Made by a program: the position numbers and the translations under genes. A DNA stretch of 64,000 bases from IMG/VR virus record IMGVR_UViG_3300021387_000452; one strand, given 5' to 3'. This document shows positions 1 through 64,000 of this stretch, one piece after another (positions within the stretch are counted from its first letter, which is position 1; every line of letters begins with the position of its first letter). The stretch is from a virus (Duplodnaviria; Caudoviricetes). A model generated the notes under the pieces. That model saw only the letters and a program-made list of their open reading frames with translations. It ran no database searches and had not been told where the DNA came from.

Positions 1-236
1 TGATTAAGAACATGAAGTCTTAATATGTCAGAGCAAAACGCAAATTTCTTCTGACTATACCAAAGATCATAATACTTCTTTTCTGTATCATCAAGATGAA
101 GCTGACTGATATTGGATTCATTCCACTCAATGATTTGATAGTCACTCATGTATTTATGGAATGACTCGATGCATTTATTTGCTAGCTCAGTTTTATGATT
201 TCCAACCCAGATATAATGTAAGATTTTAGGTATCAT
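1..236 (-). CDS. Glycosyltransferase family 32 (capsular polysaccharide synthesis type), 3'-truncated by the window edge
   Basis: Not in the ORF track. Manual translation gives MIPKILHYIWVG...CIESFHKYMSDYQIIEWNESN...KFAFCSDILRL, typical of the GT32 N-terminus. Confidence 0.8.
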   Translation of the reverse strand, partial: MIPKILHYIWVGNHKTELANKCIESFHKYMSDYQIIEWNESNISQLHLDDTEKKYYDLWYSQKKFAFCSDILRLHVLN

Positions 237-462
237 CATCTATAACTTCTGTAGATAATACTTCAACTTCTGGAATAGATGGATCAATATCATAAATGTT
301 AGACTTAATTGAAGTACACAGCTCTGTTCCTGTGCAGCCTATTACATTACATCTATCAAAGTGACACTCTACTGAAAAAATGCAGTCTGTAATGTTGCAT
401 CTTTCAAAGAATGTCTCTTCAGCAAATGTCATATTTTTAATATTTTTTGCTACATGTTTCAT
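226..462 (-). CDS. Small Cys-rich hypothetical protein with beta-helix-like repeats
   Basis: ORF with FERCNITDCIF / FDRCNVIGC repeats. Confidence 0.45.
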   Translation of the reverse strand: MKHVAKNIKNMTFAEETFFERCNITDCIFSVECHFDRCNVIGCTGTELCTSIKSNIYDIDPSIPEVEVLSTEVIDDDT

Positions 463-471
463 AGTAAATCT

Positions 472-924
472 CTAATCACTACTAATATACTGCAATACAC
501 ACATTGATAAAGCATTGGCTTCTTTTGTAGTACCACGCTTTTGAAAGTTAGTCCCACCTCTATTATAAGCCTTCACCAAAAGTGCAACATGCTTAAATCT
601 CTCTTGTAAATGTTTGATATATCTAGCGGCTGCTATTGTATTACATTTAATGTCATCAATATCTTCCAGTGAGCAGCCATCTGGCATGTAATGCTTATAT
701 GTACTCGGCATGAGCTGAAAAAATCCTCTCGCGCCTTTCGAGGATGTTTTAACTCTGCATCCGCTTTCACAAACAGCTAAATAAAAATAATCAGAAGATA
801 CTCCTTCTGATTCTAGTAAAGATGAAATCTCTTCTTGATATGGTAAACAGCTCTCCAATCTAGAATCAGCAAATGCCGAAATCGGGAAGAGAATCACCAT
901 GAACATAATAAAAAGTTTAATCAT
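472..924 (-). CDS. SLT-domain lytic transglycosylase with signal peptide
   Basis: Catalytic ES motif, GFFQLMPST, AYNRG; hydrophobic N-terminus ending AFA. Confidence 0.85.
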   Translation of the reverse strand: MIKLFIMFMVILFPISAFADSRLESCLPYQEEISSLLESEGVSSDYFYLAVCESGCRVKTSSKGARGFFQLMPSTYKHYMPDGCSLEDIDDIKCNTIAAARYIKHLQERFKHVALLVKAYNRGGTNFQKRGTTKEANALSMCVLQYISSD

Positions 925-932
925 ATATTCCT

Positions 933-1547
933 CTATTCAATGAATGATTTATTCACAAATAAGTTATACAAGTTACACCCTATGAAGTTAAACAGAATCA
1001 CTACTAGAAGCCTAGAAGTAAGACCCCATATATTATCATAGAATACTGAACTAGCTCCATAATAGAATGAATCTAGAACACAATGAAAACCACCAATAGC
1101 TAAGAATGAGAATACACATGCTATGTGTAATAAATAGCCTGATCTTAGATTATCAAATTTGGCGGCTAATGTTAATAAAAATCCAGTTATCAGAGACATC
1201 ATAATGCAAAGCAAATAGTCTGATGATAAATGGCTCAGCACTATCTTATCAGCATTGCTTACTATAGATTGATTTAGAAATCTTGATATAAGCCCAAATA
1301 AGAAAGCAGCTATCACATTAAGTATAAGAACTAAAATCAGTCTACGAAAGTCAATTGAGTCAGATAGAAATCCAGACTTATTAGTAAAAAGATTCAGATT
1401 AAGTACGCTACATGACAAAAAGCATATAGACGCTAATGCTGATCCAATCATAGAGTCATGACTTAGTAGATATAAGCATCCACCAATACCGACTACTATA
1501 CCAGCAAGTAATGACCTAGATATGACATGATCAACTGGATCTATCAT
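933..1547 (-). CDS. Formate/nitrite transporter (FNT) family channel
   Basis: About 6 TM segments; LLAGIVVGIG, LFT, GGFHCV and NFIG match FNT motifs. Confidence 0.75.
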   Translation of the reverse strand: MIDPVDHVISRSLLAGIVVGIGGCLYLLSHDSMIGSALASICFLSCSVLNLNLFTNKSGFLSDSIDFRRLILVLILNVIAAFLFGLISRFLNQSIVSNADKIVLSHLSSDYLLCIMMSLITGFLLTLAAKFDNLRSGYLLHIACVFSFLAIGGFHCVLDSFYYGASSVFYDNIWGLTSRLLVVILFNFIGCNLYNLFVNKSFIE

Positions 1548-1629
1548 CTTGTACTCTCCTCATATAAAACAAATGCCTATGCAACATATAAATATACATC
1601 GCATAGGCATTCATCTTAATCATCCCAAT

Positions 1630-2532
1630 CTAATCATCTACTCTCTTTAATATAATGCGAACATATGTTGGTTTGTTTGGTGCTAGACACGGGCCTCTTG
1701 TTTTCCAAGGTGGCTTATCAAGATTCACCAAATCACCAGTAATACGACCAAGCTCAAAATCTAACTCATCATAATTGTTAAATACACCAATAATCTTAAA
1801 CTTACTTGGATCATGCTTGGTCAAATATGTAATAGGGACACCGATATAACCATCATAATCAAACGGAATATCAGCTACCTTATTACAATTTATCGCATCA
1901 AAATTCACATACTTCTGATGAATGTTTGGGTCATACTGAACAGATAGATCCAAACTGTAAAGTCTATTAACATCTAAATTTGTGAATGTTGTAATTGAAG
2001 CCACCTTTACATACGAGACATTATCTCTCATATACACCTTAGACTTTGGGTCATTAGCATATTCCATAGGAACTTCAAACTCACAAGTTTTATTTGCAAT
2101 GTAGCCAAGTCTAATGTGATCTTTAATAAGCATAGAAGATACTTGCTTATAACAGATACAATTATTAGTTCCCCAAATAATAAACTTCTTACTAAGCTTA
2201 TCTAGCAACTCAAGAAATTGTCTGAATAGGCTAAACGGTGGATTAGTTACAACAATATCACAATGGCTGTAATTATCTATTGCTACTTCACTTAAACAAT
2301 CAACTCCGTCTTGAAGAGATGTATAAACCAAATCTTCAATTAGCCCATTGGCTTTTAACTCTGAAAAGTATTTGACGAAAGCTGAATCTTCAGTGTCGCA
2401 TGGACAATAGATTGTTTTGCCTTTGAACTGATCAAGATAATGATCGAGCTCAAACTTAACATCTGTATATAGAGTATAAAACTCATCCTTCTTGGATGAG
2501 CGTGCTACAGATAATCGTTGTCTTGTAAACAT
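1630..2532 (-). CDS. Adenine-specific DNA methyltransferase, M.EcoRI family
   Basis: KKDEFYT, IYCPCD, TNPPFSLFR, GVPIT motifs. Confidence 0.85.
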   Translation of the reverse strand: MFTRQRLSVARSSKKDEFYTLYTDVKFELDHYLDQFKGKTIYCPCDTEDSAFVKYFSELKANGLIEDLVYTSLQDGVDCLSEVAIDNYSHCDIVVTNPPFSLFRQFLELLDKLSKKFIIWGTNNCICYKQVSSMLIKDHIRLGYIANKTCEFEVPMEYANDPKSKVYMRDNVSYVKVASITTFTNLDVNRLYSLDLSVQYDPNIHQKYVNFDAINCNKVADIPFDYDGYIGVPITYLTKHDPSKFKIIGVFNNYDELDFELGRITGDLVNLDKPPWKTRGPCLAPNKPTYVRIILKRVDD

Positions 2533-2562
2533 ATCTCTAAACAGATAAACAGGTTAAACAAG

Positions 2563-2635
2563 TGCCCCAAGAAAGACTCGAACTTCCGACCGCCGCATTA
2601 CAGGTGCGATGCTCTACCAACTGAGCTATTAGGGC
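2563..2635 (-). tRNA. tRNA-Thr(UGU)
   Basis: Cloverleaf; anticodon loop CCTGTAA. Confidence 0.9.
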
Positions 2636-2638
2636 AAA

Positions 2639-2727
2639 CGAAGAGAGTAGGATTCGAACCTACGGTACGGTGTAACCCGTACGACTGAATAGCAATCAGT
2701 TGCCTTCAACCACTCGGCCATCTCTTC
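2639..2727 (-). tRNA. tRNA-Ser(GCU)
   Basis: Long variable arm; loop TTGCTAT. Confidence 0.9.
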
Positions 2728-2731
2728 ACGA

Positions 2732-2815
2732 TGTCAGCAGAGAGACTCGAACTCTCAAGCCTTTCGGCGGCAGCTTCTAAGACTGCTGCGTTTACCCAAG
2801 TTTCGCCATGCTGAC
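2732..2815 (-). tRNA. tRNA-Leu(UAG)
   Basis: Loop CTTAGAA; variable arm. Confidence 0.9.
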
Positions 2816-2820
2816 ATAAA

Positions 2821-2907
2821 TGGGCGTGGAAGGACTCGAACCTTCTTCTCCGAATGCATCTCTGCATTCCTCGCGAGAGGTGTTTTACCAAGATAAACTA
2901 CACGTCC
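2821..2907 (-). ncRNA. tRNA-like RNA without a canonical anticodon loop
   Basis: Acceptor, D and T arms present; the central arm ends in a GAATGCA-GAGA-TGCATTC tetraloop hairpin. Confidence 0.7.
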
Positions 2908-2909
2908 TA

Positions 2910-2981
2910 TTGTGAGTATTGGATTCGAACCAATTCTATGAGTGTATGAGGCTCATGTGCTAACCATTACACCAACTCACA
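2910..2981 (-). tRNA. tRNA with CAU anticodon (elongator Met or Ile2)
   Basis: Loop CTCATAC. Confidence 0.8.
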
Positions 2982-2989
2982 TTATAAAT

Positions 2990-3089
2990 CTGGCTGCTGG
3001 GATTCGAACCCAAAACCTCTGATCCCTTAAATTAATTTAAGGTGACTATCTCATCAGTGTTCTGTTATCATGTTTTAAACTACAGCCCA
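2990..3089 (-). ncRNA. tRNA-like RNA with a bulged, extended anticodon arm
   Basis: T arm TTGGG-TTCGAAT-CCCAG; stem CTGAT/ATCAG encloses a bulge plus CCTTAAA-TTAA-TTTAAGG; enlarged D loop. Confidence 0.6.
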
Positions 3090-3094
3090 TAAGA

Positions 3095-3165
3095 TGGAGA
3101 ATATCAGAATCGAACTGATGTCTATAGAATGCAAATCTATTGTTCTCCCGCTGAACTAATTCCCC
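3095..3165 (-). tRNA. tRNA-Ala(UGC)
   Basis: Loop TTTGCAT; G3:U70 pair. Confidence 0.9.
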
Positions 3166-3279
3166 ATAAAAGACGGAGGTGTTATTTAGATAGCAGTTCT
3201 ATTTCAACTACAGGGCACACACCTGAAACCTCTTTGTTGGTTAGCCTCGCCAACATTGCCCGATTTGAACGGGACTTGA

Positions 3280-3352
3280 CGGGAAATGTAGGACTCGAAC
3301 CTACGACTCCGGACTTAACAGGACCGTGTTCTACCGACTGAACTAATTTCCC
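3280..3352 (-). tRNA. tRNA-Asn(GUU)
   Basis: Loop CTGTTAA. Confidence 0.9.
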
Positions 3353-3356
3353 ATAA

Positions 3357-3429
3357 TAGCGGGAGCTGGATTCGAACCAACGATCTCTGGGTTATGGGCC
3401 CAGAATGTTAACCACTACACTATCCCGCA
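3357..3429 (-). tRNA. tRNA-fMet(CAU), initiator type
   Basis: GGG/CCC anticodon stem; 1:72 mismatch. Confidence 0.85.
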
Positions 3430-3517
3430 ATAAGATAAATAAACACCTGTTTAACGATACAGGCAATCGGGGTTATTTAGTCCTCAAACAATCGGACATG
3501 TCGTATCCCAACGGCAA

Positions 3518-3589
3518 TAGCGGATGACAGAGTCGAACTGTCTTAAAGAGTTTATAAGACTCACGTAATAACCGGTATACGAATCCGCT
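3518..3589 (-). tRNA. tRNA-Ile(UAU)
   Basis: Loop CTTATAA. Confidence 0.8.
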
Positions 3590-3594
3590 GTAAA

Positions 3595-3669
3595 TCGGAG
3601 TGGCGAGACTTGCACTCACAAACCTCCCGGACCCAAACCGGGCGCTCTACTAAATTGAGCTACACTCCG
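3595..3669 (-). tRNA. tRNA-Pro(UGG)
   Basis: Loop TTTGGGT. Confidence 0.9.
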
Positions 3670-3674
3670 ATAAA

Positions 3675-3747
3675 TACACCATGAAAGACTCGAACTTTCG
3701 ACCCACGGCTTAGAAGGCCGTTGCACTTCCAACTGTGCTAATGGTGC
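3675..3747 (-). tRNA. tRNA-Arg(UCU)
   Basis: Loop CTTCTAA. Confidence 0.9.
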
Positions 3748-3875
3748 AAATAGATATTATCATAATCTCACGATTATTAACACCCTAATAATCCACTTAG
3801 AAAAACACTAAACATACTCACTTTCATTGTTGCCAATTCCAGTGAGTTCTATATAGGTAACCAGTCTATATAGAA

Positions 3876-3959
3876 TGCTTCAACAGAGACTCGAACTCTG
3901 ACGCCACTTAAGGCAATGGCTTCTAAGACCATTATGTCTACCAATTTCATCACTGAAGC
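3876..3959 (-). tRNA. tRNA-Leu(UAG), second divergent copy
   Basis: Loop CTTAGAA; variable arm. Confidence 0.9.
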
Positions 3960-3963
3960 ATAA

Positions 3964-4036
3964 TGGAGAAGTGTAGGAATCGAACCTACGACCTACGGAT
4001 TACTCTCCGCAACTCTACCACTAAGCTAACTTCCCC
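3964..4036 (-). ncRNA. Ala-acceptor tRNA-like RNA with a 6-nt 'anticodon' loop and 8-bp acceptor stem
   Basis: GGGGAAGT/ACTTCTCC-A with G3:U; arm GCGGA-GAGTAA-TCCGT. Confidence 0.7.
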
Positions 4037-4212
4037 AAAAGGAGCGGGCCAAATTTTATTTCACAACAATACTTAACCCTAGCAGAACATGACATGAAAA
4101 TGGAAGAATGTTGATTCTCGACAACATTGATCTCATTTATATTATACATAACTTAGAAAGAGAATGCAACTAAATTATGCATAATCTTATCATCTCATTT
4201 AAAGATGATAAA

Positions 4213-4285
4213 CAGGCCACAGAGGATTCGAACCTCTATCCTCGGTTTTGGAGACCGAGATGCTGAACCATTACACCAGCAACCT
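4213..4285 (-). tRNA. tRNA-Trp(CCA)
   Basis: Loop CTCCAAA. Confidence 0.9.
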
Positions 4286-4286
4286 A

Positions 4287-4360
4287 TGGTTCCGTGAACA
4301 GGAATTGCACCTATACTGGCGGAGTCAAAGTCCGCTGTTCTACTATTAAACTATCACGAA
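4287..4360 (-). tRNA. tRNA-Gln(UUG)
   Basis: Loop CTTTGAC; encoded CCA end. Confidence 0.9.
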
Positions 4361-4364
4361 GTAA

Positions 4365-4436
4365 TTCCGGGAGCTGGAATCGAACCAACATTAACTGGGT
4401 CAGAGCCAGTCGTCCTAGCCATTAAACGATCCCGAA
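4365..4436 (-). tRNA. tRNA-Gln(CUG)
   Basis: Loop CTCTGAC. Confidence 0.9.
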
Positions 4437-4659
4437 GTAAAGGCTAAATTTTATCTCACGACAATATTTAGCCATGAGGAGCAAAAATTAGAGCAATCAG
4501 TTTGTAGTGCTGTCTTGTTCTAACATATTTAATATACATAATCAAATCAGCAATTTAACTAAATTGATATGTATTTTGACTATCCCCAGGAGCATGAGAA
4601 TTCTTGATTTACATCTACTCTCATTCGAGAACTCAGCTTTATTCCTTCACGAGATAATC

Positions 4660-5266
4660 TTATAAATCTGATGCCTCACCTTAATTGGCAATCCGGATTA
4701 TCACCCACTAGTAAATGACCTCTAGAAAGTCTCCTAGCTGTTAAAGGACTACTCGTTCGAATAGTAGGTGTTCCAAGTACAGAATTACCTATATCACTAT
4801 AGGTTGCCATAATCCTAAGCGGCCGTGTACTTAAGTCCCATACAGGAATCATGGTCTTTTTTTTGAATCTCATGTTTGAGCATTATTCAAATCACAGAAT
4901 AAGAGGCTTAGAGATTACTCTATAAATATCTTACTGTGTGCTGTTACGCCAAAGTGGAGTGCAATCCTTACCAGTTACGGGGTGATTGCCTACTTCAATC
5001 GGAGTGACCAATAACCTATATACCATTATACTTCACTCTGTCAATTTGGTATATAACCTGATCCGCCTTAATCAGCCGTTGCACTTCTCGTAATGCAGTG
5101 TTTAGTTCTGCCCGAGGTTTGCAATTCTGTAAGATTTATCGCGAATAAATCTGGAATATGTGACCTTTAAGCGTTCTACATCTTGGTAGATATAGAATCA
5201 GGATATATGCTATTGGCGATTGCCACACTCATTAAGGATGGGTGCTTCTAACCCAACCACAATAAG
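4660..5266 (-). ncRNA. Large ncRNA candidate (ROOL/GOLLD-like context) with a 23S rRNA H43/H44-like 5' segment; boundaries approximate
   Basis: ~600 nt without a credible ORF inside the tRNA operon; GGTTGGGTTAGAAGCACCCATCCTTAATGAGTG near the 5' end. Confidence 0.6.
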
Positions 5267-5272
5267 ATTTAA

Positions 5273-5360
5273 TACCAGTGGAGAGACTCGAACTCTCAAG
5301 TAACGCCATGTTACGCGCCGATTTTGAGTCGACTGCCTTTGCCGATTTGGCTACACTGGC
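5273..5360 (-). tRNA. tRNA-Leu(CAA)
   Basis: Loop CTCAAAA. Confidence 0.9.
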
Positions 5361-5364
5361 TCAA

Positions 5365-5446
5365 TGCGAGAAGTGGGAATCGAACCCACAAGCCAAATGG
5401 CGTAGCATTTTAAGTGCTATGTGTTTACCAATTTCACCATTCTCGC
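5365..5446 (-). tRNA. tRNA-Leu(UAA)
   Basis: Loop CTTAAAA. Confidence 0.9.
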
Positions 5447-5721
5447 AAAACCATAGTATGAAAGGCACGACTCTCACGTACTGCCAAGCTCCAATTGCTA
5501 CCCCATCCCGGTTTAGACAACTGGTTTGCCAAGCTCCCATACTATAGTTAGTTAACAAGTCATTTCCATTACCATACGTTAGGACTTTTTCAGGCTCTAC
5601 GTTCTGTTACTCTATTACATTCAACCGTCTTACGTATATGCACCTTGTGCACCAAATACATACAGTGGGCGATGTGTATTCTTTACCATGCAGACTAGCT
5701 CTTCGTAGCAATGACTTGTAA

Positions 5722-5799
5722 TGGAAAATGAAAGAATCGAACTTTTCATCTAACGACCCAATAAAGGGTCGGTTATTTTACCAGTTAAACTAATTTTCC
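5722..5799 (-). ncRNA. tRNA-like RNA with a lengthened anticodon stem and 6-nt loop
   Basis: GGAAAAT/ATTTTCC-A acceptor; arm CGACCC-TTTATT-GGGTCG. Confidence 0.7.
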
Positions 5800-5804
5800 A
5801 TAAA

Positions 5805-5976
5805 TGAGAAATGTAGGATTTGAACCTACTCCTTTCATGGCATCTAATATAATTCCTATAATTGTGTTAATCCTGAACTTATAGAGAAGTGACTCTCTAC
5901 TCGGGAATTGAACCCGACCAATTATAGGTATTAGTTTATAGCTTCATGAATATTCTACCAACTAAACTAATTTCAC
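5805..5976 (-). ncRNA. Double-elbow tRNA-like RNA (tRNA with a permuted tRNA body replacing the anticodon loop)
   Basis: Outer acceptor, D and T arms plus an inner T arm (5901-5917), capped acceptor-like stem (5881-5900) and D-like arm (5866-5878). Confidence 0.7.
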
Positions 5977-5980
5977 ATAA

Positions 5981-6064
5981 TGGAGAGGGGAAGATTCGAA
6001 CTTCCGAAGCCTTTCGGCGCAGAATTTACAGTCCTGACCTGTTGACCGCTTAGGTAACCTCTCC
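5981..6064 (-). tRNA. tRNA-Tyr(GUA)
   Basis: Loop CTGTAAA; variable arm. Confidence 0.9.
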
Positions 6065-6091
6065 AAGCAAATTAAATAGATATCTTTCTTT

Positions 6092-6110
6092 TATTCAGTT
6101 GTCAAAGATC
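6092..6110 (-). promoter_or_regulatory. rrn-type boxA antitermination-like site upstream of the tRNA operon
   Basis: GATCTTTGACAACTGAATA. Confidence 0.6.
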
Positions 6111-6133
6111 TTAGAACTATCTATTAGTTAGTT

Positions 6134-6385
6134 CTATTGAATCTTGCTTTTCGTAAACTGTCTATAGGCTTTCATCCAAGCTGGATTAAAACCATCAAGA
6201 ACTATCTTTGATTTAAAGTCGTTTGTCGGGACGACATCTTTATAGATATTTGAAATTGTAGAAGCATCTTCTTCAGAAAGAAGATTAAGATCAAGCCCAC
6301 CAATATAGACATCATTTTCTTTAATGACGAAGACCTTACGAGATTTCGTACCATTGGATGATGTATAGGTAAACTCTTTAATCAT
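6134..6385 (-). CDS. Hypothetical protein
   Basis: ORF with AGGAG RBS downstream of a repeated promoter cassette. Confidence 0.7.
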   Translation of the reverse strand: MIKEFTYTSSNGTKSRKVFVIKENDVYIGGLDLNLLSEEDASTISNIYKDVVPTNDFKSKIVLDGFNPAWMKAYRQFTKSKIQ

Positions 6386-6412
6386 AGCAAACTCTCCTTT
6401 TGTTCTCTAGTA

Positions 6413-6476
6413 TTGGAAGGAACCATTCCCTCCAATCTATGAGATCTATATACCAAAAAGTTTCGCAGTCGTAAAC
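6413..6476 (-). promoter_or_regulatory. Repeated early promoter + leader hairpin cassette (lacks the GGTGAT part)
   Basis: GTTTAC...TATATA then TTGGAGGGAA-TGG-TTCCTTCCAA. Confidence 0.7.
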
Positions 6477-7305
6477 AAGTTTTTGCAAAAATTTCACTTT
6501 TTCACCGGAACGTATGTAATCGTTTGTTTTGGCTCAAATTCTTCTGCACAACATTCACATAAGCAATCTTCATAAAACATACTTTCACTATAGGTCTGAG
6601 TAACACCATTTACTCCAACAAAGCCATCTTCACATTTATAGACTGACGTGGAAGTTTCAAACCATCTATGTTTATCAACATAAAGACCACGAGCTACTAC
6701 TTCTAAGTCAAAGTCTTCTTCAAATGAATATAAAGACCAGTACTTTGTGCTGTTCACTTTCTCAATTACTTCTGCTACTTTCATGATTATTCTCCTTATT
6801 TAGAAATTAAGATGAACCACTCATCTTAAGGTGTATACTCTCTTATGATCTCAGACTTTATTATAGTCTTGATCAATTGCCATCTATTCTGCTTAAGATA
6901 GTTACTATTTGCTATTGTCTTTAAAGCTTCCTCTTCTGATAAGAAAACTTTTGGAGAACTATTCCACCAATCATAGCCAACATCATCGCCACGATATTCT
7001 ATCCAATCGGATGATGAAGCAGTAACAAGTGGAATTAGAATAGTGTAATGAACTACGTCTACCATATAACACTCTCAATGTAAATGCTTTTTAAGAAAGT
7101 CCTCAAACTTAAGACATGATTTATCTTTGCTACTAATATGAATTATGTTATCACAGTGATGACACACAATACCTTGATCTCTGACTATCTCTTCTGTAAA
7201 CATTGATAAGCTAAACTCTTTTCCACAATATGGACATTTTGATTTGAATTGATGCTTTTCATAGTATTCTTGTTTAGTCATGATCAACCTCCAACTAAGT
7301 AACCA

Positions 7306-7385
7306 AACTAAGGAAGTATTTCGTTCCTTAGCTTTATGAGTTACTTATAAGCCAAATCAAAAATCATGTAAACAAAAATCACCGA
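7306..7385 (-). promoter_or_regulatory. Repeated promoter cassette
   Basis: CGGTGATTTTTGTTTACA-N17-TATAAG; hairpin CTAAGGAA...TTCCTTAG. Confidence 0.75.
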
Positions 7386-7749
7386 ACAAAATTGCTAATG
7401 CTCAAGTATGTCTTCCACTACACGGTCTATCGTGTCCATACCAAATGGAGAGATATGGTAAACAGCTTGTTCTAAACCATAGATCTCATTTCTAAACGAG
7501 TCTATAGTTGCGGTAATCGTTCCATAACAACAGTCTTCATACTTCTTAGCAATTCTTTTCACGTGAGGTGTAAGAGCTTCTTTTAATTCTTTAACTGTTT
7601 TACACTTTAGAAATGGAGCTCTTAAGTCATCATACTGCTTATTAACGCTATATTCCAATGAGCTATAAACACCGTACTTCATAAGTAACCTCCATGAAAA
7701 GAATAGGCACATGTAAATAAAATACACGCGCCGTAGTAGTCATTTAATC

Positions 7750-8373
7750 TTAATAAGCTATATCGTCAAATAAAACAGGGATCTTAGATTTTAAATCGTC
7801 AAGTAACTTACGTGATATAGATACCATTTGTGGATGGGCCCGCGAATCACACCGTAAACGGAAAAAGTGTCTCCACTCTCTTATATTGCCAGTAACAACA
7901 ATTTCAGTTGCAAGTGATGTTGGTAACACACCTCTTGCAATTTCAGGTTTTGCGCCATTTGCTAATAAACCAAAGTATGCATGTTCAGCTACCATACATG
8001 TCTCATGCCATATATGGTAAGTAACAGGATCTAGACAATCACCAGGCGAAATAACTTTTATCTCATTTCCGAACTTATCTTTTGAATAATTACAATATCG
8101 CGTACTCTCTTGTGCAAAGCTGAATAAACGATGTCTTACAATCTCATGTGAGATACCACGGTCAACAATGAACTTCACTGATAATTGTGTATGCTCAAGC
8201 ATTGCCTCATGCCCGCGCTCACATAGCATCTTACAAAATTTAATACATGAATCATCTGTGATGTTATTCTCTGACTTGTAGCAAACTCTTCCAGCTCGCT
8301 CAATGTCTTTAAGAATCTTAATTTGATCAGATAAATCTGTTAGAATTTCATACGACTGTTGAATTACTTTCAT
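7750..8373 (-). CDS. thyX: FAD-dependent thymidylate synthase
   Basis: RHRLFSFAQESTRY signature; GHEAMLEH. Confidence 0.95.
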   Translation of the reverse strand: MKVIQQSYEILTDLSDQIKILKDIERAGRVCYKSENNITDDSCIKFCKMLCERGHEAMLEHTQLSVKFIVDRGISHEIVRHRLFSFAQESTRYCNYSKDKFGNEIKVISPGDCLDPVTYHIWHETCMVAEHAYFGLLANGAKPEIARGVLPTSLATEIVVTGNIREWRHFFRLRCDSRAHPQMVSISRKLLDDLKSKIPVLFDDIAY

Positions 8374-9118
8374 TCTTAAGCTCCATTGCTTCTCTTAATC
8401 TATCATTGGCTATTTTGAAATAATTGTCGTCAAGCTCTATTCCAATAAAATTACGATTAGTATTGATGCACGCTACTCCTGTAGAGCCTGAGCCCATACA
8501 GTTATCAAGCACTGTCATACCTTCATTTGTAAAGCTTTTAATTAGATACTCTAATAATTCTACTGGCTTTTGAGTTGGATGAACTGTCTTTGTCTTTGGG
8601 ACTCTATTAAATCTAAGAACATCACGTGGATATCGTAAGCCATTATCCACATAAGGCGTTATATTGAAGTTTTTATTATCAACTGTAGTTAATGACTTAT
8701 TTGATTTAATAGCAGGCTTGTTACTTGACTGTTTGCCAGTATGAATCACCATCTGTGGATTATACACTGGCTGCTCTTTATAGAATATAGAGATCATCTC
8801 TGTAGACTTACCAAATCTACGTTTGACTTGCATGAAATTAGTAATCGACTCTTTCTCCCACACAAGATCATAGCGATAATCTTTTATGTTTGAAAGTCTA
8901 AGATATGAACTGAATGGCTCGTTTCCAAATAACACAATAGCTGCATTCTTTTTAGCTACTCTATTATAATGCTTCCACAACTTATCAAATGGTATTAAAG
9001 AATCCCATTCACAGTGAGTGCATGAATATGGAAGATCGCAAAAAATCATGTCTATAGAATGATCTTCTATGTTATTCATCTCTACAAGGCAGTCACCTTT
9101 ATATAAATCATAGATCAT
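8348..9118 (-). CDS. DNA methyltransferase, N4-C/N6-A beta class
   Basis: DLPY, HPTQKP, DNCMGSGSTG motifs. Confidence 0.9.
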   Translation of the reverse strand: MIYDLYKGDCLVEMNNIEDHSIDMIFCDLPYSCTHCEWDSLIPFDKLWKHYNRVAKKNAAIVLFGNEPFSSYLRLSNIKDYRYDLVWEKESITNFMQVKRRFGKSTEMISIFYKEQPVYNPQMVIHTGKQSSNKPAIKSNKSLTTVDNKNFNITPYVDNGLRYPRDVLRFNRVPKTKTVHPTQKPVELLEYLIKSFTNEGMTVLDNCMGSGSTGVACINTNRNFIGIELDDNYFKIANDRLREAMELKNESNSTVV

Positions 9119-9404
9119 GCTACCACCAAGTGACTACATCTTTTAATGAATAATGACTTGAGTTATTGAATAAGTAGTATGGATTTGACTCGTAGATCGA
9201 AAACACTTCATTTGGAACTAATGTCCAATAAATAGAATCTGCAGTTTCACAGATACTGTTTAGATCATAAAATTTACTATTACTGTCATCAATAACTTTA
9301 ACGCTAATCATATTATTCTCAAATCAAAAGTTTAATGTAAAATAAATCCCCAGTGTTATATACACTGGGGATTCCATTTATTTAATGGATAAATTATTAG
9401 CTTA

Positions 9405-10283
9405 CTAGTCATCCCAATCTTTATACTCTGTAAGAGAGAACACAATGCTAGTAATACCTCTTACTTTAGTTTTTTCACCTATGCCGAATAATCTAAAAAA
9501 TTCTTTATTAAATTCTTCAATTGATGTGTGTGATCTACCAAATATTTCTGTACGAAATGCAAGATTGCACCTAGTTTGATTTGTATTTTCAAATGAATAG
9601 TCTTGCTCCCAAGAAGACTGACCAGTCCTTCTACTAGAACCAAAGCCATAATCATAAACCTGTCTATAGCTTCTATATAGCTCAATCTTTTGGCATACAA
9701 AAGCTTGCGTAGCTGTATCAAAACCTACAGTAAGTATGGATTTATCCTTTTGAGTTGACTCTGATGAATATGAGTTACGCTCATCAAGTAAATCAACACT
9801 AATTAGATCTTTATGCATTTCACAACGATCTAAGATTAGATGGTTTGCGTCACAAAACTCTTTAACAAGTGATCTGAATTTATCAAAGTTTTCACTTATA
9901 AGATCTTTAGTATAAACAGTATTAATTATTTTTATCTTATCAACATCTCTGAATTTATAATCTGGGTTAGCCTTATATGATTTACTAGTAAGTCGTATAA
10001 CGGCACCATGCTCTACTAGCTTCTTTAGCTCAGTATTACATGGCCAACCCATTGCCTTATTAAGAGCCATAATACTTTTTGGGCCATTATTCAGAAGATA
10101 TTCCCAGACTGTGTATATAGCGCGAACTTCTCCAGTAGACCATACAGCAGATAAAGCATCTTGATTTGTCGCACTAACTTCACTCTGTTGATCTACATCA
10201 GCACTATCATCCTCATACTTTCTATTAAGTAGCTTTTCAAGTCTAGCCACTCTTTGCAATAAGCTGTTTTCATGAATAGTCAT
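9405..10283 (-). CDS. Hypothetical protein with N-terminal LxxRxxRLE motif (putative virion-internal)
   Basis: LLQRVARLEKLLNRKYE. Confidence 0.6.
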   Translation of the reverse strand: MTIHENSLLQRVARLEKLLNRKYEDDSADVDQQSEVSATNQDALSAVWSTGEVRAIYTVWEYLLNNGPKSIMALNKAMGWPCNTELKKLVEHGAVIRLTSKSYKANPDYKFRDVDKIKIINTVYTKDLISENFDKFRSLVKEFCDANHLILDRCEMHKDLISVDLLDERNSYSSESTQKDKSILTVGFDTATQAFVCQKIELYRSYRQVYDYGFGSSRRTGQSSWEQDYSFENTNQTRCNLAFRTEIFGRSHTSIEEFNKEFFRLFGIGEKTKVRGITSIVFSLTEYKDWDD

Positions 10284-10337
10284 ATGCTATAGTCCATAAT
10301 CAAAATAAGCCCATCATATGATGGGCTTTATATTTAC

Positions 10338-10952
10338 TTAACGTCTAACACGACGAGCTGGCTTTCTAGCTGATTCACTCTTTACTGGACGTTTCATGGG
10401 ACGTTTTACAGATTCATATTCCTCATCATCTTCTTCATCCCAATCTTCATCATCACCGTGAATCATGTCAAAATTGAAGTTTTTCCAAGCTGACAATGGA
10501 TATGAGCAATCACCAAGCCAGTCTTCCCATGAGCACATACCAGTTTTCGGATCAACAGCGCCTTCGCCACTATAGCCATTCATGATAGAACGCCACACAC
10601 AAATAGTGCCTTCTGTTGGACGAACCATAACACTATCAGCTGGATAGCCATCAACATCATATGTAAATGTATAGCGTGCATCAGGATCTTCTTCAATGTC
10701 TTCAACCTGGTGACCACGTAACCAACCAAACATAGGGCTATCAACAATTTCATGCTGATCATCACGTGTGAGTCTTACCCCAACCATTTGACCAAACTGT
10801 TTTGCTAAACGACTAGCAGCTTCACGGGCACCGTCTTCATCAAGATCTGACTCAAAGCTTTCAAATTTCTTAGAAGCACGAGCTTCATTTTTGAGAAGAC
10901 GCTCAAGACGGTTAATACGCTGTTCTAATGTAGGCTTACGATTCTTCATCAT
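10338..10952 (-). CDS. Hypothetical protein with N-terminal LxxRxxRLE motif
   Basis: LEQRINRLERLLKNE. Confidence 0.6.
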   Translation of the reverse strand: MMKNRKPTLEQRINRLERLLKNEARASKKFESFESDLDEDGAREAASRLAKQFGQMVGVRLTRDDQHEIVDSPMFGWLRGHQVEDIEEDPDARYTFTYDVDGYPADSVMVRPTEGTICVWRSIMNGYSGEGAVDPKTGMCSWEDWLGDCSYPLSAWKNFNFDMIHGDDEDWDEEDDEEYESVKRPMKRPVKSESARKPARRVRR

Positions 10953-11038
10953 TTGTAACTCCATATAAAGTAAATAGAGCAGCCTATTAGGCTACTCAAT
11001 GTGTTTTTATGATATTTTATTAGATATGTAAACTAAAA

Positions 11039-11882
11039 TCACCACCAATTACGATTATCTCTCTGAGCTTTAGCCCATTCTGCATTTCGTCTATTCTGCG
11101 TATGTAGATCTCTATCAAAACCAGGTCCAAATTCTGGATCATACCACTCAGACTTTCTAACTTTCTTCTTACAAGTTATAGTGATGTATCCGCCTTTATC
11201 TCCAGGAAAGATTCCAGTCTGTACATCATATGTCTTAAAGCTTTTGGCTTTAGCAAGAATTTGCTGTGCAGCTGGAGCATCAAGATTTATCCTATCATCG
11301 ATGCCATAAGCTGAGAATCCATCTCTATAGTTGCTAAGCTTGAAATCTTTAATCGTTAGATTTTCTGGATTAATTTCTGGATCAGCTAATAGGCTATTAA
11401 AGATCTTAACGCATCTATCGTAGTCTGGCTCCCACTCATAGTAATAACGAGTAGCTTCAGTTTTTAAATTCTTTTTTTTTACCAAATGCAAGTCTTTCTA
11501 ATCTACGGACCTTAGCCTCAAGCTCGCGATTGTTGCATTCTTCAACATCAGCATCTTCATCACCAGATTCATCTTCTGCTGGCTCTTCGTCTTCTACAGC
11601 AAAGTCATCATCAGAATCATCGACAATTTCGTCGTCTAATGGAACTAGATCTCCATCCATATCATCTTCTGGCTCTTCGACTTCATCACAGCAGTTAGGA
11701 AGACTTAATGAGCCAAGAACTCGTTTACACTCAGCATCTGACATTTCTTTTACGCACGCTAAAAGAGCTTCATCAGCATCAAGCGAGCCAAGATCGACAA
11801 GTGAGAGTAAAAGCTCATGAGGATCTTCAACTGATTCATTCTTAAATGAACGAGCATTTCTACGGTTTAGAATTCTTTTCAT
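11039..11882 (-). CDS. Acidic putative virion/scaffold-like protein split by a frameshift in an A9 run (11472-11480)
   Basis: ORFs 11457-11882 and 11039-11491 fuse in frame if one A is removed. Confidence 0.5.
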
Positions 11883-12096
11883 ATTATTTATCTCCAAGTA
11901 AGTTAGACACACTATAGATCAACGTTCAGTATTATAGATATTTACTAATAATAGAATTCTATAAAACACTGAGTCGATACAATAAATTTCTAATCACATA
12001 AAGATTGATATCAAATTTAATTGTATCTTTATTGTAAGAGTTCATAGACGAGCTCTTAATTTAATTAACATCTAGCGAGTAAATGGATAAGGAATT

Positions 12097-12531
12097 ATGG
12101 AAACTATGTTAACGCCTATTGTAGCTTCAATCGCTCTTCTTTGTGTATGTATCTTGCTTTTAATTGTGGTGCCAATTATGGATGGATCAGAAAGATTTGC
12201 AAAATATATCAGTCTACGCTACATTCTTGTAGCGATGTCACTAATCATGGCTCTTGGCTGCATTCTGGACTTTTCACACCTCGCAGAATCATCAAGAAAT
12301 ATTGTTCTAACTGGCGCTGTCGTTTTAGTCGGCATCTTTGTTGTTGTCAGATCACTTGAGAAAGTCAAGCTTGGCGGTAAAAAGATTGAGTTTACTGCTG
12401 AGAAGGGAGACATAAAAGCTGGAGTAAAGATCACCGGTGAAAAAGAGCATCAGGAAGATAAGCCGCATGAAAGAAAGCTTATTTGTGAAAATGCTAACTG
12501 TGATAATGAAAGAGATGATAAAGCTGCATAA
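12097..12531 (+). CDS. Membrane protein with 3 TM segments (holin-like topology)
   Basis: Three hydrophobic segments, charged C-terminus, RBS AAGGA. Confidence 0.55.
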   Translation: METMLTPIVASIALLCVCILLLIVVPIMDGSERFAKYISLRYILVAMSLIMALGCILDFSHLAESSRNIVLTGAVVLVGIFVVVRSLEKVKLGGKKIEFTAEKGDIKAGVKITGEKEHQEDKPHERKLICENANCDNERDDKAA

Positions 12532-13869
12532 CAAGCTTTAAGGGCTCATTTAGAGCCCTTTTATTGTGTCACGAAAAAGTCAATTAAAACGGAAGACTTA
12601 ATTGTGCTGAATAGTTTGCATAACTTTCTTCATCTATAGTTTTCTTATCGATGTACTCATCAAGAACTTTAATTGCTACATCAAGTGCAATTCCGAGCTG
12701 AGTAGGATTCACCATCTCATAGTGATTAGGTATATGATCATCTCGACGCCAGACGTTATGATGAATTAGAATATCTCTTGCTTCTTCTACTGTCATACCA
12801 AAATCTCACCTGGAACTGTGTACAAAACTACTGTAAAGAATAATTAGTGATTCTCTCAAGTTTTGCCGATCAAGTCCCTAGCCTTATTCATCTAGTCGGG
12901 TTCGTGTCTAGCTGCTTAATCTTTAATTGAAAGTGATGTATGAGGTCACGAGTCGCACACACAGATACATGTATTTCAAAGCAAGCTATTAAGAATAGCC
13001 AATTATTTAATAAAATCAATATGTCTTTGCCAGCACCGAGTAGTACTTCTAGAACATCCGGGACCTACATAAGTAGGCGCCTTAGACCTACGAGAGTCAG
13101 TTCTTGACTAAGCTAGCTGTCTTAACTCTCATCCATAAGAATTAAGGATCCTGAACAGGCCTATCACGACGTGAATGACTTATCGATACTAATTGAAGCA
13201 AATTAAGAATTCTAGATTCAGCTTCGTGATCTTGTCATGGGTCATCAGATAATCATGCCAATGAGACTAAAAGTCTCTACATATAATAGATATACAAGAG
13301 TTGTTCTTATTGTTTAATCACATAATAGCTTTATCATCACCTAAAGCAATTAAAAGTATTACTATTGCTACTCACAAAAGAATCACTCTAGAGTGACTTA
13401 TTTATCACAAATGGTAAATTATACCAGCGTGACTATAACATCTATTATGAGTGATTTAGCACACTATCTAAATATCACTCAGAATCACTCTCTACTCACT
13501 CAACTTAATAGACTTATATTTATATGAATCATCTAAAAAGTGATCTACAAATGAATTCTGAAATAAAGAGTGTTGGTGAATATGAGTCGCGGGAACATCA
13601 GCAGATGATTTGTTTTGAGTTGAAACAGGCATGAAGAGCACGAAAAATTTCGTGCGATGAATAAAATGCGCGGGACTCTCACAAAAAGATTTTTCTGCTA
13701 AATTGAAATGCCATGAACTAGTTCATGGGAAGAAGAAATTCTTTTTATAATAAATATTATTTATTATTTATATTATTAATAAAATAAACATTATTTGTTA
13801 TTTTTGAAGAAGAAGATTAGGAAGGAGATTAGGATTAAGATTAGAATTGAGATTAGAGTGAAGAGCATC

Positions 13870-13891
13870 AGACTGAGGCATGCCTCAGTCT
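13870..13891. repeat. Perfect 22-bp palindrome
   Basis: AGACTGAGGCATGCCTCAGTCT. Confidence 0.95.
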
Positions 13892-13973
13892 TTTGCCAAT
13901 TTCAATAAATTATTGGGTATTTGAGAAAGTGAGTTATTTTCTCTACTCTAAAATTCATCATTAAATGTCTCCT

Positions 13974-14192
13974 CTAATAGAAGTTCTTCGTCTGAAATTA
14001 CTCTCTGATAGAAGTTCTTCAGATGAGTAGAAATTCACATTCCATAAAAATCAATTGAATTTCACAAATGAAGCTATTTAAGTTCATGACGAAAGAGTTT
14101 TTCTAATAGAAGTTCTTCGCATAAAAATAGCACGAAAGAAATTCCTAATAGGAGTTCTTCGTGCGAATGAAAATTACTAATAAGAGTTCTTC
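13974..14192 (+). repeat. Five iteron-like 16-bp direct repeats CTRATARRAGTTCTTC
   Basis: Copies at 13974, 14005, 14103, 14145, 14177. Confidence 0.85.
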
Positions 14193-14971
14193 AGAAATTC
14201 TAGGTATTTTTGAGTGCTACTTTCGATAGAGCTGTCTGGCTCATTTTTTCGAACTTCTTTTTCTTGAGCTCTACATTCTGTAACTTTGTGAGGCTGTGGA
14301 GCCTTAACTTCTTCGATCAGTTCTTGACACCAGTCATCTGCAGTTGGACGTTCAAAATAATAAATCTGAACATTCGTACGATATCGTCTAACAAACTGTT
14401 CAGCTTTCATTCTGCACTGCTCTAAAGTGTCGTACCCTGCGTGAATATATAGCTTCCCAGAATATGGTATGCAAATTGAGTATTCACTGTGAGATAGACC
14501 GAATCTTAATTTTAGATGTTCTAAATTTATGCTGTTGAAGCATTTTCCGTTATATGTTTCGAATATCATTGCTATACCTACTGATGTTGTTAGACGAATC
14601 TCCGGCTATAATAAATGATTTACTATAGCCGGAGTCTGTACTAAAGAGCATCGATGATTTTTTCTGATTTGTGAGTTCTGCTCAAAATCATCATCCATAT
14701 AATAATAGATATTCTACTAATAAAGTAATGAAAAATGATTGTCTACACTAGCTTTTTTATGTAGTGCCAGCTGACTCTAAATAGTCGATCAAGTAATTCT
14801 CCAATTACTATCGGAACAATGACGAATAGTGCTGTAGCACTAACTATAAGAATTTCTTCTAACATATATGTATTTACTCCAATTGTATGTGAACTATTGT
14901 AGACATGAATTAGATCACATCTATGCTATGGCAATTGACTACTCAAAAGCCATTTTAATTTTAGATACTTA

Positions 14972-15016
14972 CAGTATGACAGCATGTAATCAAATGTAAT
15001 ACATGCTGTCATACTG
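14972..15016. terminator. 17-bp perfect inverted repeat near the end of the early region
   Basis: CAGTATGACAGCATGTA-N11-TACATGCTGTCATACTG. Confidence 0.6.
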
Positions 15017-15378
15017 GATGTAGTTATTAATCACATGAATTGTGTTTACGATCATCTTCTCTTATTGCATTAGCAATAGATCGACCTCTCTTGATGAAAG
15101 ACTTATGACTATCAATTACTGACTCTACAATATTTTCTTTGTAGTCTTTGTCTTCAATAACAGCTTCAAGTAGATCACACTCATGATCGACATCTATTGC
15201 AAGCATATACGCTTCATGCTTGAGCTTTTCTATAGTTGTATTTATTTCATTTATTCTTGACATCTTATCATCGATTTGATGTCTGAAACTATCAGTAACG
15301 CTTACAACTACTAACATGTTCATGATTTTCTCCTGTGAAAGTATGGGTGGAGCCATTCCACCCATATATAATTTTACA

Positions 15379-15951
15379 TCACTTTGCGTTCGTGATAATG
15401 AATCTAAAGTGAGCAACCATACACTCGCTAAATTCAGCAGCCAGAACTGATCTAGCATGAACTTTCTTTTCACCGTCTGTAATAACTACATCGAATAATT
15501 TTGGATCACTTGACAGAGATGAGAATTTGCATTCAGGCGTAAATCCTTTTTGATTAAGCTTATCAGCCATAGCAAATACTTTGCTATCGAACATCATGGC
15601 TGCTTTTTCAACGCTATTCTCTACAAAGCTTTCTTTACCCATGCTTATAAATTTCTCTGATTGTCTTATAAGACGTTCGAGCTTTTCGACCTCTTTACGC
15701 ATTGGGTTAGTTTGAGCAATATAGATGTCGAGATCTGCAAAACTTAATCTACCGCATGAATCTCTCTTTTCTTTGCAACAGTTGCGAATTTTATTATTGA
15801 GAGATGAAATCTTTGATTTAGCATCAGTAATCTTGTTTGGAAGATTATCATATGATCTTCCAGCACTTAGTCTAACAAGACCAAGATATGTAACTCTTGC
15901 ATTTGCAGTTTGTGATTTAACTACTTCATGGATGCTATCGAAATTACTCAT
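15379..15951 (-). CDS. Hypothetical coiled-coil protein (start corrected)
   Basis: RBS AGGAG before MSNFDS; the track start lies inside the repeat hairpin. Confidence 0.65.
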   Translation of the reverse strand: MSNFDSIHEVVKSQTANARVTYLGLVRLSAGRSYDNLPNKITDAKSKISSLNNKIRNCCKEKRDSCGRLSFADLDIYIAQTNPMRKEVEKLERLIRQSEKFISMGKESFVENSVEKAAMMFDSKVFAMADKLNQKGFTPECKFSSLSSDPKLFDVVITDGEKKVHARSVLAAEFSECMVAHFRFIITNAK

Positions 15952-15971
15952 GTCCAATCTCCTGTGAATTA

Positions 15972-16060
15972 TTGAATGGAACCATTCCATCCAATCTGTA
16001 GTCTTTATAAGCCAGAGCCGCTTATAGGTAAATAAAAATCACCGAATAAATCGGTGATTT
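15972..16060 (-). promoter_or_regulatory. Repeated promoter cassette with AATCACCG/CGGTGATT hairpin
   Basis: Consensus match. Confidence 0.8.
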
Positions 16061-16319
16061 TATTCTACCATCTTTTCTTGCCATCTGTGTAAGTGGCAAT
16101 GTGAATTGAATTAACTTCATGGAAACTACCATTAAAGTAATCGCCTTTACTCTTAACTACAGTACTCGAACTACCGGATTTCTTTGAGATTGACTTCGCG
16201 AAATTTGTAGCTGCTCGTCTTTCATTCATGAAGAAGCTCTTGGAAGTGCAGTGAGATTCAGCAGATTCAGCATAAATAACGCGGATGATTTCGATCATTT
16301 TAACTCTCCTTGAATTCCA

Positions 16320-16410
16320 TTGGAAGGAACCATTCCCTCCAATCTTGAATGCTTTATAAGTTCTTTTAGAGAGTATGTAAACAAAAATCACCGAGTAATT
16401 CGGTGATTTT
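16320..16410 (-). promoter_or_regulatory. Repeated promoter cassette
   Basis: Consensus match. Confidence 0.8.
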
Positions 16411-16785
16411 ATTTAGTTTTCATATTTAATAATGAACGTTGGTGTGAATCTTATTTCTACATTAAGATACTCTCCATATCCAAATAGTTTCATTACCCAG
16501 TGATGTTCTTATTTACTATCTCAACTAGCTCGTCAACGCCATCTAGTGCTTCTTTAAAGTTTTCAAGTGCTGTACTACTGACTCCATTACGGAACGTAGC
16601 GTCAGTCATTATAGTTCTTAAATGAGCTGCATCTTTTTCCATTCGCCTAGCTATACCTTTTCTTTTCTTCTTTAATTCTTCGATCATGAAGTCTATATCA
16701 CCAATGTCTCTATAGTGAGCATTAAGTGATTCAGAAATGTGATTTGCAAGCTCAATCATGTTTGTGAGATTCATTGTTCGTTCCT

Positions 16786-17193
16786 TTATTCATCATCATG
16801 AAGCTGCTTAGTTACATCAATTTCATTACTGTCTTTACATACATAATTAATAATGTCTTGGTTTGTTTCAAGCTTTTCACATAAATCCCACTCATTTACA
16901 TAGTATAGTTGTGATCCTTTAATAACATATAGGAACTCAATGTCTCCATGAAGATGATTTACCTCATTCATATCGTGAACATATTCATCTTCGTACTCTT
17001 CATCTTTCATTACTTCGCCAATAAGAACATCATAAACTGATATGTCTTTTACTATAATGCTCATACCAACCGAGTACAGTAGCTTTGTTCTAAGTTCTTC
17101 ACCTACTCCAGAAAGATAGCCATCAAAGTGATGGTAAAACTGATGGGCTTTATTGTCTGGTGTTACAAGAATAATGTTTGAACGAGTGCTCAT
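16786..17193 (-). CDS. Conserved phage hypothetical protein (MSTRS...YxHxDGY type)
   Basis: MSTRSNI and YHHFDGY motifs. Confidence 0.6.
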   Translation of the reverse strand: MSTRSNIILVTPDNKAHQFYHHFDGYLSGVGEELRTKLLYSVGMSIIVKDISVYDVLIGEVMKDEEYEDEYVHDMNEVNHLHGDIEFLYVIKGSQLYYVNEWDLCEKLETNQDIINYVCKDSNEIDVTKQLHDDE

Positions 17194-17922
17194 ACTAATC
17201 TCTCCTCTTTGTGTTATACTTCGTATTCTCTAAACAGCTCATCACATTCTAATCGAATGTCATCAACTATAGCTGCTAGCTCAAACCTAACTTCTTTATT
17301 CCAAAATGGCTTTGAATCTGGTCCACTTTTAGTTGGCTTTTCATCATAGTTCATGTCAATTCTAATATCATATTCAACTTCTTTATCTAGTGACTCCATA
17401 ATGAATTTGAACATCTCTGTATAGTCCATATCATTATCATTTGCCCATGAATCAATAAGATCTACATATTCATCAGATATAGCACTTTCTATATCTTCAT
17501 CATCTATTCCACAATCACCCATGTACGTTGAGAGAAATTCTCTTAATGTTTTGTCTTCACTCCAATCTTCTTGAAATTCACGAAGACATTTGTTTGCAAA
17601 TTCTTGATTAAGCATTCTAAACTCCATTAGTAATTAGGCGGCTATTTGGCCGCCTACGTTTATTTTCTAGTACACCAACCAGTGAGATACGCAATAACGT
17701 GATCGTCAGTTAATTCGACCATGTAAGCCCACAGTCCACATTCAGAAATTTCTACAGCGTATTTGTAAGCTTTATCTCTATCAATAAAGCCCATTACATC
17801 AAGCTGAGTATCAGATTCTGGACAAATAACAGCATAATTTACTTTGCCAGTGGATTTCATTTTCTGAATTCTTGAATCATTTGCAAATGGGTTTAGCATG
17901 ATTTTCTCTCTCCTATGCGTTT

Positions 17923-18016
17923 CCAGGATGAATCCATTCCATCCAGTTTATGAATTACTTATAAGGCATTTATGAGAATATGTAAACAAAAATCACCGAG
18001 ATATCTCGGTGATTTT
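17923..18016 (-). promoter_or_regulatory. Repeated promoter cassette
   Basis: Consensus match. Confidence 0.8.
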
Positions 18017-18018
18017 AC

Positions 18019-18375
18019 TTAACCCCAAATCCATTCGCCACGTTTAATCTGCTTGATTTCACCATCGCTGATCTTGAGCTCGACGATTTGACCTGCATAT
18101 TTGGCAACAAGCTTTTTAACGCAGGCTATCTGTTTTACAGTCAGGAACCCTTTGTCCAAATACCACTTAGCCAACCCAGAGCCCTTCTTTGCATCCTGCG
18201 GCTTAAACCCAACGCCATTATGATATTTGACATCCTCATGGCATTTTTCATCTTCAACCTGCTTATCATAAATAAACGTCAATGCGTGGATAGCGGTTGC
18301 ATCTTTTACTTCGATTTGATTGCGAAGTCTATCAATAATTTCTTTTTTGCTACTGAACTTGATTGCCATGATCAT
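18019..18375 (-). CDS. Conserved phage protein, paralog of 42360-42725
   Basis: Shared Q.E.E...N..GF...DA...KY..QI. Confidence 0.65.
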   Translation of the reverse strand: MIMAIKFSSKKEIIDRLRNQIEVKDATAIHALTFIYDKQVEDEKCHEDVKYHNGVGFKPQDAKKGSGLAKWYLDKGFLTVKQIACVKKLVAKYAGQIVELKISDGEIKQIKRGEWIWG

Positions 18376-18390
18376 ATCTCCTATGTAAGA

Positions 18391-18483
18391 ACTGGTTGGA
18401 ACCATTCCATCCAGTTTATGAGAGTCTTATAAATCGATCTATGATCGATGTAAAATAAAATCACCGACTAAAATGGTGATTTT
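18391..18483 (-). promoter_or_regulatory. Repeated promoter cassette
   Basis: Consensus match; palindromic spacer ATCGATC-N3-GATCGAT. Confidence 0.8.
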
Positions 18484-18551
18484 AGTCTATGAACTTTTCT
18501 AAGATCAATTATTTATAGGGGCTATTATTCAGTTTCATTTTAAGAATAGAG

Positions 18552-18965
18552 GTGACACTTATGGTTATCAACACTATTGTGATCAAAAATAAAGTCACCA
18601 AGCTCGAAATAGTTGCTCACTATTCTGGTGACTTTGATTATGGATTATCTTCAGGTGAATCATGCTACTCAATAACGATTGAGTTTAGTGGCTGTGAATA
18701 TGTTATAGGCATAAGTAAAGCATATTCAGAGATAAGCAGAATAGCTGACTGTCTTTCTGAATTTATGAGATACCCACTAGCGATAAATAGAGTAACTCGC
18801 TTAAGAAATAGTCAGTACGATATTGCTAGAGACTCAGTATGTGTAAACGGATTCAACAAATCTCTTGAAATTGAAGACTTAAGAAGCATTTCTCTCAATA
18901 ATGTAGAGGATTATGAGATAGACTTTGATGTTACTGATCGTGTATGGGATAACGATAAAAAGTAA
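18552..18965 (+). CDS. Hypothetical protein (counter-oriented)
   Basis: 137-aa ORF followed by an inverted-repeat terminator. Confidence 0.55.
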   Translation: MTLMVINTIVIKNKVTKLEIVAHYSGDFDYGLSSGESCYSITIEFSGCEYVIGISKAYSEISRIADCLSEFMRYPLAINRVTRLRNSQYDIARDSVCVNGFNKSLEIEDLRSISLNNVEDYEIDFDVTDRVWDNDKK

Positions 18966-20453
18966 ATATTACTATAAAACTAAGGCGCACCGATTATGAG
19001 TGCGCCTGACGTGTCTTTATAAATAGATAGCCTATTGAACATTTCTTGTGAGATAGTCGATAACTTTATTCTGATCAAACTCACAATCAGTGCCGTCATC
19101 ATTAAGAGAAAGAATTCCATCATAGCTTATCTGTGATTTGAAATTACCACTTCTATGACACTCAAGAGAGCCTCTGTAATCATTCTCATTCATATTCAAG
19201 TAAATAATCAATGGAGATAAACTTGTGCAATAGTCAAGGCTCCAAATGTAAACACCGCCACGATCTAGATCTGGATTTTGCTCTATAACGCGTCTAATTG
19301 CTCTTAAAATATCTCCACCAAAATACGAAGTGTCATGTTCATACTTTCTCATACTTCAGCTCCTTCTAATCAAGATCTAGACCAGTAAACCGATTGTTTG
19401 CTTCAATATCAGTTGAGAATTTCTTATAAAGCTTTGCCATAATTCTATCACGCATTTCACTTATAGCCATTGCGCTATTTGGCATTTCACAATAGCTGTA
19501 GTTCGGTGTAAATTCATTTGGCCATTCTTTCTTATCAGGTACATCTTCTTCATAAGTGTCAAGTACTGCAGAAAAGATATCACTAGCACTAAACCAATCA
19601 ACATTCTCATCATAGAGATCATGTTTGAATTCCATGTTAGATCCACGAAGTAAGTTTGTCTCTCCATAAGCCTCGTACCATTCACACATGTTGTTATATG
19701 CATCATTGAATGTTTTAAGTACTTTAATGAGATCGTCCAATGCATCATTAAGATACTGTCTTTTCTGTTCGTTTGTCATATTCAAATCTCCCATGTAAGT
19801 ATTAAGTAGGCCAGCTACTTAGTTAGCTATTCGAAGCAATAACAGTTCTCTTCGACTTTTCAATGTAAACTTTACAATGCTCTTTTTCTATGCATTCTAA
19901 AGCGCGTCTTTTTGCTTCACCAAGAGTTTTACACGGCCAATCATAAGCGGGCCAATCTTCTATATCAGCAAGCTGTCTATAAGTTACTCCATCTTCAATT
20001 AGATCATCATCTTCAGATTTATTAAGATCTGTAAGCTTCCATTCATAGCATTCTTTTATATCCCAACTCATGCCATCATAGTCAGTATCTGACGACTGCT
20101 CTTTTGCTTCTTCTAATGTTTGAAAGATTTTAATATCATACATATTCATAAAGTCTTTTTCTTTAGAAGAATCTCTGTAAACGACTAAAGCATAGAATGG
20201 ATTATTCATAGTAAAGTCTCCAAGATTAAATCCAACGAATATCGACGTCACCATTGCCAAGAACATCTACCGTAAGACAGTATGGCTCTAAATCAGTAAC
20301 CTCATCTTCATAATAAGCTTCTTCGTAACCATCATCTGGGTCTACATAAACACTAGCTACATCTTTAGTAAGAGTGACTTTTGCATCTGGATTTTGCTTT
20401 GAAAGGAAGTTCATAAGCTCTTTTACTGTCATTGTTCTTTCTCCTTTAAGTTA

Positions 20454-20521
20454 TTGAATGGAACCATTCCATCCAATCTTGAGAATCTTATAAAACTTAT
20501 TGAGAACTCTGTAAACAAAAA
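20454..20521 (-). promoter_or_regulatory. Repeated promoter cassette
   Basis: Consensus match (GGTGAT degenerate). Confidence 0.8.
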
Positions 20522-20918
20522 TTACGCATGATCTTTAAGTTTTTCTATCTCATGTAGAACAGTGTAGTCTGAGTCGAGCTCACTTTCATATACTACAATA
20601 GCGTCATCACCAAATTTCTCTTTGTAGATGATAGTATCTTTATAACATATACTTTCTTGCTCTTTATTCTCACTAGGCAAACAAAACCCAATGATTAGTA
20701 GCATTATCTGAATTCCATAGAATACAGAAAGAAAGATGATCATTTCATCCATGATTACTAGCCCACCAAACAAAAGCAAGAAAAGCAATTGTTATTACTG
20801 GTATGAATGCATCACCTAATAATGGGATTATGCATAAGATAATAATTGTAGTAATAATTGATAGAATAGCAATAGACACTAACCACAAAACTTCTCTCTT
20901 GTCCATGATTTACTCTCC

Positions 20919-21401
20919 TTAAGAATTAGTCTTCTTGCTCAATTGCTTAGCAAGATTTCTTTCTCTAATCTCAGCTTGTTTTCTTATTGTAGCAAATGCT
21001 TTTATTTCATCATTTATACTACAGTCTTCTTCAATAGCATGTAGCTCATGATGAGCTTTTTCACATAGCCAGCAAAGGTTCTCAGGTCTAGTGTCAAATG
21101 GATTATGATTCTTGTGGTGAACGTGCAATTCACCAGAACAAATGTGATCTTTATCAGTACACATACATTTCTTATGTAAACACATCTTTGCAACTTCACG
21201 TGATAGCTTGTACGCGCTTGTTATAAGCGCTTCAATCTCTTTATCATCACCACGCTTAATAGCATTTATGTGTTTCATCTTACGAGATCGATAAGCTTTC
21301 TTTGCTCCTCGCTTTGCACATTTATCTGAACAGTAGATTGTGTTCTTTGAGTCAGATTCAAATGATTTGCCACAGATCTTACATGTCTTTGAATAGGTCA
21401 T
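20919..21401 (-). CDS. Zn-finger / HNH endonuclease-like protein
   Basis: CKICGK...YCSDKC; LHVHH...NL..LCEKAHHELH. Confidence 0.75.
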   Translation of the reverse strand: MTYSKTCKICGKSFESDSKNTIYCSDKCAKRGAKKAYRSRKMKHINAIKRGDDKEIEALITSAYKLSREVAKMCLHKKCMCTDKDHICSGELHVHHKNHNPFDTRPENLCWLCEKAHHELHAIEEDCSINDEIKAFATIRKQAEIRERNLAKQLSKKTNS

Positions 21402-21445
21402 AATTTCATCTCCATTAGTCAGAAAGCTACGATTTTCAGACGGCT

Positions 21446-22534
21446 TTAATAACTACCAATGCTTCTAAAATTAAAGATAAGTGCCTCTCTATTCTCTTTG
21501 TTAAAGTAGGCAAACTTGAATAGTACGCTAGGTTCTAATAACCATGTTCCGCCATCAGCACTATACTCTTCAAATTTAAAGTCTATTTCCAAATTAGAAT
21601 CAAATTTTGATAATTTATCAATCAGCTCTTTTACTGTCATGATGTTTTCTCCTTATTAGTCCATGTAAAAGAAAACCTCTTCCCTAGAACCATCTTTGGC
21701 TACTTCAATGATTTTACTATCATGTAAATTTGGTATTACAAATGTTTCAGAATAGCAATCTTCGAGATCATTAAAGTCTTCCCACAAAACCCAATCATTT
21801 GAATCATTAAACCTAACATAAAGTTTAAATTTACCCTTAACTTTCTGATTACCAGTTATGTGATATTCTTTCATACCAAATTCTCCTCCCTTAGTAATTG
21901 TAAAGCACCGGATAATTACGTCGCCAATCACTATAATCTGGCATACGATTAGCAGACTTAAATATTACAACGTTATGTTCAGAATCAAGCTCAAAGCTGT
22001 CTTCATAAAAGTCGTCAAAGTCTATATCTTCTGAATAAGCATCACGATCAGAGGCGGTGGCTGGAATCGCATTTATAACTTCTAAATTGCCATCGAACTT
22101 CTTAAGAACTTCAATCAATTCATTTACTGTCATGGCTTGTTCTCCTTATCGCTAATAACCCATCTGTGGCTTTCTCATGTCAATGATAACGTCATTTTGT
22201 TTATCTGTATAAATGTCAACGTCATCAAAACAAATGTAATCCTCATCTCCATCTACAGTTCCGTATGCATTAACATCACAGTAGCGAATATGAACCTGTG
22301 AATCAGGGTCTTGTTTTGAAAGGATTTCGATAAGTTCTTTAGTTGTCATGATGCTTTCTCCTGCTAATCAACTAAAATGTCCAACAGCTCAAAGTCTTTG
22401 CCATCTTTTGTCTTCCAAGTTTCAGTCTTAAATGCTGCGTCATCTAAATCAAACGCTTCACCTTCAGCAGAAATGACAACTTCTAAGTTCTCGTCAAATG
22501 ATTTTAGCTTTTCAATCAATTCTTTTACTGTCAT
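21446..22534 (-). other. Cluster of short paralogous MT(V/T)xELIxxL genes (21446-21640, 21891-22133, 22152-22349, 22364-22534)
   Basis: Shared N-terminus, each with an AGGAG RBS. Confidence 0.75.
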
Positions 22535-22556
22535 GATGCTTTCTCCTCTATCGCTG

Positions 22557-22646
22557 CTGAATGGAACCATTCCATCCAGATTATGAAGTTCTTATAAGCT
22601 AGACTGAGAACTGTGTAAAATAAAATCACCGAATAAATCGGTGATT
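22557..22646 (-). promoter_or_regulatory. Repeated promoter cassette
   Basis: Consensus match. Confidence 0.8.
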
Positions 22647-23330
22647 ATGCTAGATTCGTAACCTAACTCCATTGTTTATTTATGTACATGTCTGGCGACA
22701 ACTGCATTTCTGTTTTATTCTTAGGATTAGACAAAGAATAACTTACTATGATCATTCCCTCTTTGCCATTACTGTACTGCATAAACGAAATGTCAATCTG
22801 ATTTCCATACCCAAATGAATTTTCAATAATGTAACGACATACACGTAAAGCAAATTCTTTTGGAACCGTAAATGAAAATAGCTTTGTTGTTGGAACTTGG
22901 TCTGTATGAGTCCAGTTACGGAATATAAGATTATTGTTAAATGAAATACGAGCATCTCCATTTGGTAACTGCTCAATCTTATCAAGCATGACGTTCATTG
23001 CTTACCTCATGTTTCAATGTAACAGCAAGATCATCCAGCATGTTAAAAGATTCTCTGACTTTAACAACTGCATCCATGTAACCGTTTGCAATTTTCATAA
23101 AGCTATTGAGATCTTCTATATCGCCAGATTCTCTGTAATTGTTTAATCTGTATTCCATCATTGGAATGCCATTCACAAAGTAGCTTAAACCTGATCTGCC
23201 TTTACAAAGTGCATCACCAATCTTATCGGCAATACTTTCAGAGTTTATATCCCATGAAGTTTTGTTCACATCATCTTTTAATTCATTTACCTTATCAGCA
23301 ATGAATTGAAGTTCAAACAGTAAATAATCT

Positions 23331-24221
23331 TTATTCATAGCAGCTCTCCATAGAGTCTAAAGATGCAAGCGCTTTGTCAATACTATCTGAAATATACCTT
23401 GCTGTCTTATAAGCATATTCACTTTGTAAGCTGGACCATGCATCTCGTTTATCTTCCAATTCTTGATCTAAAATATCTTTTTGCTTTTCAACATATTCAT
23501 TAAAATCATCATATACATTTTTTCTAAGCGTAATCTTTGACTTTAAGTCGATAGCTTCTTTTGAATTTATGAATTCATTATTTGAATCTTCTGACACTCT
23601 TTTAATGACATATTGCTTTAAGTTTATTTCTTGCACAAACCAATTATGATTTTTGCACATGTAACATCTGCCGCCATGAACATTATGATATGCACAGAAT
23701 TCGCATTTGTTATTTCTATCTTTATATTCTTTAATGTATTTGCTAATATCATACATTGGCTTATTGTCTTCTACAATCATATTTTCAAATTTGAATATCA
23801 GTTCTATAGTATCTCCAGAAAAGCATTCAACATTTGGATTAAACAATGGATAGAATTCTTCAAGGTTCCATTTCTTAAACAAGCTGTGGTCATTCTCATT
23901 ATAAGCATATAACTTTGCTTCTACAAGTAGATCACTTCTACTGCTATGTAGTGCATTACATGGGCTCCATACACTATTTACCCATCTGTTTATAAGTGGC
24001 AAAACATCTTTTATATTTTTATAACGTTCTAAGCAATGAATTTCTCCAGATGTTTTAAAGTGTAGAGACTTATATCCTATAGGACATGCTGGAATTTTAA
24101 CAGCAGGAACTTCCACACGATTAACTGATAATTTAATATGCTCTTGATTATCAGAGATCTCTTTTGGCAAATTAAATTCAATTACAAAATCAAACATGCC
24201 CAATGAATCTGTTGCAAACAT
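23331..24221 (-). CDS. Hypothetical protein with a possible T4 gp19 tail-tube-like N-terminal domain, Zn motif and coiled coil
   Basis: FxFxIEF...VEVP...W...KLYAY...KWNL..FYP pattern. Confidence 0.4.
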   Translation of the reverse strand: MFATDSLGMFDFVIEFNLPKEISDNQEHIKLSVNRVEVPAVKIPACPIGYKSLHFKTSGEIHCLERYKNIKDVLPLINRWVNSVWSPCNALHSSRSDLLVEAKLYAYNENDHSLFKKWNLEEFYPLFNPNVECFSGDTIELIFKFENMIVEDNKPMYDISKYIKEYKDRNNKCEFCAYHNVHGGRCYMCKNHNWFVQEINLKQYVIKRVSEDSNNEFINSKEAIDLKSKITLRKNVYDDFNEYVEKQKDILDQELEDKRDAWSSLQSEYAYKTARYISDSIDKALASLDSMESCYE

Positions 24222-24892
24222 ATATTACCCTCTCCTGTTGATGATACCATTATAATATCTGATTAACCACAAAGCATATTCTAATGAGTATGCTTTCGAG
24301 CCTTTTTGTTTTGGTTTTGATGTGAAATAACAATAGTCACCTATATTGTAGGTATACACTTTTATGCCCTTACTTAATCTAAATTTAGAATGGCTATACT
24401 TCTTTCGTTTTATTTTTGATTTGTGTTTTGGTACAGTTGGATGATGAAGCATAGCTATCCTTTCCTGTCAAGATCGTCATTGAATAGCATCATTCTAACA
24501 TAATGATGCTTTTTATTTTGTTTAAGTGTATAGTCGTACGCAGTGTATTTTGCTCTTCTGAATCCTTTTACATTTAAAATCTCTGAAGTAGACTCAAACA
24601 TTCCAGCATTGCCATAATTAGTTTCCTGAAAGTTGTTAAACACAAGTTCACTGTCAAAAGAATCAATGGGCAATCTCAATAACATATTGGCAAAGTCTTT
24701 TGTTGATAATTCATTCTTATATGCCTCTAGATCACCATCTCGAAACAAAGTTATGAAAGTCTTATGTAAATCCTTATTGTAATCTACATCTAAAACGGGG
24801 TGAAGTAAATTATCAGAATCACCCCATAAGACATGCCAATCAAATGGCATGTGATGTAGTATTGTTAGTGCTTTGTAGACTTTCATAATGAA

Positions 24893-26095
24893 TTACTCAC
24901 TAGCCTTAAAATTATACATAGGTTTTATGACTTCAACAATATCAATAGTGTCTTTCACTAATTCTATAATCTCTTCAGCCGGTTTGTACGCCATCGGAGA
25001 TTCATCCAGAGTGGATTCATTTACAGAAGTAGTAAATATACCTTCCATTGAGTGTTTAAAATCATCCATTGCAATCGAGTTCTTTGCCTGTTTACGAGAC
25101 ATTAACCGACCAGCACCGTGTGGCCCTGAACAGTTCCAGTCTTCGTTTCCTTTACCGATTCCTATAATAGAACCATCTCGCATGTTTAATGGAATGATTA
25201 CTTTCTCACCTTTATTACAACGAATAGCTCCTTTACGAATTATGTTATCTTCAAAGTCAATATAATTGTGAACAGTGTGGAACACTTCAACAGGTGTAAC
25301 TTTTAAGAATTCCAAGATTCGCTGCGCAATCTCTTCACGATTCTTGACAGCGTATTCCTGACATATCTTCATATCATGTAAATAATTATCTCTGTGAGCT
25401 CCTTCCAAGTAGCATAAATCATCTGGGATCTTTTGTGCTGAAGCAAACTTTTCTCGTAATTCACGAATAGCATCTTTGATCTCTTTGTGACGTAAAGCTT
25501 CTTTATACTCAGCAATCAACTGTTCAGTTTTAGCTTTTATCTCTTCAGACTTAACATTGCAATCTTCAATTGCCATCGCCTGATAATATCTGCAAACCTG
25601 CTGGCCTAAGTTACGAGATCCGGTGTGTATAACTAAATAAACATCACCTGATTCTGATTTGTTCAATTCTATGAAGTGATTGCCTCCGCCCAATGAACCA
25701 ATTGATGCATGCAAGTGTTCAACATTTCGCAACTCACGTCGCATAAATAATTTGTCTAAATCATCAAAGCCAATAGTATGAGTCACATCATTTGCTGACA
25801 TTCCTGACGGAATATTTTCATGGATGAATTTGTCTAATTCTGCCAATCGCTCATCAGATAAATTCAATTTGCCCATATTGACTACATACATTCCGCAGCC
25901 CACGTCGACGCCTACTAAGTTTGGAACTACTTTATCTCCAAGGTCAGCAGTAAATCCAATAACACAGCCTTTACCTGCATGAGTGTCCGGCATAATACGA
26001 ACTTTTGCGTCTCTAAAAACGTTAACTGACATCAGCTGTTTTAACTGATCATATACTTCTTGTTCTACAGTCTTTGCAAATATTTTTACACTCAT
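24893..26095 (-). CDS. rtcB: RtcB RNA 3'-phosphate/5'-OH ligase
   Basis: MPDTHAG, GVDVGCG, GGGNHFIE, HTGSR, HNY, HGAGR, DESPMAYK. Confidence 0.95.
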   Translation of the reverse strand: MSVKIFAKTVEQEVYDQLKQLMSVNVFRDAKVRIMPDTHAGKGCVIGFTADLGDKVVPNLVGVDVGCGMYVVNMGKLNLSDERLAELDKFIHENIPSGMSANDVTHTIGFDDLDKLFMRRELRNVEHLHASIGSLGGGNHFIELNKSESGDVYLVIHTGSRNLGQQVCRYYQAMAIEDCNVKSEEIKAKTEQLIAEYKEALRHKEIKDAIRELREKFASAQKIPDDLCYLEGAHRDNYLHDMKICQEYAVKNREEIAQRILEFLKVTPVEVFHTVHNYIDFEDNIIRKGAIRCNKGEKVIIPLNMRDGSIIGIGKGNEDWNCSGPHGAGRLMSRKQAKNSIAMDDFKHSMEGIFTTSVNESTLDESPMAYKPAEEIIELVKDTIDIVEVIKPMYNFKASE

Positions 26096-26312
26096 AGGAC
26101 CCTCCCAAAGCATAAGCTATTTTGTTATAGTGAAAAAACTACTGAGTCGTCTTCAACAAAAACGTCGTCTTTTTCAACAACGCCATCATCTTTTATCGCC
26201 TCGCCGTATTCAGAAAATGATAAGACTGAATAACGAACTTCAGCATCTTGATCAGCGTGTGAAAGTAATTCCATCAAATCAGCAACTCGCATTTTGTATC
26301 TCCAGTGAATTA

Positions 26313-26388
26313 TTGAATGGAACCATTCCATCCAATTTATGAGAATCTTATAAACAACTATAAATTTGTTGTAAACAAAAATCACCGA
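26313..26388 (-). promoter_or_regulatory. Repeated promoter cassette (upstream of the rtcB unit)
   Basis: TTTACA-N17-TATAAG plus leader hairpin. Confidence 0.8.
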
Positions 26389-26390
26389 AT

Positions 26391-27695
26391 TTATTTCCAA
26401 CTTTCCATTAAACTAGAAATGGCATCGTCAACTTTAGACGCGTGAGAATTATTTTGGTTATTGTAGTATTCATCAATCTCAGCAATTCTTTCGTCTCTTT
26501 CCTTAGACTCAAGAACTTCATATTTGCATCTTGTAAGAACGGTTTGCTTCTGACTGTGATATTCATCATGAGCTTTAATTTTACCAGACAGCTGTATGGT
26601 GGCGCCTTTGTCTAATGGGTACCACTGAGTATAGTTTGCACGATCATCTTTTACTGTAAATTCTAAGCCAGTTCCAGTAGACCACTTAAAAATATTTCCG
26701 TTGTCATCCATGAACAGATGGATATGAGAACTACCAAATTGAGTATCATATGTATGAGTATTCATATAGGTAACTTTAACAGAGATTTTATCACCTACAT
26801 TACCAACATACTCGCTGGATTTTTTATCTGAATTCTTAAGATCAATGAGCCTTTTATATTCACTCTTACGATATGATGGAATTAACGAAGCGAGAAATCC
26901 AAAGTGTCTTGCTGTACAATATCCAGCATCTATGATCTGTCTAAGATTAAATAGGTAACTAGATCTATTCAACTCTTCTTCTGATAAGCAGTGAATCCAT
27001 TCAATAGCATCAACTGCTTCACTCTCAACTCTATTTCTATCATATGCGTCCATGATGAATTTCCATGTAGCATTCATACTACTGGAAGGCTCAAATCCAT
27101 ATTGATCAATAAGTCTCTTTGCAGCTGAAACGATGTCCACTATATCATATGTTCTAATACCGTTAGACTCAAAGAATTCACCAGCGTATTTTTCTCCATC
27201 TATAATGGATTTTAGATCAGAGCTTTTCTCTTCTAACACTCTCATGTATTCACTTACTTCAGCAATAAGATTACCATCCAAACCAGATGTGAATTCTTTT
27301 ACGCATGAGGTGCCAACAACTTTTCTTTCACCAGACTCATTTTCTAATACGGTGATTGAATTGCGATAGACATTCTTATGACAATGATCACAATGAAAAT
27401 CAGTGTCTTTATATTGAGCAATCAAGCTAGCATCGTCGAAGTAGCACTGAACAATTCCATCTTTTCTTTGAACTAAGCCAAGTGAACGCCAACCATTGAG
27501 TTTAAATGTAACGTCAAGATTAAGATCAACGAGACTGACTTCAAAATTATTACCATCAACACTAACAAGCTTGGTATATGGGTCGCTTACATTAAACGTG
27601 TATGGCACTTGATTCTTTTCACATTTCTTAGTGATGCGACTAATTTTTCTGCAGATATCTTTAGCCATATTATTAAGAATCGTGTAAGTTGCCAT
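26391..27695 (-). CDS. Conserved phage protein with CDHC...VGxxC Zn motif and C-terminal OB-like domain (start corrected)
   Basis: CDHCHK, VGTSC, YVGNVGDK...GKIKAHDEY..KQTVLTR. Confidence 0.65.
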   Translation of the reverse strand: MATYTILNNMAKDICRKISRITKKCEKNQVPYTFNVSDPYTKLVSVDGNNFEVSLVDLNLDVTFKLNGWRSLGLVQRKDGIVQCYFDDASLIAQYKDTDFHCDHCHKNVYRNSITVLENESGERKVVGTSCVKEFTSGLDGNLIAEVSEYMRVLEEKSSDLKSIIDGEKYAGEFFESNGIRTYDIVDIVSAAKRLIDQYGFEPSSSMNATWKFIMDAYDRNRVESEAVDAIEWIHCLSEEELNRSSYLFNLRQIIDAGYCTARHFGFLASLIPSYRKSEYKRLIDLKNSDKKSSEYVGNVGDKISVKVTYMNTHTYDTQFGSSHIHLFMDDNGNIFKWSTGTGLEFTVKDDRANYTQWYPLDKGATIQLSGKIKAHDEYHSQKQTVLTRCKYEVLESKERDERIAEIDEYYNNQNNSHASKVDDAISSLMESWK

Positions 27696-27714
27696 GTTCT
27701 GTTCTCCTTGAGTT

Positions 27715-27806
27715 ATCAAATGGAACCATTCCATTTGATTTATGAATCTCTTATAAACTAGACTGAGAACTGTGTAAAATAAAATCACCATATAAATGGT
27801 GATTTT
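27715..27806 (-). promoter_or_regulatory. Repeated promoter cassette
   Basis: Hairpin TCAAATGGAA-TGG-TTCCATTTGA. Confidence 0.8.
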
Positions 27807-28250
27807 AAGTAGTGCTACTTTATGTGAATGTAGATCCATTCAACAGAAGACTCAAACGCTTCTTTCATACTATCTATGAATGATAGAGCTTGATTTAACG
27901 TTTGAAATGTAGTAAATACAGGACTTTCTAGACTATCACTAGAATCGTGTCTAAGCACATACTCAACAACGTACATATTCTTACCTAGATACATGGGTCT
28001 AGTTGAAAGTCTTGAATAGAAAGCTCTAAGCAATTTACTCTAGAATCAGCGCGGTCTACTGGAATAACTCCATCGAGATCTTTGTCATAAAATCCATAGC
28101 ATGCAATAGCAGTTTTTCCGATCATTAAATCTCTGTTTACTTCATCTTCATCAAGACTATCATATGATGAATCACAAAAGATTATGTCAAGCTCTTGATC
28201 ATACTGTGAAAGCATGCTTATTAAGTCTTTTACTTTCATGCTATTTTCCT

Positions 28251-29420
28251 TTATCGGTGATATTTAAGAAGAAAATTTGGAGATACGCATTTGAAGTTCT
28301 GCTGACCATCTTGTGAATAGAAAACAAACCCTTCAATATCGCCATCATCGATTGCAGATTTACATGAATCTACGTAATCAACAATTTCTTCTACTGATTT
28401 TGGAATTTTATAATCATAGTCATAGACATGAACGTGTGGTAGATCTCGATCATCACAAACCTTAATCATTTCTTTAATCGGTAATCGTTTACCATCAAAC
28501 CAAATATGAAATACCACAAAGTCGTGTTTATTGTTATTCAATGAGTAATTACGTTTTTGTACTTTGTCACCGTAAGTCTCACCTTGAATTGCAACAGTCT
28601 TTAAACCATGTACAATTTTTAGAGACTTAAGCAGTTCTTTCATATTGTATTTAGCACCTGATTCAGCCCAGATATTATTTTTGAAATAGTTTCCGCCATC
28701 TGAGTCTTTCTCAGGATTCTTAATTACATTATGTGAACCAACTAAATAATTATCCTTCTCATCAAGAATAAATGATGTAGATGCACCGTCAACTTTCTCT
28801 GTAATAATATATGTATCGTCTGAACCTAGCAATTGTGGAAGATTCTGAATGCGCTCAGAGCCAGTTTTCGGCAACCACTCCGGCCACTTACATTTTGCCT
28901 TGTCCTTTTTATGAACAAAGATCTTTGAGAGTAGCCAACGAGCAAATCTGAACTTCATTGCAAATCTAATAATAGAGCTATTAAAGAATTTTTTATGACG
29001 ATCCATTGCACGTTGAAAATCATTTACTTTTTGTTTTGGCTGATTCTCACATACTGGCTCAGGATCATACTTCTCTACGTGAAGTTTATCAGTAACAAAG
29101 TCACCTTCTTTGCAGCCTTTCAGTTCTGGGAAATCAGACAATGGTAAGATTAGTCCCTGACTAACAGTCTTACACATCTTCTGCGTTAAAACGCGATACT
29201 TACGTTTTTCCATAAATGAAAAACGCTCGTCATTAGAAGGCAGAAGAGAGTCAATTTCAAAATAAACTACAAGGTCACCAACTTTAATTTCTTTTGGTGC
29301 AACACACCACCACCCAAGAACTTTACAGCTGTGTACACGATCATATCCATCAAGGTCTTTTGCCTCAGCTACTTTAACAATGTAAGCAAGTTCGCGTTCA
29401 TTAGTTTTAGGGTTTAACAT
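28251..29420 (-). CDS. ATP-dependent RNA ligase, Rnl2/DRB0094 family
   Basis: N-terminal VVYFEIDS..SQGL domain; TEKVDG motif I, QGE, EGFV, FKCVS. Confidence 0.9.
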   Translation of the reverse strand: MLNPKTNERELAYIVKVAEAKDLDGYDRVHSCKVLGWWCVAPKEIKVGDLVVYFEIDSLLPSNDERFSFMEKRKYRVLTQKMCKTVSQGLILPLSDFPELKGCKEGDFVTDKLHVEKYDPEPVCENQPKQKVNDFQRAMDRHKKFFNSSIIRFAMKFRFARWLLSKIFVHKKDKAKCKWPEWLPKTGSERIQNLPQLLGSDDTYIITEKVDGASTSFILDEKDNYLVGSHNVIKNPEKDSDGGNYFKNNIWAESGAKYNMKELLKSLKIVHGLKTVAIQGETYGDKVQKRNYSLNNNKHDFVVFHIWFDGKRLPIKEMIKVCDDRDLPHVHVYDYDYKIPKSVEEIVDYVDSCKSAIDDGDIEGFVFYSQDGQQNFKCVSPNFLLKYHR

Positions 29421-29673
29421 GTTTAATTCTCCTTTACTGAAGTCCGTCTTCAAAGTTACAGATACTAACGTTTATTTCTGTTGCCAAATCTTCTACCGCT
29501 TTTCTAGCAATTCGTAATTTATCGTAAAGACCATCACTAATATAATGTGAACTAATAGCACAATTCAATCTTAATAATGAAGACAATAAATCAGAACATA
29601 ATCTCTTTGAATCCATTAAACAAGCTATCTCGTAAGCATCTTTAATTTGCTTGTTCTGCATATTACTAATCTC

Positions 29674-29952
29674 CTATTGCGCCATAAGAAGCTGATCAAC
29701 GTCAGCTACGTAAGCCCATTTGAGATCTGCAATTTCTATGATGCAGTACCCGTTATCAACATCACCAACAAATGGTAGCCATTCATCACATCGAGTATAG
29801 ATCATCTCGTCACCACAAGCAAACCCGCCTTCTTCCAAGTCTGGCATACCAAGAATGAATTTGTCATAGCCATATTCACCGCCATAGGTAACATGTATTA
29901 AGCAAAGATCTTCTTTTTCAGGGAGATGATTTTTACGATCGTTCCATTTCAT
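29674..29952 (-). CDS. DUF551-like protein (start corrected)
   Basis: KWNDRKNHLP N-terminus. Confidence 0.5.
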   Translation of the reverse strand: MKWNDRKNHLPEKEDLCLIHVTYGGEYGYDKFILGMPDLEEGGFACGDEMIYTRCDEWLPFVGDVDNGYCIIEIADLKWAYVADVDQLLMAQ

Positions 29953-29975
29953 TTTTAAGTCTCCTTTTAAGTTTA

Positions 29976-30050
29976 TTGAATGGAACCATTCCATCCAATT
30001 TATGAGAATCTTATAAACCACTTTATAGTGGTTGTAAACAAAAATCACCG
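29976..30050 (-). promoter_or_regulatory. Repeated promoter cassette
   Basis: Consensus match; palindromic spacer AACCACT-N4-AGTGGTT. Confidence 0.8.
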
Positions 30051-30577
30051 TGATCAGAATTAAAAGCTATAATATGATCGTCTGTAAGATTCTTAATAGT
30101 CGACTCTAATTCAGATAGATTAAATACATCACCAAAAGTGTCATTGACAAAGTCAAGAATATGATGAACTGTGGATGGCGCAGAAGTTTTCCACGTGATT
30201 ATCATTCTATCATGAACTGCTTGAATATAGATCTCACACCCTACATTAGTAAGATATGAATCCCAATTATCAGCAAGTAATCTTGCGTCAGCAGAATTTA
30301 TATTTGAAACCCAAAGCTCTCTCATAGTAACCACATATATGAGTAAGTGGGGTGAATAAATCACCCCTTGTTATTAGTCATCTTCAACCTCTTCAATGTC
30401 GTAGTATTCATCGAATGGCATTCCAAGTTCATCTTCCATTGATGCTTCGAAATCGTCCGACATGCTCAGATAGCATTCTTCGCAAAGTGCAAGATTGGAA
30501 TTGCGTGATACATAGGCGGCCTGATTAAAGCAACACATGCAAGTTCTGCGTTTCATTGTAAGCTCCTTTGTGGTTTA

Positions 30578-30668
30578 TTGAATGGAACCATTCCATCCAA
30601 TCTTGAGAATCTTATAAATCACTATGAAGTGATTGTAAACAAAAATCACCGACTTAAGTCGGTGATTC
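30578..30668 (-). promoter_or_regulatory. Repeated promoter cassette
   Basis: Consensus match; palindromic spacer AATCACT-N4-AGTGATT. Confidence 0.8.
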
Positions 30669-31010
30669 CATTATTTATTCGTCATCAATGCTCCATTCCA
30701 TCCAGTACTTAATACCGTCAATGACCATTTCAGTCATAGGCCATCCGCAATTAAAATCCACACCAGTGACTTTGAATTCTACCTGATTATCCAGATTCTT
30801 AATAATAGTATTCACTGCGCGGTCTTCACTGACCTTAGCACCGTACGCTGCATCCGGAATAAAAGCATTTGTCGGATCATTTAATTCCCTAAGAATTTGT
30901 TCTAGACTTTCTGTCTGGAACCATGTCTTAAGAATACCAAAGCAGGTGTTGCGCTTTTCGAAATTATGAAGATCACTAATAGAAATTTCCATGACTACCT
31001 CCAGTAATTT

Positions 31011-31087
31011 ATTAGATGGAACCATTCCATCTAATTTCTGAATCTCTTATAAGCCAAGATTCATTTTGCGTAAACAAAAATCACCGA
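31011..31087 (-). promoter_or_regulatory. Repeated promoter cassette
   Basis: Hairpin TTAGATGGAA-TGG-TTCCATCTAA. Confidence 0.8.
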
Positions 31088-31462
31088 TTAAGCTGAAGCT
31101 TTTTGCGCTGGAAGCTCTCCAAATACCATAGACCCATTTGGAGTGAATGTGATTCTACGACCGTTTGGAGATACTATCAAACATCTATTAAGAGCCACGC
31201 TATTCATCTTAATGTAAGATAAGCATCCGCAAAGTTCATCTCCAGAATGAACCGCTCTATAAGAATTGAACTCAGTAAGAATGTAGAGAACGAATTTGCT
31301 CATTGATTACTCCATTTAGCCAATATGTGAAAATAGAAAGTTGAGAGCCATACCAATAACATCGGCAAGTTCTTCATGATAGATGCAACCAAGAAGAACG
31401 AATGGAATAAGCATGAAGCCCTGAATATCATCTTTCGTCATTTTTAACTCTCCATAAGATCA

Positions 31463-31555
31463 TTGAATGGAACCATTCCATCCAATCGATAATGCTCTTA
31501 TAAACCAGACTGAGAAGCATGTAAAATAAAATCACCGTCTAAGACGGTGATTTTT
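31463..31555 (-). promoter_or_regulatory. Repeated promoter cassette
   Basis: Consensus match. Confidence 0.8.
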
Positions 31556-31558
31556 GTG

Positions 31559-32359
31559 TTAGATAAAACTATGTTTTCGTTTACGCTTTAATCTCAATCT
31601 ATCTTTCTTCTCTTTTCGCTCTTCTTTCTTTTCTTTAATGCTTTCATCTTTCTTTTTCTTTTTATCGTTATTATCACCGCCGAGTAGTTCTTCAAGTGAA
31701 ATAACTTGGGCTTCATCTTCATCAGAATCCTTTGTTCTTACGATTTCATAGCCCTTCTTTTCTCTCTTTTTCTTTGGGATTTTGTCTAGAATTTCTTTTG
31801 GGATCTCTTCATTTTTCTCTACAACAAACGGAGGAGCGCACCCCTGACATGAGCTGCAGGCCACATTTAAAGCATGCTTCATTCTCTCTTCTACAGATCT
31901 ATATGGTGCCAACTCATTGAGCACCTTAAATGCACCAAGAGCCACAGAACCACCAATCCCAATTGCATCACAATCGTCAGCTGGCTCTAGAATTGAAAGA
32001 TCCATTTGCATTCTATAAATTCTATTACCGACTGCAATAAGCATCTCCCACATGTCATCTTCATCAAAGTCTTCAGTGATAGCTCTAATTACTGGCGTAA
32101 ATTCAGTAACCAGATACGACATGTCAATATCTTTTGTAGCTAGCTCTTCTTCTGGAGGAAAGATTCCTTCAACGTGCTGCATTAAGTTTGGCATTCTAAA
32201 CGATCCAGCACATCCAATAAGAATATCCCTACGACCAACTGGATGAAATACTTTTGGATTCTTTACAAGTGACTGATTGATCGGATCAGATGCGCATGAA
32301 TCACCAGCCATAAAAGCTGTGTTTGAATTTTTATCTGAGTAAGCTAGAACAACTGTCAT
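31559..32359 (-). CDS. Ntn-hydrolase, HslV/proteasome beta-subunit-like, with Lys/Glu-rich tail
   Basis: M-T start, MAGDS, KVF, IGCAGS, AIGIG..ALG. Confidence 0.75.
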   Translation of the reverse strand: MTVVLAYSDKNSNTAFMAGDSCASDPINQSLVKNPKVFHPVGRRDILIGCAGSFRMPNLMQHVEGIFPPEEELATKDIDMSYLVTEFTPVIRAITEDFDEDDMWEMLIAVGNRIYRMQMDLSILEPADDCDAIGIGGSVALGAFKVLNELAPYRSVEERMKHALNVACSSCQGCAPPFVVEKNEEIPKEILDKIPKKKREKKGYEIVRTKDSDEDEAQVISLEELLGGDNNDKKKKKDESIKEKKEERKEKKDRLRLKRKRKHSFI

Positions 32360-35210
32360 ATTAAAGCTCCTATTTGGCTTAGCTGTTAATCCACTTCAAC
32401 GCCAAATAAGTCCCAATATCCGGCGCAGAATAGTCAAGACGAATAATGTCTAGTTTTCCGTCTTGCAAAATATTATATACAACATTTATGAATAGATTTA
32501 ACATAGCATCAAAGTCCAAATATATAGCGCATTACTTTAATGAGAGAATCTTCTAACTCATCATCGTTTTCTTCTTGTTTATCAGCTCTTGCTTTAGCTT
32601 CAAATGCTTCTTTAATATTCTTTTTATGATCTACAACTTTGTTGTAGATGTCATCTTCAGAATCATCAGCATTAACTTTAATATGAGTTGATTCATCTTC
32701 ACTATTTAGCTTAATGTAGTCATCCAGTCTAGTGAATGCTGATGGGCACTTGCATTTCCATTTAGTATCTTTTTTATCAGCATCTGATTTATTATCAGTT
32801 GGAGTTTTCTGATCATCAAGAAAAACCCATCTAAAGTTATGCGTATCCGGATCAGAAATAAGCTTCAAACATTTACGAAATTTTCGATGTCTAGCTAACC
32901 AATCATTGTCATCATCTTTTGTTCTATTATCAGAATCTTCATCATCACCACAAACTTTACGATCATTGCAATCTGCTAATTGACTAATTACATTCGCATC
33001 ATTTTTAGAACAGCTATATGTACGAGTTTCTTCACTCCACTTTGTATCACCAACTGACTCTACTTTGTGATATATGCATGTCTTATTCTTATCATCCCCG
33101 TTATCAGTAAGTGTAATAACTGTCTTACATTCAATGCCATCAACGTCTTTCTTCAAGACTGCTTTAAACGTGCAGTCTTTATCTTTTTCACGATCAATCA
33201 CTGATTCTTTTGCGTCAATACGATACCCATCTTTAATGTAAGAATGTATAGCATCAGAAGCAAGAGTGTTCATATCGCTGGAATCATTAAACTTTGTAAG
33301 CATAGTTATACGTTCTCCTTGTATGGTTGACCATCGTGTTTAATTAAAATATCATTAAGTGTTTTGCATAATTCACAGTACCTTGACAAATCAGCAAACA
33401 CAAGCTTCATTTCGTTTATACTAAATTTGCTGTCATGCAAGATTATATCGTGATTGCGAATATATTTCTCAAGAGCAAGCTGGAGAATTCTTATCTGACC
33501 AACTGTCAAACTAAGTGTATAGCTTTCACCGCCCATCACTTATCCTCCATATTGTATATTTTCTCATAATCAGAAATAAACTTTTCCTCGCTAGTATCGC
33601 CACTGATAAACCAGTCGAGTGAATGCATTGCTTTTGCGAGTTTACCAAGATCCTCACAAATAAGTTTCATATATGTAAGTGTCTTTGGATTATACGCATA
33701 TTCGTCACTATCATTGGCACAGTATTCAATGTAACCAATTTCTTTTGCAACCATACCCTGAAGATAATTCAACTCATTATCTCTGTAATCAAATGCTCCG
33801 CCACTCATTGATTAATCTCCCTATAAGTTTCAGGAAAGTTTCCTATTAAATACATGTCTTCATAACACTTTGAGAGGTATTTAATACGTTCATCTTCAGC
33901 CTCTTTTTCAGAGTCAGCGTAAACGTCATAGTATGACTTATAATAGCAGCGAGATTCTTCAAAATCAAATCGGTGATCTTCATTACATTTAACAACAAAG
34001 AGTATAACGAAATGATCATAGCTCCAGCGTGTTATAACTTTGACTATATAGCGACCATTAGTAAGTATTGCTACAAATTCTCTTTTATTACTTGATTGCT
34101 CAGTAGGAACTATTCTATAGCCTTCTAGTAAAAGCGATCTTATAATATCTGCTGGCTTGTTATTAAGTTCTTTCAGTGTATAAAGAGCCATGTCAATCCT
34201 TATCTTTAGACTTTTTACTATGTCTAATAAAAATTGAGTCTTCTGGAAGTTCTTCTTTTTCTGTAACTGTGCTCCAGATAAGAGCTCCAAAGTAGCTAAT
34301 AAAACAAATAGCGCCAATAATAATCAGCGCTATTTCTACAACCCCTAATTCTTTCATATTAAGCTCTCTAGCCTCTTATATAGTATATACACAATAAGCA
34401 AGAAGTAAATCACTTATTTTGATTTTCATCACTCTTTTCAAAGATCTTTATGATATCTCTGGACGAGATTTCTTTAGGTTTACATCCTGCTTCATGTGAT
34501 ACATACTTTCCTAATTCATAGAAAGTTATAGCTAAGATTACAACAGCCACTATTGATATGATTATTTCTAACATAATGCTTGTTTTCTTGTCTACGTATA
34601 TACTTTTTTAATGAAGCTCTTAAATTCTTTTACAATATTTTTGTTGGATTCAATAATCTCATTTGTGTTGTTTGAATAATAAAGATCTCTCTTAAATTTT
34701 ATGCCTGCTTCTCTATTGTCTATAATATATGCAAAATTACCGTTTGATGTCATTACTGATAATGCACAATCTGAATTGAATCCAACACAATCACCATTCG
34801 TATAATGAATTCTGATCTTAAACTTACGATCATTAAATTGAACATACTCAGAATAATTTTTGGGATCATCGTTTAACCACAATGTTTTCATTGAAGATGT
34901 TGTCATGATAATTCTCCTTTGTAGTTTAGTCAGGAAGCCATTTCTTGACTATGTAGTTTTATTAGTGATGTCCAGGAAAATAAGCTACAACTTCATTGGT
35001 TGCAGTTTCAACGACATAAACCCAAAGACCGATATCGGAAACTTCAATAGCGTTCTTCATTGCAGATGTTTTATCCTTATAGCCCCAAAAGTCAATCTGG
35101 GTTTCGGATTCTGGGCTAACCAATACATAGGTAGCTCCTGCTTTAAACATCTTCTCCATTCTATCATCGCGTCCAAAAGGTGATTTCATATCGTTCTCCA
35201 TTTGAGTTTA

Positions 35211-35274
35211 TTGGAAAGAACCATTCCTTCCAATTTATGTAGCTATATTATCACAAGTTGGCTATTCGCGTAAA
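35211..35274 (-). promoter_or_regulatory. Repeated promoter cassette (degenerate)
   Basis: Hairpin TTGGAAGGAA-TGG-TTCTTTCCAA; TTTAC. Confidence 0.65.
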
Positions 35275-36655
35275 GGACTATTTTAGATAGTCAGCATATT
35301 TTTCTCTAAATGCTTTTTCGTCCTTTGATAAATAAGCTTCATTGTCAAGAACTTCTTTGATACTTGGAAACATTAAAGTGATACATTCGTTACACTGAAC
35401 AGTTTTATCCTCAAAGCAATCCAGCTTTATAGCCACGCATTCTCTATCAAATTCACGCTCTACTTCAATGCTTTCTAAAGCGTTATATAAATACACAGTC
35501 TTAGCTTTCTCATAATGTACGAGGTGAACTACACTCTTTAGAGCATCACTGATAGACTCTTCACTTGCATCGAAAAGTGTGTATATCCAGCCAATGAGTG
35601 GTAGTGTTCTCTTTGCATAAGTGCCTGCAACAGTGTTCAATTTGATACTCATCATTGGCCTCAATTGGGTAAGTGAATGCAAAGACTAGGAAAGCAACAT
35701 ACGCTATAACTAGTAACAGCGAGACTATAAGATACTTGTAATACTCGGCTTTGCTATTAAAGACAAAGCCGTCTCTTTCGTACTTATCTTCTTTCATTCT
35801 GGCTCTCCATAGACATCGATCTCATAAAGATCTGCATAGTAACATGGGAGCATGTTGTCCTCCCAGAGGTTGTGAATTACATCACCAGCAAAGTCTGATA
35901 TGAGATCTTCTATATCAAAGCGAGAATCACTTGTTGCTAGATCTGCCTCAATCGCCTTGCTCAAAACTTCATCCACAAATGGATCACTTGATCGTCTGTA
36001 TAGATCCCACGTACGAACAATGAAGTCGTCTTTTTGAGCTTTGCAGAATACATCATAAAACATATTCTCAACGAAGTTATAAAGTTCCTGTGTCATGTCT
36101 ATACACCCTATAATGCTGCATCGCTTATGTACTCTTTAATGCAGCTTTCAACAAAGTCTGCAAGCTCATAAGCATATTGCTCAACTTCATACTCACTATA
36201 GCTGTGCTTTTCCATGTCAGCTTTACTAACTATTGACTTAGCATTAGTGAGTCCAATTATTGGGCAGCTGATGAATATATCATGCTCTAAGTCTTTAAGA
36301 AATTTTCTGTATTCTTCGCTTGTCATGGCATTTTCTCCTTCCAAATTATAGACTAGCGACCATTATCAGCGTCTTTCTGTATAAGATAATCAACGACTTG
36401 CTGAATCGTATCAAATTTTTCTACATAATATTCATCTTCAACTTCATAGCTGCCATCTTCATTTAGTCTAATCGTAAAATTTCCATAATCGTAATCCCAA
36501 TAAAACATAACGTCTACATCATTGCTGTATGCTTTGGCTTCATAAGCTGAGAGGCCATGCGTTGAGAGTTGATACGCCTTAAGTATTGAGTCCAGATGTG
36601 TAGCAAGATTAGTTAGCTGTTCTTTTTCTGCCATGATGTTTTCTCCTTGAGTTTA

Positions 36656-36730
36656 TTGAATGGAACCATTCCATCCAATTTATGAGAATCTTATAAACCA
36701 ATTTTGAAATTGTGTAAATAAAAATCACCG
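36656..36730 (-). promoter_or_regulatory. Repeated promoter cassette
   Basis: Consensus match. Confidence 0.8.
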
Positions 36731-36731
36731 C

Positions 36732-37058
36732 TTAGTTCCAGTAATTTTCAGCGTAACGTCTACCCCATTCTAATTTAGCTCTTTCAAGAAGATCAGCGCC
36801 TTTTTGAGTAATAGACCACTTCCTAGTTTTATTACTGTATGTAACGATACCACTCCGACGCATATCAGCAAACATTGATGACATGTGGCCTCTGTACCAA
36901 TCTTTATTGGTAACCGCATTTTCAATGCCCATTACATCTCTTAATATCTCGTATCTGTTCACTGGGCCAACTTTATTAAGAAATGAAAGAACTGAAATGT
37001 AACGCGTTGGCTTACCAGTTGATGTCAATGGGCGAGTAAATGAGTAATTGCTTAGCAT
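36732..37058 (-). CDS. Winged-helix-like DNA-binding protein (start corrected)
   Basis: L..L...GPVNRYEIL...GIV...WSITQKG. Confidence 0.5.
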   Translation of the reverse strand: MLSNYSFTRPLTSTGKPTRYISVLSFLNKVGPVNRYEILRDVMGIENAVTNKDWYRGHMSSMFADMRRSGIVTYSNKTRKWSITQKGADLLERAKLEWGRRYAENYWN

Positions 37059-37083
37059 TGATTTTAGCTCCTTTTTGAATTTA

Positions 37084-37157
37084 TTGAATGGAACTATTCC
37101 ACCCAATTTATGAATGTATATTACTATAAGCTAAAAATCTCGTAAACAAAAATCACG
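37084..37157 (-). promoter_or_regulatory. Repeated promoter cassette
   Basis: Hairpin with TAG loop. Confidence 0.75.
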
Positions 37158-38024
37158 GAGTAATTTGATGATTTTTAATCTTCTTCATCTTCACTAAATG
37201 GATCATATGAAGGCTCTACATCATATTCACTTCTCATACTATCGTAATAGTCTTTTATTGTATAGCCATCTAAATAATCATCTTCTTCATTATTTGCTTT
37301 TGAGCTATCCCAGTAGTAATTCTTACATGAAGAAAATCCCTCATAAGCTTCTTCATCTGATTCTACATCATCCACAGCATTGTCATATTCCCATATCTCT
37401 TTCTTTCTATGCGATTTAGTTAAATAATCATATGTATCTTCTTCATCATCTATATTACTATAGCGCTCACCGTCATCATCCCAGAATTGAGAATAGTAGT
37501 GATCTCTCCATGTATCATCTTCTTTATCTGATTTCATATCAGCACAAATTTTATTGCATTCATCAAGCCATTCTTTACTAACCTCTATAACTCCAAGGTT
37601 ATAGTCTTCATTGAGAGCAGTTGAAATATAATCTTCAATCTCACTCTCTGAATATCCAACTTCTTTTAATGCTGAAGTTGTGTATGCCATAACATCAAAT
37701 ACAGTCTCAAGACCCTGTATGCTGTACATATGCAATCTCCATATTAGATGAGCTCAGCGAGAAGTTTATCGAAAATAGCGCTGGTCATATTATCAGGCCA
37801 AGTATCGATTCTGCCATCACTTTTAATATCCCAGAGTTCACCATCATCAGTACGAACTTTGTATCCTTTCAGAGAGTTCTTTTTGATTTCACTGCGGATA
37901 TAGAAAAAAGTGGTGATGTTGTTTGTGGTGATGAGCTCACTGCCGTCTGGATTGATGATGGTAATTGTGGGCTCAACTGGAATGTTATTAAGATCGATCA
38001 TTTTATAATCTCCTATGAATCTCT

Positions 38025-38118
38025 ATTAGGTGGAACCATTCCACCTAATTTCTGAATCTCTTATAAAACTTACTGAGATTTGTGTAAAATAAAATCACCG
38101 AATAAATCGGTGATTTTG
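38025..38118 (-). promoter_or_regulatory. Repeated promoter cassette
   Basis: Hairpin TTAGGTGGAA-TGG-TTCCACCTAA. Confidence 0.8.
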
Positions 38119-38137
38119 TCTTGTGAATCTTATAATT

Positions 38138-38797
38138 CTACCAATCAGCTGCAATATAAATCTTTTGCTTATCCCAGTCTGTAGTCTCTAGAATCTTACT
38201 GAACTCAATAAACATTTCACATACTTTATAAAATAGAAATGCATCTTCAGAGCCTAGAGCAGATGCGCAAATATCGTCAGCTTCATCCATCATCTCATCA
38301 GTAAATAGACTATTCTTAAATGTAAGATACGCTGATCTATCACCGCCCCACCTTGCGGTATTACCATGATATTCAAGCGGAGAATGCTCTATCTCAAGCC
38401 CCTTGTCAGTAAAGTTCTTTTCAACCATTAAGATAATCTTCTTAGACATAGAGACTAGATCTTCAAGTTGTGATTTAGTCACTTCTACATCTTTCCCATA
38501 GTCTTCATCTTTATAGCCGAAGTAGCTTACTATCCACCAGAGCTTTCTAAAATACGCAACTTCTTCACCGTCTCCCAGACTACTTGGATAGCTATTTCTA
38601 ATTAAATAGCTTTCGATAATATCTGCAAGACAGTCTTCAAATGAAATATGATTATCTACAGTATAGCTATAAAGTTCTTCAATCGCAGTATTTAATGATT
38701 CATTGCTAGAACTAGATAGCTCAGTCAGTATATCAGAAAGCTGCTTTTCTACATGCTTGTCTACTGGCTTACGATGAAAGTAAACATCTAATCCCAT
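38138..38797 (-). CDS. Conserved phage hypothetical protein (MGLD...AYFRK...W type)
   Basis: Family-like motifs. Confidence 0.55.
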   Translation of the reverse strand: MGLDVYFHRKPVDKHVEKQLSDILTELSSSSNESLNTAIEELYSYTVDNHISFEDCLADIIESYLIRNSYPSSLGDGEEVAYFRKLWWIVSYFGYKDEDYGKDVEVTKSQLEDLVSMSKKIILMVEKNFTDKGLEIEHSPLEYHGNTARWGGDRSAYLTFKNSLFTDEMMDEADDICASALGSEDAFLFYKVCEMFIEFSKILETTDWDKQKIYIAADW

Positions 38798-38809
38798 AAT
38801 GAACCTCCA

Positions 38810-39679
38810 CTAAAGATCTTCTTGATTGAGAGAGAATTTCTCGCCACAGAAATTAGCTTCGTCACTGATAATGCTTGCAATTCGCATAAGTGTCTGTTTA
38901 TAGAACTTATTAAAGATCTGGTTACTTACAAGCTTACCAGTCTTTGTGTTATACATAATTCTGGATAGTTCTTTCTTTCCCATCTGATACACAATGAATA
39001 GTCTAGCTATATTATACTCACTCATTGGGACTTGTGTATTACCAGCCTTTAATACAATGAAATTTGACTCTTCTTTACTCATCTGCTGAAGTATGTATTT
39101 AATTCTATTTTTATAATCAACACTACATACATTCAGCCCAGAAATAGAGATCATGTCGAGAAGTGTACAACCAGTATCTCCCTTCACTGGAGAATCCAAG
39201 ACTAACAGATCATCTTCATGACCTGATTTTTTATATGTCTGCCACATTGCATTGCGTAGTAGCCAGCAGTGAATTGCAGGCTCTAACTTATAGTTAGCAT
39301 TAAATCTTAATATGCCATCATTAAGCATTACCTTAAATGCACAGCTTTGATAGAAATCATCAAATGTCATTCTTGCTCTAAGCCGTGTTTGACATGGTTT
39401 ATAATAAATGCTAGAAGCTTTTCGTTTTAGAATATCGAGCACTTCATCAGTAGACATAACAAGATATTTGAGATTTTTCCTTTCAATATCTGTCATATTT
39501 GCTAAGTCAAACTGATTAGTGTTTATCATTAAATCTGATAATCTGCTAACTGCTTTATATTTGCTAGAGCTAGATGTCAAGCTATCTAGCTGATCTTTGC
39601 TGCAAGTGGATAGATTGATCTTATATCTGTTTTCAATATCTCTAATAGATTGTGATTTTGAACTAGATACGTATGTCAT
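38810..39679 (-). CDS. RNA polymerase sigma-factor-like protein
   Basis: FDDFYQ...RFN...AIHCW (region 2-like), LDSPV..D..TLLDMI, C-terminal HTH-like segment. Confidence 0.55.
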   Translation of the reverse strand: MTYVSSSKSQSIRDIENRYKINLSTCSKDQLDSLTSSSSKYKAVSRLSDLMINTNQFDLANMTDIERKNLKYLVMSTDEVLDILKRKASSIYYKPCQTRLRARMTFDDFYQSCAFKVMLNDGILRFNANYKLEPAIHCWLLRNAMWQTYKKSGHEDDLLVLDSPVKGDTGCTLLDMISISGLNVCSVDYKNRIKYILQQMSKEESNFIVLKAGNTQVPMSEYNIARLFIVYQMGKKELSRIMYNTKTGKLVSNQIFNKFYKQTLMRIASIISDEANFCGEKFSLNQEDL

Positions 39680-39703
39680 AGTTATCTCTCCTGCTAGCTA
39701 TGA

Positions 39704-40273
39704 TTATTTACCTTCCCAAAAAGCAGATGCCTGATCTGCAGTCTGAAGCTTAAGAACAAGCTTATAAAGAGAAAGAGCTTTTGAAATAGCTGGGCGTTCA
39801 TATGTAGGCTCAAGTACATAACCGCCCATGTGCCAGCGAATTGCTACAATCTCTTCATCAGTAAGCTTCATATATTTCATAAGAATAATAACTGATTTTT
39901 CACCATGACCTACAGGAAGTTCTTCGTCTTCTCTATAGTCATAGTATGGAACCTGAATCCATTTACCAGAAGCATCCTTAGTATTACGCATTGAAACTTT
40001 ATAAGTTCCTACTTTACAGAGATCATGAAACAAGCCAGCGATGGCAATAGTCTCATCAGATTCAATCTCTTGGAAGTTCTTGAGATACTTATAGACTCCA
40101 ATACAGTGAGCAAGAAGGCCACCCTCTTCAGCTCCATGAAATCTTGCAGATGAAGGTGCAGTGTAAAAATCTGTCGTTTCAAGCCATGCCATTAGATCGG
40201 CAATTCCTTCACGATGAATGTTCTTGTTGACGATCTCAATGAATTCTTTTTTAAGGGCTGCAATGTCGTTCAT
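39704..40273 (-). CDS. HD-domain phosphohydrolase
   Basis: APSSARFH..GGL.AH, LFHDLCK, GHGEKS, IRWHMG, AD. Confidence 0.9.
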   Translation of the reverse strand: MNDIAALKKEFIEIVNKNIHREGIADLMAWLETTDFYTAPSSARFHGAEEGGLLAHCIGVYKYLKNFQEIESDETIAIAGLFHDLCKVGTYKVSMRNTKDASGKWIQVPYYDYREDEELPVGHGEKSVIILMKYMKLTDEEIVAIRWHMGGYVLEPTYERPAISKALSLYKLVLKLQTADQASAFWEGK

Positions 40274-40299
40274 AGTTCTTTCTCCATTATGGTTGTTTT

Positions 40300-40376
40300 A
40301 GCGGATAAGAACTATTCCCATCCGCTTTATGAAGTCTTTATAAGATTCTTTTGGAATCTCGTAAACAAAAATCACC
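40300..40376 (-). promoter_or_regulatory. Repeated promoter cassette
   Basis: Hairpin AGCGGATGGGAA-TAG-TTCTTATCCGCT. Confidence 0.75.
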
Positions 40377-40381
40377 AGTGC

Positions 40382-41605
40382 TTACTTTATCATATTAGCC
40401 ATTTTCATAAGCTGCTCAGAATTATCAATTCCAAACACGTCACTTACTATCACATCTTCTAATTTAATCTGAGCCACTTCTGGAGATTCTCCCTTCTTTT
40501 TTGAAGCATTCCAAGTCCTCATCGCACTATCTACAAATAGTGCTTGTAGCTTAGACCATAGAATTATCTTATTCGCATCTAGTGTACCATTCAACTGTCT
40601 AAATTCAAGATGAAGATGCTGAATGTTAGAAATAAAATTTGTCACGTTTAATTTTCTATAGCGGCTGTTCATATAGTTAGTATTGCATGTTTTACAAAAC
40701 TTGCCTCTATTCTCTCTTCTAGAAAGTGGAACTAACTTGTCAAATAAAGAAGCCTCGCTTTTTCTGTATGATCTAACAAAGTGGCATAAGAATTCATTCT
40801 CATTTAATGAGCATCTGATAGGCTTCATATCTCTTCCGTCTACTGGAAAAGACATATGAACGTGAGTCCCGCAATTCCTATTTGTATACGCACCAAATAC
40901 AGACTTCACCAACTCACAAACATCTCTTAATGTCTTCATGTCCTTCTTTGATGATAGTTTCAATATTGGAGAAGTCAGCTCAAATCCGCTCATGCCGGGT
41001 GAGTATTCTTTATCATCCCTTCTTGGATAAACAGATCCGTCTTCACCAAGGATCCACTTATTACCATCATTATGACAGTATCGCATAGTTGCTGAAAATA
41101 AAGATTCTCCAACTAAGTTTTTCATCTTACGACAGAATTCTTCAACCTTAGAATATTGTCCGATAAATTCAAGCTCTACACCGATTAGCTTATCTGTGAC
41201 TTTGAACTTATTAGCAGACTTTGTCTTTGCAGCATTTACTAGCAATTCAAGATCTTCATTTTTTAATCTGTATTGATTACCTGACTGCTTAAACACTATT
41301 CTAGATTGGCATTTATTTCTCCTAATAATGTTAAAACTCAAGTCTATGTCACTATTATCTTTTGTAGAATTTTGCTGCTCTTGTCTAGTAGATCTAGTTG
41401 GTCTATTTTGCCTATAGAATAGTAGAGCAAATAAGCGCTTTAGATAATTTTCGTATGTCTCAGACGGCTTCTTTTCAAATGTAGATTCATTAAACTGAGC
41501 ATGAAGTAAATCCATAAACTCATGTGGTCGATCAATAAGATCAGCAAGCTCAATGGTTACTCCATTAATGATGATTGTTTTGTTTACTCTGACTGACATG
41601 AGCAA
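40382..41605 (-). CDS. Putative amidoligase (COOH-NH2 ligase type 2)
   Basis: GVELEF, DGSV, ELTSPIL, CGTHVH, RYRKLN, EFRQ..GT. Confidence 0.85.
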   Translation of the reverse strand: MLMSVRVNKTIIINGVTIELADLIDRPHEFMDLLHAQFNESTFEKKPSETYENYLKRLFALLFYRQNRPTRSTRQEQQNSTKDNSDIDLSFNIIRRNKCQSRIVFKQSGNQYRLKNEDLELLVNAAKTKSANKFKVTDKLIGVELEFIGQYSKVEEFCRKMKNLVGESLFSATMRYCHNDGNKWILGEDGSVYPRRDDKEYSPGMSGFELTSPILKLSSKKDMKTLRDVCELVKSVFGAYTNRNCGTHVHMSFPVDGRDMKPIRCSLNENEFLCHFVRSYRKSEASLFDKLVPLSRRENRGKFCKTCNTNYMNSRYRKLNVTNFISNIQHLHLEFRQLNGTLDANKIILWSKLQALFVDSAMRTWNASKKKGESPEVAQIKLEDVIVSDVFGIDNSEQLMKMANMIK

Positions 41606-41623
41606 GACTCCAAAGATGAAATG

Positions 41624-41724
41624 TTTGGTAGAACCACTCTACCAAAAGCTACACCGTTATAAAGCTAAACTTAATTTTTCGTAAACAAAAATCACCATAA
41701 GAATTCAATATCTTACGGTGATTT
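41624..41724 (-). promoter_or_regulatory. Repeated promoter cassette
   Basis: Hairpin TTTGGTAGAG-TGG-TTCTACCAAA. Confidence 0.75.
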
Positions 41725-41854
41725 CTTACCTCTAACTAAATTTCATCTACGAAGCCAGCTGAATTATTTACATATAAATCGTATTCATATATGCTGTATA
41801 ATTCATCAATTTCTTCGTCAGTCAGATCGTAAAGACTAATAAACTCTTCCATAG

Positions 41855-42208
41855 TTAGTCTCTCCGAAATGTAACTCTTGTATGATGATCACTATTATGA
41901 TCAGACTCAGAACTAGTTACCATAAAATCATAATAGTGCCTCAAGCCTGGTGTAAGAGCTCCGCCACAAGAATCATTTGCAATTCTAAAGATTTCTGAAT
42001 CAGCTAGCTTTGTCTTAAGATCCAAAAGCCTGTGGATATTCTTGATGTCATAAATTGACCCGTCAAGAATATCATTATCACCAAGATACTTGGATAAAGT
42101 ATTTAGTGACCAAATGTAGTTTGTTGCTGTAGTGTATTTCAAACCACAGCGATTCATAAGATAATTGCGGAACTTTGAACGAGCAATGCGATCATCACCT
42201 AACGACAT
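41855..42208 (-). CDS. Stand-alone integrase N-terminal SAM-like domain protein
   Basis: FRNYL...GL...TA.NY...L...LR.YY.F. Confidence 0.45.
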   Translation of the reverse strand: MSLGDDRIARSKFRNYLMNRCGLKYTTATNYIWSLNTLSKYLGDNDILDGSIYDIKNIHRLLDLKTKLADSEIFRIANDSCGGALTPGLRHYYDFMVTSSESDHNSDHHTRVTFRRD

Positions 42209-42239
42209 ACTAAAGTCTCCTTATAGAGAGTGGTTTATA

Positions 42240-42310
42240 AGTAGTGAACAATTCCCTACTCTACTTTTCTAAGAATCTATATACCGGATTCTTAGGTTGA
42301 ACTAAACAAG
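42240..42310 (-). promoter_or_regulatory. Repeated promoter cassette (degenerate)
   Basis: Hairpin AGTAGGGAA-TTG-TTCACTACT. Confidence 0.6.
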
Positions 42311-42359
42311 AAATTCAAGTATTTATGATGGGCTTTTATAGCCCATCTATAATGAGGTA

Positions 42360-42725
42360 TTATCTCCAAATGTAAATACCGTTCTGCTTGGAGATAGCAC
42401 CAGTACGTATCTTCGTATTCATGATCTGCCAGGTGTATTTTGGTATTCTACGCTGAACCTCTGCAACCTGTTCGTCTGTAAGCTCTTTCCCATCGTTCTT
42501 ATCTTTTGCAATCTGCGTAAGAACTTTTGCATCAGACTTATTGAACCCCATCCTATTCTTATAGATCGTTCTATTGATAGCAACTTCGTTTTCGATCTGG
42601 TTGCTAAATACGACCATAAGACCATCAATAGCGTTATTGGCTGTAAGCTCGATCCCAGCTTTAATGTTATGAGCAAGATCGGTTTTGTTGCGAAGGGTAA
42701 CGTTGGTATTGATTGTAGTTGTCAT
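42360..42725 (-). CDS. Conserved phage protein, paralog of 18019-18375
   Basis: NQIENE...NRMGF..SDA...KY..QI. Confidence 0.65.
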   Translation of the reverse strand: MTTTINTNVTLRNKTDLAHNIKAGIELTANNAIDGLMVVFSNQIENEVAINRTIYKNRMGFNKSDAKVLTQIAKDKNDGKELTDEQVAEVQRRIPKYTWQIMNTKIRTGAISKQNGIYIWR

Positions 42726-42767
42726 ATCTAAGTCTCCTATGGTAGAACCTCTACTGTTCTTGGTCTT

Positions 42768-42858
42768 AGCTAAGGAACCATTCCTTAGCTTTATGAGGAT
42801 CTTATAAACCAATCTAAGATCTGTGTAAAATAAAATCACCGTCTATTATGGTGATTTT
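42768..42858 (-). promoter_or_regulatory. Repeated promoter cassette
   Basis: Hairpin AGCTAAGGAA-TGG-TTCCTTAGCT. Confidence 0.8.
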
Positions 42859-43074
42859 CTAAAGCTTAGAAATCAGCATGTCATCTGCAATTTCATTGCA
42901 TTTGTCTATCATCTCTACACTTACACAGAGAAGATGATCATAGTTGCTAGACGTAGCATCTTTATAGTAAGCATCTCTATCAGCCTTAGAGAATTTGCAT
43001 TCTTTCATAGCCTTCATAACATAACCCATAACACAGAAAGCATTTCCATCTATACCAACGAGATCGTATTTCAT
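42859..43074 (-). CDS. Conserved small phage protein (LVG.DGNAF type)
   Basis: MKYDLVGIDGNAFCVMG. Confidence 0.65.
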   Translation of the reverse strand: MKYDLVGIDGNAFCVMGYVMKAMKECKFSKADRDAYYKDATSSNYDHLLCVSVEMIDKCNEIADDMLISKL

Positions 43075-43090
43075 GATGTTCTCCTTTAAT

Positions 43091-43167
43091 AAGCTAGGGA
43101 CCCATTCCCTAGCTTTGTTGAGTTGATTATAAACTCTGTTTAATTTGTCGTAAACAGAAATCACCGA
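43091..43167 (-). promoter_or_regulatory. Repeated promoter cassette
   Basis: Hairpin AAGCTAGGGAA-TGG-GTCCCTAGCTT. Confidence 0.75.
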
Positions 43168-43395
43168 TTATTGACGTTTACCGTCATTGTAGCGAGCAAC
43201 CAGTGTAGACTCTGATTCCCAGAACTGACCCATGAAATCATAGCGGCCGTTCTGTTTGTAGACTGACGAATAGCTACCTTTGGAAATCTTACGAGCGAAA
43301 TTCGTAGCATCGCGTTTGCTATCAAAGCTCTGTTTTGTTCCGTTTGAGAATACTGAAAAGATCGTTGTCATGATGTCGTCTCCTATGAGTCTTAT

Positions 43396-43490
43396 CTAAG
43401 GAAGTCCATCTTCCTTAGCTTTGTTGAGTATCTTATAAGCTAAGATTCTCTTTGCGTAAAATAAAATCACCGTAATAGTCGGTGATTTTT
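43396..43490 (-). promoter_or_regulatory. Repeated promoter cassette
   Basis: Hairpin CTAAGGAAGA-TGG-ACTTCCTTAG. Confidence 0.75.
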
Positions 43491-43514
43491 AAGTATCTCT
43501 ATGAGATCTAATTT

Positions 43515-43622
43515 TAATCATATCACAAGCACACTCTTTTCGTAAACAAATTTCACCATAAATTTTATGCATATTGTGCGGTGATTTTTATTTACATCAA
43601 GTTCAAACTATGATATTATAAT
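43515..43622. promoter_or_regulatory. Back-to-back GGTGA-type promoters at the boundary of the early region
   Basis: Minus GGTGAAATTTGTTTAC; plus CGGTGATTTTTATTTACA-N17-TATTAT. Confidence 0.65.
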
Positions 43623-43652
43623 GGTAGCGCTCAGCCGCCACGGGTCGACACA

Positions 43653-44015
43653 GTGACGTATACGTCTATGGAGAATGTTATGCATTTAAAGAGTATTGTG
43701 TTTGATTGTCCTATAATATATAGAGGTACAGTTCAACCAATTAAGAATGAGATCCATGCTATTGAGCTTAATGAATACATTAAACGATATTTACATGAAT
43801 CTTGTAAGTCGTATGTTATAGTTGTTTCATATAATGAAGTGCAATACGTAATTAGTGCTATTGTTCACATGACTAATAAGACTAAAATGGCAGCTATTGT
43901 GAACAACCTATCAGAAGCGCTTAATGCAAGTGTAAGTATTTTGAGGGTGACTCATGATAGCGGTGAGTTTAATATAGAATGCATATCTTCCTCAAATAGT
44001 ATGGCAGTCATGTAA
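43653..44015 (+). CDS. Hypothetical protein
   Basis: ORF downstream of the plus-strand promoter; GGAG before MHLKS. Confidence 0.55.
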   Translation: MTYTSMENVMHLKSIVFDCPIIYRGTVQPIKNEIHAIELNEYIKRYLHESCKSYVIVVSYNEVQYVISAIVHMTNKTKMAAIVNNLSEALNASVSILRVTHDSGEFNIECISSSNSMAVM

Positions 44016-44426
44016 AAATATTTCCCAATATCTATATTATTAGTAATGTGTAGCAGCTTATGCTGTGTTGTTTAGCAGTCTTTGAAATAGAGTCAATTTT
44101 CTTAAGTCATTTATAGGTGAACCGCGTGCGGGATGGACATCCTATACAATACATAAGCCTAATGAACCTTACACGAGACATACGGGATGATTTTAGAATT
44201 ATAGACTTTATGACAATGAGTGATTAACAACTTAGTTGAGTAGCTATGATTTAACTAGTAATTTATGAGCTGAAGTGGCATTGATCACTATAGTAATACT
44301 TTGTGAATCAGTGCTTTCGACGGCAGATTTTGTTGTACATATTTTCTGTCAAAATTAAGATGCTCACTTTGATCTGAGTAAAGAAGTACCCTCTATAGAA
44401 ATAGACTCTATAGAGGGCTTGCAGTA

Positions 44427-46916
44427 TTAGATCTTCGTTAGTAGAATCTCTTGATCGATAGCGCTTATTCCATCTATTGTAATAGCAATATTTTTATTCT
44501 TAGCCCACCCTGTAGTAATGATTGAATCATCATCTGCATTGAACATGTCCATGTATAATACTCCGAGCAAAGTGTTCTTTGTTTGATCTGATGAGTTAAT
44601 TTCTACTATAGGTCTAAGAGATGTGCTACATATTAAATGATTACGATCAGTTATTATTGAAGCCTTATCTAGAAGCTGAAGCTTTTCAGATACGCTGTAG
44701 AATAAATCATCTCCTGCATATTCTGTCTTAGGCTTGATTGCGAATGTGTAGTACATATAAGCTTGGTTTACTGCATAATCTATCTGATGTACTGTTAAAC
44801 ATGATTTTTTAATGAATGAATTTAATAGATTTTCTGATGACTCGTTTGATCCATCTAGTGCGCATATCCCTAGTTTGTAGTAAGCATTAGTTATTTCATA
44901 TCCACCAGAGCCATCTGGCTTGCTTATTGTAAACACTGGCGTTCTAAGACTGTATTCAACTTTGTCTTTTGGTTTTGACATTTTAAGACTTACTAATGGT
45001 GATAGCTTGTCGTACTCATCTATGAATTTATTGTATGGGAATGTATCTTTATCAAGAGGTACGCCTGATGTTGATACTACTTTGAGTGATACTGGAATAT
45101 TGAAATTAGATCCTACAGTATTCACGTATCTATTATCTCTGTCATATTCGTACATAGTCTTGAAAGCGAGTAGTTTAGAGTCTATCTTTTTGTTAGATAG
45201 CTGAGCTACTAAAGCGCTTTCTACGTTATGTGCTAGCAAGTAGTCAGTAGCTGGCCTCATTGTGATTTCTGTACTCTCGACATCATTAAGGTTTAACCAT
45301 AAATAGCCGATCTCTCCATCGTAGTTATACAGTCTTATGTATTTACTTAGATCTACATTACTGTCAACAATGTCTCCATTCTCATTAAACTGAACCATTC
45401 TAATGCCTCTATTGCTTCCATTAAACACTGGCATAAGAAGAGTTGCTGGCCAATAACTGTCTTCGCTTAATCTGTCGACCTGTTTAGGAAATGATCTAGC
45501 GTATAGTCTGTTGTTCAAGTAAAGCTCAATAATAATCTTAGTAGTATTACCGCCAGAAAGCTGTAGCACCATTGGCGTATTAGGTACTAGTACTTTGTTA
45601 CCAGCTGGAGTTAGATAATCTGTGAAGTGTTTGCTTGAATCTTCTTCATCTACTAAAGATGTAAAATCTGATATTGATATAACTACATTATCTTCATACG
45701 GGCTCTTGTATATATTATTAGCAAATACACGATTATTATTTTCAAATATCTCTACTCTAACGCCAGTAATAACGTCTACGTTTAATATCTGACTCAATGA
45801 TAGCTTATATTTATTACCGTCTGCGCCATCAGCTACAGCATAAAATGTAAAATATCCCTGCTCATTTGAAGCAATAGAATATGAAGCTCTTGGGTCGCCT
45901 TTTATTAGTTTTAACCTAACTTCATCATCTTTTCTGTTCCCTATAAGTACTTGACAAAAGTTCATGCCAATAGCAACATCTCTATCTACAGAAGCATGCC
46001 ATAATTTATTTGAGCCTCTCTTATAGTTATTAGCTACTTGAATAGGGATCTGGAAATTATAACCAGCAGTATGAGAGTAGTCATCTTGGACGATAGCAGC
46101 GTATGTCTCATCATATTTCGGAACTACTTTTACAGTAAGATTGAATGTATCAAACTCTTTTTTAGAGCTCATGTTTAGCTCATAGCTATTATCTACTTTG
46201 TCTAGCTTAAATATATCTTCATTAAACTCAATCGATTCTTCAGTTGAACTATTACTCATAGTACCAGAGACTGTACAGACATCACTGCCAGCTGGTAATA
46301 TCATAGGCCCAGCTAATGCTATCGTTATCTCATCTTCTGTAGTAGTGATACTTTCTTTGTTAAAGCTATCTCCAAAGAAATTAAGAAAGCTTTTAATCTT
46401 CGTGTTAGTACCGTCAAAATAATCTTCGTTTATAATTCGTGTATCGAAATCGTATATGCTATCAATAGTAATGCCGTCTGGTAATCCATTTGGAAATACT
46501 TTTTTGATCTTGTCTTCAGTCCATGTTGTCTTATCTGCTGTGTAAGACATGTACAATGTATTATTATAATATAAGTTCATTATAACATTGCCAGTAGAAG
46601 AATCTTTCTTAATTCCAATAGAAAATCCTTCATAGTACTCGCTAAATGATTCTACTCTAATATTAAAATTGAACTCTTCAGAAGCTTGATGCTCTCCACT
46701 AGCAGCACGTCCATCAATGTTATTAATTACAAACTTGTAATTATTGCCTTCATGATTATTACATTCTGTAAATACTTCTTCTCTAACTATTCCATTTGTA
46801 TCAACTCCAATACTGAACTTAGCATGATTCATGAAATAATTAATGAAGTTCTTTGTCGCCTTTGATGATATACTATATCTATTAAATAGAACTCTGAGTT
46901 TTGCTTGATTATTCAT
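44427..46916 (-). CDS. Large putative virion structural protein, paralog of 54331-56364
   Basis: Shared GNxYK, QLSGG, LRT..F.I and YK.G.C.LDG blocks. Confidence 0.55.
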   Translation of the reverse strand: MNNQAKLRVLFNRYSISSKATKNFINYFMNHAKFSIGVDTNGIVREEVFTECNNHEGNNYKFVINNIDGRAASGEHQASEEFNFNIRVESFSEYYEGFSIGIKKDSSTGNVIMNLYYNNTLYMSYTADKTTWTEDKIKKVFPNGLPDGITIDSIYDFDTRIINEDYFDGTNTKIKSFLNFFGDSFNKESITTTEDEITIALAGPMILPAGSDVCTVSGTMSNSSTEESIEFNEDIFKLDKVDNSYELNMSSKKEFDTFNLTVKVVPKYDETYAAIVQDDYSHTAGYNFQIPIQVANNYKRGSNKLWHASVDRDVAIGMNFCQVLIGNRKDDEVRLKLIKGDPRASYSIASNEQGYFTFYAVADGADGNKYKLSLSQILNVDVITGVRVEIFENNNRVFANNIYKSPYEDNVVISISDFTSLVDEEDSSKHFTDYLTPAGNKVLVPNTPMVLQLSGGNTTKIIIELYLNNRLYARSFPKQVDRLSEDSYWPATLLMPVFNGSNRGIRMVQFNENGDIVDSNVDLSKYIRLYNYDGEIGYLWLNLNDVESTEITMRPATDYLLAHNVESALVAQLSNKKIDSKLLAFKTMYEYDRDNRYVNTVGSNFNIPVSLKVVSTSGVPLDKDTFPYNKFIDEYDKLSPLVSLKMSKPKDKVEYSLRTPVFTISKPDGSGGYEITNAYYKLGICALDGSNESSENLLNSFIKKSCLTVHQIDYAVNQAYMYYTFAIKPKTEYAGDDLFYSVSEKLQLLDKASIITDRNHLICSTSLRPIVEINSSDQTKNTLLGVLYMDMFNADDDSIITTGWAKNKNIAITIDGISAIDQEILLTKI

Positions 46917-47157
46917 TTTGTATCTCAGCCTCCAGATTGTATAATTACTGTATCTCTTGTAGAGAAAGTTCTGATATCTAATCTTTTGATATTCGCTACA
47001 GAGTCTACAGAGCATATATAATGAGTAACACTCAGCTTCTCTGTTGAACTTGTTCAGCTTCTTTGTCGAATTTATTCGACTTCTCAGAAAATCTTATAAT
47101 ATATGGTCGAAGTCATACTTTCGAACCTTTCCAGAATCCATTGCAGTATATGGCTCT

Positions 47158-47232
47158 CGCAAGTTTACTTGCTGGTGATAACGCAAGTTTACTTGCTGGT
47201 GATAACACAAGTTTACTTGCTGGTGATAACGC
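47158..47232. repeat. Three 24-bp tandem repeats with an internal palindrome
   Basis: C(G/A)CAAGTTTACTTGCTGGTGATAA x3. Confidence 0.95.
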
Positions 47233-47808
47233 GACTTAGGTCGCTGGCTTTCGTGTAAGTCTGTAAAATAATTATAGCAATGAAATAGATACAAATAAAC
47301 CCTCTATTATGATGCTGATAATAGAGGGTGTTGTTGCATTTATAGACTAGTATCGTTTAGCGTAAAGATGTACGTGTACGAAATCTTCGCCTTCTGCTTC
47401 GCCTTCTGGATAAGACACACTTAATTTATGTATAATGAGATTATTAGCACTACAGCCTTCTTTACCTATACCAATAAAACATGAGAGTTCTACAAATTTA
47501 GGCGTTACTGTTTTATATGAGAACTTTTTGTCAGTAAATCTGTAATGTTCATCTAGCTGTCTTTGCGCACCGCTCTCAATAGTTGGGCTAGCTGCGTCAT
47601 ATAAGCTCTCAATTATTGAATCAAGATTGTCGTAGTTTTCTCTGTATAGTCTGAAATAGAGATCTACTTCGTCCTTATGCTCAATAATATCATCGATTGG
47701 CGTACTGAAATGAATCATCAGTTTGTATGGGTCTTCAAATTTACGCACCAATAAATAATCTTCTCTAAAACTGTCCATACTTTTTTGTCTCCTTTGTTTG
47801 CTTGTTGG

Positions 47809-48369
47809 TTAAAATATCCATGTATCAATTTCAAAACGAAGTCTTTCTAATGAAACTGGAGTGTAGTGGATTCTCTCAACTGAAACACATTTTGAAGTCG
47901 AAGTGTCTTCAAACCTTGGATCATTATGAACATGTCCGTATAGATTAAAGTATGGAGTAGTGCTAGATAGAAGTAGTGGTTCGTGTGACAGGATAAAGAA
48001 GTCGTCATAAATGATTGGGTATGGAGATACAAATTCAAAACCCATTTCAGCGTATTGTTTGTCTGATCTTACATCGTGATTGCCTTTAATAAGATGTTTA
48101 TGGCCTTTTAATTGAGATAGTATTTTTGTGCATTCGTTTGTTTCATTCACAAATCGAGATGTATTCTTTTCATTCCATTCTCTTGGGTTATAGAAAAAGA
48201 AAAAGTCTCCAAGTATGAAGATAATATCTTCATCTTTTACTACAGAGTTCCAGTTTTCGATTAGCTTGTTTGTCTGATCTTCTGAAGAGATGAATGGTCT
48301 GTTGCAGTACTTAATTATATTAGTGTGATTAAAGTGTGTATCTGCTATAAAGAACGTCGTAGCTGTCAT
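47809..48369 (-). CDS. Calcineurin-like metallophosphoesterase
   Basis: DTHFNH, LGD, GNHD, SH, GHVH. Confidence 0.9.
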   Translation of the reverse strand: MTATTFFIADTHFNHTNIIKYCNRPFISSEDQTNKLIENWNSVVKDEDIIFILGDFFFFYNPREWNEKNTSRFVNETNECTKILSQLKGHKHLIKGNHDVRSDKQYAEMGFEFVSPYPIIYDDFFILSHEPLLLSSTTPYFNLYGHVHNDPRFEDTSTSKCVSVERIHYTPVSLERLRFEIDTWIF

Positions 48370-49115
48370 AATAGAATATCACCTTCGTATTGTCTTGTAA
48401 TAACGTTTGCAGAGGACAGCAGTTTACGAGATGCGATGTATGGTGGATCATCGTGATGCTTGTCTGATAAATATATGATCTCTGAGATTCCCTTCTGAAT
48501 TAGAAGTTTTGCGCATTCGTTGCATGGAAATAGAGTACAGTACATTTTTGAGTTTGCGAGATCAAACACCGTAGTATTTAATAACGCATTCGCTTCAGCA
48601 TGTACTACGTATGGATATTTTGAATTTATCCATTCTCCATCTCTGCTGTCTGGAAAGTCGTCTATATTGGATCCTTTTATAAATCCGTTATATCCACAGC
48701 CAATAATTCGATTATGAGAATCTACAAGACATGCTCCCACTTTTGTATTCTTGTCTTTACTGCGAAAGGATGTCAGCGCGGCAATGTTCATGAAGTATTC
48801 ATCCCATGAAAGACGGCAATAATCTCTATCTTTTACGAGCTCTTCTACAGTAGGGCATTCACATTTCATAACCATCGAAGACAAGCTATTTAGAGTATCT
48901 GTGTTAGGTTGTATCTCTGTAGAAGAGTTAGATTTCTCTGAATCAATTGCATTTTTGAAATTGTTACTGATGACATTCCCAAGCCCGTCTGTTTCATAGT
49001 GGCAGTCCGGATTGCTGCTAAAGTTCGGCGTGTATGAACATTCACACTTTGATTTTGACTCTATCTCACTTAGTGTATATCCTCCCCAAGAAGGCATATC
49101 ATTTCGTTCTCCCAT
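48366..49115 (-). CDS. dCMP deaminase with N-terminal extension
   Basis: SWDEYFM, GYNG, HAEANA, PCNEC. Confidence 0.92.
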   Translation of the reverse strand: MGERNDMPSWGGYTLSEIESKSKCECSYTPNFSSNPDCHYETDGLGNVISNNFKNAIDSEKSNSSTEIQPNTDTLNSLSSMVMKCECPTVEELVKDRDYCRLSWDEYFMNIAALTSFRSKDKNTKVGACLVDSHNRIIGCGYNGFIKGSNIDDFPDSRDGEWINSKYPYVVHAEANALLNTTVFDLANSKMYCTLFPCNECAKLLIQKGISEIIYLSDKHHDDPPYIASRKLLSSANVITRQYEGDILL

Positions 49116-49464
49116 TTTATTACTCCATTATCTTATACGCTTATTGTTGCAGGAAGTTAAATTTTTCGTTTGAGATATCTTGAATATGATCTATGCAGAG
49201 ATCTAAAAAGTGCCTCGACGAATCATCGTAATTTTCGATATAGCTAATAAGCTTTGACCTGAAAAGCATCTGAAACTCACGTACGTGATTCGGAACTTCT
49301 CTATTGGAATAACTATACGACAGAGTCTTTCCATCTACTAGAGTGAACAGAGACAATACAGACTCACCAAAAGAAATACTATTCATATTACTTACATCCA
49401 TATACAAGAAAACTCCCTAGATGAATATACATCAGGGAGTGTCTTCAACTTAATCAAAACTAAT

Positions 49465-49866
49465 TTACACTAAATAATCTTTATCGAATTTCTTAGCAGC
49501 CTTCAATATATCATTAAGGTTTTTCTTTGCAGATTTAAGATCTTCTGTCTTCCTATCAATTGCAGAAATCATTTCAGTTATTAAATCTGCTCCAGAGTTA
49601 TAACCATTTCTTTCTAGTGCGCTATACACTCTGTCAGCCTCTTTTTGATCGATGTTACGCACTTCATTAGCTAGCATAATATCGACTAATCGTGATAAAG
49701 TATTTACAGCAGTAGCCCATCTGAAATTTCCGCTATCAAACTGGTTTGATTTATTCATATCACCAAGTTTTTCGAGTATGTCATCGCTTACTGCTTCTGA
49801 TAATGATTCATTCATAATGAGACTTTCTAGCTTTGCAATACGACGTTCTAAACTTTCATTTGTCAT
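49465..49866 (-). CDS. Hypothetical protein with N-terminal LxxRxxKLE motif
   Basis: LERRIAKLESLIMNES. Confidence 0.6.
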   Translation of the reverse strand: MTNESLERRIAKLESLIMNESLSEAVSDDILEKLGDMNKSNQFDSGNFRWATAVNTLSRLVDIMLANEVRNIDQKEADRVYSALERNGYNSGADLITEMISAIDRKTEDLKSAKKNLNDILKAAKKFDKDYLV

Positions 49867-52800
49867 AATCTATATTTACTCCATAAATGCTGTAGTTGAT
49901 TCACAACTAATAATTAGATATCGAACAGCTTATCATATTGAGGTGAATCTTCTGGTGAGTATTTTTCAGCTTCTTCATATTCAGCTAAACAGTCATTACA
50001 GCAGAAATATCGATCACATGTATCGTAATGCTTAACAATTAAACTGTCTCCATAATTAATATTGCCATCGCAGTTTGAACACTTAAGAGTCTTTGGTTTA
50101 ACACTCATACCGAGATGCTCTGACTTTGATTCAATTACTTCAGAAGAGATAATTGTTTTGACTTTGCGTATAGTCATTGTATGTGGCTTTACAAATTTGT
50201 TGTATTCACAGAATTCTTTGTCTTGTCTAATAACATTCTGTGCAGCCTTGTCAATATCACCATTTGGAGAATCCCACACCCCAATGATAAAAGATTCAGT
50301 ATGGCCTTCATCGTACTTAATTATCTTTTGGAGATAATATACAGTCTTACCGCCAGATATTAACTGCGGTTCTAATTCAGGTAGTCTATTTGGAAGATTC
50401 ATGCTCATCACCTAATGTATGTTTTGAGATATATTCTGCTACATGATCTAATTCTTTTAATGCTTCAATGATGGAGATTTTGCAATTACGTTCTTCCTTA
50501 TCGCTCATGTCAAGTTCATCTGAAAATCTATACAATTCATCAGCAACATCTATAATGCGCTTGTGTAAAAGTTTCATTTGATTAGCTTTCATTGATTTAC
50601 ATATTGAAGACATCATTTCATAGTCAATTACTTTTCTATCATCTTCTTCATCGTCTGAGACTTTGTTACTTTCAATATAGCATCCGTATATAGGTGTAGG
50701 TGTTTTGCCAATATTGTCTAACATTCGTTTAACAGCCATATCATGAAAATCCATACTAACCTCTTTTGTACATAATTCATCTTCATCAAATATAGCACAT
50801 CCATAGGATGGAGAGTACATTTCTTTATTCATGGTTCTTATCACTCATTTGCTCTTTAGCAATGTAATTATTAATTCTTTGCATATAATCTGATTCAATC
50901 ACATTATAAAGACCTTTAATGTGATCTTTTATGCCATCACACAGACCTTCAATTATTTCATAATTTGAACTTTCTTTAGCACGTCTTTTGAAGTAATCGC
51001 AGTATCTAAGCATATCTGAAAACGTATGTTCAGCTGAGCCATCTATAAAGTTACCACCATAAGGCGCACTACCATACACCATCTTGCCATTAATATCTTT
51101 ATCGTCTTTATGTTCGTATATATAAAAATTCTTTAAACCAATCTCACCAGCAGCTTTACCGCACTTTTCCTTAAAGTCACATAATGTAGACAATGACATC
51201 GGTATGACTGTAATTTTATTATAATGGTTTTCAGTCACCATTGAATATAATCGTGAGTTATTTTTACGATACTCTTCTACTGCAGTGTCTTTAGCTCTGC
51301 TCATTAGATCTGTGAATTTCTTTTCCATTTCCTGATTGAATTTCTCATCAGTCTCACATTCACTATCAGGAATGTATTCTTTGCAATCTTTATCTCGTTC
51401 AAGTATTGCGTCGATTAAAGCTCCACTAACTGGAGGATATTCGTATACCCACCCACTGGAATTAAATTTCCCGTCAGCATACGGATCATTATAGTAATAC
51501 TTGATTGGCTTTGGTGGATTATACTCACGAATTATTTTCTCAGCTTCTTCTCTTGTCATACTAATCCTCGTCTTCTACATAATCTTTTGGACGAACATTC
51601 ACATGTTTAATTTCTTTATTTGGCTCTAAACTATCTGGTATGAATAAAGCATCCCATGAGTAGCTACAATATTCACTATCGTGATCAAGATACATTATAA
51701 AGTTCTTACCATACATTTGAATATCGCCAACGATTAGATTGTCGTTATTGTCCGTGTCCCATAGGATATCTTTCACAGATTCTTTGAAGCATTCCCAAGT
51801 TACTATGTCACTTCCTACTTCAACAGAAATAATATCATTCTCTGTTAATTGCTTACCATGTATCTTCCAACTATTTATATAATCAATAGTATAGTCAAGA
51901 AAGTTTGAAACATATCCGCTCATAATTACTCCATATTATAACCAAGTCCTGCAACAAAACAATCAGCACAGCAATAATGACTACTTAATATGTAACATCC
52001 ATTTGTAAGTGGTGCACCACATTTGCTGCAGTGTTTAATAATATGACCATCGCCAATTCTCCCTTCACGATAAGATTGCTCTATGGCACAGTCAGTGCAA
52101 TAATAAATTCTATCTGGGTCTTTATCTGCGTATCTCCACTCATGATAGAATTTCGCGTCTTTTCCACACTTGCAGCATTTATTACTCATTTCTAAATTTC
52201 TCCGTCCCATAGAAAGTCTATAACTACACTGTTACCAATTTCATCTTCAGGACATGGATCAAACTCATCTTGTAGTCTAACTTCATCAATAGTTCCATTA
52301 CCACACTCATCATAATCTGACCATGTAACTACTTCAAGCTCATCATCAAATTCTTTTAATTTATCAATCAGTTCTCTTACTTTCATATTCTACCGTCCCA
52401 ATAGAAGTTTAGGTAGACTACTTTTTCACCAGTCTCATCCCCGTCTTCATCGTAAACATCGTCTTCCCATAAACTATGAAGATCACCATGACCTGATTCA
52501 TCATAATCTGCAAAAGTAGTAACTTTCATATCTGGCTTAAATTCTTTTAACTTCTCGATTAATTCTTGCACTGTCATATTCTTATCTCCTAATCATCAAA
52601 TTTAATATGCTCAAACTCAACTTGTAATCCAGGCTCTGCTTTACATATAAACTTTGCTTCAACTAAAATATCACCGCCGCTTACTATCGACTTAATGCTA
52701 TCAAACACGCATCTCTTGAATTTCATTGAGTGATTAGAGTAGCATAATTCAATGTCATACTCAGCAAACATCTTTGTCAGAAGTTCTATACTTCTATATG

Positions 52801-52987
52801 ATTGGTGAAACTGAATAACTAGTTCAGCGTCTTCTCTAATTTCATAATTTACGCTTTCACACTGTGACTGAAGAAATTCAGCATCTTCAGTTGAAAGCTG
52901 GCCATCATAATACGGCCTACGAAGTATGTCAAATGATTCAATCTTAAATTTAAGATCACATGTTTGATCGCTCATACTAACACTCCA

Positions 52988-53452
52988 TTAAGAAAGATCA
53001 ACACCATTCTGTTCTACATAGCTAAGAAATTCACTCGTGGTTAACTCATACGTCTTAAACGGGTTATACATCGACGTGTGAACTTCATCAGCTTTATAAC
53101 TGACTTTTAACAGCTCTTCAATATCACTAAACGAATTCACTTCATGAATACCAATGTGATCTTGCCATGCACATTCAATCCAATAAGACTTCATCTCATA
53201 AGAGACTATTACATATGTATGTGAGGCTATCATCTCTTCATCTCTGTAGATGCCTGTAAAGAAGCAATATGAGATTATACCACATTCATGTAGAAAGTCA
53301 CAGATAGGGCCAACGAAATCCCAGCAGACACCGCCTCTTAGATTGTCGAACTCTTGCTTAGATTTAATATGATAATTTGAGTTTGCTACATCTGCGTCTA
53401 TGTAGTCGTATTTGCTATACTTGTCAAATGCAGTTTTAATTGAGCTATTCAT
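52988..53452 (-). CDS. Transglutaminase/papain-like fold protein
   Basis: GVCWD...SHTY...WIE catalytic-triad pattern. Confidence 0.5.
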   Translation of the reverse strand: MNSSIKTAFDKYSKYDYIDADVANSNYHIKSKQEFDNLRGGVCWDFVGPICDFLHECGIISYCFFTGIYRDEEMIASHTYVIVSYEMKSYWIECAWQDHIGIHEVNSFSDIEELLKVSYKADEVHTSMYNPFKTYELTTSEFLSYVEQNGVDLS

Positions 53453-53859
53453 CAGCGAACTCCACTCTTGATACGAATAAACCCGCTAATGTAATTATAC
53501 ACTAGCGGGTTGAGTAATGTAAGCTAATTATTAGACTTTCATGTCTTTAAACATTTCGCCTACTTTCTGGCCGAGCTCTCCAAACTGAGTAAGTGTTTCG
53601 ATCTTGTCAGAGTTGTCGTTCATTGTGTCTCCATCAAGTGCTTTAATAAAGTCTGGAAGCACACTAAGAATCAGTGGAAGATTCTTAAGAATGATTGGAG
53701 CAGCCTTTGCAACAATTGGAGCAACCTCATTTGTTACTTGCTTTTCATTCTTTGTAGCAAGCTTCTTGTTGAGAGCTTCTTCAATACGATCTAGTTTGCT
53801 GTTTAATGATAAATACTTTTCACTTTTCATATTGCAATGTCCTTATAGAAGTTTGCTCA

Positions 53860-54309
53860 CTATTCATCTGAGCTGTTTTCATTAATTATTTTATTAATGA
53901 TATCTGACAAATACTCATTTGGCTTCAATGTGTAATGAGCTTTTGCCTTGTCATTTTCTTTAAGCTTCTTTAGAATTGACTTCCATAAATCTTTTATTCG
54001 ATGACCAAGAATAATAGACTTTTGTTCTTTACTTCTTCTATACCATTCTTCTCTACATTCGTCAGTGTCTTCTGGATAAACAAGTATGTACTCATACTTG
54101 TTTTTATTCAATACATCAATAGCACGGTCATGGGCTGTTACTAATAATACATCAGCAGTGCTGTTATCTTTAAGACGCTTTGCATAATCAACAATTGATC
54201 TACGGTAATCTTCATCAAGACCAGCTACTTTGACATTCTTTTCACAGTGACTTAATAAGTATGATTTTCCACAGCATGGGAAGGCTGCTATTATTATTTG
54301 TTTACTCAT
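53860..54309 (-). CDS. Small P-loop NTPase/kinase-like protein
   Basis: IIAAFPCCGKS Walker A variant. Confidence 0.65.
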   Translation of the reverse strand: MSKQIIIAAFPCCGKSYLLSHCEKNVKVAGLDEDYRRSIVDYAKRLKDNSTADVLLVTAHDRAIDVLNKNKYEYILVYPEDTDECREEWYRRSKEQKSIILGHRIKDLWKSILKKLKENDKAKAHYTLKPNEYLSDIINKIINENSSDE

Positions 54310-54330
54310 ATTATATTCTCCATCTAAGAA

Positions 54331-56364
54331 TTACCATGTAGGATCAGTTTTGTCAATAGGTATTTTGCCACCATCGTTATATAAATTTGCGTTAGATACT
54401 GTTGGAAACTGAGTGAATCCGCCGTTTAGCATGCTTGTCTTAAATGCAAGTGCTACGTGATTTATATTACTATAGTCGTCTTCACTTTCTGGTCTGTGGT
54501 ACATTATATCTTCTCGATCAGCTTCTACTGTATATTGAGTACCATTTGTGTTACACAGCTTAAAGTAAGCAAATCCAATTAGTCTCTCATTTGACAATGA
54601 GGCGCCTTCCTTACCACCACTTGAGTAGTCACCAGTCACTATTGGAAGTATCATATGCTTTGGAGCAGCTTCAAAACTATTAATTAAATTGTTTAAATCT
54701 ACAACTTCAGTGATTATTTTATGTGAAGCTGATGCGATGTACGGTAAATGAGTAGGAGACTCAAATGCAACACTAGCCCTGTTGCTGTAATAATCTACAC
54801 CCATAAACATCCATCCGTGTGACATTAGCTCAACGATATCATTCATTGATTTCTCAGTACCATCAAGCGGGCATACACCAACCTTGTAAAATACATCACT
54901 ATATGATACGCTTAATTCTTCGCCTGTCTCTGCGTCATAATCAGTTGATTGTATAACAAATGAAGTTGTTCGTAACTGAATATCGTACTTTGGTTTTTTA
55001 TCATAGTTAAGTGCTATTGACATAACACCATTAGTAAATGCATTATCATCTGGTGTAATACTTTCATCTTCATTTGTCTTTTTATTTATTAGTGGATCTA
55101 TAGTAACATTTACATCGCTTATACTGCACTCAACCAGGTCTTCTCCCCAATTATTAAGAACTGATATGTTTGAATTTGCTTTTAACAAGACAGTGTTACA
55201 TTCAGCGAATATACCATCAGCAGTAGACTCATAAGTACCGCCATCATCAGCACCACCAGATAGTTGAAATTCTATCGGAAGATCTTTAGTAACATCTATA
55301 AAGAACAAGCCACCAGTGTCATCATTAGCATGCTCAAATTTTAGAATTGAGCTAAACGCTGAATTAGAGTCATTTAGCTCAACTTCACGCCATGTATATG
55401 AGTTTGGTATGTACCACATCTGCCATGGGTCTGCTGTGCCAACTAGTGAATCATTATTATATACGCTTATATTAACTCTATTATTAGCCCCAGTGCTACC
55501 ATTACTGTGAAGAACAACTTTGTAATTATTTCCTTCTTCACCTGGAATATTAAATTCTACGTATATACCGTTTGAAACAGCGTGTGCTCTAGATGGCTTT
55601 GCTACTGGCTTAAATTTATCATTATTATCATCATTATATTTAATATATAAGTCATACTCTGGTGTAAGCTTACTATTACTATAGCTATAGTATTGGTGAA
55701 TAGTTTTGTACTTACTTCTAATGTTCCCAATAAGGCGACTTTCTACATTTAAGCTAAATACATGTAGATCGCCTTCTGAATATGTTGCATCTGTCTGAAT
55801 AGTACATATGCCATGTTCAAATTGATAGTCATCATCAAACAGCATTACTTCTTCACTTTCACCATAGCAGTTGCCATACACATGAAGATTTCCATTGAAG
55901 TCTATAGTCTGAGGCTCCTCTTCAGCATTGTCTACAACTGATATAGTGATTGATGATTCATTATATTCTATGTTAGTGCGTAGAATATTTGACGCTATTA
56001 AATTTGACCACCCTGTAAAATTATGTGGGTCATCTTCATTTGGCGATTGAACTTCAGCTGAGCCACTACATTCATACGCTGGTTCAGCTATAATATAGTC
56101 TGTATCATTATTACTATCATGAATTGTACCGTATATAAATACATCTCTAACTATGTCATTCCAATTGCCGCTTAGACTTAAATATACTGATGACCCATCA
56201 GTATCAAAGTGGTCTACTGTAAATATGTCATCTCCAGTTACTGATTTTTTAAAATATAGAGAGCTATTTTCCATCATGAAATTGACTAGTGATCTAACAG
56301 GTGCCGATTTCTTTTCTAAGCCTGGAAAAGATACACTAACAATCATATTATCATTATCTGCCAT
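54331..56364 (-). CDS. Large putative virion structural protein, paralog of 44427-46916
   Basis: PGEEGNNYKV..LSGGAD (sheath-like internal segment) and shared C-terminal blocks. Confidence 0.55.
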   Translation of the reverse strand: MADNDNMIVSVSFPGLEKKSAPVRSLVNFMMENSSLYFKKSVTGDDIFTVDHFDTDGSSVYLSLSGNWNDIVRDVFIYGTIHDSNNDTDYIIAEPAYECSGSAEVQSPNEDDPHNFTGWSNLIASNILRTNIEYNESSITISVVDNAEEEPQTIDFNGNLHVYGNCYGESEEVMLFDDDYQFEHGICTIQTDATYSEGDLHVFSLNVESRLIGNIRSKYKTIHQYYSYSNSKLTPEYDLYIKYNDDNNDKFKPVAKPSRAHAVSNGIYVEFNIPGEEGNNYKVVLHSNGSTGANNRVNISVYNNDSLVGTADPWQMWYIPNSYTWREVELNDSNSAFSSILKFEHANDDTGGLFFIDVTKDLPIEFQLSGGADDGGTYESTADGIFAECNTVLLKANSNISVLNNWGEDLVECSISDVNVTIDPLINKKTNEDESITPDDNAFTNGVMSIALNYDKKPKYDIQLRTTSFVIQSTDYDAETGEELSVSYSDVFYKVGVCPLDGTEKSMNDIVELMSHGWMFMGVDYYSNRASVAFESPTHLPYIASASHKIITEVVDLNNLINSFEAAPKHMILPIVTGDYSSGGKEGASLSNERLIGFAYFKLCNTNGTQYTVEADREDIMYHRPESEDDYSNINHVALAFKTSMLNGGFTQFPTVSNANLYNDGGKIPIDKTDPTW

Positions 56365-56634
56365 AGTGCAATCTCCATTGTATAAGTTGTTCAAGTCTTC
56401 TAACTCGAGATTCTAAACCAAGTTTATGCTTATCATAATCATTAGATCTTTTCATGTAAGATCTCATATCCTCTTTAATAGGATTGATGTCAACTTTAAT
56501 CCCTTCAATCCTAAGCATCGGTCTACTGTTTAATATACCGAATAAATCATCCTCTTTAATATCACCCTTGTACTCTACAACTTCATCATATGTATAAAGA
56601 TCTGGATCTAGCCCTTGAATTTCTCTATTCATAT

Positions 56635-57654
56635 TTATTTCTCCGCTTTCTTTGCGTGTTTTTCAATATGATCTTTTAATTTCTTTGGCATATTCTTAAG
56701 CTCATCCAGTGTGAATTTTGAAATGAAGAAATCATTTGATCTCATAATATATGATTTACCAATCTTATTTATTGTAAAGTGATCTTTCTTTCCATTCTTA
56801 TATACTATTTCAATAGTCCACTTTTTGTCACCTACATCACCTTCAATAACTTCCATATCATAGTTAGGGAATTCCTTTTTAATATCATAGGCAATTTCGT
56901 GTGCAAGCTCTGAATCATTATTCTTTTTATTATCCTCTGTATTCTTTTCAGCCTGCTCAATATGTTTTGCAATATGGTCTATCACAGTCTGTGGCACGTT
57001 TAGAGTACCATCATCTGGGTCATCTGAGAACTTTACTTTTAACTTGTCTTTGTCTGATGCCATAGTATAGTCGTCTTTGCTATCATTTGGCTTCACCATA
57101 GAGATGTTTTCTTTGTTACCGTCATTATAAACGAGTCTTAGAACCCAAGCATCCTTTTTATTTTTGACATCTACTTCAGAGTCAACGTCAATATCATCTT
57201 TTTTGAAGTTCATAGCAATATCAAACGCAGCAAGTTCACCATCATTTGCTGGAGTATCTTCTCGTTCGTTTATGATCTTTCCAACTCTATTTTGTTTTCG
57301 TTCTTCAATAAGTTTATAAATGTTATTCATCTTGTTTTCTAATTGGCAGAGACGAATTTCTAATGGAAAGCATGATGCTGCAGTTTGGATTATTTTATCA
57401 ACATCTACGTTATCTAATGCTGCTAGGATGAGTAGCTGCATGTTATCATTTGGATCTAAGCATAGATTATCCGCATCTGACTTACATGCATTGATTTTAT
57501 TCATCACTACTTCTTTTGCACCAGTTTCAAAGTCATCCATTGTCGTACAATTGCTTACTACTGGAGCAAAGTCATCTGCACATAATTGATCAGCAATAGC
57601 CAGTGTCTGAAGATCAGCCCAGCAATCACTACATTCTGAAATTCTCTTTACCAT
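56635..57654 (-). CDS. Hypothetical protein with two C-terminal repeated domains
   Basis: ELA.DIA..FK...W...VY.DG.KE / ELA.EIA..IK...W...VY.NGKKD duplication. Confidence 0.6.
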   Translation of the reverse strand: MVKRISECSDCWADLQTLAIADQLCADDFAPVVSNCTTMDDFETGAKEVVMNKINACKSDADNLCLDPNDNMQLLILAALDNVDVDKIIQTAASCFPLEIRLCQLENKMNNIYKLIEERKQNRVGKIINEREDTPANDGELAAFDIAMNFKKDDIDVDSEVDVKNKKDAWVLRLVYNDGNKENISMVKPNDSKDDYTMASDKDKLKVKFSDDPDDGTLNVPQTVIDHIAKHIEQAEKNTEDNKKNNDSELAHEIAYDIKKEFPNYDMEVIEGDVGDKKWTIEIVYKNGKKDHFTINKIGKSYIMRSNDFFISKFTLDELKNMPKKLKDHIEKHAKKAEK

Positions 57655-57749
57655 ATAATAACTCTCCTTAAAACGAGATTGTGTAATATCAAATCTTATT
57701 GACTACTATACTATAGATATTCTATATACATGAAATATGAGGCATAAGC

Positions 57750-58595
57750 ATGCTGATTGTTAGTAATAAATATGAGTCATTGAGAAATATCTCTGAGTCA
57801 AAACTAAGTGATGATTATGAGAGTCTTATCGCTAATAGCATAAATTCACTAAGCAAAGATCATACATATTTTGCTGAGCGCCCAGTAAGTAATAACAAGT
57901 TCAGCGATGTGTTCATTAAAAGAAATGATGGAGTGTCTTCTTGGATTGAGGTGAAGATGGATCATCATGCTGGGCTTGGTAGTCCTAGAGTGTATTATAG
58001 TGACTACGAGGGCGGTTGGTGCACGACATATAAAACACCATCTGCTGCGTTTGCAGTTGAGCTGCTTAATGCTAGCGATGAAGCTTCGTTGTGGATTAAG
58101 AATTTCAAGAAGTGGCTATGCTCAGAGTTAGAATCGTCTAATGATGATAGACTTCTTGGTACTATATGTCATCATAAAAATGATGGGCACTACACTCCAT
58201 GTGATCTAAAGATAGTTTTGCCAACAACAGCCGGTGGATTAGATCTCAAGGGAGCTATTCCAGTTGACGTGATGCAGAAGTTTGTATCTGATCATAATAG
58301 AAATATTCTTAATTATGAATGTGATATTACAAGTGTAGTTGAAGATCACTACTTAAAAGGAAAGCAAGAGCCGGCTCACTATATCCAGATTGGAGATGAT
58401 TTATATAGAGTCGGTGAAGATAATCCGTTTAACTGGGAAGTGCCAAGATTATCAATACCATCTGGAAACATTATTGCTAGAATATCAATTAGTAGTAATA
58501 AGTTATATGAGATACAAGTAGATATAAAGTCTCATGACTACTGTAGCAGCGACTATTCTCTGAGACTTGACTCTAAAAAGATGAGGCCGTTCTAA
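57750..58595 (+). CDS. PD-(D/E)xK nuclease-like protein
   Basis: E...SDVFIK...WIEVK. Confidence 0.6.
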   Translation: MLIVSNKYESLRNISESKLSDDYESLIANSINSLSKDHTYFAERPVSNNKFSDVFIKRNDGVSSWIEVKMDHHAGLGSPRVYYSDYEGGWCTTYKTPSAAFAVELLNASDEASLWIKNFKKWLCSELESSNDDRLLGTICHHKNDGHYTPCDLKIVLPTTAGGLDLKGAIPVDVMQKFVSDHNRNILNYECDITSVVEDHYLKGKQEPAHYIQIGDDLYRVGEDNPFNWEVPRLSIPSGNIIARISISSNKLYEIQVDIKSHDYCSSDYSLRLDSKKMRPF

Positions 58596-59632
58596 TGCTT
58601 ATTGTAGCTAAAAATTATAATTCAATATTTAATATTATTCAAGAAAGCAAGAAATCAGATCAGTTTGAAATTGATGTTGTAGAATACTTAAACTATACCT
58701 ATGGAGATCTTGGTTTGAAGTTCATTAGAGTTGGCGGGTCTGATTCTACAAAGTCAGATATTTTTATCAAAGTTACTAACTCTGATGATAGAAATAATAG
58801 TAAATATATTGAGTGTAAGATGGCTAGAGCTCAAGCAGCGCACGTTACACTAGATGAAGTTAAAGATGGTAGCGGCAATGTTACCGCGTATGAATATCCA
58901 GGTAATTTAGATGAGAATGATGAAGATGATATTGCTTTAAAAAATATCATTTCATTCATTAATGAAAAATTAGGTAGTGGAGAAATAAGTAAAGATCATC
59001 CATATTTACGCATCGGAAAAAATCAAGAACCAGTACAATCAAATTTTGACAAAGCTATAATTAGACATTATAAGAAGCTAGGCGTTGATTATATCGCAAG
59101 TGGCTCATCTGGTAAAAACCCAATTATAATTAAGCTACAAAATGTTGGAACATACTTTGATATAACAGCTACATTTAGAGTGCTGCCATCTGGATCAAGA
59201 GATGTTCCTAAGATGTATGTAAAAGATATTATCACTGATAATAACTTTGAAAAATATACATTCTTTACTGGCCCTAAGAACGATGTCAGCAACTTATTGC
59301 CTGTTTCAGTTAGTGAAGATACATTGTTAATAAATGGTTATCCAGCTGATAAAAAATTTCTTAATGCAAGTCTATATATTAAGACTAGTAATCAGCTAGA
59401 TGATAGAATTCCAGTGAAGCTACATAATGGTAAGACAGTGTATATTGTATTTCAAAGTCCTATAAATGGCTATTCAAAAGTAAGATTTAGCTCATATAAG
59501 GGACCTGATTCTGAGCAATCTAAGCCATCTATAAATTTTTCTGTCTATCTTACAACTGATAAACAGCCAGACAAGGATAAGCAAGACTTTGAGCAGTATC
59601 TTAATAATCTTAAAGAATCGCTTAATGAATAA
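58595..59632 (+). CDS. PD-(D/E)xK nuclease-like protein, paralogous N-terminus
   Basis: FE...SDIFIK...YIECK. Confidence 0.6.
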   Translation: MLIVAKNYNSIFNIIQESKKSDQFEIDVVEYLNYTYGDLGLKFIRVGGSDSTKSDIFIKVTNSDDRNNSKYIECKMARAQAAHVTLDEVKDGSGNVTAYEYPGNLDENDEDDIALKNIISFINEKLGSGEISKDHPYLRIGKNQEPVQSNFDKAIIRHYKKLGVDYIASGSSGKNPIIIKLQNVGTYFDITATFRVLPSGSRDVPKMYVKDIITDNNFEKYTFFTGPKNDVSNLLPVSVSEDTLLINGYPADKKFLNASLYIKTSNQLDDRIPVKLHNGKTVYIVFQSPINGYSKVRFSSYKGPDSEQSKPSINFSVYLTTDKQPDKDKQDFEQYLNNLKESLNE

Positions 59633-62600
59633 TAATAAAACAAAAGCTCAGATGGAATCCATCTGAGCTTTAATTGTATCTAGACCTCGTTAGTTATATC
59701 ATTTGGATCTTCATCCACGCTAGTTGGTGAAATTTCATCGACTAGATTCAACGCAGTCCTAACATATAATTCTACAAGATCTATTTGAATTGGGCTATGA
59801 TTTGCATTTCTGCAAACATCTAGTGCACCAAGTAGGTAGTATCTCAAGAAGTGTAGATAAGTTTCAACAGACTTCTTCGCCATCATAATCACCTCTCACA
59901 AAAAGATTATATGTGATTATCATACCGAGCCCCTGGTGAAGTTTGTTCATTATCTTGTTGATATTACTTACACAAATCTTTTACGAATCTTACACATATC
60001 TTTTCTAACATTCTTTCATATGATGCTATAGCTTCAGCAAAATCATCATCATACAAGTCATCATGCTCATCCATCATCTCTTTAACAGAGTCTAATAATG
60101 TAATTAGCTCTACAGTTGGCTTTATGTCGTCAAAGTCTGAGCTCTTATCATCTTGTTCTTCATTAACTAAGTTAGGTATGATTGACTGATTAGATGAAAG
60201 TATAGCTTTGAAACTCATCTCAACTATATACTTATCACGAATACCAGCGCCTGAATAGAGTCTTGTTGGTGATACAGAACATAAACTATATTTTCTAATG
60301 ACTACATTGTTTGAATCATACATTGTTAGCTCTGCATTTGGTTGCTTAGGTAAAGATGGCTGTTGACGATGCCATACACTAAATGAATGCAGCACATCTG
60401 AGTTGCATGTATGTATAATATCAAAGTACACACTGTTTCCATCTATTGAAAAGTCACAGGCACTAAATTCTGCATTGTTTATATTACTGAATTCTGAATC
60501 AGTAAATACTACTAACATGTGATCAACAACCGATTCCATATCATGTCTCCATCTGATTATATGCTATTTCCATTGTTTACAATCTCTTCTAATTCCAGAC
60601 TATACTTATCATTCAAGTCTCTTCCAAGCTCTCGTATGTAAGCATTCTCACACCCATTAACATGACAGAATATATGAATGATATCGATTAACGCTTGTGC
60701 TACAATTTGAATGTTACGCTCTGCGATTAGTTCTTCATCAGTTCTCATTTTGTTTACACTCCTCACGTAGCTTCTTGAAAAGTTTGTGAATTCTTTTATA
60801 GTTGGGACTTTTCTTTTTAATACGAATTGTACATGAGATAGGCTCTCTTGGAATATTGAAAGATTCAATCAGTTGCTTTATTTCTGTGCAGCTTCTTTTT
60901 AGACTTTAACAGTTCAGGAAAACTGTATTCTTTTGAAAACTCTAAAAAGTCATTATAAGCATTATCTATAATAAACCAATGACCATCATCAAAACACCAT
61001 GCTTTAAACCAGTCTGAATGAAACGGCTGCATATCCCACTCTTGATCGTATGGTATAAAGTCGTCATACTCTTTATCATAATAGCATTCTATAGCTTCAC
61101 CGCTGTGAAATATGCAAATGACACTTGCACCATCTTTTGGTCTATGCCCGGTTGAAATTAAATGCCATGCTCTTCTATTCATATTGCTATGCTCCAAAAA
61201 TAGATCTCAAATCATCTTTGTCTGACACGCTATATAAGGTATATAGCTTATAATTACATGATAGCACTGCCCCATAGTAAGCATCATATTGTTTTCCAAA
61301 TATATTGTACTTCATTACATGAGTGTCAATATGATTAGCAATGAATACAGCAGCTGCTCTCATACTTGAGAAATAGATTTGAATAAATTCTCTATTACCG
61401 TCTTTTACCGGATTTGAGAATACTACTTTACATAGCTTCTTTCGATATGATCTTTCTTGTGGGTTAGACGTTACACACTGTGTAAATAATTCAATATTTA
61501 CTATGTGGTTATTTACGTCAAACTTTTTGCTATATCTTGTCTTATGTCTTTTCATAGAATTACGTCTCTAACAACGTTGTTGCTCACAATCTTTATTACA
61601 CATTGCTTTTATCTTTTCAACTTCACGCTTGTAAATAGGCTCACTATCATAATCAGTTTTGTACCAATGAACAGTATGCTCATCTTCTTTGACAGCTTTT
61701 GAAATATTTACACGACGGCATAATAATTTAACCATGCAGTCAGCCTGTTCGCATACATATTCATAGCTGTAGTCAGGTGCAAAGTAAGAAGCCATTGCAT
61801 AAAACATATTACACTTAGAGAGTGTATCATTTATTGTTATAGCATATAAATACTGACCTACTTTAAGGTTTTCAATATATGGCGCATCTTGTCGTCCTTC
61901 CGCAATAACCCTAAGACCGCTTGCGAAATTATCAACCAAAATTGCACATGGAATTACGCCACGGTTACTCATATCATCGCTCATACTAATATCTCCTTAT
62001 AGAATAACATCCCTAACAATGCGGCTATACCAAATAGGATCGTCTTTATAAATATCAGCCCATTTCTTTATGTATTTATTAACATATTCATCACTGAATG
62101 CTACAGCGCCACTCCAATCGTAGAATATGTTATTTATCCTGCAGAGAAAATGTCCATCAACGGTGTCATAGTATATCACCGGATCATCTAGCTCAAATCG
62201 TGTTGCTAAGATAACTGCAAAATAATAACAGTTACCTGTTTTCCAATTGCAATCGATTTTGAATCGTCTATCAATAAATTCTAATACTTCTTGTGCTATC
62301 ATATTAATCACAGTCGTGAAATAAATCAATATGGTTTTCTCTTGCTTCTAATTACAAGAAGCCTCTATATCTTTAATATATACCCAAGAGTCAAAACGTG
62401 TTTCAGGATCGTAATTATACTCTAAATCACTTAAAAGCCATTTGCTGTCTTTAACAGAAGTTCCAGATTCTAGATTGCCAACCATATATTCAATGAATGA
62501 TTTATCTTTACCTGTTACAGGATTATACACAGTCACTGTCTTAAATCTTATTAAAACAGGATTATCAACGTCTGGCAATTTCTCAGAAAGTTTAGTCCAC

Positions 62601-62736
62601 TTCATTATTAACTCCATTGTTTAGCTAACTCTATTTTACTGTATTGCAATGGCACTAGTGAAACTAGCAATAATTATATACAACAAAACCCATAGAGATT
62701 TAATGGTCTCTATGGGTTCATTTCATTTATGAGCTT

Positions 62737-63012
62737 TTAAAGCTCAGAGTAAATTTCTAGCAAGATGTTCTCTGCCTGAGATATGCGATCCTTTGCCAGT
62801 GCTATAGCATCTATCACTTCGTCACTATAGTCAAATATGCCTTTGCCATTTACTGCATCGATATAACTAATTAAATCGTGCATATTTGATTGTGCTGAAG
62901 CCAAAGCACGACTTACTGCATCAGCTTTAATTTTAGCTGGATCTTTCATTTCATTCTTGACTTTGAGTGCTTTCTCAAGTCTAGCAATTCTTGCTTCTAA
63001 TTTCTTATCCAT
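62737..63012 (-). CDS. Hypothetical protein with N-terminal LxxRxxRLE motif
   Basis: LEARIARLEKALKVKNE. Confidence 0.6.
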   Translation of the reverse strand: MDKKLEARIARLEKALKVKNEMKDPAKIKADAVSRALASAQSNMHDLISYIDAVNGKGIFDYSDEVIDAIALAKDRISQAENILLEIYSEL

Positions 63013-63027
63013 AATTATTCTCCAATA

Positions 63028-64000
63028 TTATACGAATGGCAATTTCATTTGTCGTGGATCATCTTTGCTAGTGCCTCTAGCTTTAACCCTAGAAATAAAT
63101 TCAGCTATATCATACCGAACAGTCTTTAATAAATCGACATCATTATAGTTGTCCAACACTTTATTGATATATGCAGCTACAATAATCATGTCATCTTCAG
63201 TCATGCCAATCGTAGTTAGAATCGGAGTCCCAAGTCTGATGCCAGAAGGATTTGCTGGTGGTCGTGTATCGTATGGAATTGTACTATAATTACATTCAAT
63301 CCCTGCTTTTTCAAGAGCTACAGCTGCAGTTTTACCATCGATATTTTTATTTGTAACGTCTACAACAAGAAGATGAGAATCAGTTCCACCAGATACTACT
63401 CTAAACCCATAGATATTCTGAAGAAGATCAGCTAGCTTCTGAGCGTTCTTCACAGTTTGATGAGCATAATTCTTAAACTCTTCAGTCATTGCTTCTTTAA
63501 GAGCTACAGCAATACCAGCGATATTATTCATATGCGGTCCGCCTGAATTTCCTGGAAATACTGCTCTATCGATTTGCTTTGCAAGATCTGGCTTGCATAA
63601 AATAATAGCGCCTCTTGGTCCACGTAACGTTTTATGTGTAGTCATTGTAACTACATCAGCATACGGAATCGGTGAAGGATATGCGCCACCAACAATCAAG
63701 CCAGCGACATGAGCAACATCAGCAACTAAGATGCATTTTGCTTTGTAAGCAATGACACTAAGTCGAGGCCAGTCTAGAACTCTGCTATACGCTGTGGTTC
63801 CGATTATCATCATCTTTGGTTTGATGTCACAAGCAAATGCTTCAAGACTATCATAGTCTATAAACTCTGTTTTAGGATCTACATCAAATTGATGAACTTC
63901 GTAATTCTTACCAGTGAAATTTACTTTATGTCCGTGGGTGAGATGCCCGCCCGAATTAAGACCAAGCCCAATGACTTTGTCACCAATGTTACATATTGCA
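63028..64000 (-). CDS. glyA: Serine hydroxymethyltransferase, 5'-truncated by the window edge
   Basis: GGHLTHG, DVAHVAGL, TTHKTLRGPRG, SGGTDSH, SGIRLGT; the frame stays open to the window end. Confidence 0.95.
   Translation of the reverse strand, partial: AICNIGDKVIGLGLNSGGHLTHGHKVNFTGKNYEVHQFDVDPKTEFIDYDSLEAFACDIKPKMMIIGTTAYSRVLDWPRLSVIAYKAKCILVADVAHVAGLIVGGAYPSPIPYADVVTMTTHKTLRGPRGAIILCKPDLAKQIDRAVFPGNSGGPHMNNIAGIAVALKEAMTEEFKNYAHQTVKNAQKLADLLQNIYGFRVVSGGTDSHLLVVDVTNKNIDGKTAAVALEKAGIECNYSTIPYDTRPPANPSGIRLGTPILTTIGMTEDDMIIVAAYINKVLDNYNDVDLLKTVRYDIAEFISRVKARGTSKDDPRQMKLPFV

What the first reader, a model, noticed from the sequence alone, without database searches (positions are those of the whole stretch)
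2821..5799. Family of tRNA mimics with absent or distorted anticodons interleaved with true tRNAs
Four more genes (2821-2907, 2990-3089, 3964-4036, 5722-5799) keep acceptor, D and T arms but distort the anticodon arm: a GAGA tetraloop cap, a bulge plus AT-rich hairpin, or 6-nt loops. Three of them and the dumbbell begin the D arm with TAGTTTA. 3964-4036 retains the Ala identity G3:U and so may be chargeable but unable to decode normally. Defects concentrated in one arm, with pairing kept, argue against random decay. Inference: decoys against anticodon nucleases or tRNA-modifying toxins, aminoacyl donors, or uncharged-tRNA mimics that modulate stringent/T-box responses.
Basis: partly seen in the sequence, partly recalled or inferred. 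Interest (0 to 1): 0.7.

Follow-up and report, generated by a model that had tools for sequence, protein, structure and literature searches.

The report
Anticodon-less tRNA look-alikes in phage
A large gut/rumen-type phage carries four tRNA-shaped genes among its real tRNA genes that cannot read codons; three of them are kept by related phages, so they are probably working small RNAs of unknown job, not dead tRNA genes.

Summary
All four genes are real, at the stated coordinates, on the minus strand inside a tight array of 17 ordinary tRNA genes (2562-6065). ARAGORN calls three "tRNA-???"; Rfam's tRNA model hits all four (41, 26, 52 and 45 bits).

- **E1 (2821-2907):** 9 distinct sequences in related phages. 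The fold is 96% paired, with six pairs changed on both sides. The anticodon arm is replaced by an invariant CUCGCGAG mini-hairpin plus a covarying 7-bp, mostly GNRA-capped helix.
- **E4 (5722-5799):** 6 distinct sequences, 98% paired. It derives from a second tRNA-Asn whose anticodon stem was lengthened. The loop varies in sequence and length.
- **E2 (2989-3089):** 4 sequences. The inserted arm is nearly invariant, but covariation is not significant.
- **E3 (3964-4036):** found only here, and the syntenic copy in a close relative is broken. Its "Ala G3:U70" holds only under one of two possible end readings; the other is His-like (G-1:C73).

So E1, E4 and probably E2 are selected, non-decoding tRNA-framed RNAs, and E3 is undecided. 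Their function is not shown. My best guess is tRNA-body mimics that engage tRNA-binding host factors. The phage also encodes RtcB and an RNA ligase. This scan has noted similar RNAs in other phages.

The parts
2562..6065 (-). tRNA gene array that holds the four elements (17 ordinary tRNAs, 2-8 nt spacers around the elements, no encoded CCA)
   Evidence: ARAGORN; Rfam; sequence
2821..2907 (-). E1: 87-nt tRNA-framed RNA with acceptor, D and T arms intact and the anticodon arm replaced
   Evidence: ARAGORN 'tRNA-???'; RF00005 41.4 bits; 9 distinct homologues, 96.3% of cells paired, 6 pairs changed on both sides; own model R1 gives 95-110 bits for members against 47 or less for other tRNAs
2870..2879 (-). 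E1 mini-hairpin CUC-UCGC-GAG; the word CUCGCGAG is invariant in all homologues
   Evidence: Alignment; no covariation because it never varies; the word occurs once in the 64-kb window
2851..2869 (-). E1 7-bp helix capped by GAGA (GNRA in most relatives)
   Evidence: Four of seven pairs change on both sides with pairing kept, including G-C to C-G at the closing pair
2989..3089 (-). E2: 101-nt tRNA-framed RNA with a 39-nt arm in place of the 17-nt anticodon arm
   Evidence: RF00005 26.3 bits, below the gathering score; 4 homologues at 105-128 bits with model R3; 95.4% paired but only one double change, not significant
3019..3057 (-). E2 arm: 5-bp stem, one-sided 10-nt loop GAGAUAGUCA, AU-rich 7-bp hairpin with UUAA loop
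   Evidence: Only 4 of about 20 substitutions among the four copies fall in this 39-nt arm, and none breaks a pair
3964..4036 (-). E3: 73-nt tRNA-like gene with an 8-bp acceptor helix and a 6-nt loop on a 5-bp stem
   Evidence: ARAGORN 'tRNA-???'; RF00005 51.8 bits with G4036 left outside as -1; fold z-score -4.6; no homologue found
4000..4005 (-). E3 6-nt loop GAGUAA (no U33)
   Evidence: Sequence; Rfam alignment shows 6 instead of 7 loop positions
5722..5799 (-). E4: 78-nt tRNA-framed RNA derived from a tRNA-Asn(GUU) lineage
   Evidence: ARAGORN 'tRNA-???'; RF00005 44.8 bits; 6 distinct homologues, 98.3% paired, 4 pairs changed on both sides; model R2 gives 91-104 bits for members against 65 or less for real tRNAs, the best of which are Asn2 and one tRNA-Lys(UUU) of the unrelated contig L016
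5752..5773 (-). E4 lengthened arm: 22 nt instead of 17, with an invariant C.U mismatch at 28:42, 2-3 extra pairs, and a loop that varies in sequence and length among relatives

Best explanation
E1, E4 and probably E2 are three families of tRNA-derived small RNAs that no longer decode. They are transcribed within the tRNA array. Because they keep the acceptor/T-arm minihelix and, in E1 and E4, the D-loop GG elbow, they would be cut out by RNase P and 3' processing and given CCA like their neighbours (inferred). Selection keeps the tRNA 'upper half' and keeps the lower arm as a closed, stable helix without a usable anticodon. The most likely use is as tRNA-body mimics. They would occupy proteins that recognise tRNA by its body or end, for example host tRNA-directed defence enzymes, without being translated or cut in an anticodon loop. 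E3 is a lineage-specific aberrant tRNA, either a recent variant or a dying gene. Shown: existence, fold, conservation, covariation, and the origin of E4 from tRNA-Asn. Inferred: processing, CCA addition, any binding partner, and any anti-defence effect.
For: - **E1 conservation.** It is found in 10 contigs (9 distinct sequences) whose flanking methylase is 64-96% identical. 96.3% of cells are paired and 6 pairs change on both sides. Slid controls pair at 41-50%.
- **E4 conservation.** It is found in 6 distinct sequences. 98.3% of cells are paired and 4 pairs change on both sides.
- **Family separation.** Family-specific models separate members from all real tRNAs by more than 25 bits.
- **Rate of change.** E1 and E4 are 76-97% identical across relatives. 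Real tRNAs of the same array are 65-100%. Two spacers (3749-3874, 5448-5720) have no detectable homologue.
- **Retention under tRNA loss.** One relative (L008-L011) kept only tRNA-Arg as an ordinary tRNA, yet retains an intact E4.
- **The lower arm does not decode.** The E4 loop differs in sequence and length among relatives while its stem covaries. E1 has an invariant 8-nt word and no 7-nt loop.
- **E2.** Its inserted arm is nearly invariant in four phages.
- **Context.** The window encodes RtcB and an RNA ligase, and a relative encodes a Thg1-like enzyme. These are enzymes of tRNA repair.
- **Recurrence.** Short-armed or sealed tRNA look-alikes recur in relatives and in another phage (L063, L016).
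Against: - There are no expression, processing, charging or binding data.
- Known anticodon nucleases mainly read the anticodon loop, which these RNAs lack, so a decoy would have to work through body contacts.
- The families are patchy: E4 is absent from a 94%-complete relative, and E1 is absent from several.
- E2 covariation is not significant, and one E2 copy has a T-stem mismatch.
- E3 has no support from relatives.
- The E1 and E2 arms are more conserved in sequence than a mere 'closed helix' would need. This points to a specific job for the arm itself (the payload rival).
Confidence: 0.45

Rival explanations
1. tRNA-scaffolded payload RNAs. The tRNA frame only supplies processing and stability. 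The replaced arm is the working part: E1's CUCGCGAG plus capped helix, and E2's GAGAUAGUCA loop plus AU hairpin. It would bind a specific protein or nucleic acid.
For: The E2 arm is the most conserved part of the gene: 4 of about 20 substitutions fall in it, and none is in the internal loop or basal stem. CUCGCGAG and the GGAGAA linker of E1 are invariant or nearly so across 9 sequences. A 70-nt relative in G005 keeps a CUC-NNNN-GAG mini-hairpin.
Against: The E4 loop is not conserved at all. The E1 long helix varies freely in sequence. No target or partner was identified, and CUCGCGAG occurs nowhere else in the window.
Confidence: 0.22
2. Decaying tRNA pseudogenes, left over from the rapid gain and loss of tRNA genes in this phage group.
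For: The array is mosaic and turns over fast. The closest relative has tRNA-Lys(CUU) and tRNA-Pro where the window has E2. Relatives carry clearly degenerate Pro-like and Leu-like copies. E3 has no homologue, and its syntenic counterpart in L005 has lost the T stem.
Against: E1 and E4 keep pairing through compensatory changes and evolve no faster than real tRNAs. The E2 insert is conserved. E3 itself folds very well (z -4.6), and its extra acceptor pair needs two matched insertions relative to the window's tRNA-Ala.
Confidence: 0.12
3. Aminoacylated but non-decoding tRNAs that donate amino acids to a non-ribosomal reaction, or that act like the tRNA-like domain of tmRNA.
For: Synthetases for Ala, His, Ser and Leu do not need the anticodon (established knowledge). 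E3 carries either G3:U70 with A73, or G-1:C73. Four E1 copies have G3.U70.
Against: In E1 the 3:70 pair is A.C, A-U, G-C or G.U in different phages. In E4 the 1:72 pair and the discriminator change in one lineage. No conserved identity set exists. No aminoacyl-transferase gene was seen near the array.
Confidence: 0.08
4. Unusual decoders: quadruplet or doublet readers, or suppressors, using 8-nt or 6-nt loops.
For: ARAGORN reports 4-nt 'anticodons' for E3 and E4. The E4 loop region can open to 8 nt.
Against: The E4 loop sequence is different in almost every relative, so no codon is conserved. E1 and E2 have no loop of anticodon type. Window ORFs read normally under code 11.
Confidence: 0.04
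5. Processing punctuation. The tRNA shapes only serve as RNase P/Z cutting sites that organise maturation of the long tRNA transcript.
For: They sit in register with real tRNAs, with 2-8 nt spacers.
Against: Real tRNAs on both sides already provide such sites. This does not explain the invariant arm motifs, or retention of E4 where the neighbouring tRNAs were lost.
Confidence: 0.07

Closest known systems
Small stable RNAs of the phage T4 tRNA cluster (species 1 and 2, rnaC/rnaD). Recalled from memory; not compared by sequence here.
   Same: Non-decoding small RNAs encoded inside a phage tRNA array, co-transcribed and matured with the tRNAs, with tRNA-like terminal helices. Their function is still unknown.
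   Different: No sequence relationship was tested. E1, E2 and E4 keep a full cloverleaf frame with only the anticodon arm rebuilt, and E4 can be traced to a specific tRNA (Asn).
Phage tRNAs with altered anticodon loops that escape host anticodon nucleases (PMC10264068; PARIS, PMC11464382; retron, PMC11555353)
   Same: Phage-encoded tRNA genes whose anticodon arm departs from the host's, in genomes that also carry tRNA repair enzymes.
   Different: Those tRNAs still decode and replace depleted host tRNAs. The RNAs here have no usable anticodon, so they cannot rescue translation.
Non-canonical cloverleaf tRNAs (8/4, 9/3 'allo-tRNAs'; tRNA-His and tRNA-Ser with 8/4 in phage clusters; PMC5389517)
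   Same: E3 has an 8-bp acceptor helix and sits in a phage tRNA cluster. Some allo-tRNAs carry G3:U70.
   Different: E3 has 8+5 pairs, not 8+4. It has no long variable arm, and it has a 6-nt loop, whereas allo-tRNAs decode.
Bacterial and phage Y-RNA-like YrlA (Rfam RF02553) and the tmRNA tRNA-like domain
   Same: tRNA mimicry without decoding.
   Different: Rfam gives only sub-threshold YrlA hits (17-29 bits against a gathering score of 69) that overlap ordinary tRNAs. These RNAs have open tRNA-type ends, are not permuted, and have no Ro-binding stem or mRNA-like part.

Membership tests
Decoding tRNA (Rfam RF00005) | Score at or above the family's gathering score (29 bits) | tested here: met
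   E1 41.4, E3 51.8 and E4 44.8 bits. E2 scores 26.3 bits and does not reach it.
Decoding tRNA (Rfam RF00005) | 5-bp anticodon stem with a 7-nt loop, U33, and a purine at 37 | tested here: not met
   E1: 3-bp stem with a 4-nt loop, plus a separate capped helix. E2: 29 nt inside the stem. E3: 6-nt loop GAGUAA. E4: 22-nt arm with a 5-8 nt loop that is not conserved.
Decoding tRNA (Rfam RF00005) | 7-bp acceptor, D arm with G18G19, T arm with a TPsiC-type loop | tested here: met
   Met for E1 and E4. E3 has 8 acceptor pairs. E2 has a G.A mismatch at pair 2, and its D loop lacks GG in this window.
tRNA pseudogene (neutral decay) | Substitutions hit stems and loops alike; no compensatory change; faster divergence than real tRNAs | tested here: not met
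   Not met for E1 and E4. Inconclusive for E2. E3 could not be tested, because it has no intact homologue.
T4-type stable RNAs of tRNA clusters | Encoded within a phage tRNA array, non-decoding, matured with the tRNAs | tested here: inconclusive
   Location and lack of an anticodon are shown. Maturation is not testable with these tools, and no sequence comparison with T4 was made.
YrlA / Y RNA-like (RF02553) | Rfam gathering score of 69 bits; permuted tRNA-like head on a long Ro-binding stem | tested here: not met
   Best hits are 16.6-28.6 bits and overlap ordinary tRNAs.
8/4 or 9/3 allo-tRNA (PMC5389517) | 12-bp acceptor/T branch split 8/4 or 9/3, a long variable arm, and a working anticodon | tested here: not met
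   E3 is 8+5, has a 5-nt variable loop, and has a 6-nt anticodon loop.
Quadruplet-decoding (frameshift suppressor) tRNA | 8-nt anticodon loop with a conserved 4-nt anticodon | tested here: not met
   The E4 loop region reads differently in the window, L031, L005, G004 and L006.
AlaRS substrate (G3:U70 rule) | G3:U70 counted from the mature 5' end, with A73 | tested here: inconclusive
   E3 meets it only if G4036 is +1. Rfam aligns G4036 as -1 pairing with C73, which is tRNA-His-like. Charging is not testable here.

The most novel reading that the evidence does not exclude
E1, E2 and E4 are a phage counter-defence of a new kind. They would be uncleavable tRNA-body mimics, with sealed or lengthened anticodon arms, that bind and block host tRNA-directed immune enzymes. 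Those could be anticodon nucleases, Schlafen-type tRNases, or toxins that modify the tRNA 3' end. The mimics would complement the phage's own tRNAs and its RtcB and ligase repair enzymes.
Probability: 0.2. Interest if true: 0.85.

Novelty: new variant of a known kind. Interest (0 to 1): 0.55.

Why it matters
Phage tRNA arrays are usually read as codon supplements or as replacements for tRNAs destroyed by host defences. Here three RNA families keep a tRNA's shape under selection while having lost the ability to decode. That means some other tRNA-recognising process matters to the phage. If the partner is a host defence enzyme, these would be RNA inhibitors of bacterial immunity. If it is something else, such as processing, charging or a specific payload, they would help explain the long-unexplained small RNAs of phage tRNA clusters. 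On the practical side, annotation pipelines label them 'tRNA-Undet', 'pseudo', or even tRNA-Arg, Ser or Thr, which inflates or distorts phage tRNA inventories.

Tried and rejected
- **Relatives in GenBank phages.** Nucleotide searches (near and distant) matched only single ordinary tRNAs. An 862-aa window protein found nothing, and RtcB matched at 51% identity or less.
- **IMG/VR scans.** The window's methylase alone found nothing. The 17-mer from E4 and the 15-mer from E3 gave chance hits; none of the 17 E3 hits lies in a tRNA. The E2 pattern, the strict E1 pattern and a looser E3 pattern gave no hits.
- **GTDB genomes.** A scan with the methylase profile gave only distant, unrelated loci.
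- **No whole genome** is held for this window.
- **E2 as an intron-bearing tRNA: rejected.** The insert is 29 nt, far below group I size, and no bulge-helix-bulge is present. The apparent split of E2 in L028 was only shared flanks of tRNA-Ala and tRNA-Met.
- **Alternative single long-arm fold of E1** (from RNAfold of the arm alone): rejected. The 39:57 pair covaries G-C to C-G, and the alternative breaks in L006, L022 and L032.
- **E1 as tRNA-Arg(GCG) or tRNA-Ser(CGA), and one E4 as tRNA-Thr(AGU),** as ARAGORN calls them in relatives: rejected. The required anticodon stems do not pair.
- **A 4-bp version of the E1 mini-stem:** not supported. The 28:39 pair is unpaired in 5 of 9 sequences.
- **Promoter and terminator scan** of the array was uninformative.
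- **Literature searches** found no description of these families.
Full report
**Setting**

The window is AT-rich (34-37% GC) and almost wholly coded on the minus strand. It reads as part of a large phage. It encodes:
- ThyX, dCMP deaminase and SHMT;
- two DNA methylases and an SLT lysozyme domain;
- an amidoligase;
- an RtcB RNA ligase (24893-26113) and a second RNA ligase (28251-29453).

No close relative exists among GenBank phages, and no whole genome is held for this window.

Between 2562 and 6065, ARAGORN finds 20 tRNA-type genes on the minus strand. Seventeen are ordinary and three are 'tRNA-???'. None encodes CCA.

**The observation**

| Element | Coordinates | RF00005 bits | Status against gathering score (29) |
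|---|---|---|---|
| E1 | 2821-2907 | 41.4 | above |
| E2 | 2989-3089 | 26.3 | below |
| E3 | 3965-4035 | 51.8 | above |
| E4 | 5722-5799 | 44.8 | above |

The elements sit in register with real tRNAs, separated by 2-8 nt.
- E2 also has a G.A mismatch at acceptor pair 2, and in this window its D loop lacks GG.
- E3 has an 8-bp acceptor helix.

The word TAGTTTA at the start of the D arm is shared by E1, E2, E4 and the neighbouring two-headed element. The ordinary tRNA-Gln(UUG) has it as well.

**Finding relatives**

The EcoRI-like methylase just downstream of the array (1630-2532) has metagenomic homologues at 55-95% identity. Fetching their contigs gave about two dozen related arrays. An IMG/VR scan for an E1 motif added more.

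The arrays are mosaic and turn over fast. The closest relative (L034, methylase 95%) has tRNA-Lys(CUU) and tRNA-Pro where the window has E2. Some relatives have group I introns or endonuclease ORFs inside the array.

**E1**

- **Members.** Nine distinct sequences were found in ten contigs whose methylase is 64-96% identical to the window's.
- **Pairing.** On the cloverleaf frame plus arm, 96.3% of cells are standard pairs. Six pairs change on both sides. Sliding the partner columns gives 41-50%.
- **Helix.** RNAalifold, run independently, extends the long helix to 7 bp. Its closing pair switches G-C to C-G in two lineages. Caps are GAGA, GUGA, GAAA and GUAA in most copies.
- **Invariant parts.** The word CUCGCGAG, the D arm, and a GGAGAA-type linker are invariant or nearly so. 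The mini-stem CUC/GAG never varies, so covariation says nothing about it. A fourth pair is refuted.
- **Model separation.** A model built on the family scores members at 95-110 bits and everything else at 47 bits or less.
- **Acceptor identity.** The 3:70 pair is A.C, A-U, G-C or G.U in different phages. No aminoacylation identity is conserved.

**E4**

- **Members.** Six distinct sequences were found. 98.3% of cells are paired and four pairs change on both sides.
- **Origin.** Among relatives, the nearest real tRNA is a second tRNA-Asn(GUU) ('Asn2'), which scores 57-65 bits with the E4 model against 91-104 for members; a tRNA-Lys(UUU) of the unrelated contig L016 scores in the same range (63.7). 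The alignment shows the same acceptor, D and T arms.
- **What changed.** The T-A pair at 28:42 has become an invariant C.U mismatch. The stem has 2-3 extra pairs. The arm is 21-22 nt instead of 17.
- **Loop.** It differs in sequence and length in almost every lineage, so no codon reading is conserved.
- **Distribution.** In the arrays that are complete or nearly so, E4 and Asn2 do not co-occur. In L031 E4 directly follows tRNA-Tyr, and in L067 Asn2 is the next tRNA gene after tRNA-Tyr, 343 nt downstream.
- **Retention.** The relative L008-L011 has lost nearly all ordinary tRNAs, keeping tRNA-Arg plus degenerate Pro-like and Leu-like copies. It keeps an intact E4.

**E2**

- **Members.** Four copies were found: the window, L026, the 252-kb IMG/VR contig behind L032, and L067.
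- **Pairing.** The structure is 95.4% paired. There is only one double change (A-U to G-C in the AU hairpin), which is not significant. One copy has an A.C mismatch in the T stem.
- **Where changes fall.** Of about 20 substitutions, four lie in the 39-nt inserted arm. None lies in its basal stem or in the 10-nt loop GAGAUAGUCA. So the insert is at least as constrained as the frame.
- **Nearest non-members.** The best non-family hits of the E2 model are E1 genes.

**E3**

- **No intact homologue.** None was found in any fetched array or in IMG/VR.
- **Composition.** Its anticodon stem and T arm resemble relatives' tRNA-Lys(CUU), at 75% identity. Its acceptor equals the window's tRNA-Ala acceptor with one extra G:C pair. 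The window has no tRNA-Lys or tRNA-His.
- **Two end readings.** Rfam aligns it with G4036 as -1 opposite C73, which is the tRNA-His architecture. Counted from G4036, it shows G3:U70 with A73. Which holds depends on where RNase P cuts.
- **Relative's copy.** The syntenic element in L005 keeps the 5' third and the acceptor G.U, but has lost the T stem.
- **Fold.** E3 folds very stably (z -4.6).
- **Status.** I leave it undecided between a young variant and a dying gene.

**Rate check**

Across relatives, E1 (76-97%) and E4 (76-91%) are as conserved as real tRNAs of the same array (65-100%). Two spacers have no detectable homologue anywhere. The array is rearranged between phages, so this is only a rough control.

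**How it most likely works**

Shown:
- Three families keep the tRNA frame under selection.
- They have a closed, non-decoding lower arm.

Inferred:
- They are excised and CCA-tailed like tRNAs.
- They act through proteins that recognise the tRNA body or its end.

The repair enzymes in the genome and the published arms race over tRNA cleavage (PMC10264068, PMC11464382, PMC11555353, PMC13056530) make a role against tRNA-directed defence the most attractive reading. But nothing here tests it, and known anticodon nucleases mainly read the loop that these RNAs lack.

The strong sequence conservation of the E1 and E2 arms keeps the 'tRNA-scaffolded payload' reading alive. Aminoacyl-donor, odd-decoder and pure-punctuation readings are each weakened by specific results. 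These are listed under the rival explanations.

**Comparison with the known**

The closest precedent I know is the pair of small stable RNAs in the T4 tRNA cluster. That is recalled from memory and was not compared by sequence. The elements are not YrlA, tmRNA or allo-tRNAs by the tests listed. Rfam holds no family for them other than tRNA.

A survey of candidate structured RNAs in viruses mentions tRNA-like candidates only in general terms (PMC10690425).

Earlier notes of this scan describe sealed or anticodon-less tRNA look-alikes in several other phages, and one more elsewhere in this genome. I did not test those, and they are not independent evidence.

I also saw two further examples in passing:
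- a 70-nt copy with a CUC-NNNN-GAG mini-arm in a relative (L063);
- a class-II-like copy with a sealed arm in another IMG/VR phage (L016).

**Verdict**

It probably holds for E2 and is open for E3. The function is unknown. Interest is moderate. These are undescribed families of a recurring but unexplained kind of phage RNA.

Noticed in passing
window 3167-3277 and 3431-3517 (minus strand): Two non-tRNA spacers of the array are conserved in relatives: 81-87% for the first, and 85-100% for the second. The second contains a terminator-like hairpin followed by a T run (3444-3465). They may be transcription signals or further small RNAs.
   Followed up: partly
window 24893-26113, 28251-29453; L003:1044-1787: The phage encodes RtcB and a second RNA ligase. 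A relative encodes a Thg1-like enzyme. Together these are a tRNA repair toolkit in the same genomes as the tRNA look-alikes.
   Followed up: partly
L005:2701-2915; L010:3089-3304; L028:4424-4730 and 4966-6336: Rfam finds group I introns inside relatives' tRNA arrays. L028 appears to hold one tRNA gene split by about 240 nt, and another split by about 1.3 kb containing a 385-aa ORF.
   Followed up: partly
L008:8533-9398 (same in L009-L011): This relative's array is reduced to E4, tRNA-Arg(UCU), a degenerate Pro-like copy, a group I intron, and a tRNA-Leu-like gene with an 8-nt loop.
   Followed up: partly
L063:79-148 (minus; IMG/VR contig G005:1178-1247): A 70-nt tRNA-shaped gene whose anticodon arm is only CUC-CGUC-GAG. 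It looks like E1 without the long helix.
   Followed up: no
L016:6461-6553: Another IMG/VR phage has a 93-nt class-II-like tRNA gene whose anticodon arm is a 6-bp helix with a 4-nt cap (ARAGORN 'tRNA-???').
   Followed up: no
window 2562-6065: The window's array has no tRNA-Lys or tRNA-His, although close relatives carry tRNA-Lys(UUU) and tRNA-Lys(CUU). E2 occupies the slot where the closest relative has Lys(CUU) and Pro.
   Followed up: partly
window 4866-4915; L005:1090-1139: Sub-threshold matches to the abiF RNA motif (25.9 and 27.4 bits; gathering score 37) lie in the long non-coding stretch 4437-5272. Part of that stretch is 77% identical in two IMG/VR relatives.
   Followed up: no
L006:3879-3946; L010:2991-3060; L006:5054-5124 and L028:4733-4803: There are further irregular tRNA-type genes in relatives. 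Some are Pro-derived copies with aberrant anticodon arms. One is a tRNA-Met(CAU)-like gene with a D loop lacking GG, which ARAGORN misses but Rfam scores at 48-49 bits.
   Followed up: no

What the first reader, a model, noticed from the sequence alone, without database searches (positions are those of the whole stretch)
5805..5976. Double-elbow RNA: a tRNA whose anticodon loop is replaced by a second, circularly permuted tRNA body
Seen (minus strand): the outer tRNA has acceptor GTGAAAT/ATTTCTC-A, a D arm and T arm GTAGG-TTCAAAT-CCTAC. Its anticodon stem TTCATG/CATGAA has no loop. It extends through CTAATA/TATTAG and CCTATAATTG/CAATTATAGG into a second domain ordered T arm (TCGGG-TTCAATT-CCCGA), 7-bp acceptor-like stem capped by a loop (GTAGAGA-GTCACT-TCTCTAT), 2 nt, D-like arm (GTT-CAGGATT-AAC), A, which is canonical tRNA spacing. 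Established: this T/capped-acceptor/D permutation is the architecture of the tRNA-like module of bacterial YrlA Y RNAs, which occur with Ro60 (Rsr) and RtcB. Inference: a 172-nt dumbbell with two tRNA elbows and no anticodon, excised from the tRNA operon through its outer tRNA. It could act as a decoy or scaffold for elbow-recognising factors (host tRNA-targeting defence, T-box RNAs, ribosome, PNPase/Ro) or as a substrate for the phage RNA ligases. I know of no described RNA with this fusion.
Basis: partly seen in the sequence, partly recalled or inferred. Interest (0 to 1): 0.88.

Follow-up and report, generated by a model that had tools for sequence, protein, structure and literature searches.

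The report
Phage tRNA shell carrying capped tRNA mimic
A ruminant-gut phage encodes, inside its tRNA gene array, a conserved 172-base RNA in which a sealed, rearranged tRNA look-alike sits where the anticodon loop of an outer tRNA-shaped shell should be. I found this design in no paper or database, and its job is still unknown.

Summary
Window 5976-5805 (minus strand) folds as described. I found nine distinct intact homologues in ruminant and gut metagenome phage contigs. They keep 98% of the proposed pairs, against 39-47% in slid controls. Eighteen pairs show changes on both sides.

The new result is that the RNA has two parts that evolve differently.
- The 105-nt core is the rod plus T arm, capped stem and D-like arm. 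It stays 86-90% identical between lineages.
- The outer tRNA shell drops to 50-56% identity. Its acceptor stem is rewritten four times and always pairs.

So the shell looks like an interchangeable tRNA-type processing and stability handle, and the core looks like the working part. [quoted passage not shown] It is not a YrlA member: there is no Rfam hit, no Ro-binding module and no TROVE or DUF2828 gene in reach. It is also not a decoding tRNA, a group I or bulge-helix-bulge intron, or two tandem tRNAs.

The best reading is a natural "tRNA scaffold" that displays a non-chargeable tRNA-elbow mimic, which acts as a decoy or adaptor. That function is inferred, not shown.

This scan noted a similar two-elbow RNA before on other phage DNA (e1-5392792).

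The parts
5805..5976 (-). Whole 172-nt RNA gene (p1 = 5976, p172 = 5805). It lies 3 nt after tRNA-Tyr (5980-6065) and 4 nt before the tRNA-like gene 5721-5800.
   Evidence: Model R1 scores 208.7 bits here, and nine intact homologues score 127-213 bits.
5970..5976 (-). Outer acceptor 5' strand GUGAAAU. It pairs with 5806-5812.
   Evidence: All 7 pairs show changes on both sides among the homologues: GUGAAAU/AUUUCUC, UGGGAAU/AUUCCCA, ACCAUGU/ACAUGGU, GUCAUAC/GUAUGAC, GUCAUAC/GUGUGGC.
5952..5967 (-). Outer D arm GUUU-AGUUGGUA-GAAU, with GG in the loop.
   Evidence: G.U to G-C changes. RNAalifold predicts 3 of its pairs.
5945..5950 (-). Outer anticodon-type stem, 5' strand UUCAUG. It pairs with 5834-5839. 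No anticodon loop follows.
   Evidence: 4 of 6 pairs change on both sides. The L156-type copies have a 7-bp stem with one bulged U.
5840..5944 (-). Conserved 105-nt core (p33-137): internal loop, rod helices and the capped, permuted tRNA-like module.
   Evidence: 86-90% identity between lineages, against 50-56% for the shell (Fisher p = 3e-6). The boundaries at G32|A33 and C137|C138 are sharp.
5935..5944 (-). Internal loop, 5' side: AAGCUAUAAA, facing AUGC at 5840-5843. Nearly invariant.
   Evidence: Only p33 and p40-41 vary (AA, or C with a 1-nt deletion).
5929..5934 (-). Rod helix 4, 5' strand CUAAUA. It pairs with UAUUAG at 5844-5849.
   Evidence: Invariant in all copies, so covariation neither supports nor contradicts it. 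RNAalifold predicts it.
5919..5928 (-). Rod helix 5, 5' strand CCUAUAAUUG. It pairs with CAAUUAUAGG at 5855-5864. This is the anticodon-stem equivalent of the inner module.
   Evidence: 100% paired. One A-U to G-C double change in L242 and two wobble-compatible changes.
5901..5917 (-). Inner T arm UCGGG-UUCAAUU-CCCGA, preceded by a single G (5918) as the 'variable region'.
   Evidence: Stem variants UCGGG/CCCGA, UCUGG/CCAGA, UCACG/CGUGA, UUACG/CGUGA and UCCGG/CCGGA all pair. The loop UUCAAUU is invariant in intact copies.
5881..5900 (-). Capped acceptor-like stem-loop GUAGAGA-GUCACU-UCUCUAU.
   Evidence: 2 pairs change on both sides. The loop varies in sequence (GUCACU, AUCAAA, AUCAAU, ACAACU, UAUUAU). 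L242 has only 5 bp plus an A.C mismatch and a 5-nt loop. L088 has an A.C mismatch.
5866..5880 (-). AA junction (5879-5880) and inner D-like arm GUU-CAGGAUU-AAC, followed by A at 5865.
   Evidence: AA, the stem, and A103-G104-G105-A106-U107 are invariant apart from one change at the closing pair. Only one G-C to G.U change, so the 3-bp stem is consistent with the data but not proven by covariation.
5850..5854 (-). 5-nt bulge A-NNN-A on the 3' strand, between rod helices 5 and 4.
   Evidence: The middle three nt vary (AUU, AUC, UCU, ACC). The closing A is invariant and the opening A changes only in L131 (C).
5813..5829 (-). Outer T arm GUAGG-UUCAAAU-CCUAC, preceded by a 4-nt variable region (5830-5833).
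   Evidence: 2 pairs change on both sides. Loop positions 54-58 are kept and 59-60 vary, as in tRNAs.
5805..5812 (-). Outer acceptor 3' strand AUUUCUC plus discriminator A. No encoded CCA.
   Evidence: The discriminator is A in eight copies and U in L131.

Best explanation
This is a real, conserved non-coding RNA gene in a roughly 200-kb ruminant-gut phage. It has two unequal parts.

(1) The outer shell has an acceptor stem, D arm, stem and T arm. It is a generic tRNA body whose only conserved properties are pairing and the tRNA loop consensus. It most likely serves as a processing and stability handle. RNase P would cut its 5' end. The 3' end would be trimmed and CCA added, as for the neighbouring tRNAs. 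The folded body would protect the RNA. This is the natural counterpart of the engineered 'tRNA scaffold', in which the anticodon stem-loop is replaced by a cargo RNA.

(2) The cargo is the conserved 105-nt core. It is an irregular rod of about 20 bp that ends in a tRNA-elbow mimic with a hairpin-closed acceptor end. [quoted passage not shown]

The cap removes the free 3' end of the inner module, and neither domain has an anticodon loop. So the RNA cannot decode. I propose it works as a stable tRNA look-alike that occupies or recruits a factor that reads the tRNA elbow and adjacent stems. That factor could be a host tRNA-directed nuclease or defence protein, a tRNA-processing or modification enzyme, or a phage RNA-repair enzyme.

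Shown: the architecture, its conservation, the split between shell and core, and the exclusion of the tRNA, intron and YrlA family assignments.
Inferred: processing through the shell, and the decoy or adaptor role.
For: - Structure: 98.3% of cells pair and 18 pairs change on both sides in nine intact homologues, far above the slid and shuffled controls. RNAalifold gives an independent de novo prediction. The single-sequence fold of L131 reproduces the architecture.
- Shell against core: core identity is 86-90% and shell identity 50-56% between the window-type and L156-type copies. The neighbouring tRNA-like gene keeps 85% over the same divergence. L131 shares the T arm and AC stem of L113 exactly but has 5 of 7 acceptor pairs rewritten.
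- No identity signal is conserved in the shell. There are four acceptor sequences and the discriminator is A or U.
- The window-type and L131 shells, given a neutral 7-nt loop, are called as tRNA by ARAGORN in 6 of 6 cases.
- Gene packing with 3-5 nt spacers and no encoded CCA matches the flanking tRNAs.
- The same arrays hold other tRNA shells with different inserts in place of the anticodon loop.
- In the two copies where a gene cassette removed the shell's 3' strand, one has changes at positions that are invariant in all intact copies.
- The inner connectivity equals that of YrlA (PMC4201824; 10.1101/312249).
- The tRNA-scaffold principle is described in PMC3401473.
Against: - There is no expression or end-mapping data, so processing and stability are inferred.
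- No partner protein is identified. No gene co-occurs cleanly with the element: RtcB is present in related records both with and without it.
- The element is patchy even among close relatives and is absent from a 95%-complete 204-kb relative, so it is dispensable.
- Rod helix 4 and the inner D-like stem are invariant or nearly so. They are therefore unproven by covariation, and their invariance could reflect a DNA-level constraint.
- The inner module fails a tRNA detector when re-permuted, so its L-shape is assumed from loop consensus only.
- The outer D and T loops mostly keep elbow nucleotides, so the shell may be more than a handle.
Confidence: 0.55

Rival explanations
1. Both heads matter. 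The RNA is a true two-elbow device, a covalent analogue of an anticodon-anticodon tRNA dimer. It bridges or titrates two elbow-binding sites at a fixed distance. The outer tRNA may also be charged or bound by tRNA-binding factors.
For: The outer T loop keeps positions 54-58 in all copies. The outer D loop keeps GG in 8 of 9 copies. Rod length is nearly constant: helices 4 and 5 are invariant in length and total length is 169-172 nt. An earlier scan report describes another two-elbow phage RNA (e1-5392792).
Against: L237 has lost one G of the outer D-loop GG. The L156-type shells are not tRNA-grade for ARAGORN. No acceptor or discriminator identity is conserved, and the shell is the fastest-evolving part. 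All of these features are also what a mere RNase P / CCA handle needs.
Confidence: 0.2
2. The core is an intron-like or mobile cassette sitting in the anticodon loop of different tRNA-type genes. It may be cut out and ligated or circularised by the phage RtcB. Alternatively the cap is opened by RNase P, as in M. smegmatis YrlA, giving a two-piece RNA with two acceptor ends.
For: Conservation boundaries are sharp at G32|A33 and C137|C138, and two shells no more alike than unrelated tRNAs (50-56% identity) carry the same core at the same site. The phage encodes RtcB and an Rnl-type ligase. Related arrays do carry tRNA introns. [quoted passage not shown]
Against: Removing the conserved block leaves UUCAUG|CAUGAA with no loop, and no split of the block gives a loop with U33 and a purine at 37. 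There is no group I hit (RF00028) at E <= 10, although that model finds the true intron in L104. The core is 105 nt, and its boundaries are G|A and C|C, not U| and G|. The bulges next to the stem are on one strand, not in a 3-4-3 bulge-helix-bulge arrangement. No uninterrupted copy of any shell was found in 2.3 Mb of related loci. The cap is only 5 bp plus A.C in L242 and has A.C in L088, which makes them poor RNase P substrates.
Confidence: 0.13
3. It is evolutionary debris: two tandem tRNA genes or a decaying pseudo-tRNA whose halves happen to pair, with no function of its own.
For: tRNA arrays in these phages are mosaic and hold many odd tRNA-like genes. The element is absent from many close relatives, and two copies are truncated.
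Against: Read as two tandem cloverleaves, the acceptor strands do not pair (GUGAAAU against GUAGAGA). Compensatory changes occur in six helices across phages whose ThyX proteins are only 70% identical. Loop consensus nucleotides are invariant.
Confidence: 0.04
4. The invariance of the rod reflects a DNA-level role, such as an inverted repeat acting as a recombination or protein-binding site or an internal promoter with TATAAT, rather than an RNA function.
For: Helices 4 and 5 form a 16-bp inverted repeat that hardly varies. CCTATAATTG contains a perfect -10 hexamer.
Against: The promoter scan finds no qualifying site in the element. The changes that do occur in helix 5 keep RNA pairing, including U.G on the transcribed strand and one double change. 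The segment between the repeats shows RNA-type covariation.
Confidence: 0.05

Closest known systems
YrlA (Y RNA-like A), tRNA-like effector domain. S. Typhimurium, M. smegmatis, mycobacteriophages. Rfam YrlA family; Chen et al. 2014, PMC4201824; crystal structure preprint 10.1101/312249.
   Same: The order of elements is identical: anticodon-stem strand, T stem-loop abutting a closed acceptor-like stem-loop, 2 nt, D stem-loop, 1 nt, anticodon-stem strand. It has the T-loop UUCRA and D-loop GG needed for the elbow. It has no free CCA. It extends from the anticodon-type stem into a second module. It occurs in a genome that also encodes RtcB.
   Different: The second module is a tRNA body, not a Ro60-binding helix. 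There is no GNCGAA-type motif. No Ro60/TROVE gene was found. The Rfam model gives no hit at E <= 10. The junction is AA instead of the conserved UA. The variable region is 1 nt and the D loop is shorter. It is encoded inside a tRNA array rather than beside rsr.
Engineered tRNA scaffold for recombinant RNA (Ponchon and Dardel 2007, as described in PMC3401473).
   Same: [quoted passage not shown] The tRNA body is meant to secure processing and protect against nucleases.
   Different: This one is natural and evolved. Its cargo is itself a tRNA mimic. Processing of this RNA has not been shown.
Stable 'species 1' and 'species 2' RNAs (rnaC, rnaD) of the phage T4 tRNA cluster. This comparison is from my own knowledge; I did not retrieve a paper.
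   Same: They are non-decoding stable RNAs co-transcribed and co-processed with phage tRNAs, and their function is unknown.
   Different: There is no sequence similarity: a blastn 'distant' search of 50,697 phage records found nothing. I know of no nested permuted tRNA module reported for them.
Circularly permuted tRNA genes (Cyanidioschyzon merolae) and two-piece, permuted tmRNA.
   Same: A 3' tRNA half (T arm plus acceptor 3' strand) is encoded upstream of the 5' half (acceptor 5' strand plus D arm), joined by a short linker.
   Different: Those are matured into functional, chargeable molecules through bulge-helix-bulge splicing or cleavage. Here there is no anticodon loop, no tag reading frame and no bulge-helix-bulge motif. 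The Rfam tmRNA_permuted hit is 10.8 bits on the T arm only. ARAGORN rejects the re-permuted module.
tRNA-like processing handles: mascRNA at the MALAT1 3' end, and the gammaherpesvirus 68 tRNA-miRNA units. From my own knowledge.
   Same: A tRNA-shaped element recruits RNase P or RNase Z to define the ends of a linked non-coding RNA.
   Different: There the tRNA-like part is cut away from its cargo. Here the cargo is nested inside the tRNA body and should stay attached.

Membership tests
YrlA / bacterial Y RNA | Connectivity AC strand - (V) - T stem-loop - closed acceptor-like stem-loop - D stem-loop - AC strand | tested here: met
   Sequence. The T stem and cap are supported by double changes. 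The order was checked against PMC4201824 and 10.1101/312249.
YrlA / bacterial Y RNA | Elbow nucleotides: T-loop U54 U55 C56 R57 A58, and two G in the D loop | tested here: met
   UUCAA and GG are invariant in all nine intact copies. Formation in 3D was not tested.
YrlA / bacterial Y RNA | Ro60-binding module formed by the RNA's 5' and 3' ends, with a conserved motif | tested here: not met
   The ends form a tRNA acceptor stem with D and T arms instead. There is no GNCGAA motif in the element.
YrlA / bacterial Y RNA | Encoded near a Ro60 (TROVE) gene | tested here: not met
   The window's ORFs of 400 aa or more have no TROVE hit. The 482-aa ORF beside RtcB models as an OB-fold protein. PF05731 and PF11443 are absent from 4 related records, including one with the element. 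Limits: these records are fragments, only 64 kb of about 200 kb is visible here, and the DUF2828 (PF11443) search matched none of the 14 control genomes, so that negative is uninformative.
YrlA / bacterial Y RNA | Match to the Rfam covariance model | tested here: not met
   No YrlA hit at E <= 10 with permissive filters on the window, L242 and L131 copies.
Decoding tRNA | Cloverleaf with a 5-bp anticodon stem and a 7-nt loop (U33, purine 37) | tested here: not met
   ARAGORN does not call it. The Rfam tRNA model gives 20 bits against a gathering score of 29, on the 3' part only. No loop exists after UUCAUG.
Decoding tRNA | Acceptor, D and T arms of tRNA grade (outer shell) | tested here: met
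   With a neutral loop in place of the core, ARAGORN of 6 window-type and L131 shells. It of 3 L156-type shells at default thresholds and 1 of 3 at lowered thresholds.
tRNA gene with group I intron | Group I catalytic core (Rfam RF00028); intron follows a U and ends in G | tested here: not met
   No RF00028 hit at E <= 10, while the model scores 55 bits on the true intron in L104. The core is 105 nt. Its boundaries are G|A and C|C.
Archaeal / eukaryal-type tRNA intron | Bulge-helix-bulge (3-4-3) motif at the exon-intron junctions | tested here: not met
   By inspection, the unpaired nucleotides next to the outer stem lie on the 5' strand (10 nt) against 4 nt on the other strand. No 3-nt bulges on opposite strands are separated by 4 bp. 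I had no dedicated tool for this motif.
Permuted tRNA gene / permuted tmRNA | The halves re-join into a molecule recognisable as tRNA, or as tmRNA with a tag frame | tested here: not met
   The re-permuted inner module is rejected by ARAGORN in 9 of 9 copies, also at lowered thresholds. ARAGORN finds no tmRNA in the window. tmRNA_permuted scores 10.8 bits.
Two-elbow phage RNAs noted earlier by this scan (e1-5392792) | One tRNA body built into the opened anticodon loop of another; retention of the valine identity bases A35 C36 | tested here: inconclusive
   The architecture is the same. I see no anticodon-loop remnant with A35 C36 here (the positions after UUCAU read G-A-A-G-C-U-A).

The most novel reading that the evidence does not exclude
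The 105-nt core may be a self-contained unit that moves between tRNA-type genes or is freed from them. In one version it is cut out of its shell and circularised by the phage RtcB into a circular, permuted tRNA mimic. In another, its cap is opened by RNase P and CCA is added, as in M. smegmatis YrlA. That would give a two-piece RNA with two tRNA acceptor ends and no anticodon. Either version would be a new kind of tRNA-derived RNA biogenesis in a bacterial virus.
Probability: 0.12. Interest if true: 0.85.

Novelty: new variant of a known kind. Interest (0 to 1): 0.62.

Why it matters
tRNA mimicry is a recurring way for viruses and cells to engage the translation and RNA-processing machinery. 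Few bacterial or phage mimics are known, and the partner of the best-studied one, YrlA, is still unidentified. This RNA shows that the YrlA-type capped, permuted tRNA module exists without Ro60. Here it is mounted on a tRNA body and encoded among real tRNAs.

That has three consequences:
- It gives a natural precedent for the tRNA-scaffold trick used in RNA production.
- It offers a compact, highly conserved bait (the 105-nt core) for pulling down whatever reads this kind of elbow.
- Together with the other cargo-bearing tRNA shells in the same arrays, it suggests that large phage 'tRNA clusters' are also expression platforms for non-decoding RNAs. These RNAs are missed by tRNA finders and by Rfam.

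Tried and rejected
Homologue searches that found little or nothing:
- Megablast and blastn 'distant' against 50,697 phage records: no match.
- Three IMG/VR pattern scans built on the window copy alone found nothing. Two of them were too strict at positions that later proved variable.
- Two later IMG/VR scans found only one record.
- GTDB genome contigs: no match with two patterns.
It gave 118 chance matches and 2 true ones, so more homologues probably exist that I could not reach.
- Loci found through ThyX (80 loci) contain no copy.

Ro60 idea:
- The 482-aa ORF beside RtcB has no Pfam or PDB sequence hit.
- Its AlphaFold model (pLDDT 87) matches only OB folds.

Other ideas rejected:
- Internal promoter: not found by the scan.
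- Loop-loop pairing between AUAAA of the internal loop and the UUUAU loop of the neighbouring tRNA-like gene. The two do not co-vary: L156 has UUCAU, and L242 has a changed internal loop.
- The internal loop CUAUAAA as an anticodon-loop mimic (it resembles CUGUAAA of tRNA-Tyr). L242 and L111 read CUAUCAC, so it is not conserved.
- A search for uninterrupted copies of the shells found none.

Co-occurrence with RtcB is inconclusive.
Full report
**What is there**

From the outside in, it has:
- a 7-bp acceptor stem, with one U.U in this copy;
- a D arm with GG in the loop;
- a 6-bp anticodon-type stem that is not closed by a loop;
- an irregular rod: internal loop AAGCUAUAAA/AUGC, a 6-bp helix, a 5-nt bulge and a 10-bp helix;
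- a single G;
- a T arm with loop UUCAAUU that directly abuts a 7-bp hairpin with a 6-nt loop;
- AA;
- a 3-bp D-like arm with loop CAGGAUU;
- A.

The chain then returns down the rod to a 4-nt variable region, a second T arm, the acceptor 3' strand and discriminator A.

The unit lies 3 nt after tRNA-Tyr (5980-6065) and 4 nt before a tRNA-like gene (5721-5800). It sits in an array of 20 ARAGORN calls. No ORF of 60 aa or more overlaps it.

ARAGORN does not call it. Rfam gives only a sub-threshold tRNA hit (20 bits) on the 3' part, plus a trivial T-arm hit. Nothing is found for YrlA, group I introns or ribozymes at E <= 10.

**Setting**

The window belongs to an uncultured phage.
- No whole genome is held for it.
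- It has no DNA similarity to 50,697 phage records.
- Related IMG/VR records are 72-204 kb, at 34-95% estimated completeness.
- ENA record names carry ruminant and gut dataset tags.
- The window encodes RtcB (24893-26113), an Rnl-type RNA ligase (28251-29453), ThyX and methyltransferases.

**Homologues**

The collections cannot be searched with an RNA model, so I reached related arrays in two ways.
- Through the 83-aa ORF just upstream (6134-6385) and, later, a 143-aa ORF next to a divergent copy.
- Through one metagenome and several IMG/VR pattern scans.

A covariance model built on the proposed structure (R1) then picked out the true copies.

The result is nine distinct intact sequences: window (= L112), L113/L116, L115, L088-L091, L092, L131, L156, L237 and L242-L244. 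Two further copies, L111 and L114, have lost the outer T-stem 3' strand and acceptor 3' strand to an inserted promoter-plus-gene cassette.

Many close relatives lack the element, including a 95%-complete 204-kb record.

**Is the structure real?**

Yes.
- On the nine intact copies, 98.3% of cells form standard pairs, against 39-47% when partners are slid by 1-3 columns.
- Eighteen pairs show changes on both sides, against 2-3 in the slid controls.
- None of 500 shuffles reaches the observed values for four of the five whole-structure measures (36 of 500 reach it for further pair types).
- That alignment was fitted to the model. As an independent check, RNAalifold on a plain MAFFT alignment predicts de novo the outer acceptor, outer D stem, both rod helices, the inner T arm, the cap and the outer T arm. 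Fifteen of its pairs are kept through double changes.
- The MFE fold of L131 alone reproduces the architecture (z = -4.4).

Support by helix:

| Helix | Pairs with double changes | Note |
|---|---|---|
| Outer acceptor | 7 of 7 | |
| Outer anticodon-type stem | 4 of 6 | |
| Outer T stem | 2 of 5 | |
| Inner T stem | 2 of 5 | Five pairing variants across all eleven copies (UCUGG/CCAGA only in the truncated L111/L114) |
| Cap | 2 of 7 | |
| 10-bp rod helix | 1 of 10 | Plus two wobble-compatible changes |
| 6-bp rod helix | 0 | Invariant |
| Inner D-like stem | 0 | Only one G-C to G.U change |

The last two are therefore consistent with the data but unproven.

Blemishes are an A.C in the cap of L088/L092, an A.C in the outer T stem of L115, and a U.C in the outer T stem of L088.

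**The main new finding: shell and core evolve differently**

Between the window-type and L156-type copies:
- the core (p33-137) is 86-90% identical;
- the shell is 50-56% identical, about what unrelated tRNAs share (Fisher p = 3e-6);
- the neighbouring tRNA-like gene keeps 85% over the same divergence.

So the shell is the outlier. The switch is abrupt, at G32|A33 and C137|C138.

The acceptor stem occurs as GUGAAAU/AUUUCUC, UGGGAAU/AUUCCCA, ACCAUGU/ACAUGGU, GUCAUAC/GUAUGAC and GUCAUAC/GUGUGGC, and it always pairs. L131 shares the T arm, variable region and anticodon-type stem of L113 exactly, yet 5 of its 7 acceptor pairs are rewritten. That pattern suggests module exchange rather than slow drift.

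No acceptor or discriminator identity is conserved. What is kept in the shell is tRNA shape:
- With a neutral loop in place of the core, ARAGORN calls the window-type and L131 shells as tRNAs in 6 of 6 cases. The L156-type shells are less canonical.
- T-loop positions 54-58 are kept, while 59-60 vary, as in real tRNAs.

Within the core, variation is confined to the covarying T stem, the cap loop (six different sequences), the middle of the 5-nt bulge, two D-loop positions and two internal-loop positions.

**What it is not**

- *Not a decoding tRNA.* There is no anticodon loop.
- *Not a tRNA with an intron.* Removing the conserved block leaves UUCAUG|CAUGAA with no loop. No division of the block yields a loop with U33 and a purine at 37. 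The block is 105 nt. Its boundaries are not U| and G|. RF00028 is silent here, although it scores 55 bits on the genuine group I intron in a tRNA of a related array (L104 901-1111). The unpaired nucleotides at the junction do not form a bulge-helix-bulge.
- *Not two tandem tRNAs.* The acceptor strands of a tandem reading do not pair.
- *Not a permuted tRNA or tmRNA gene.* The re-permuted inner module is rejected by ARAGORN in all nine copies, and there is no tag frame.
- *Not a member of the YrlA family.* There is no model hit on three copies, no Ro-binding module and no Ro60.

On Ro60 specifically:
- The six ORFs of 400 aa or more in the window have no TROVE hit.
- The 482-aa ORF between RtcB and the ligase is a conserved protein of about 434 aa. 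Its confident model matches only OB folds.
- TROVE and DUF2828 are absent from four related records, one of which carries the element.
- The limits: these records are fragments, I see only 64 kb of this genome, and the DUF2828 search matched no control genome, so it shows nothing about that family.

**What it works like**

[quoted passage not shown] In the S. Typhimurium structure the anticodon-type stem (nt 15-27 and 83-93) encloses a T stem-loop (33-49), a closed acceptor-like stem-loop (50-64), two nucleotides and a D stem-loop (67-81). T-loop nucleotides and two D-loop guanines form the elbow (10.1101/312249; PMC4201824).

The differences here are AA instead of UA at the junction, a 1-nt variable region and a shorter D loop.

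The outer shell behaves like the engineered tRNA scaffold. In that method the anticodon stem-loop is replaced by a structured RNA, so that the chimera is processed and protected like a tRNA (PMC3401473).

The same arrays hold other tRNA shells with different inserts at the same site, of 91 nt and 101 nt. This fits a general use of tRNA bodies as carriers.

**Most likely mechanism**

This section is inferred. The array transcript is cut by RNase P at 5976. The 3' end is trimmed and CCA is added. The folded shell stabilises the RNA. The conserved rod and the capped elbow are then displayed to a factor that recognises the tRNA elbow and adjacent stems. The RNA acts as a non-cleavable, non-chargeable decoy or as an adaptor.

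The cap probably stays closed. Chen et al. link RNase P opening of M. smegmatis YrlA to its 7-bp stem. L242 has only 5 bp plus an A.C mismatch, and L088 has an internal A.C.

The near-invariance of the rod, including its unpaired nucleotides, points to sequence-specific recognition there. I could not identify the partner.

**Rivals**

Four alternatives are considered; their evidence is set out in the rival explanations.
- A true two-elbow device in which the outer head also acts.
- An intron-like, mobile, RtcB-circularised or RNase-P-opened core.
- A DNA-level role for the inverted repeat.
- Debris.

**Earlier notes of this scan**

The same stretch was flagged twice by first readers. Another agent reported a 176-nt two-elbow RNA in a different giant phage (e1-5392792), so this architecture has been seen before by the scan on other DNA. 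I could not test relatedness, and I do not see its 'valine' bases here. Notes on phage Y-like RNAs beside Ro60-like or DUF2828 proteins led me to test for such a protein, with a negative result.

**Verdict**

This is a real, conserved, apparently undescribed RNA. It is a new variant built from known kinds of parts: a YrlA-type tRNA mimic on a tRNA-type carrier. Its function is open.

Noticed in passing
L104:901-1111; L003:~13830-14100: tRNA genes in related phage arrays carry a genuine group I intron in the anticodon loop (RF00028, 55 bits in L104). The same insert can be read in L003.
   Followed up: partly
L131:2697-2770; L242:3575-3645; L003:14133-14203; L114:~4150-4220: A tRNA-like RNA of about 72 nt (GCGGAGU...ACUCCGC-UACCA) has a genomically encoded CCA and an unusual T loop (UUCAUAU/UUCAUAC in L131, L003 and L114; CUCAUAA in L242). 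It directly follows the dumbbell in L131 and L242. Rfam scores the L242 copy as tRNA at 50.7 bits. ARAGORN misses the L131, L003 and L114 copies; I did not run ARAGORN on L242.
   Followed up: no
L085:2218-2308, L088:5168-5258 (91 nt); L088:5060-5160, L131:2775-2870, L114:4225-4325 (about 101 nt): Other conserved tRNA shells have the anticodon loop replaced by different structured inserts. One insert has a CUGAUGAG...GAUCAG stem. This suggests that tRNA bodies are used repeatedly as carriers in these arrays.
   Followed up: no
window 5721-5800 and about 5600-5720; L156:3581-3765; L242:3216-3400: The tRNA-like gene with an enlarged anticodon arm, plus an RNA of about 105 nt after it, lies next to the dumbbell in both lineages but in opposite order. 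This may be a linked trio of non-coding RNAs.
   Followed up: partly
L111:3573-3760; L114:3473-3650: A promoter-plus-gene cassette replaced the 3' end of the dumbbell's outer shell. L114 then carries changes at positions invariant in all intact copies (C to U in the inner T loop, and C137A).
   Followed up: partly
window 26391-27839 (-), probably starting near 27692: A conserved protein of about 434 aa lies between RtcB and the Rnl-type ligase. It has no Pfam family. Its AlphaFold model has pLDDT 87 and matches only OB-fold, ssDNA/RNA-binding structures. It has invariant Cys/His residues that suggest a zinc site. It has at least 149 homologues in gut and rumen assemblies.
   Followed up: partly
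window 6092-6136 (-): TTGACA, 17 nt, TATCTA lies about 30 nt upstream of tRNA-Tyr. It is conserved in L111, L114 and L104 and is likely the promoter of the RNA array. The weak Rfam DUF2693 hit here (E = 9.5) is not meaningful.
   Followed up: no
IMGVR_UViG_3300021255_002417: 59835-60005 (L237/L238): In this relative the dumbbell is not in the main tRNA array. It sits in a small separate RNA cluster about 20-25 kb away, followed directly by a protein gene.
   Followed up: partly
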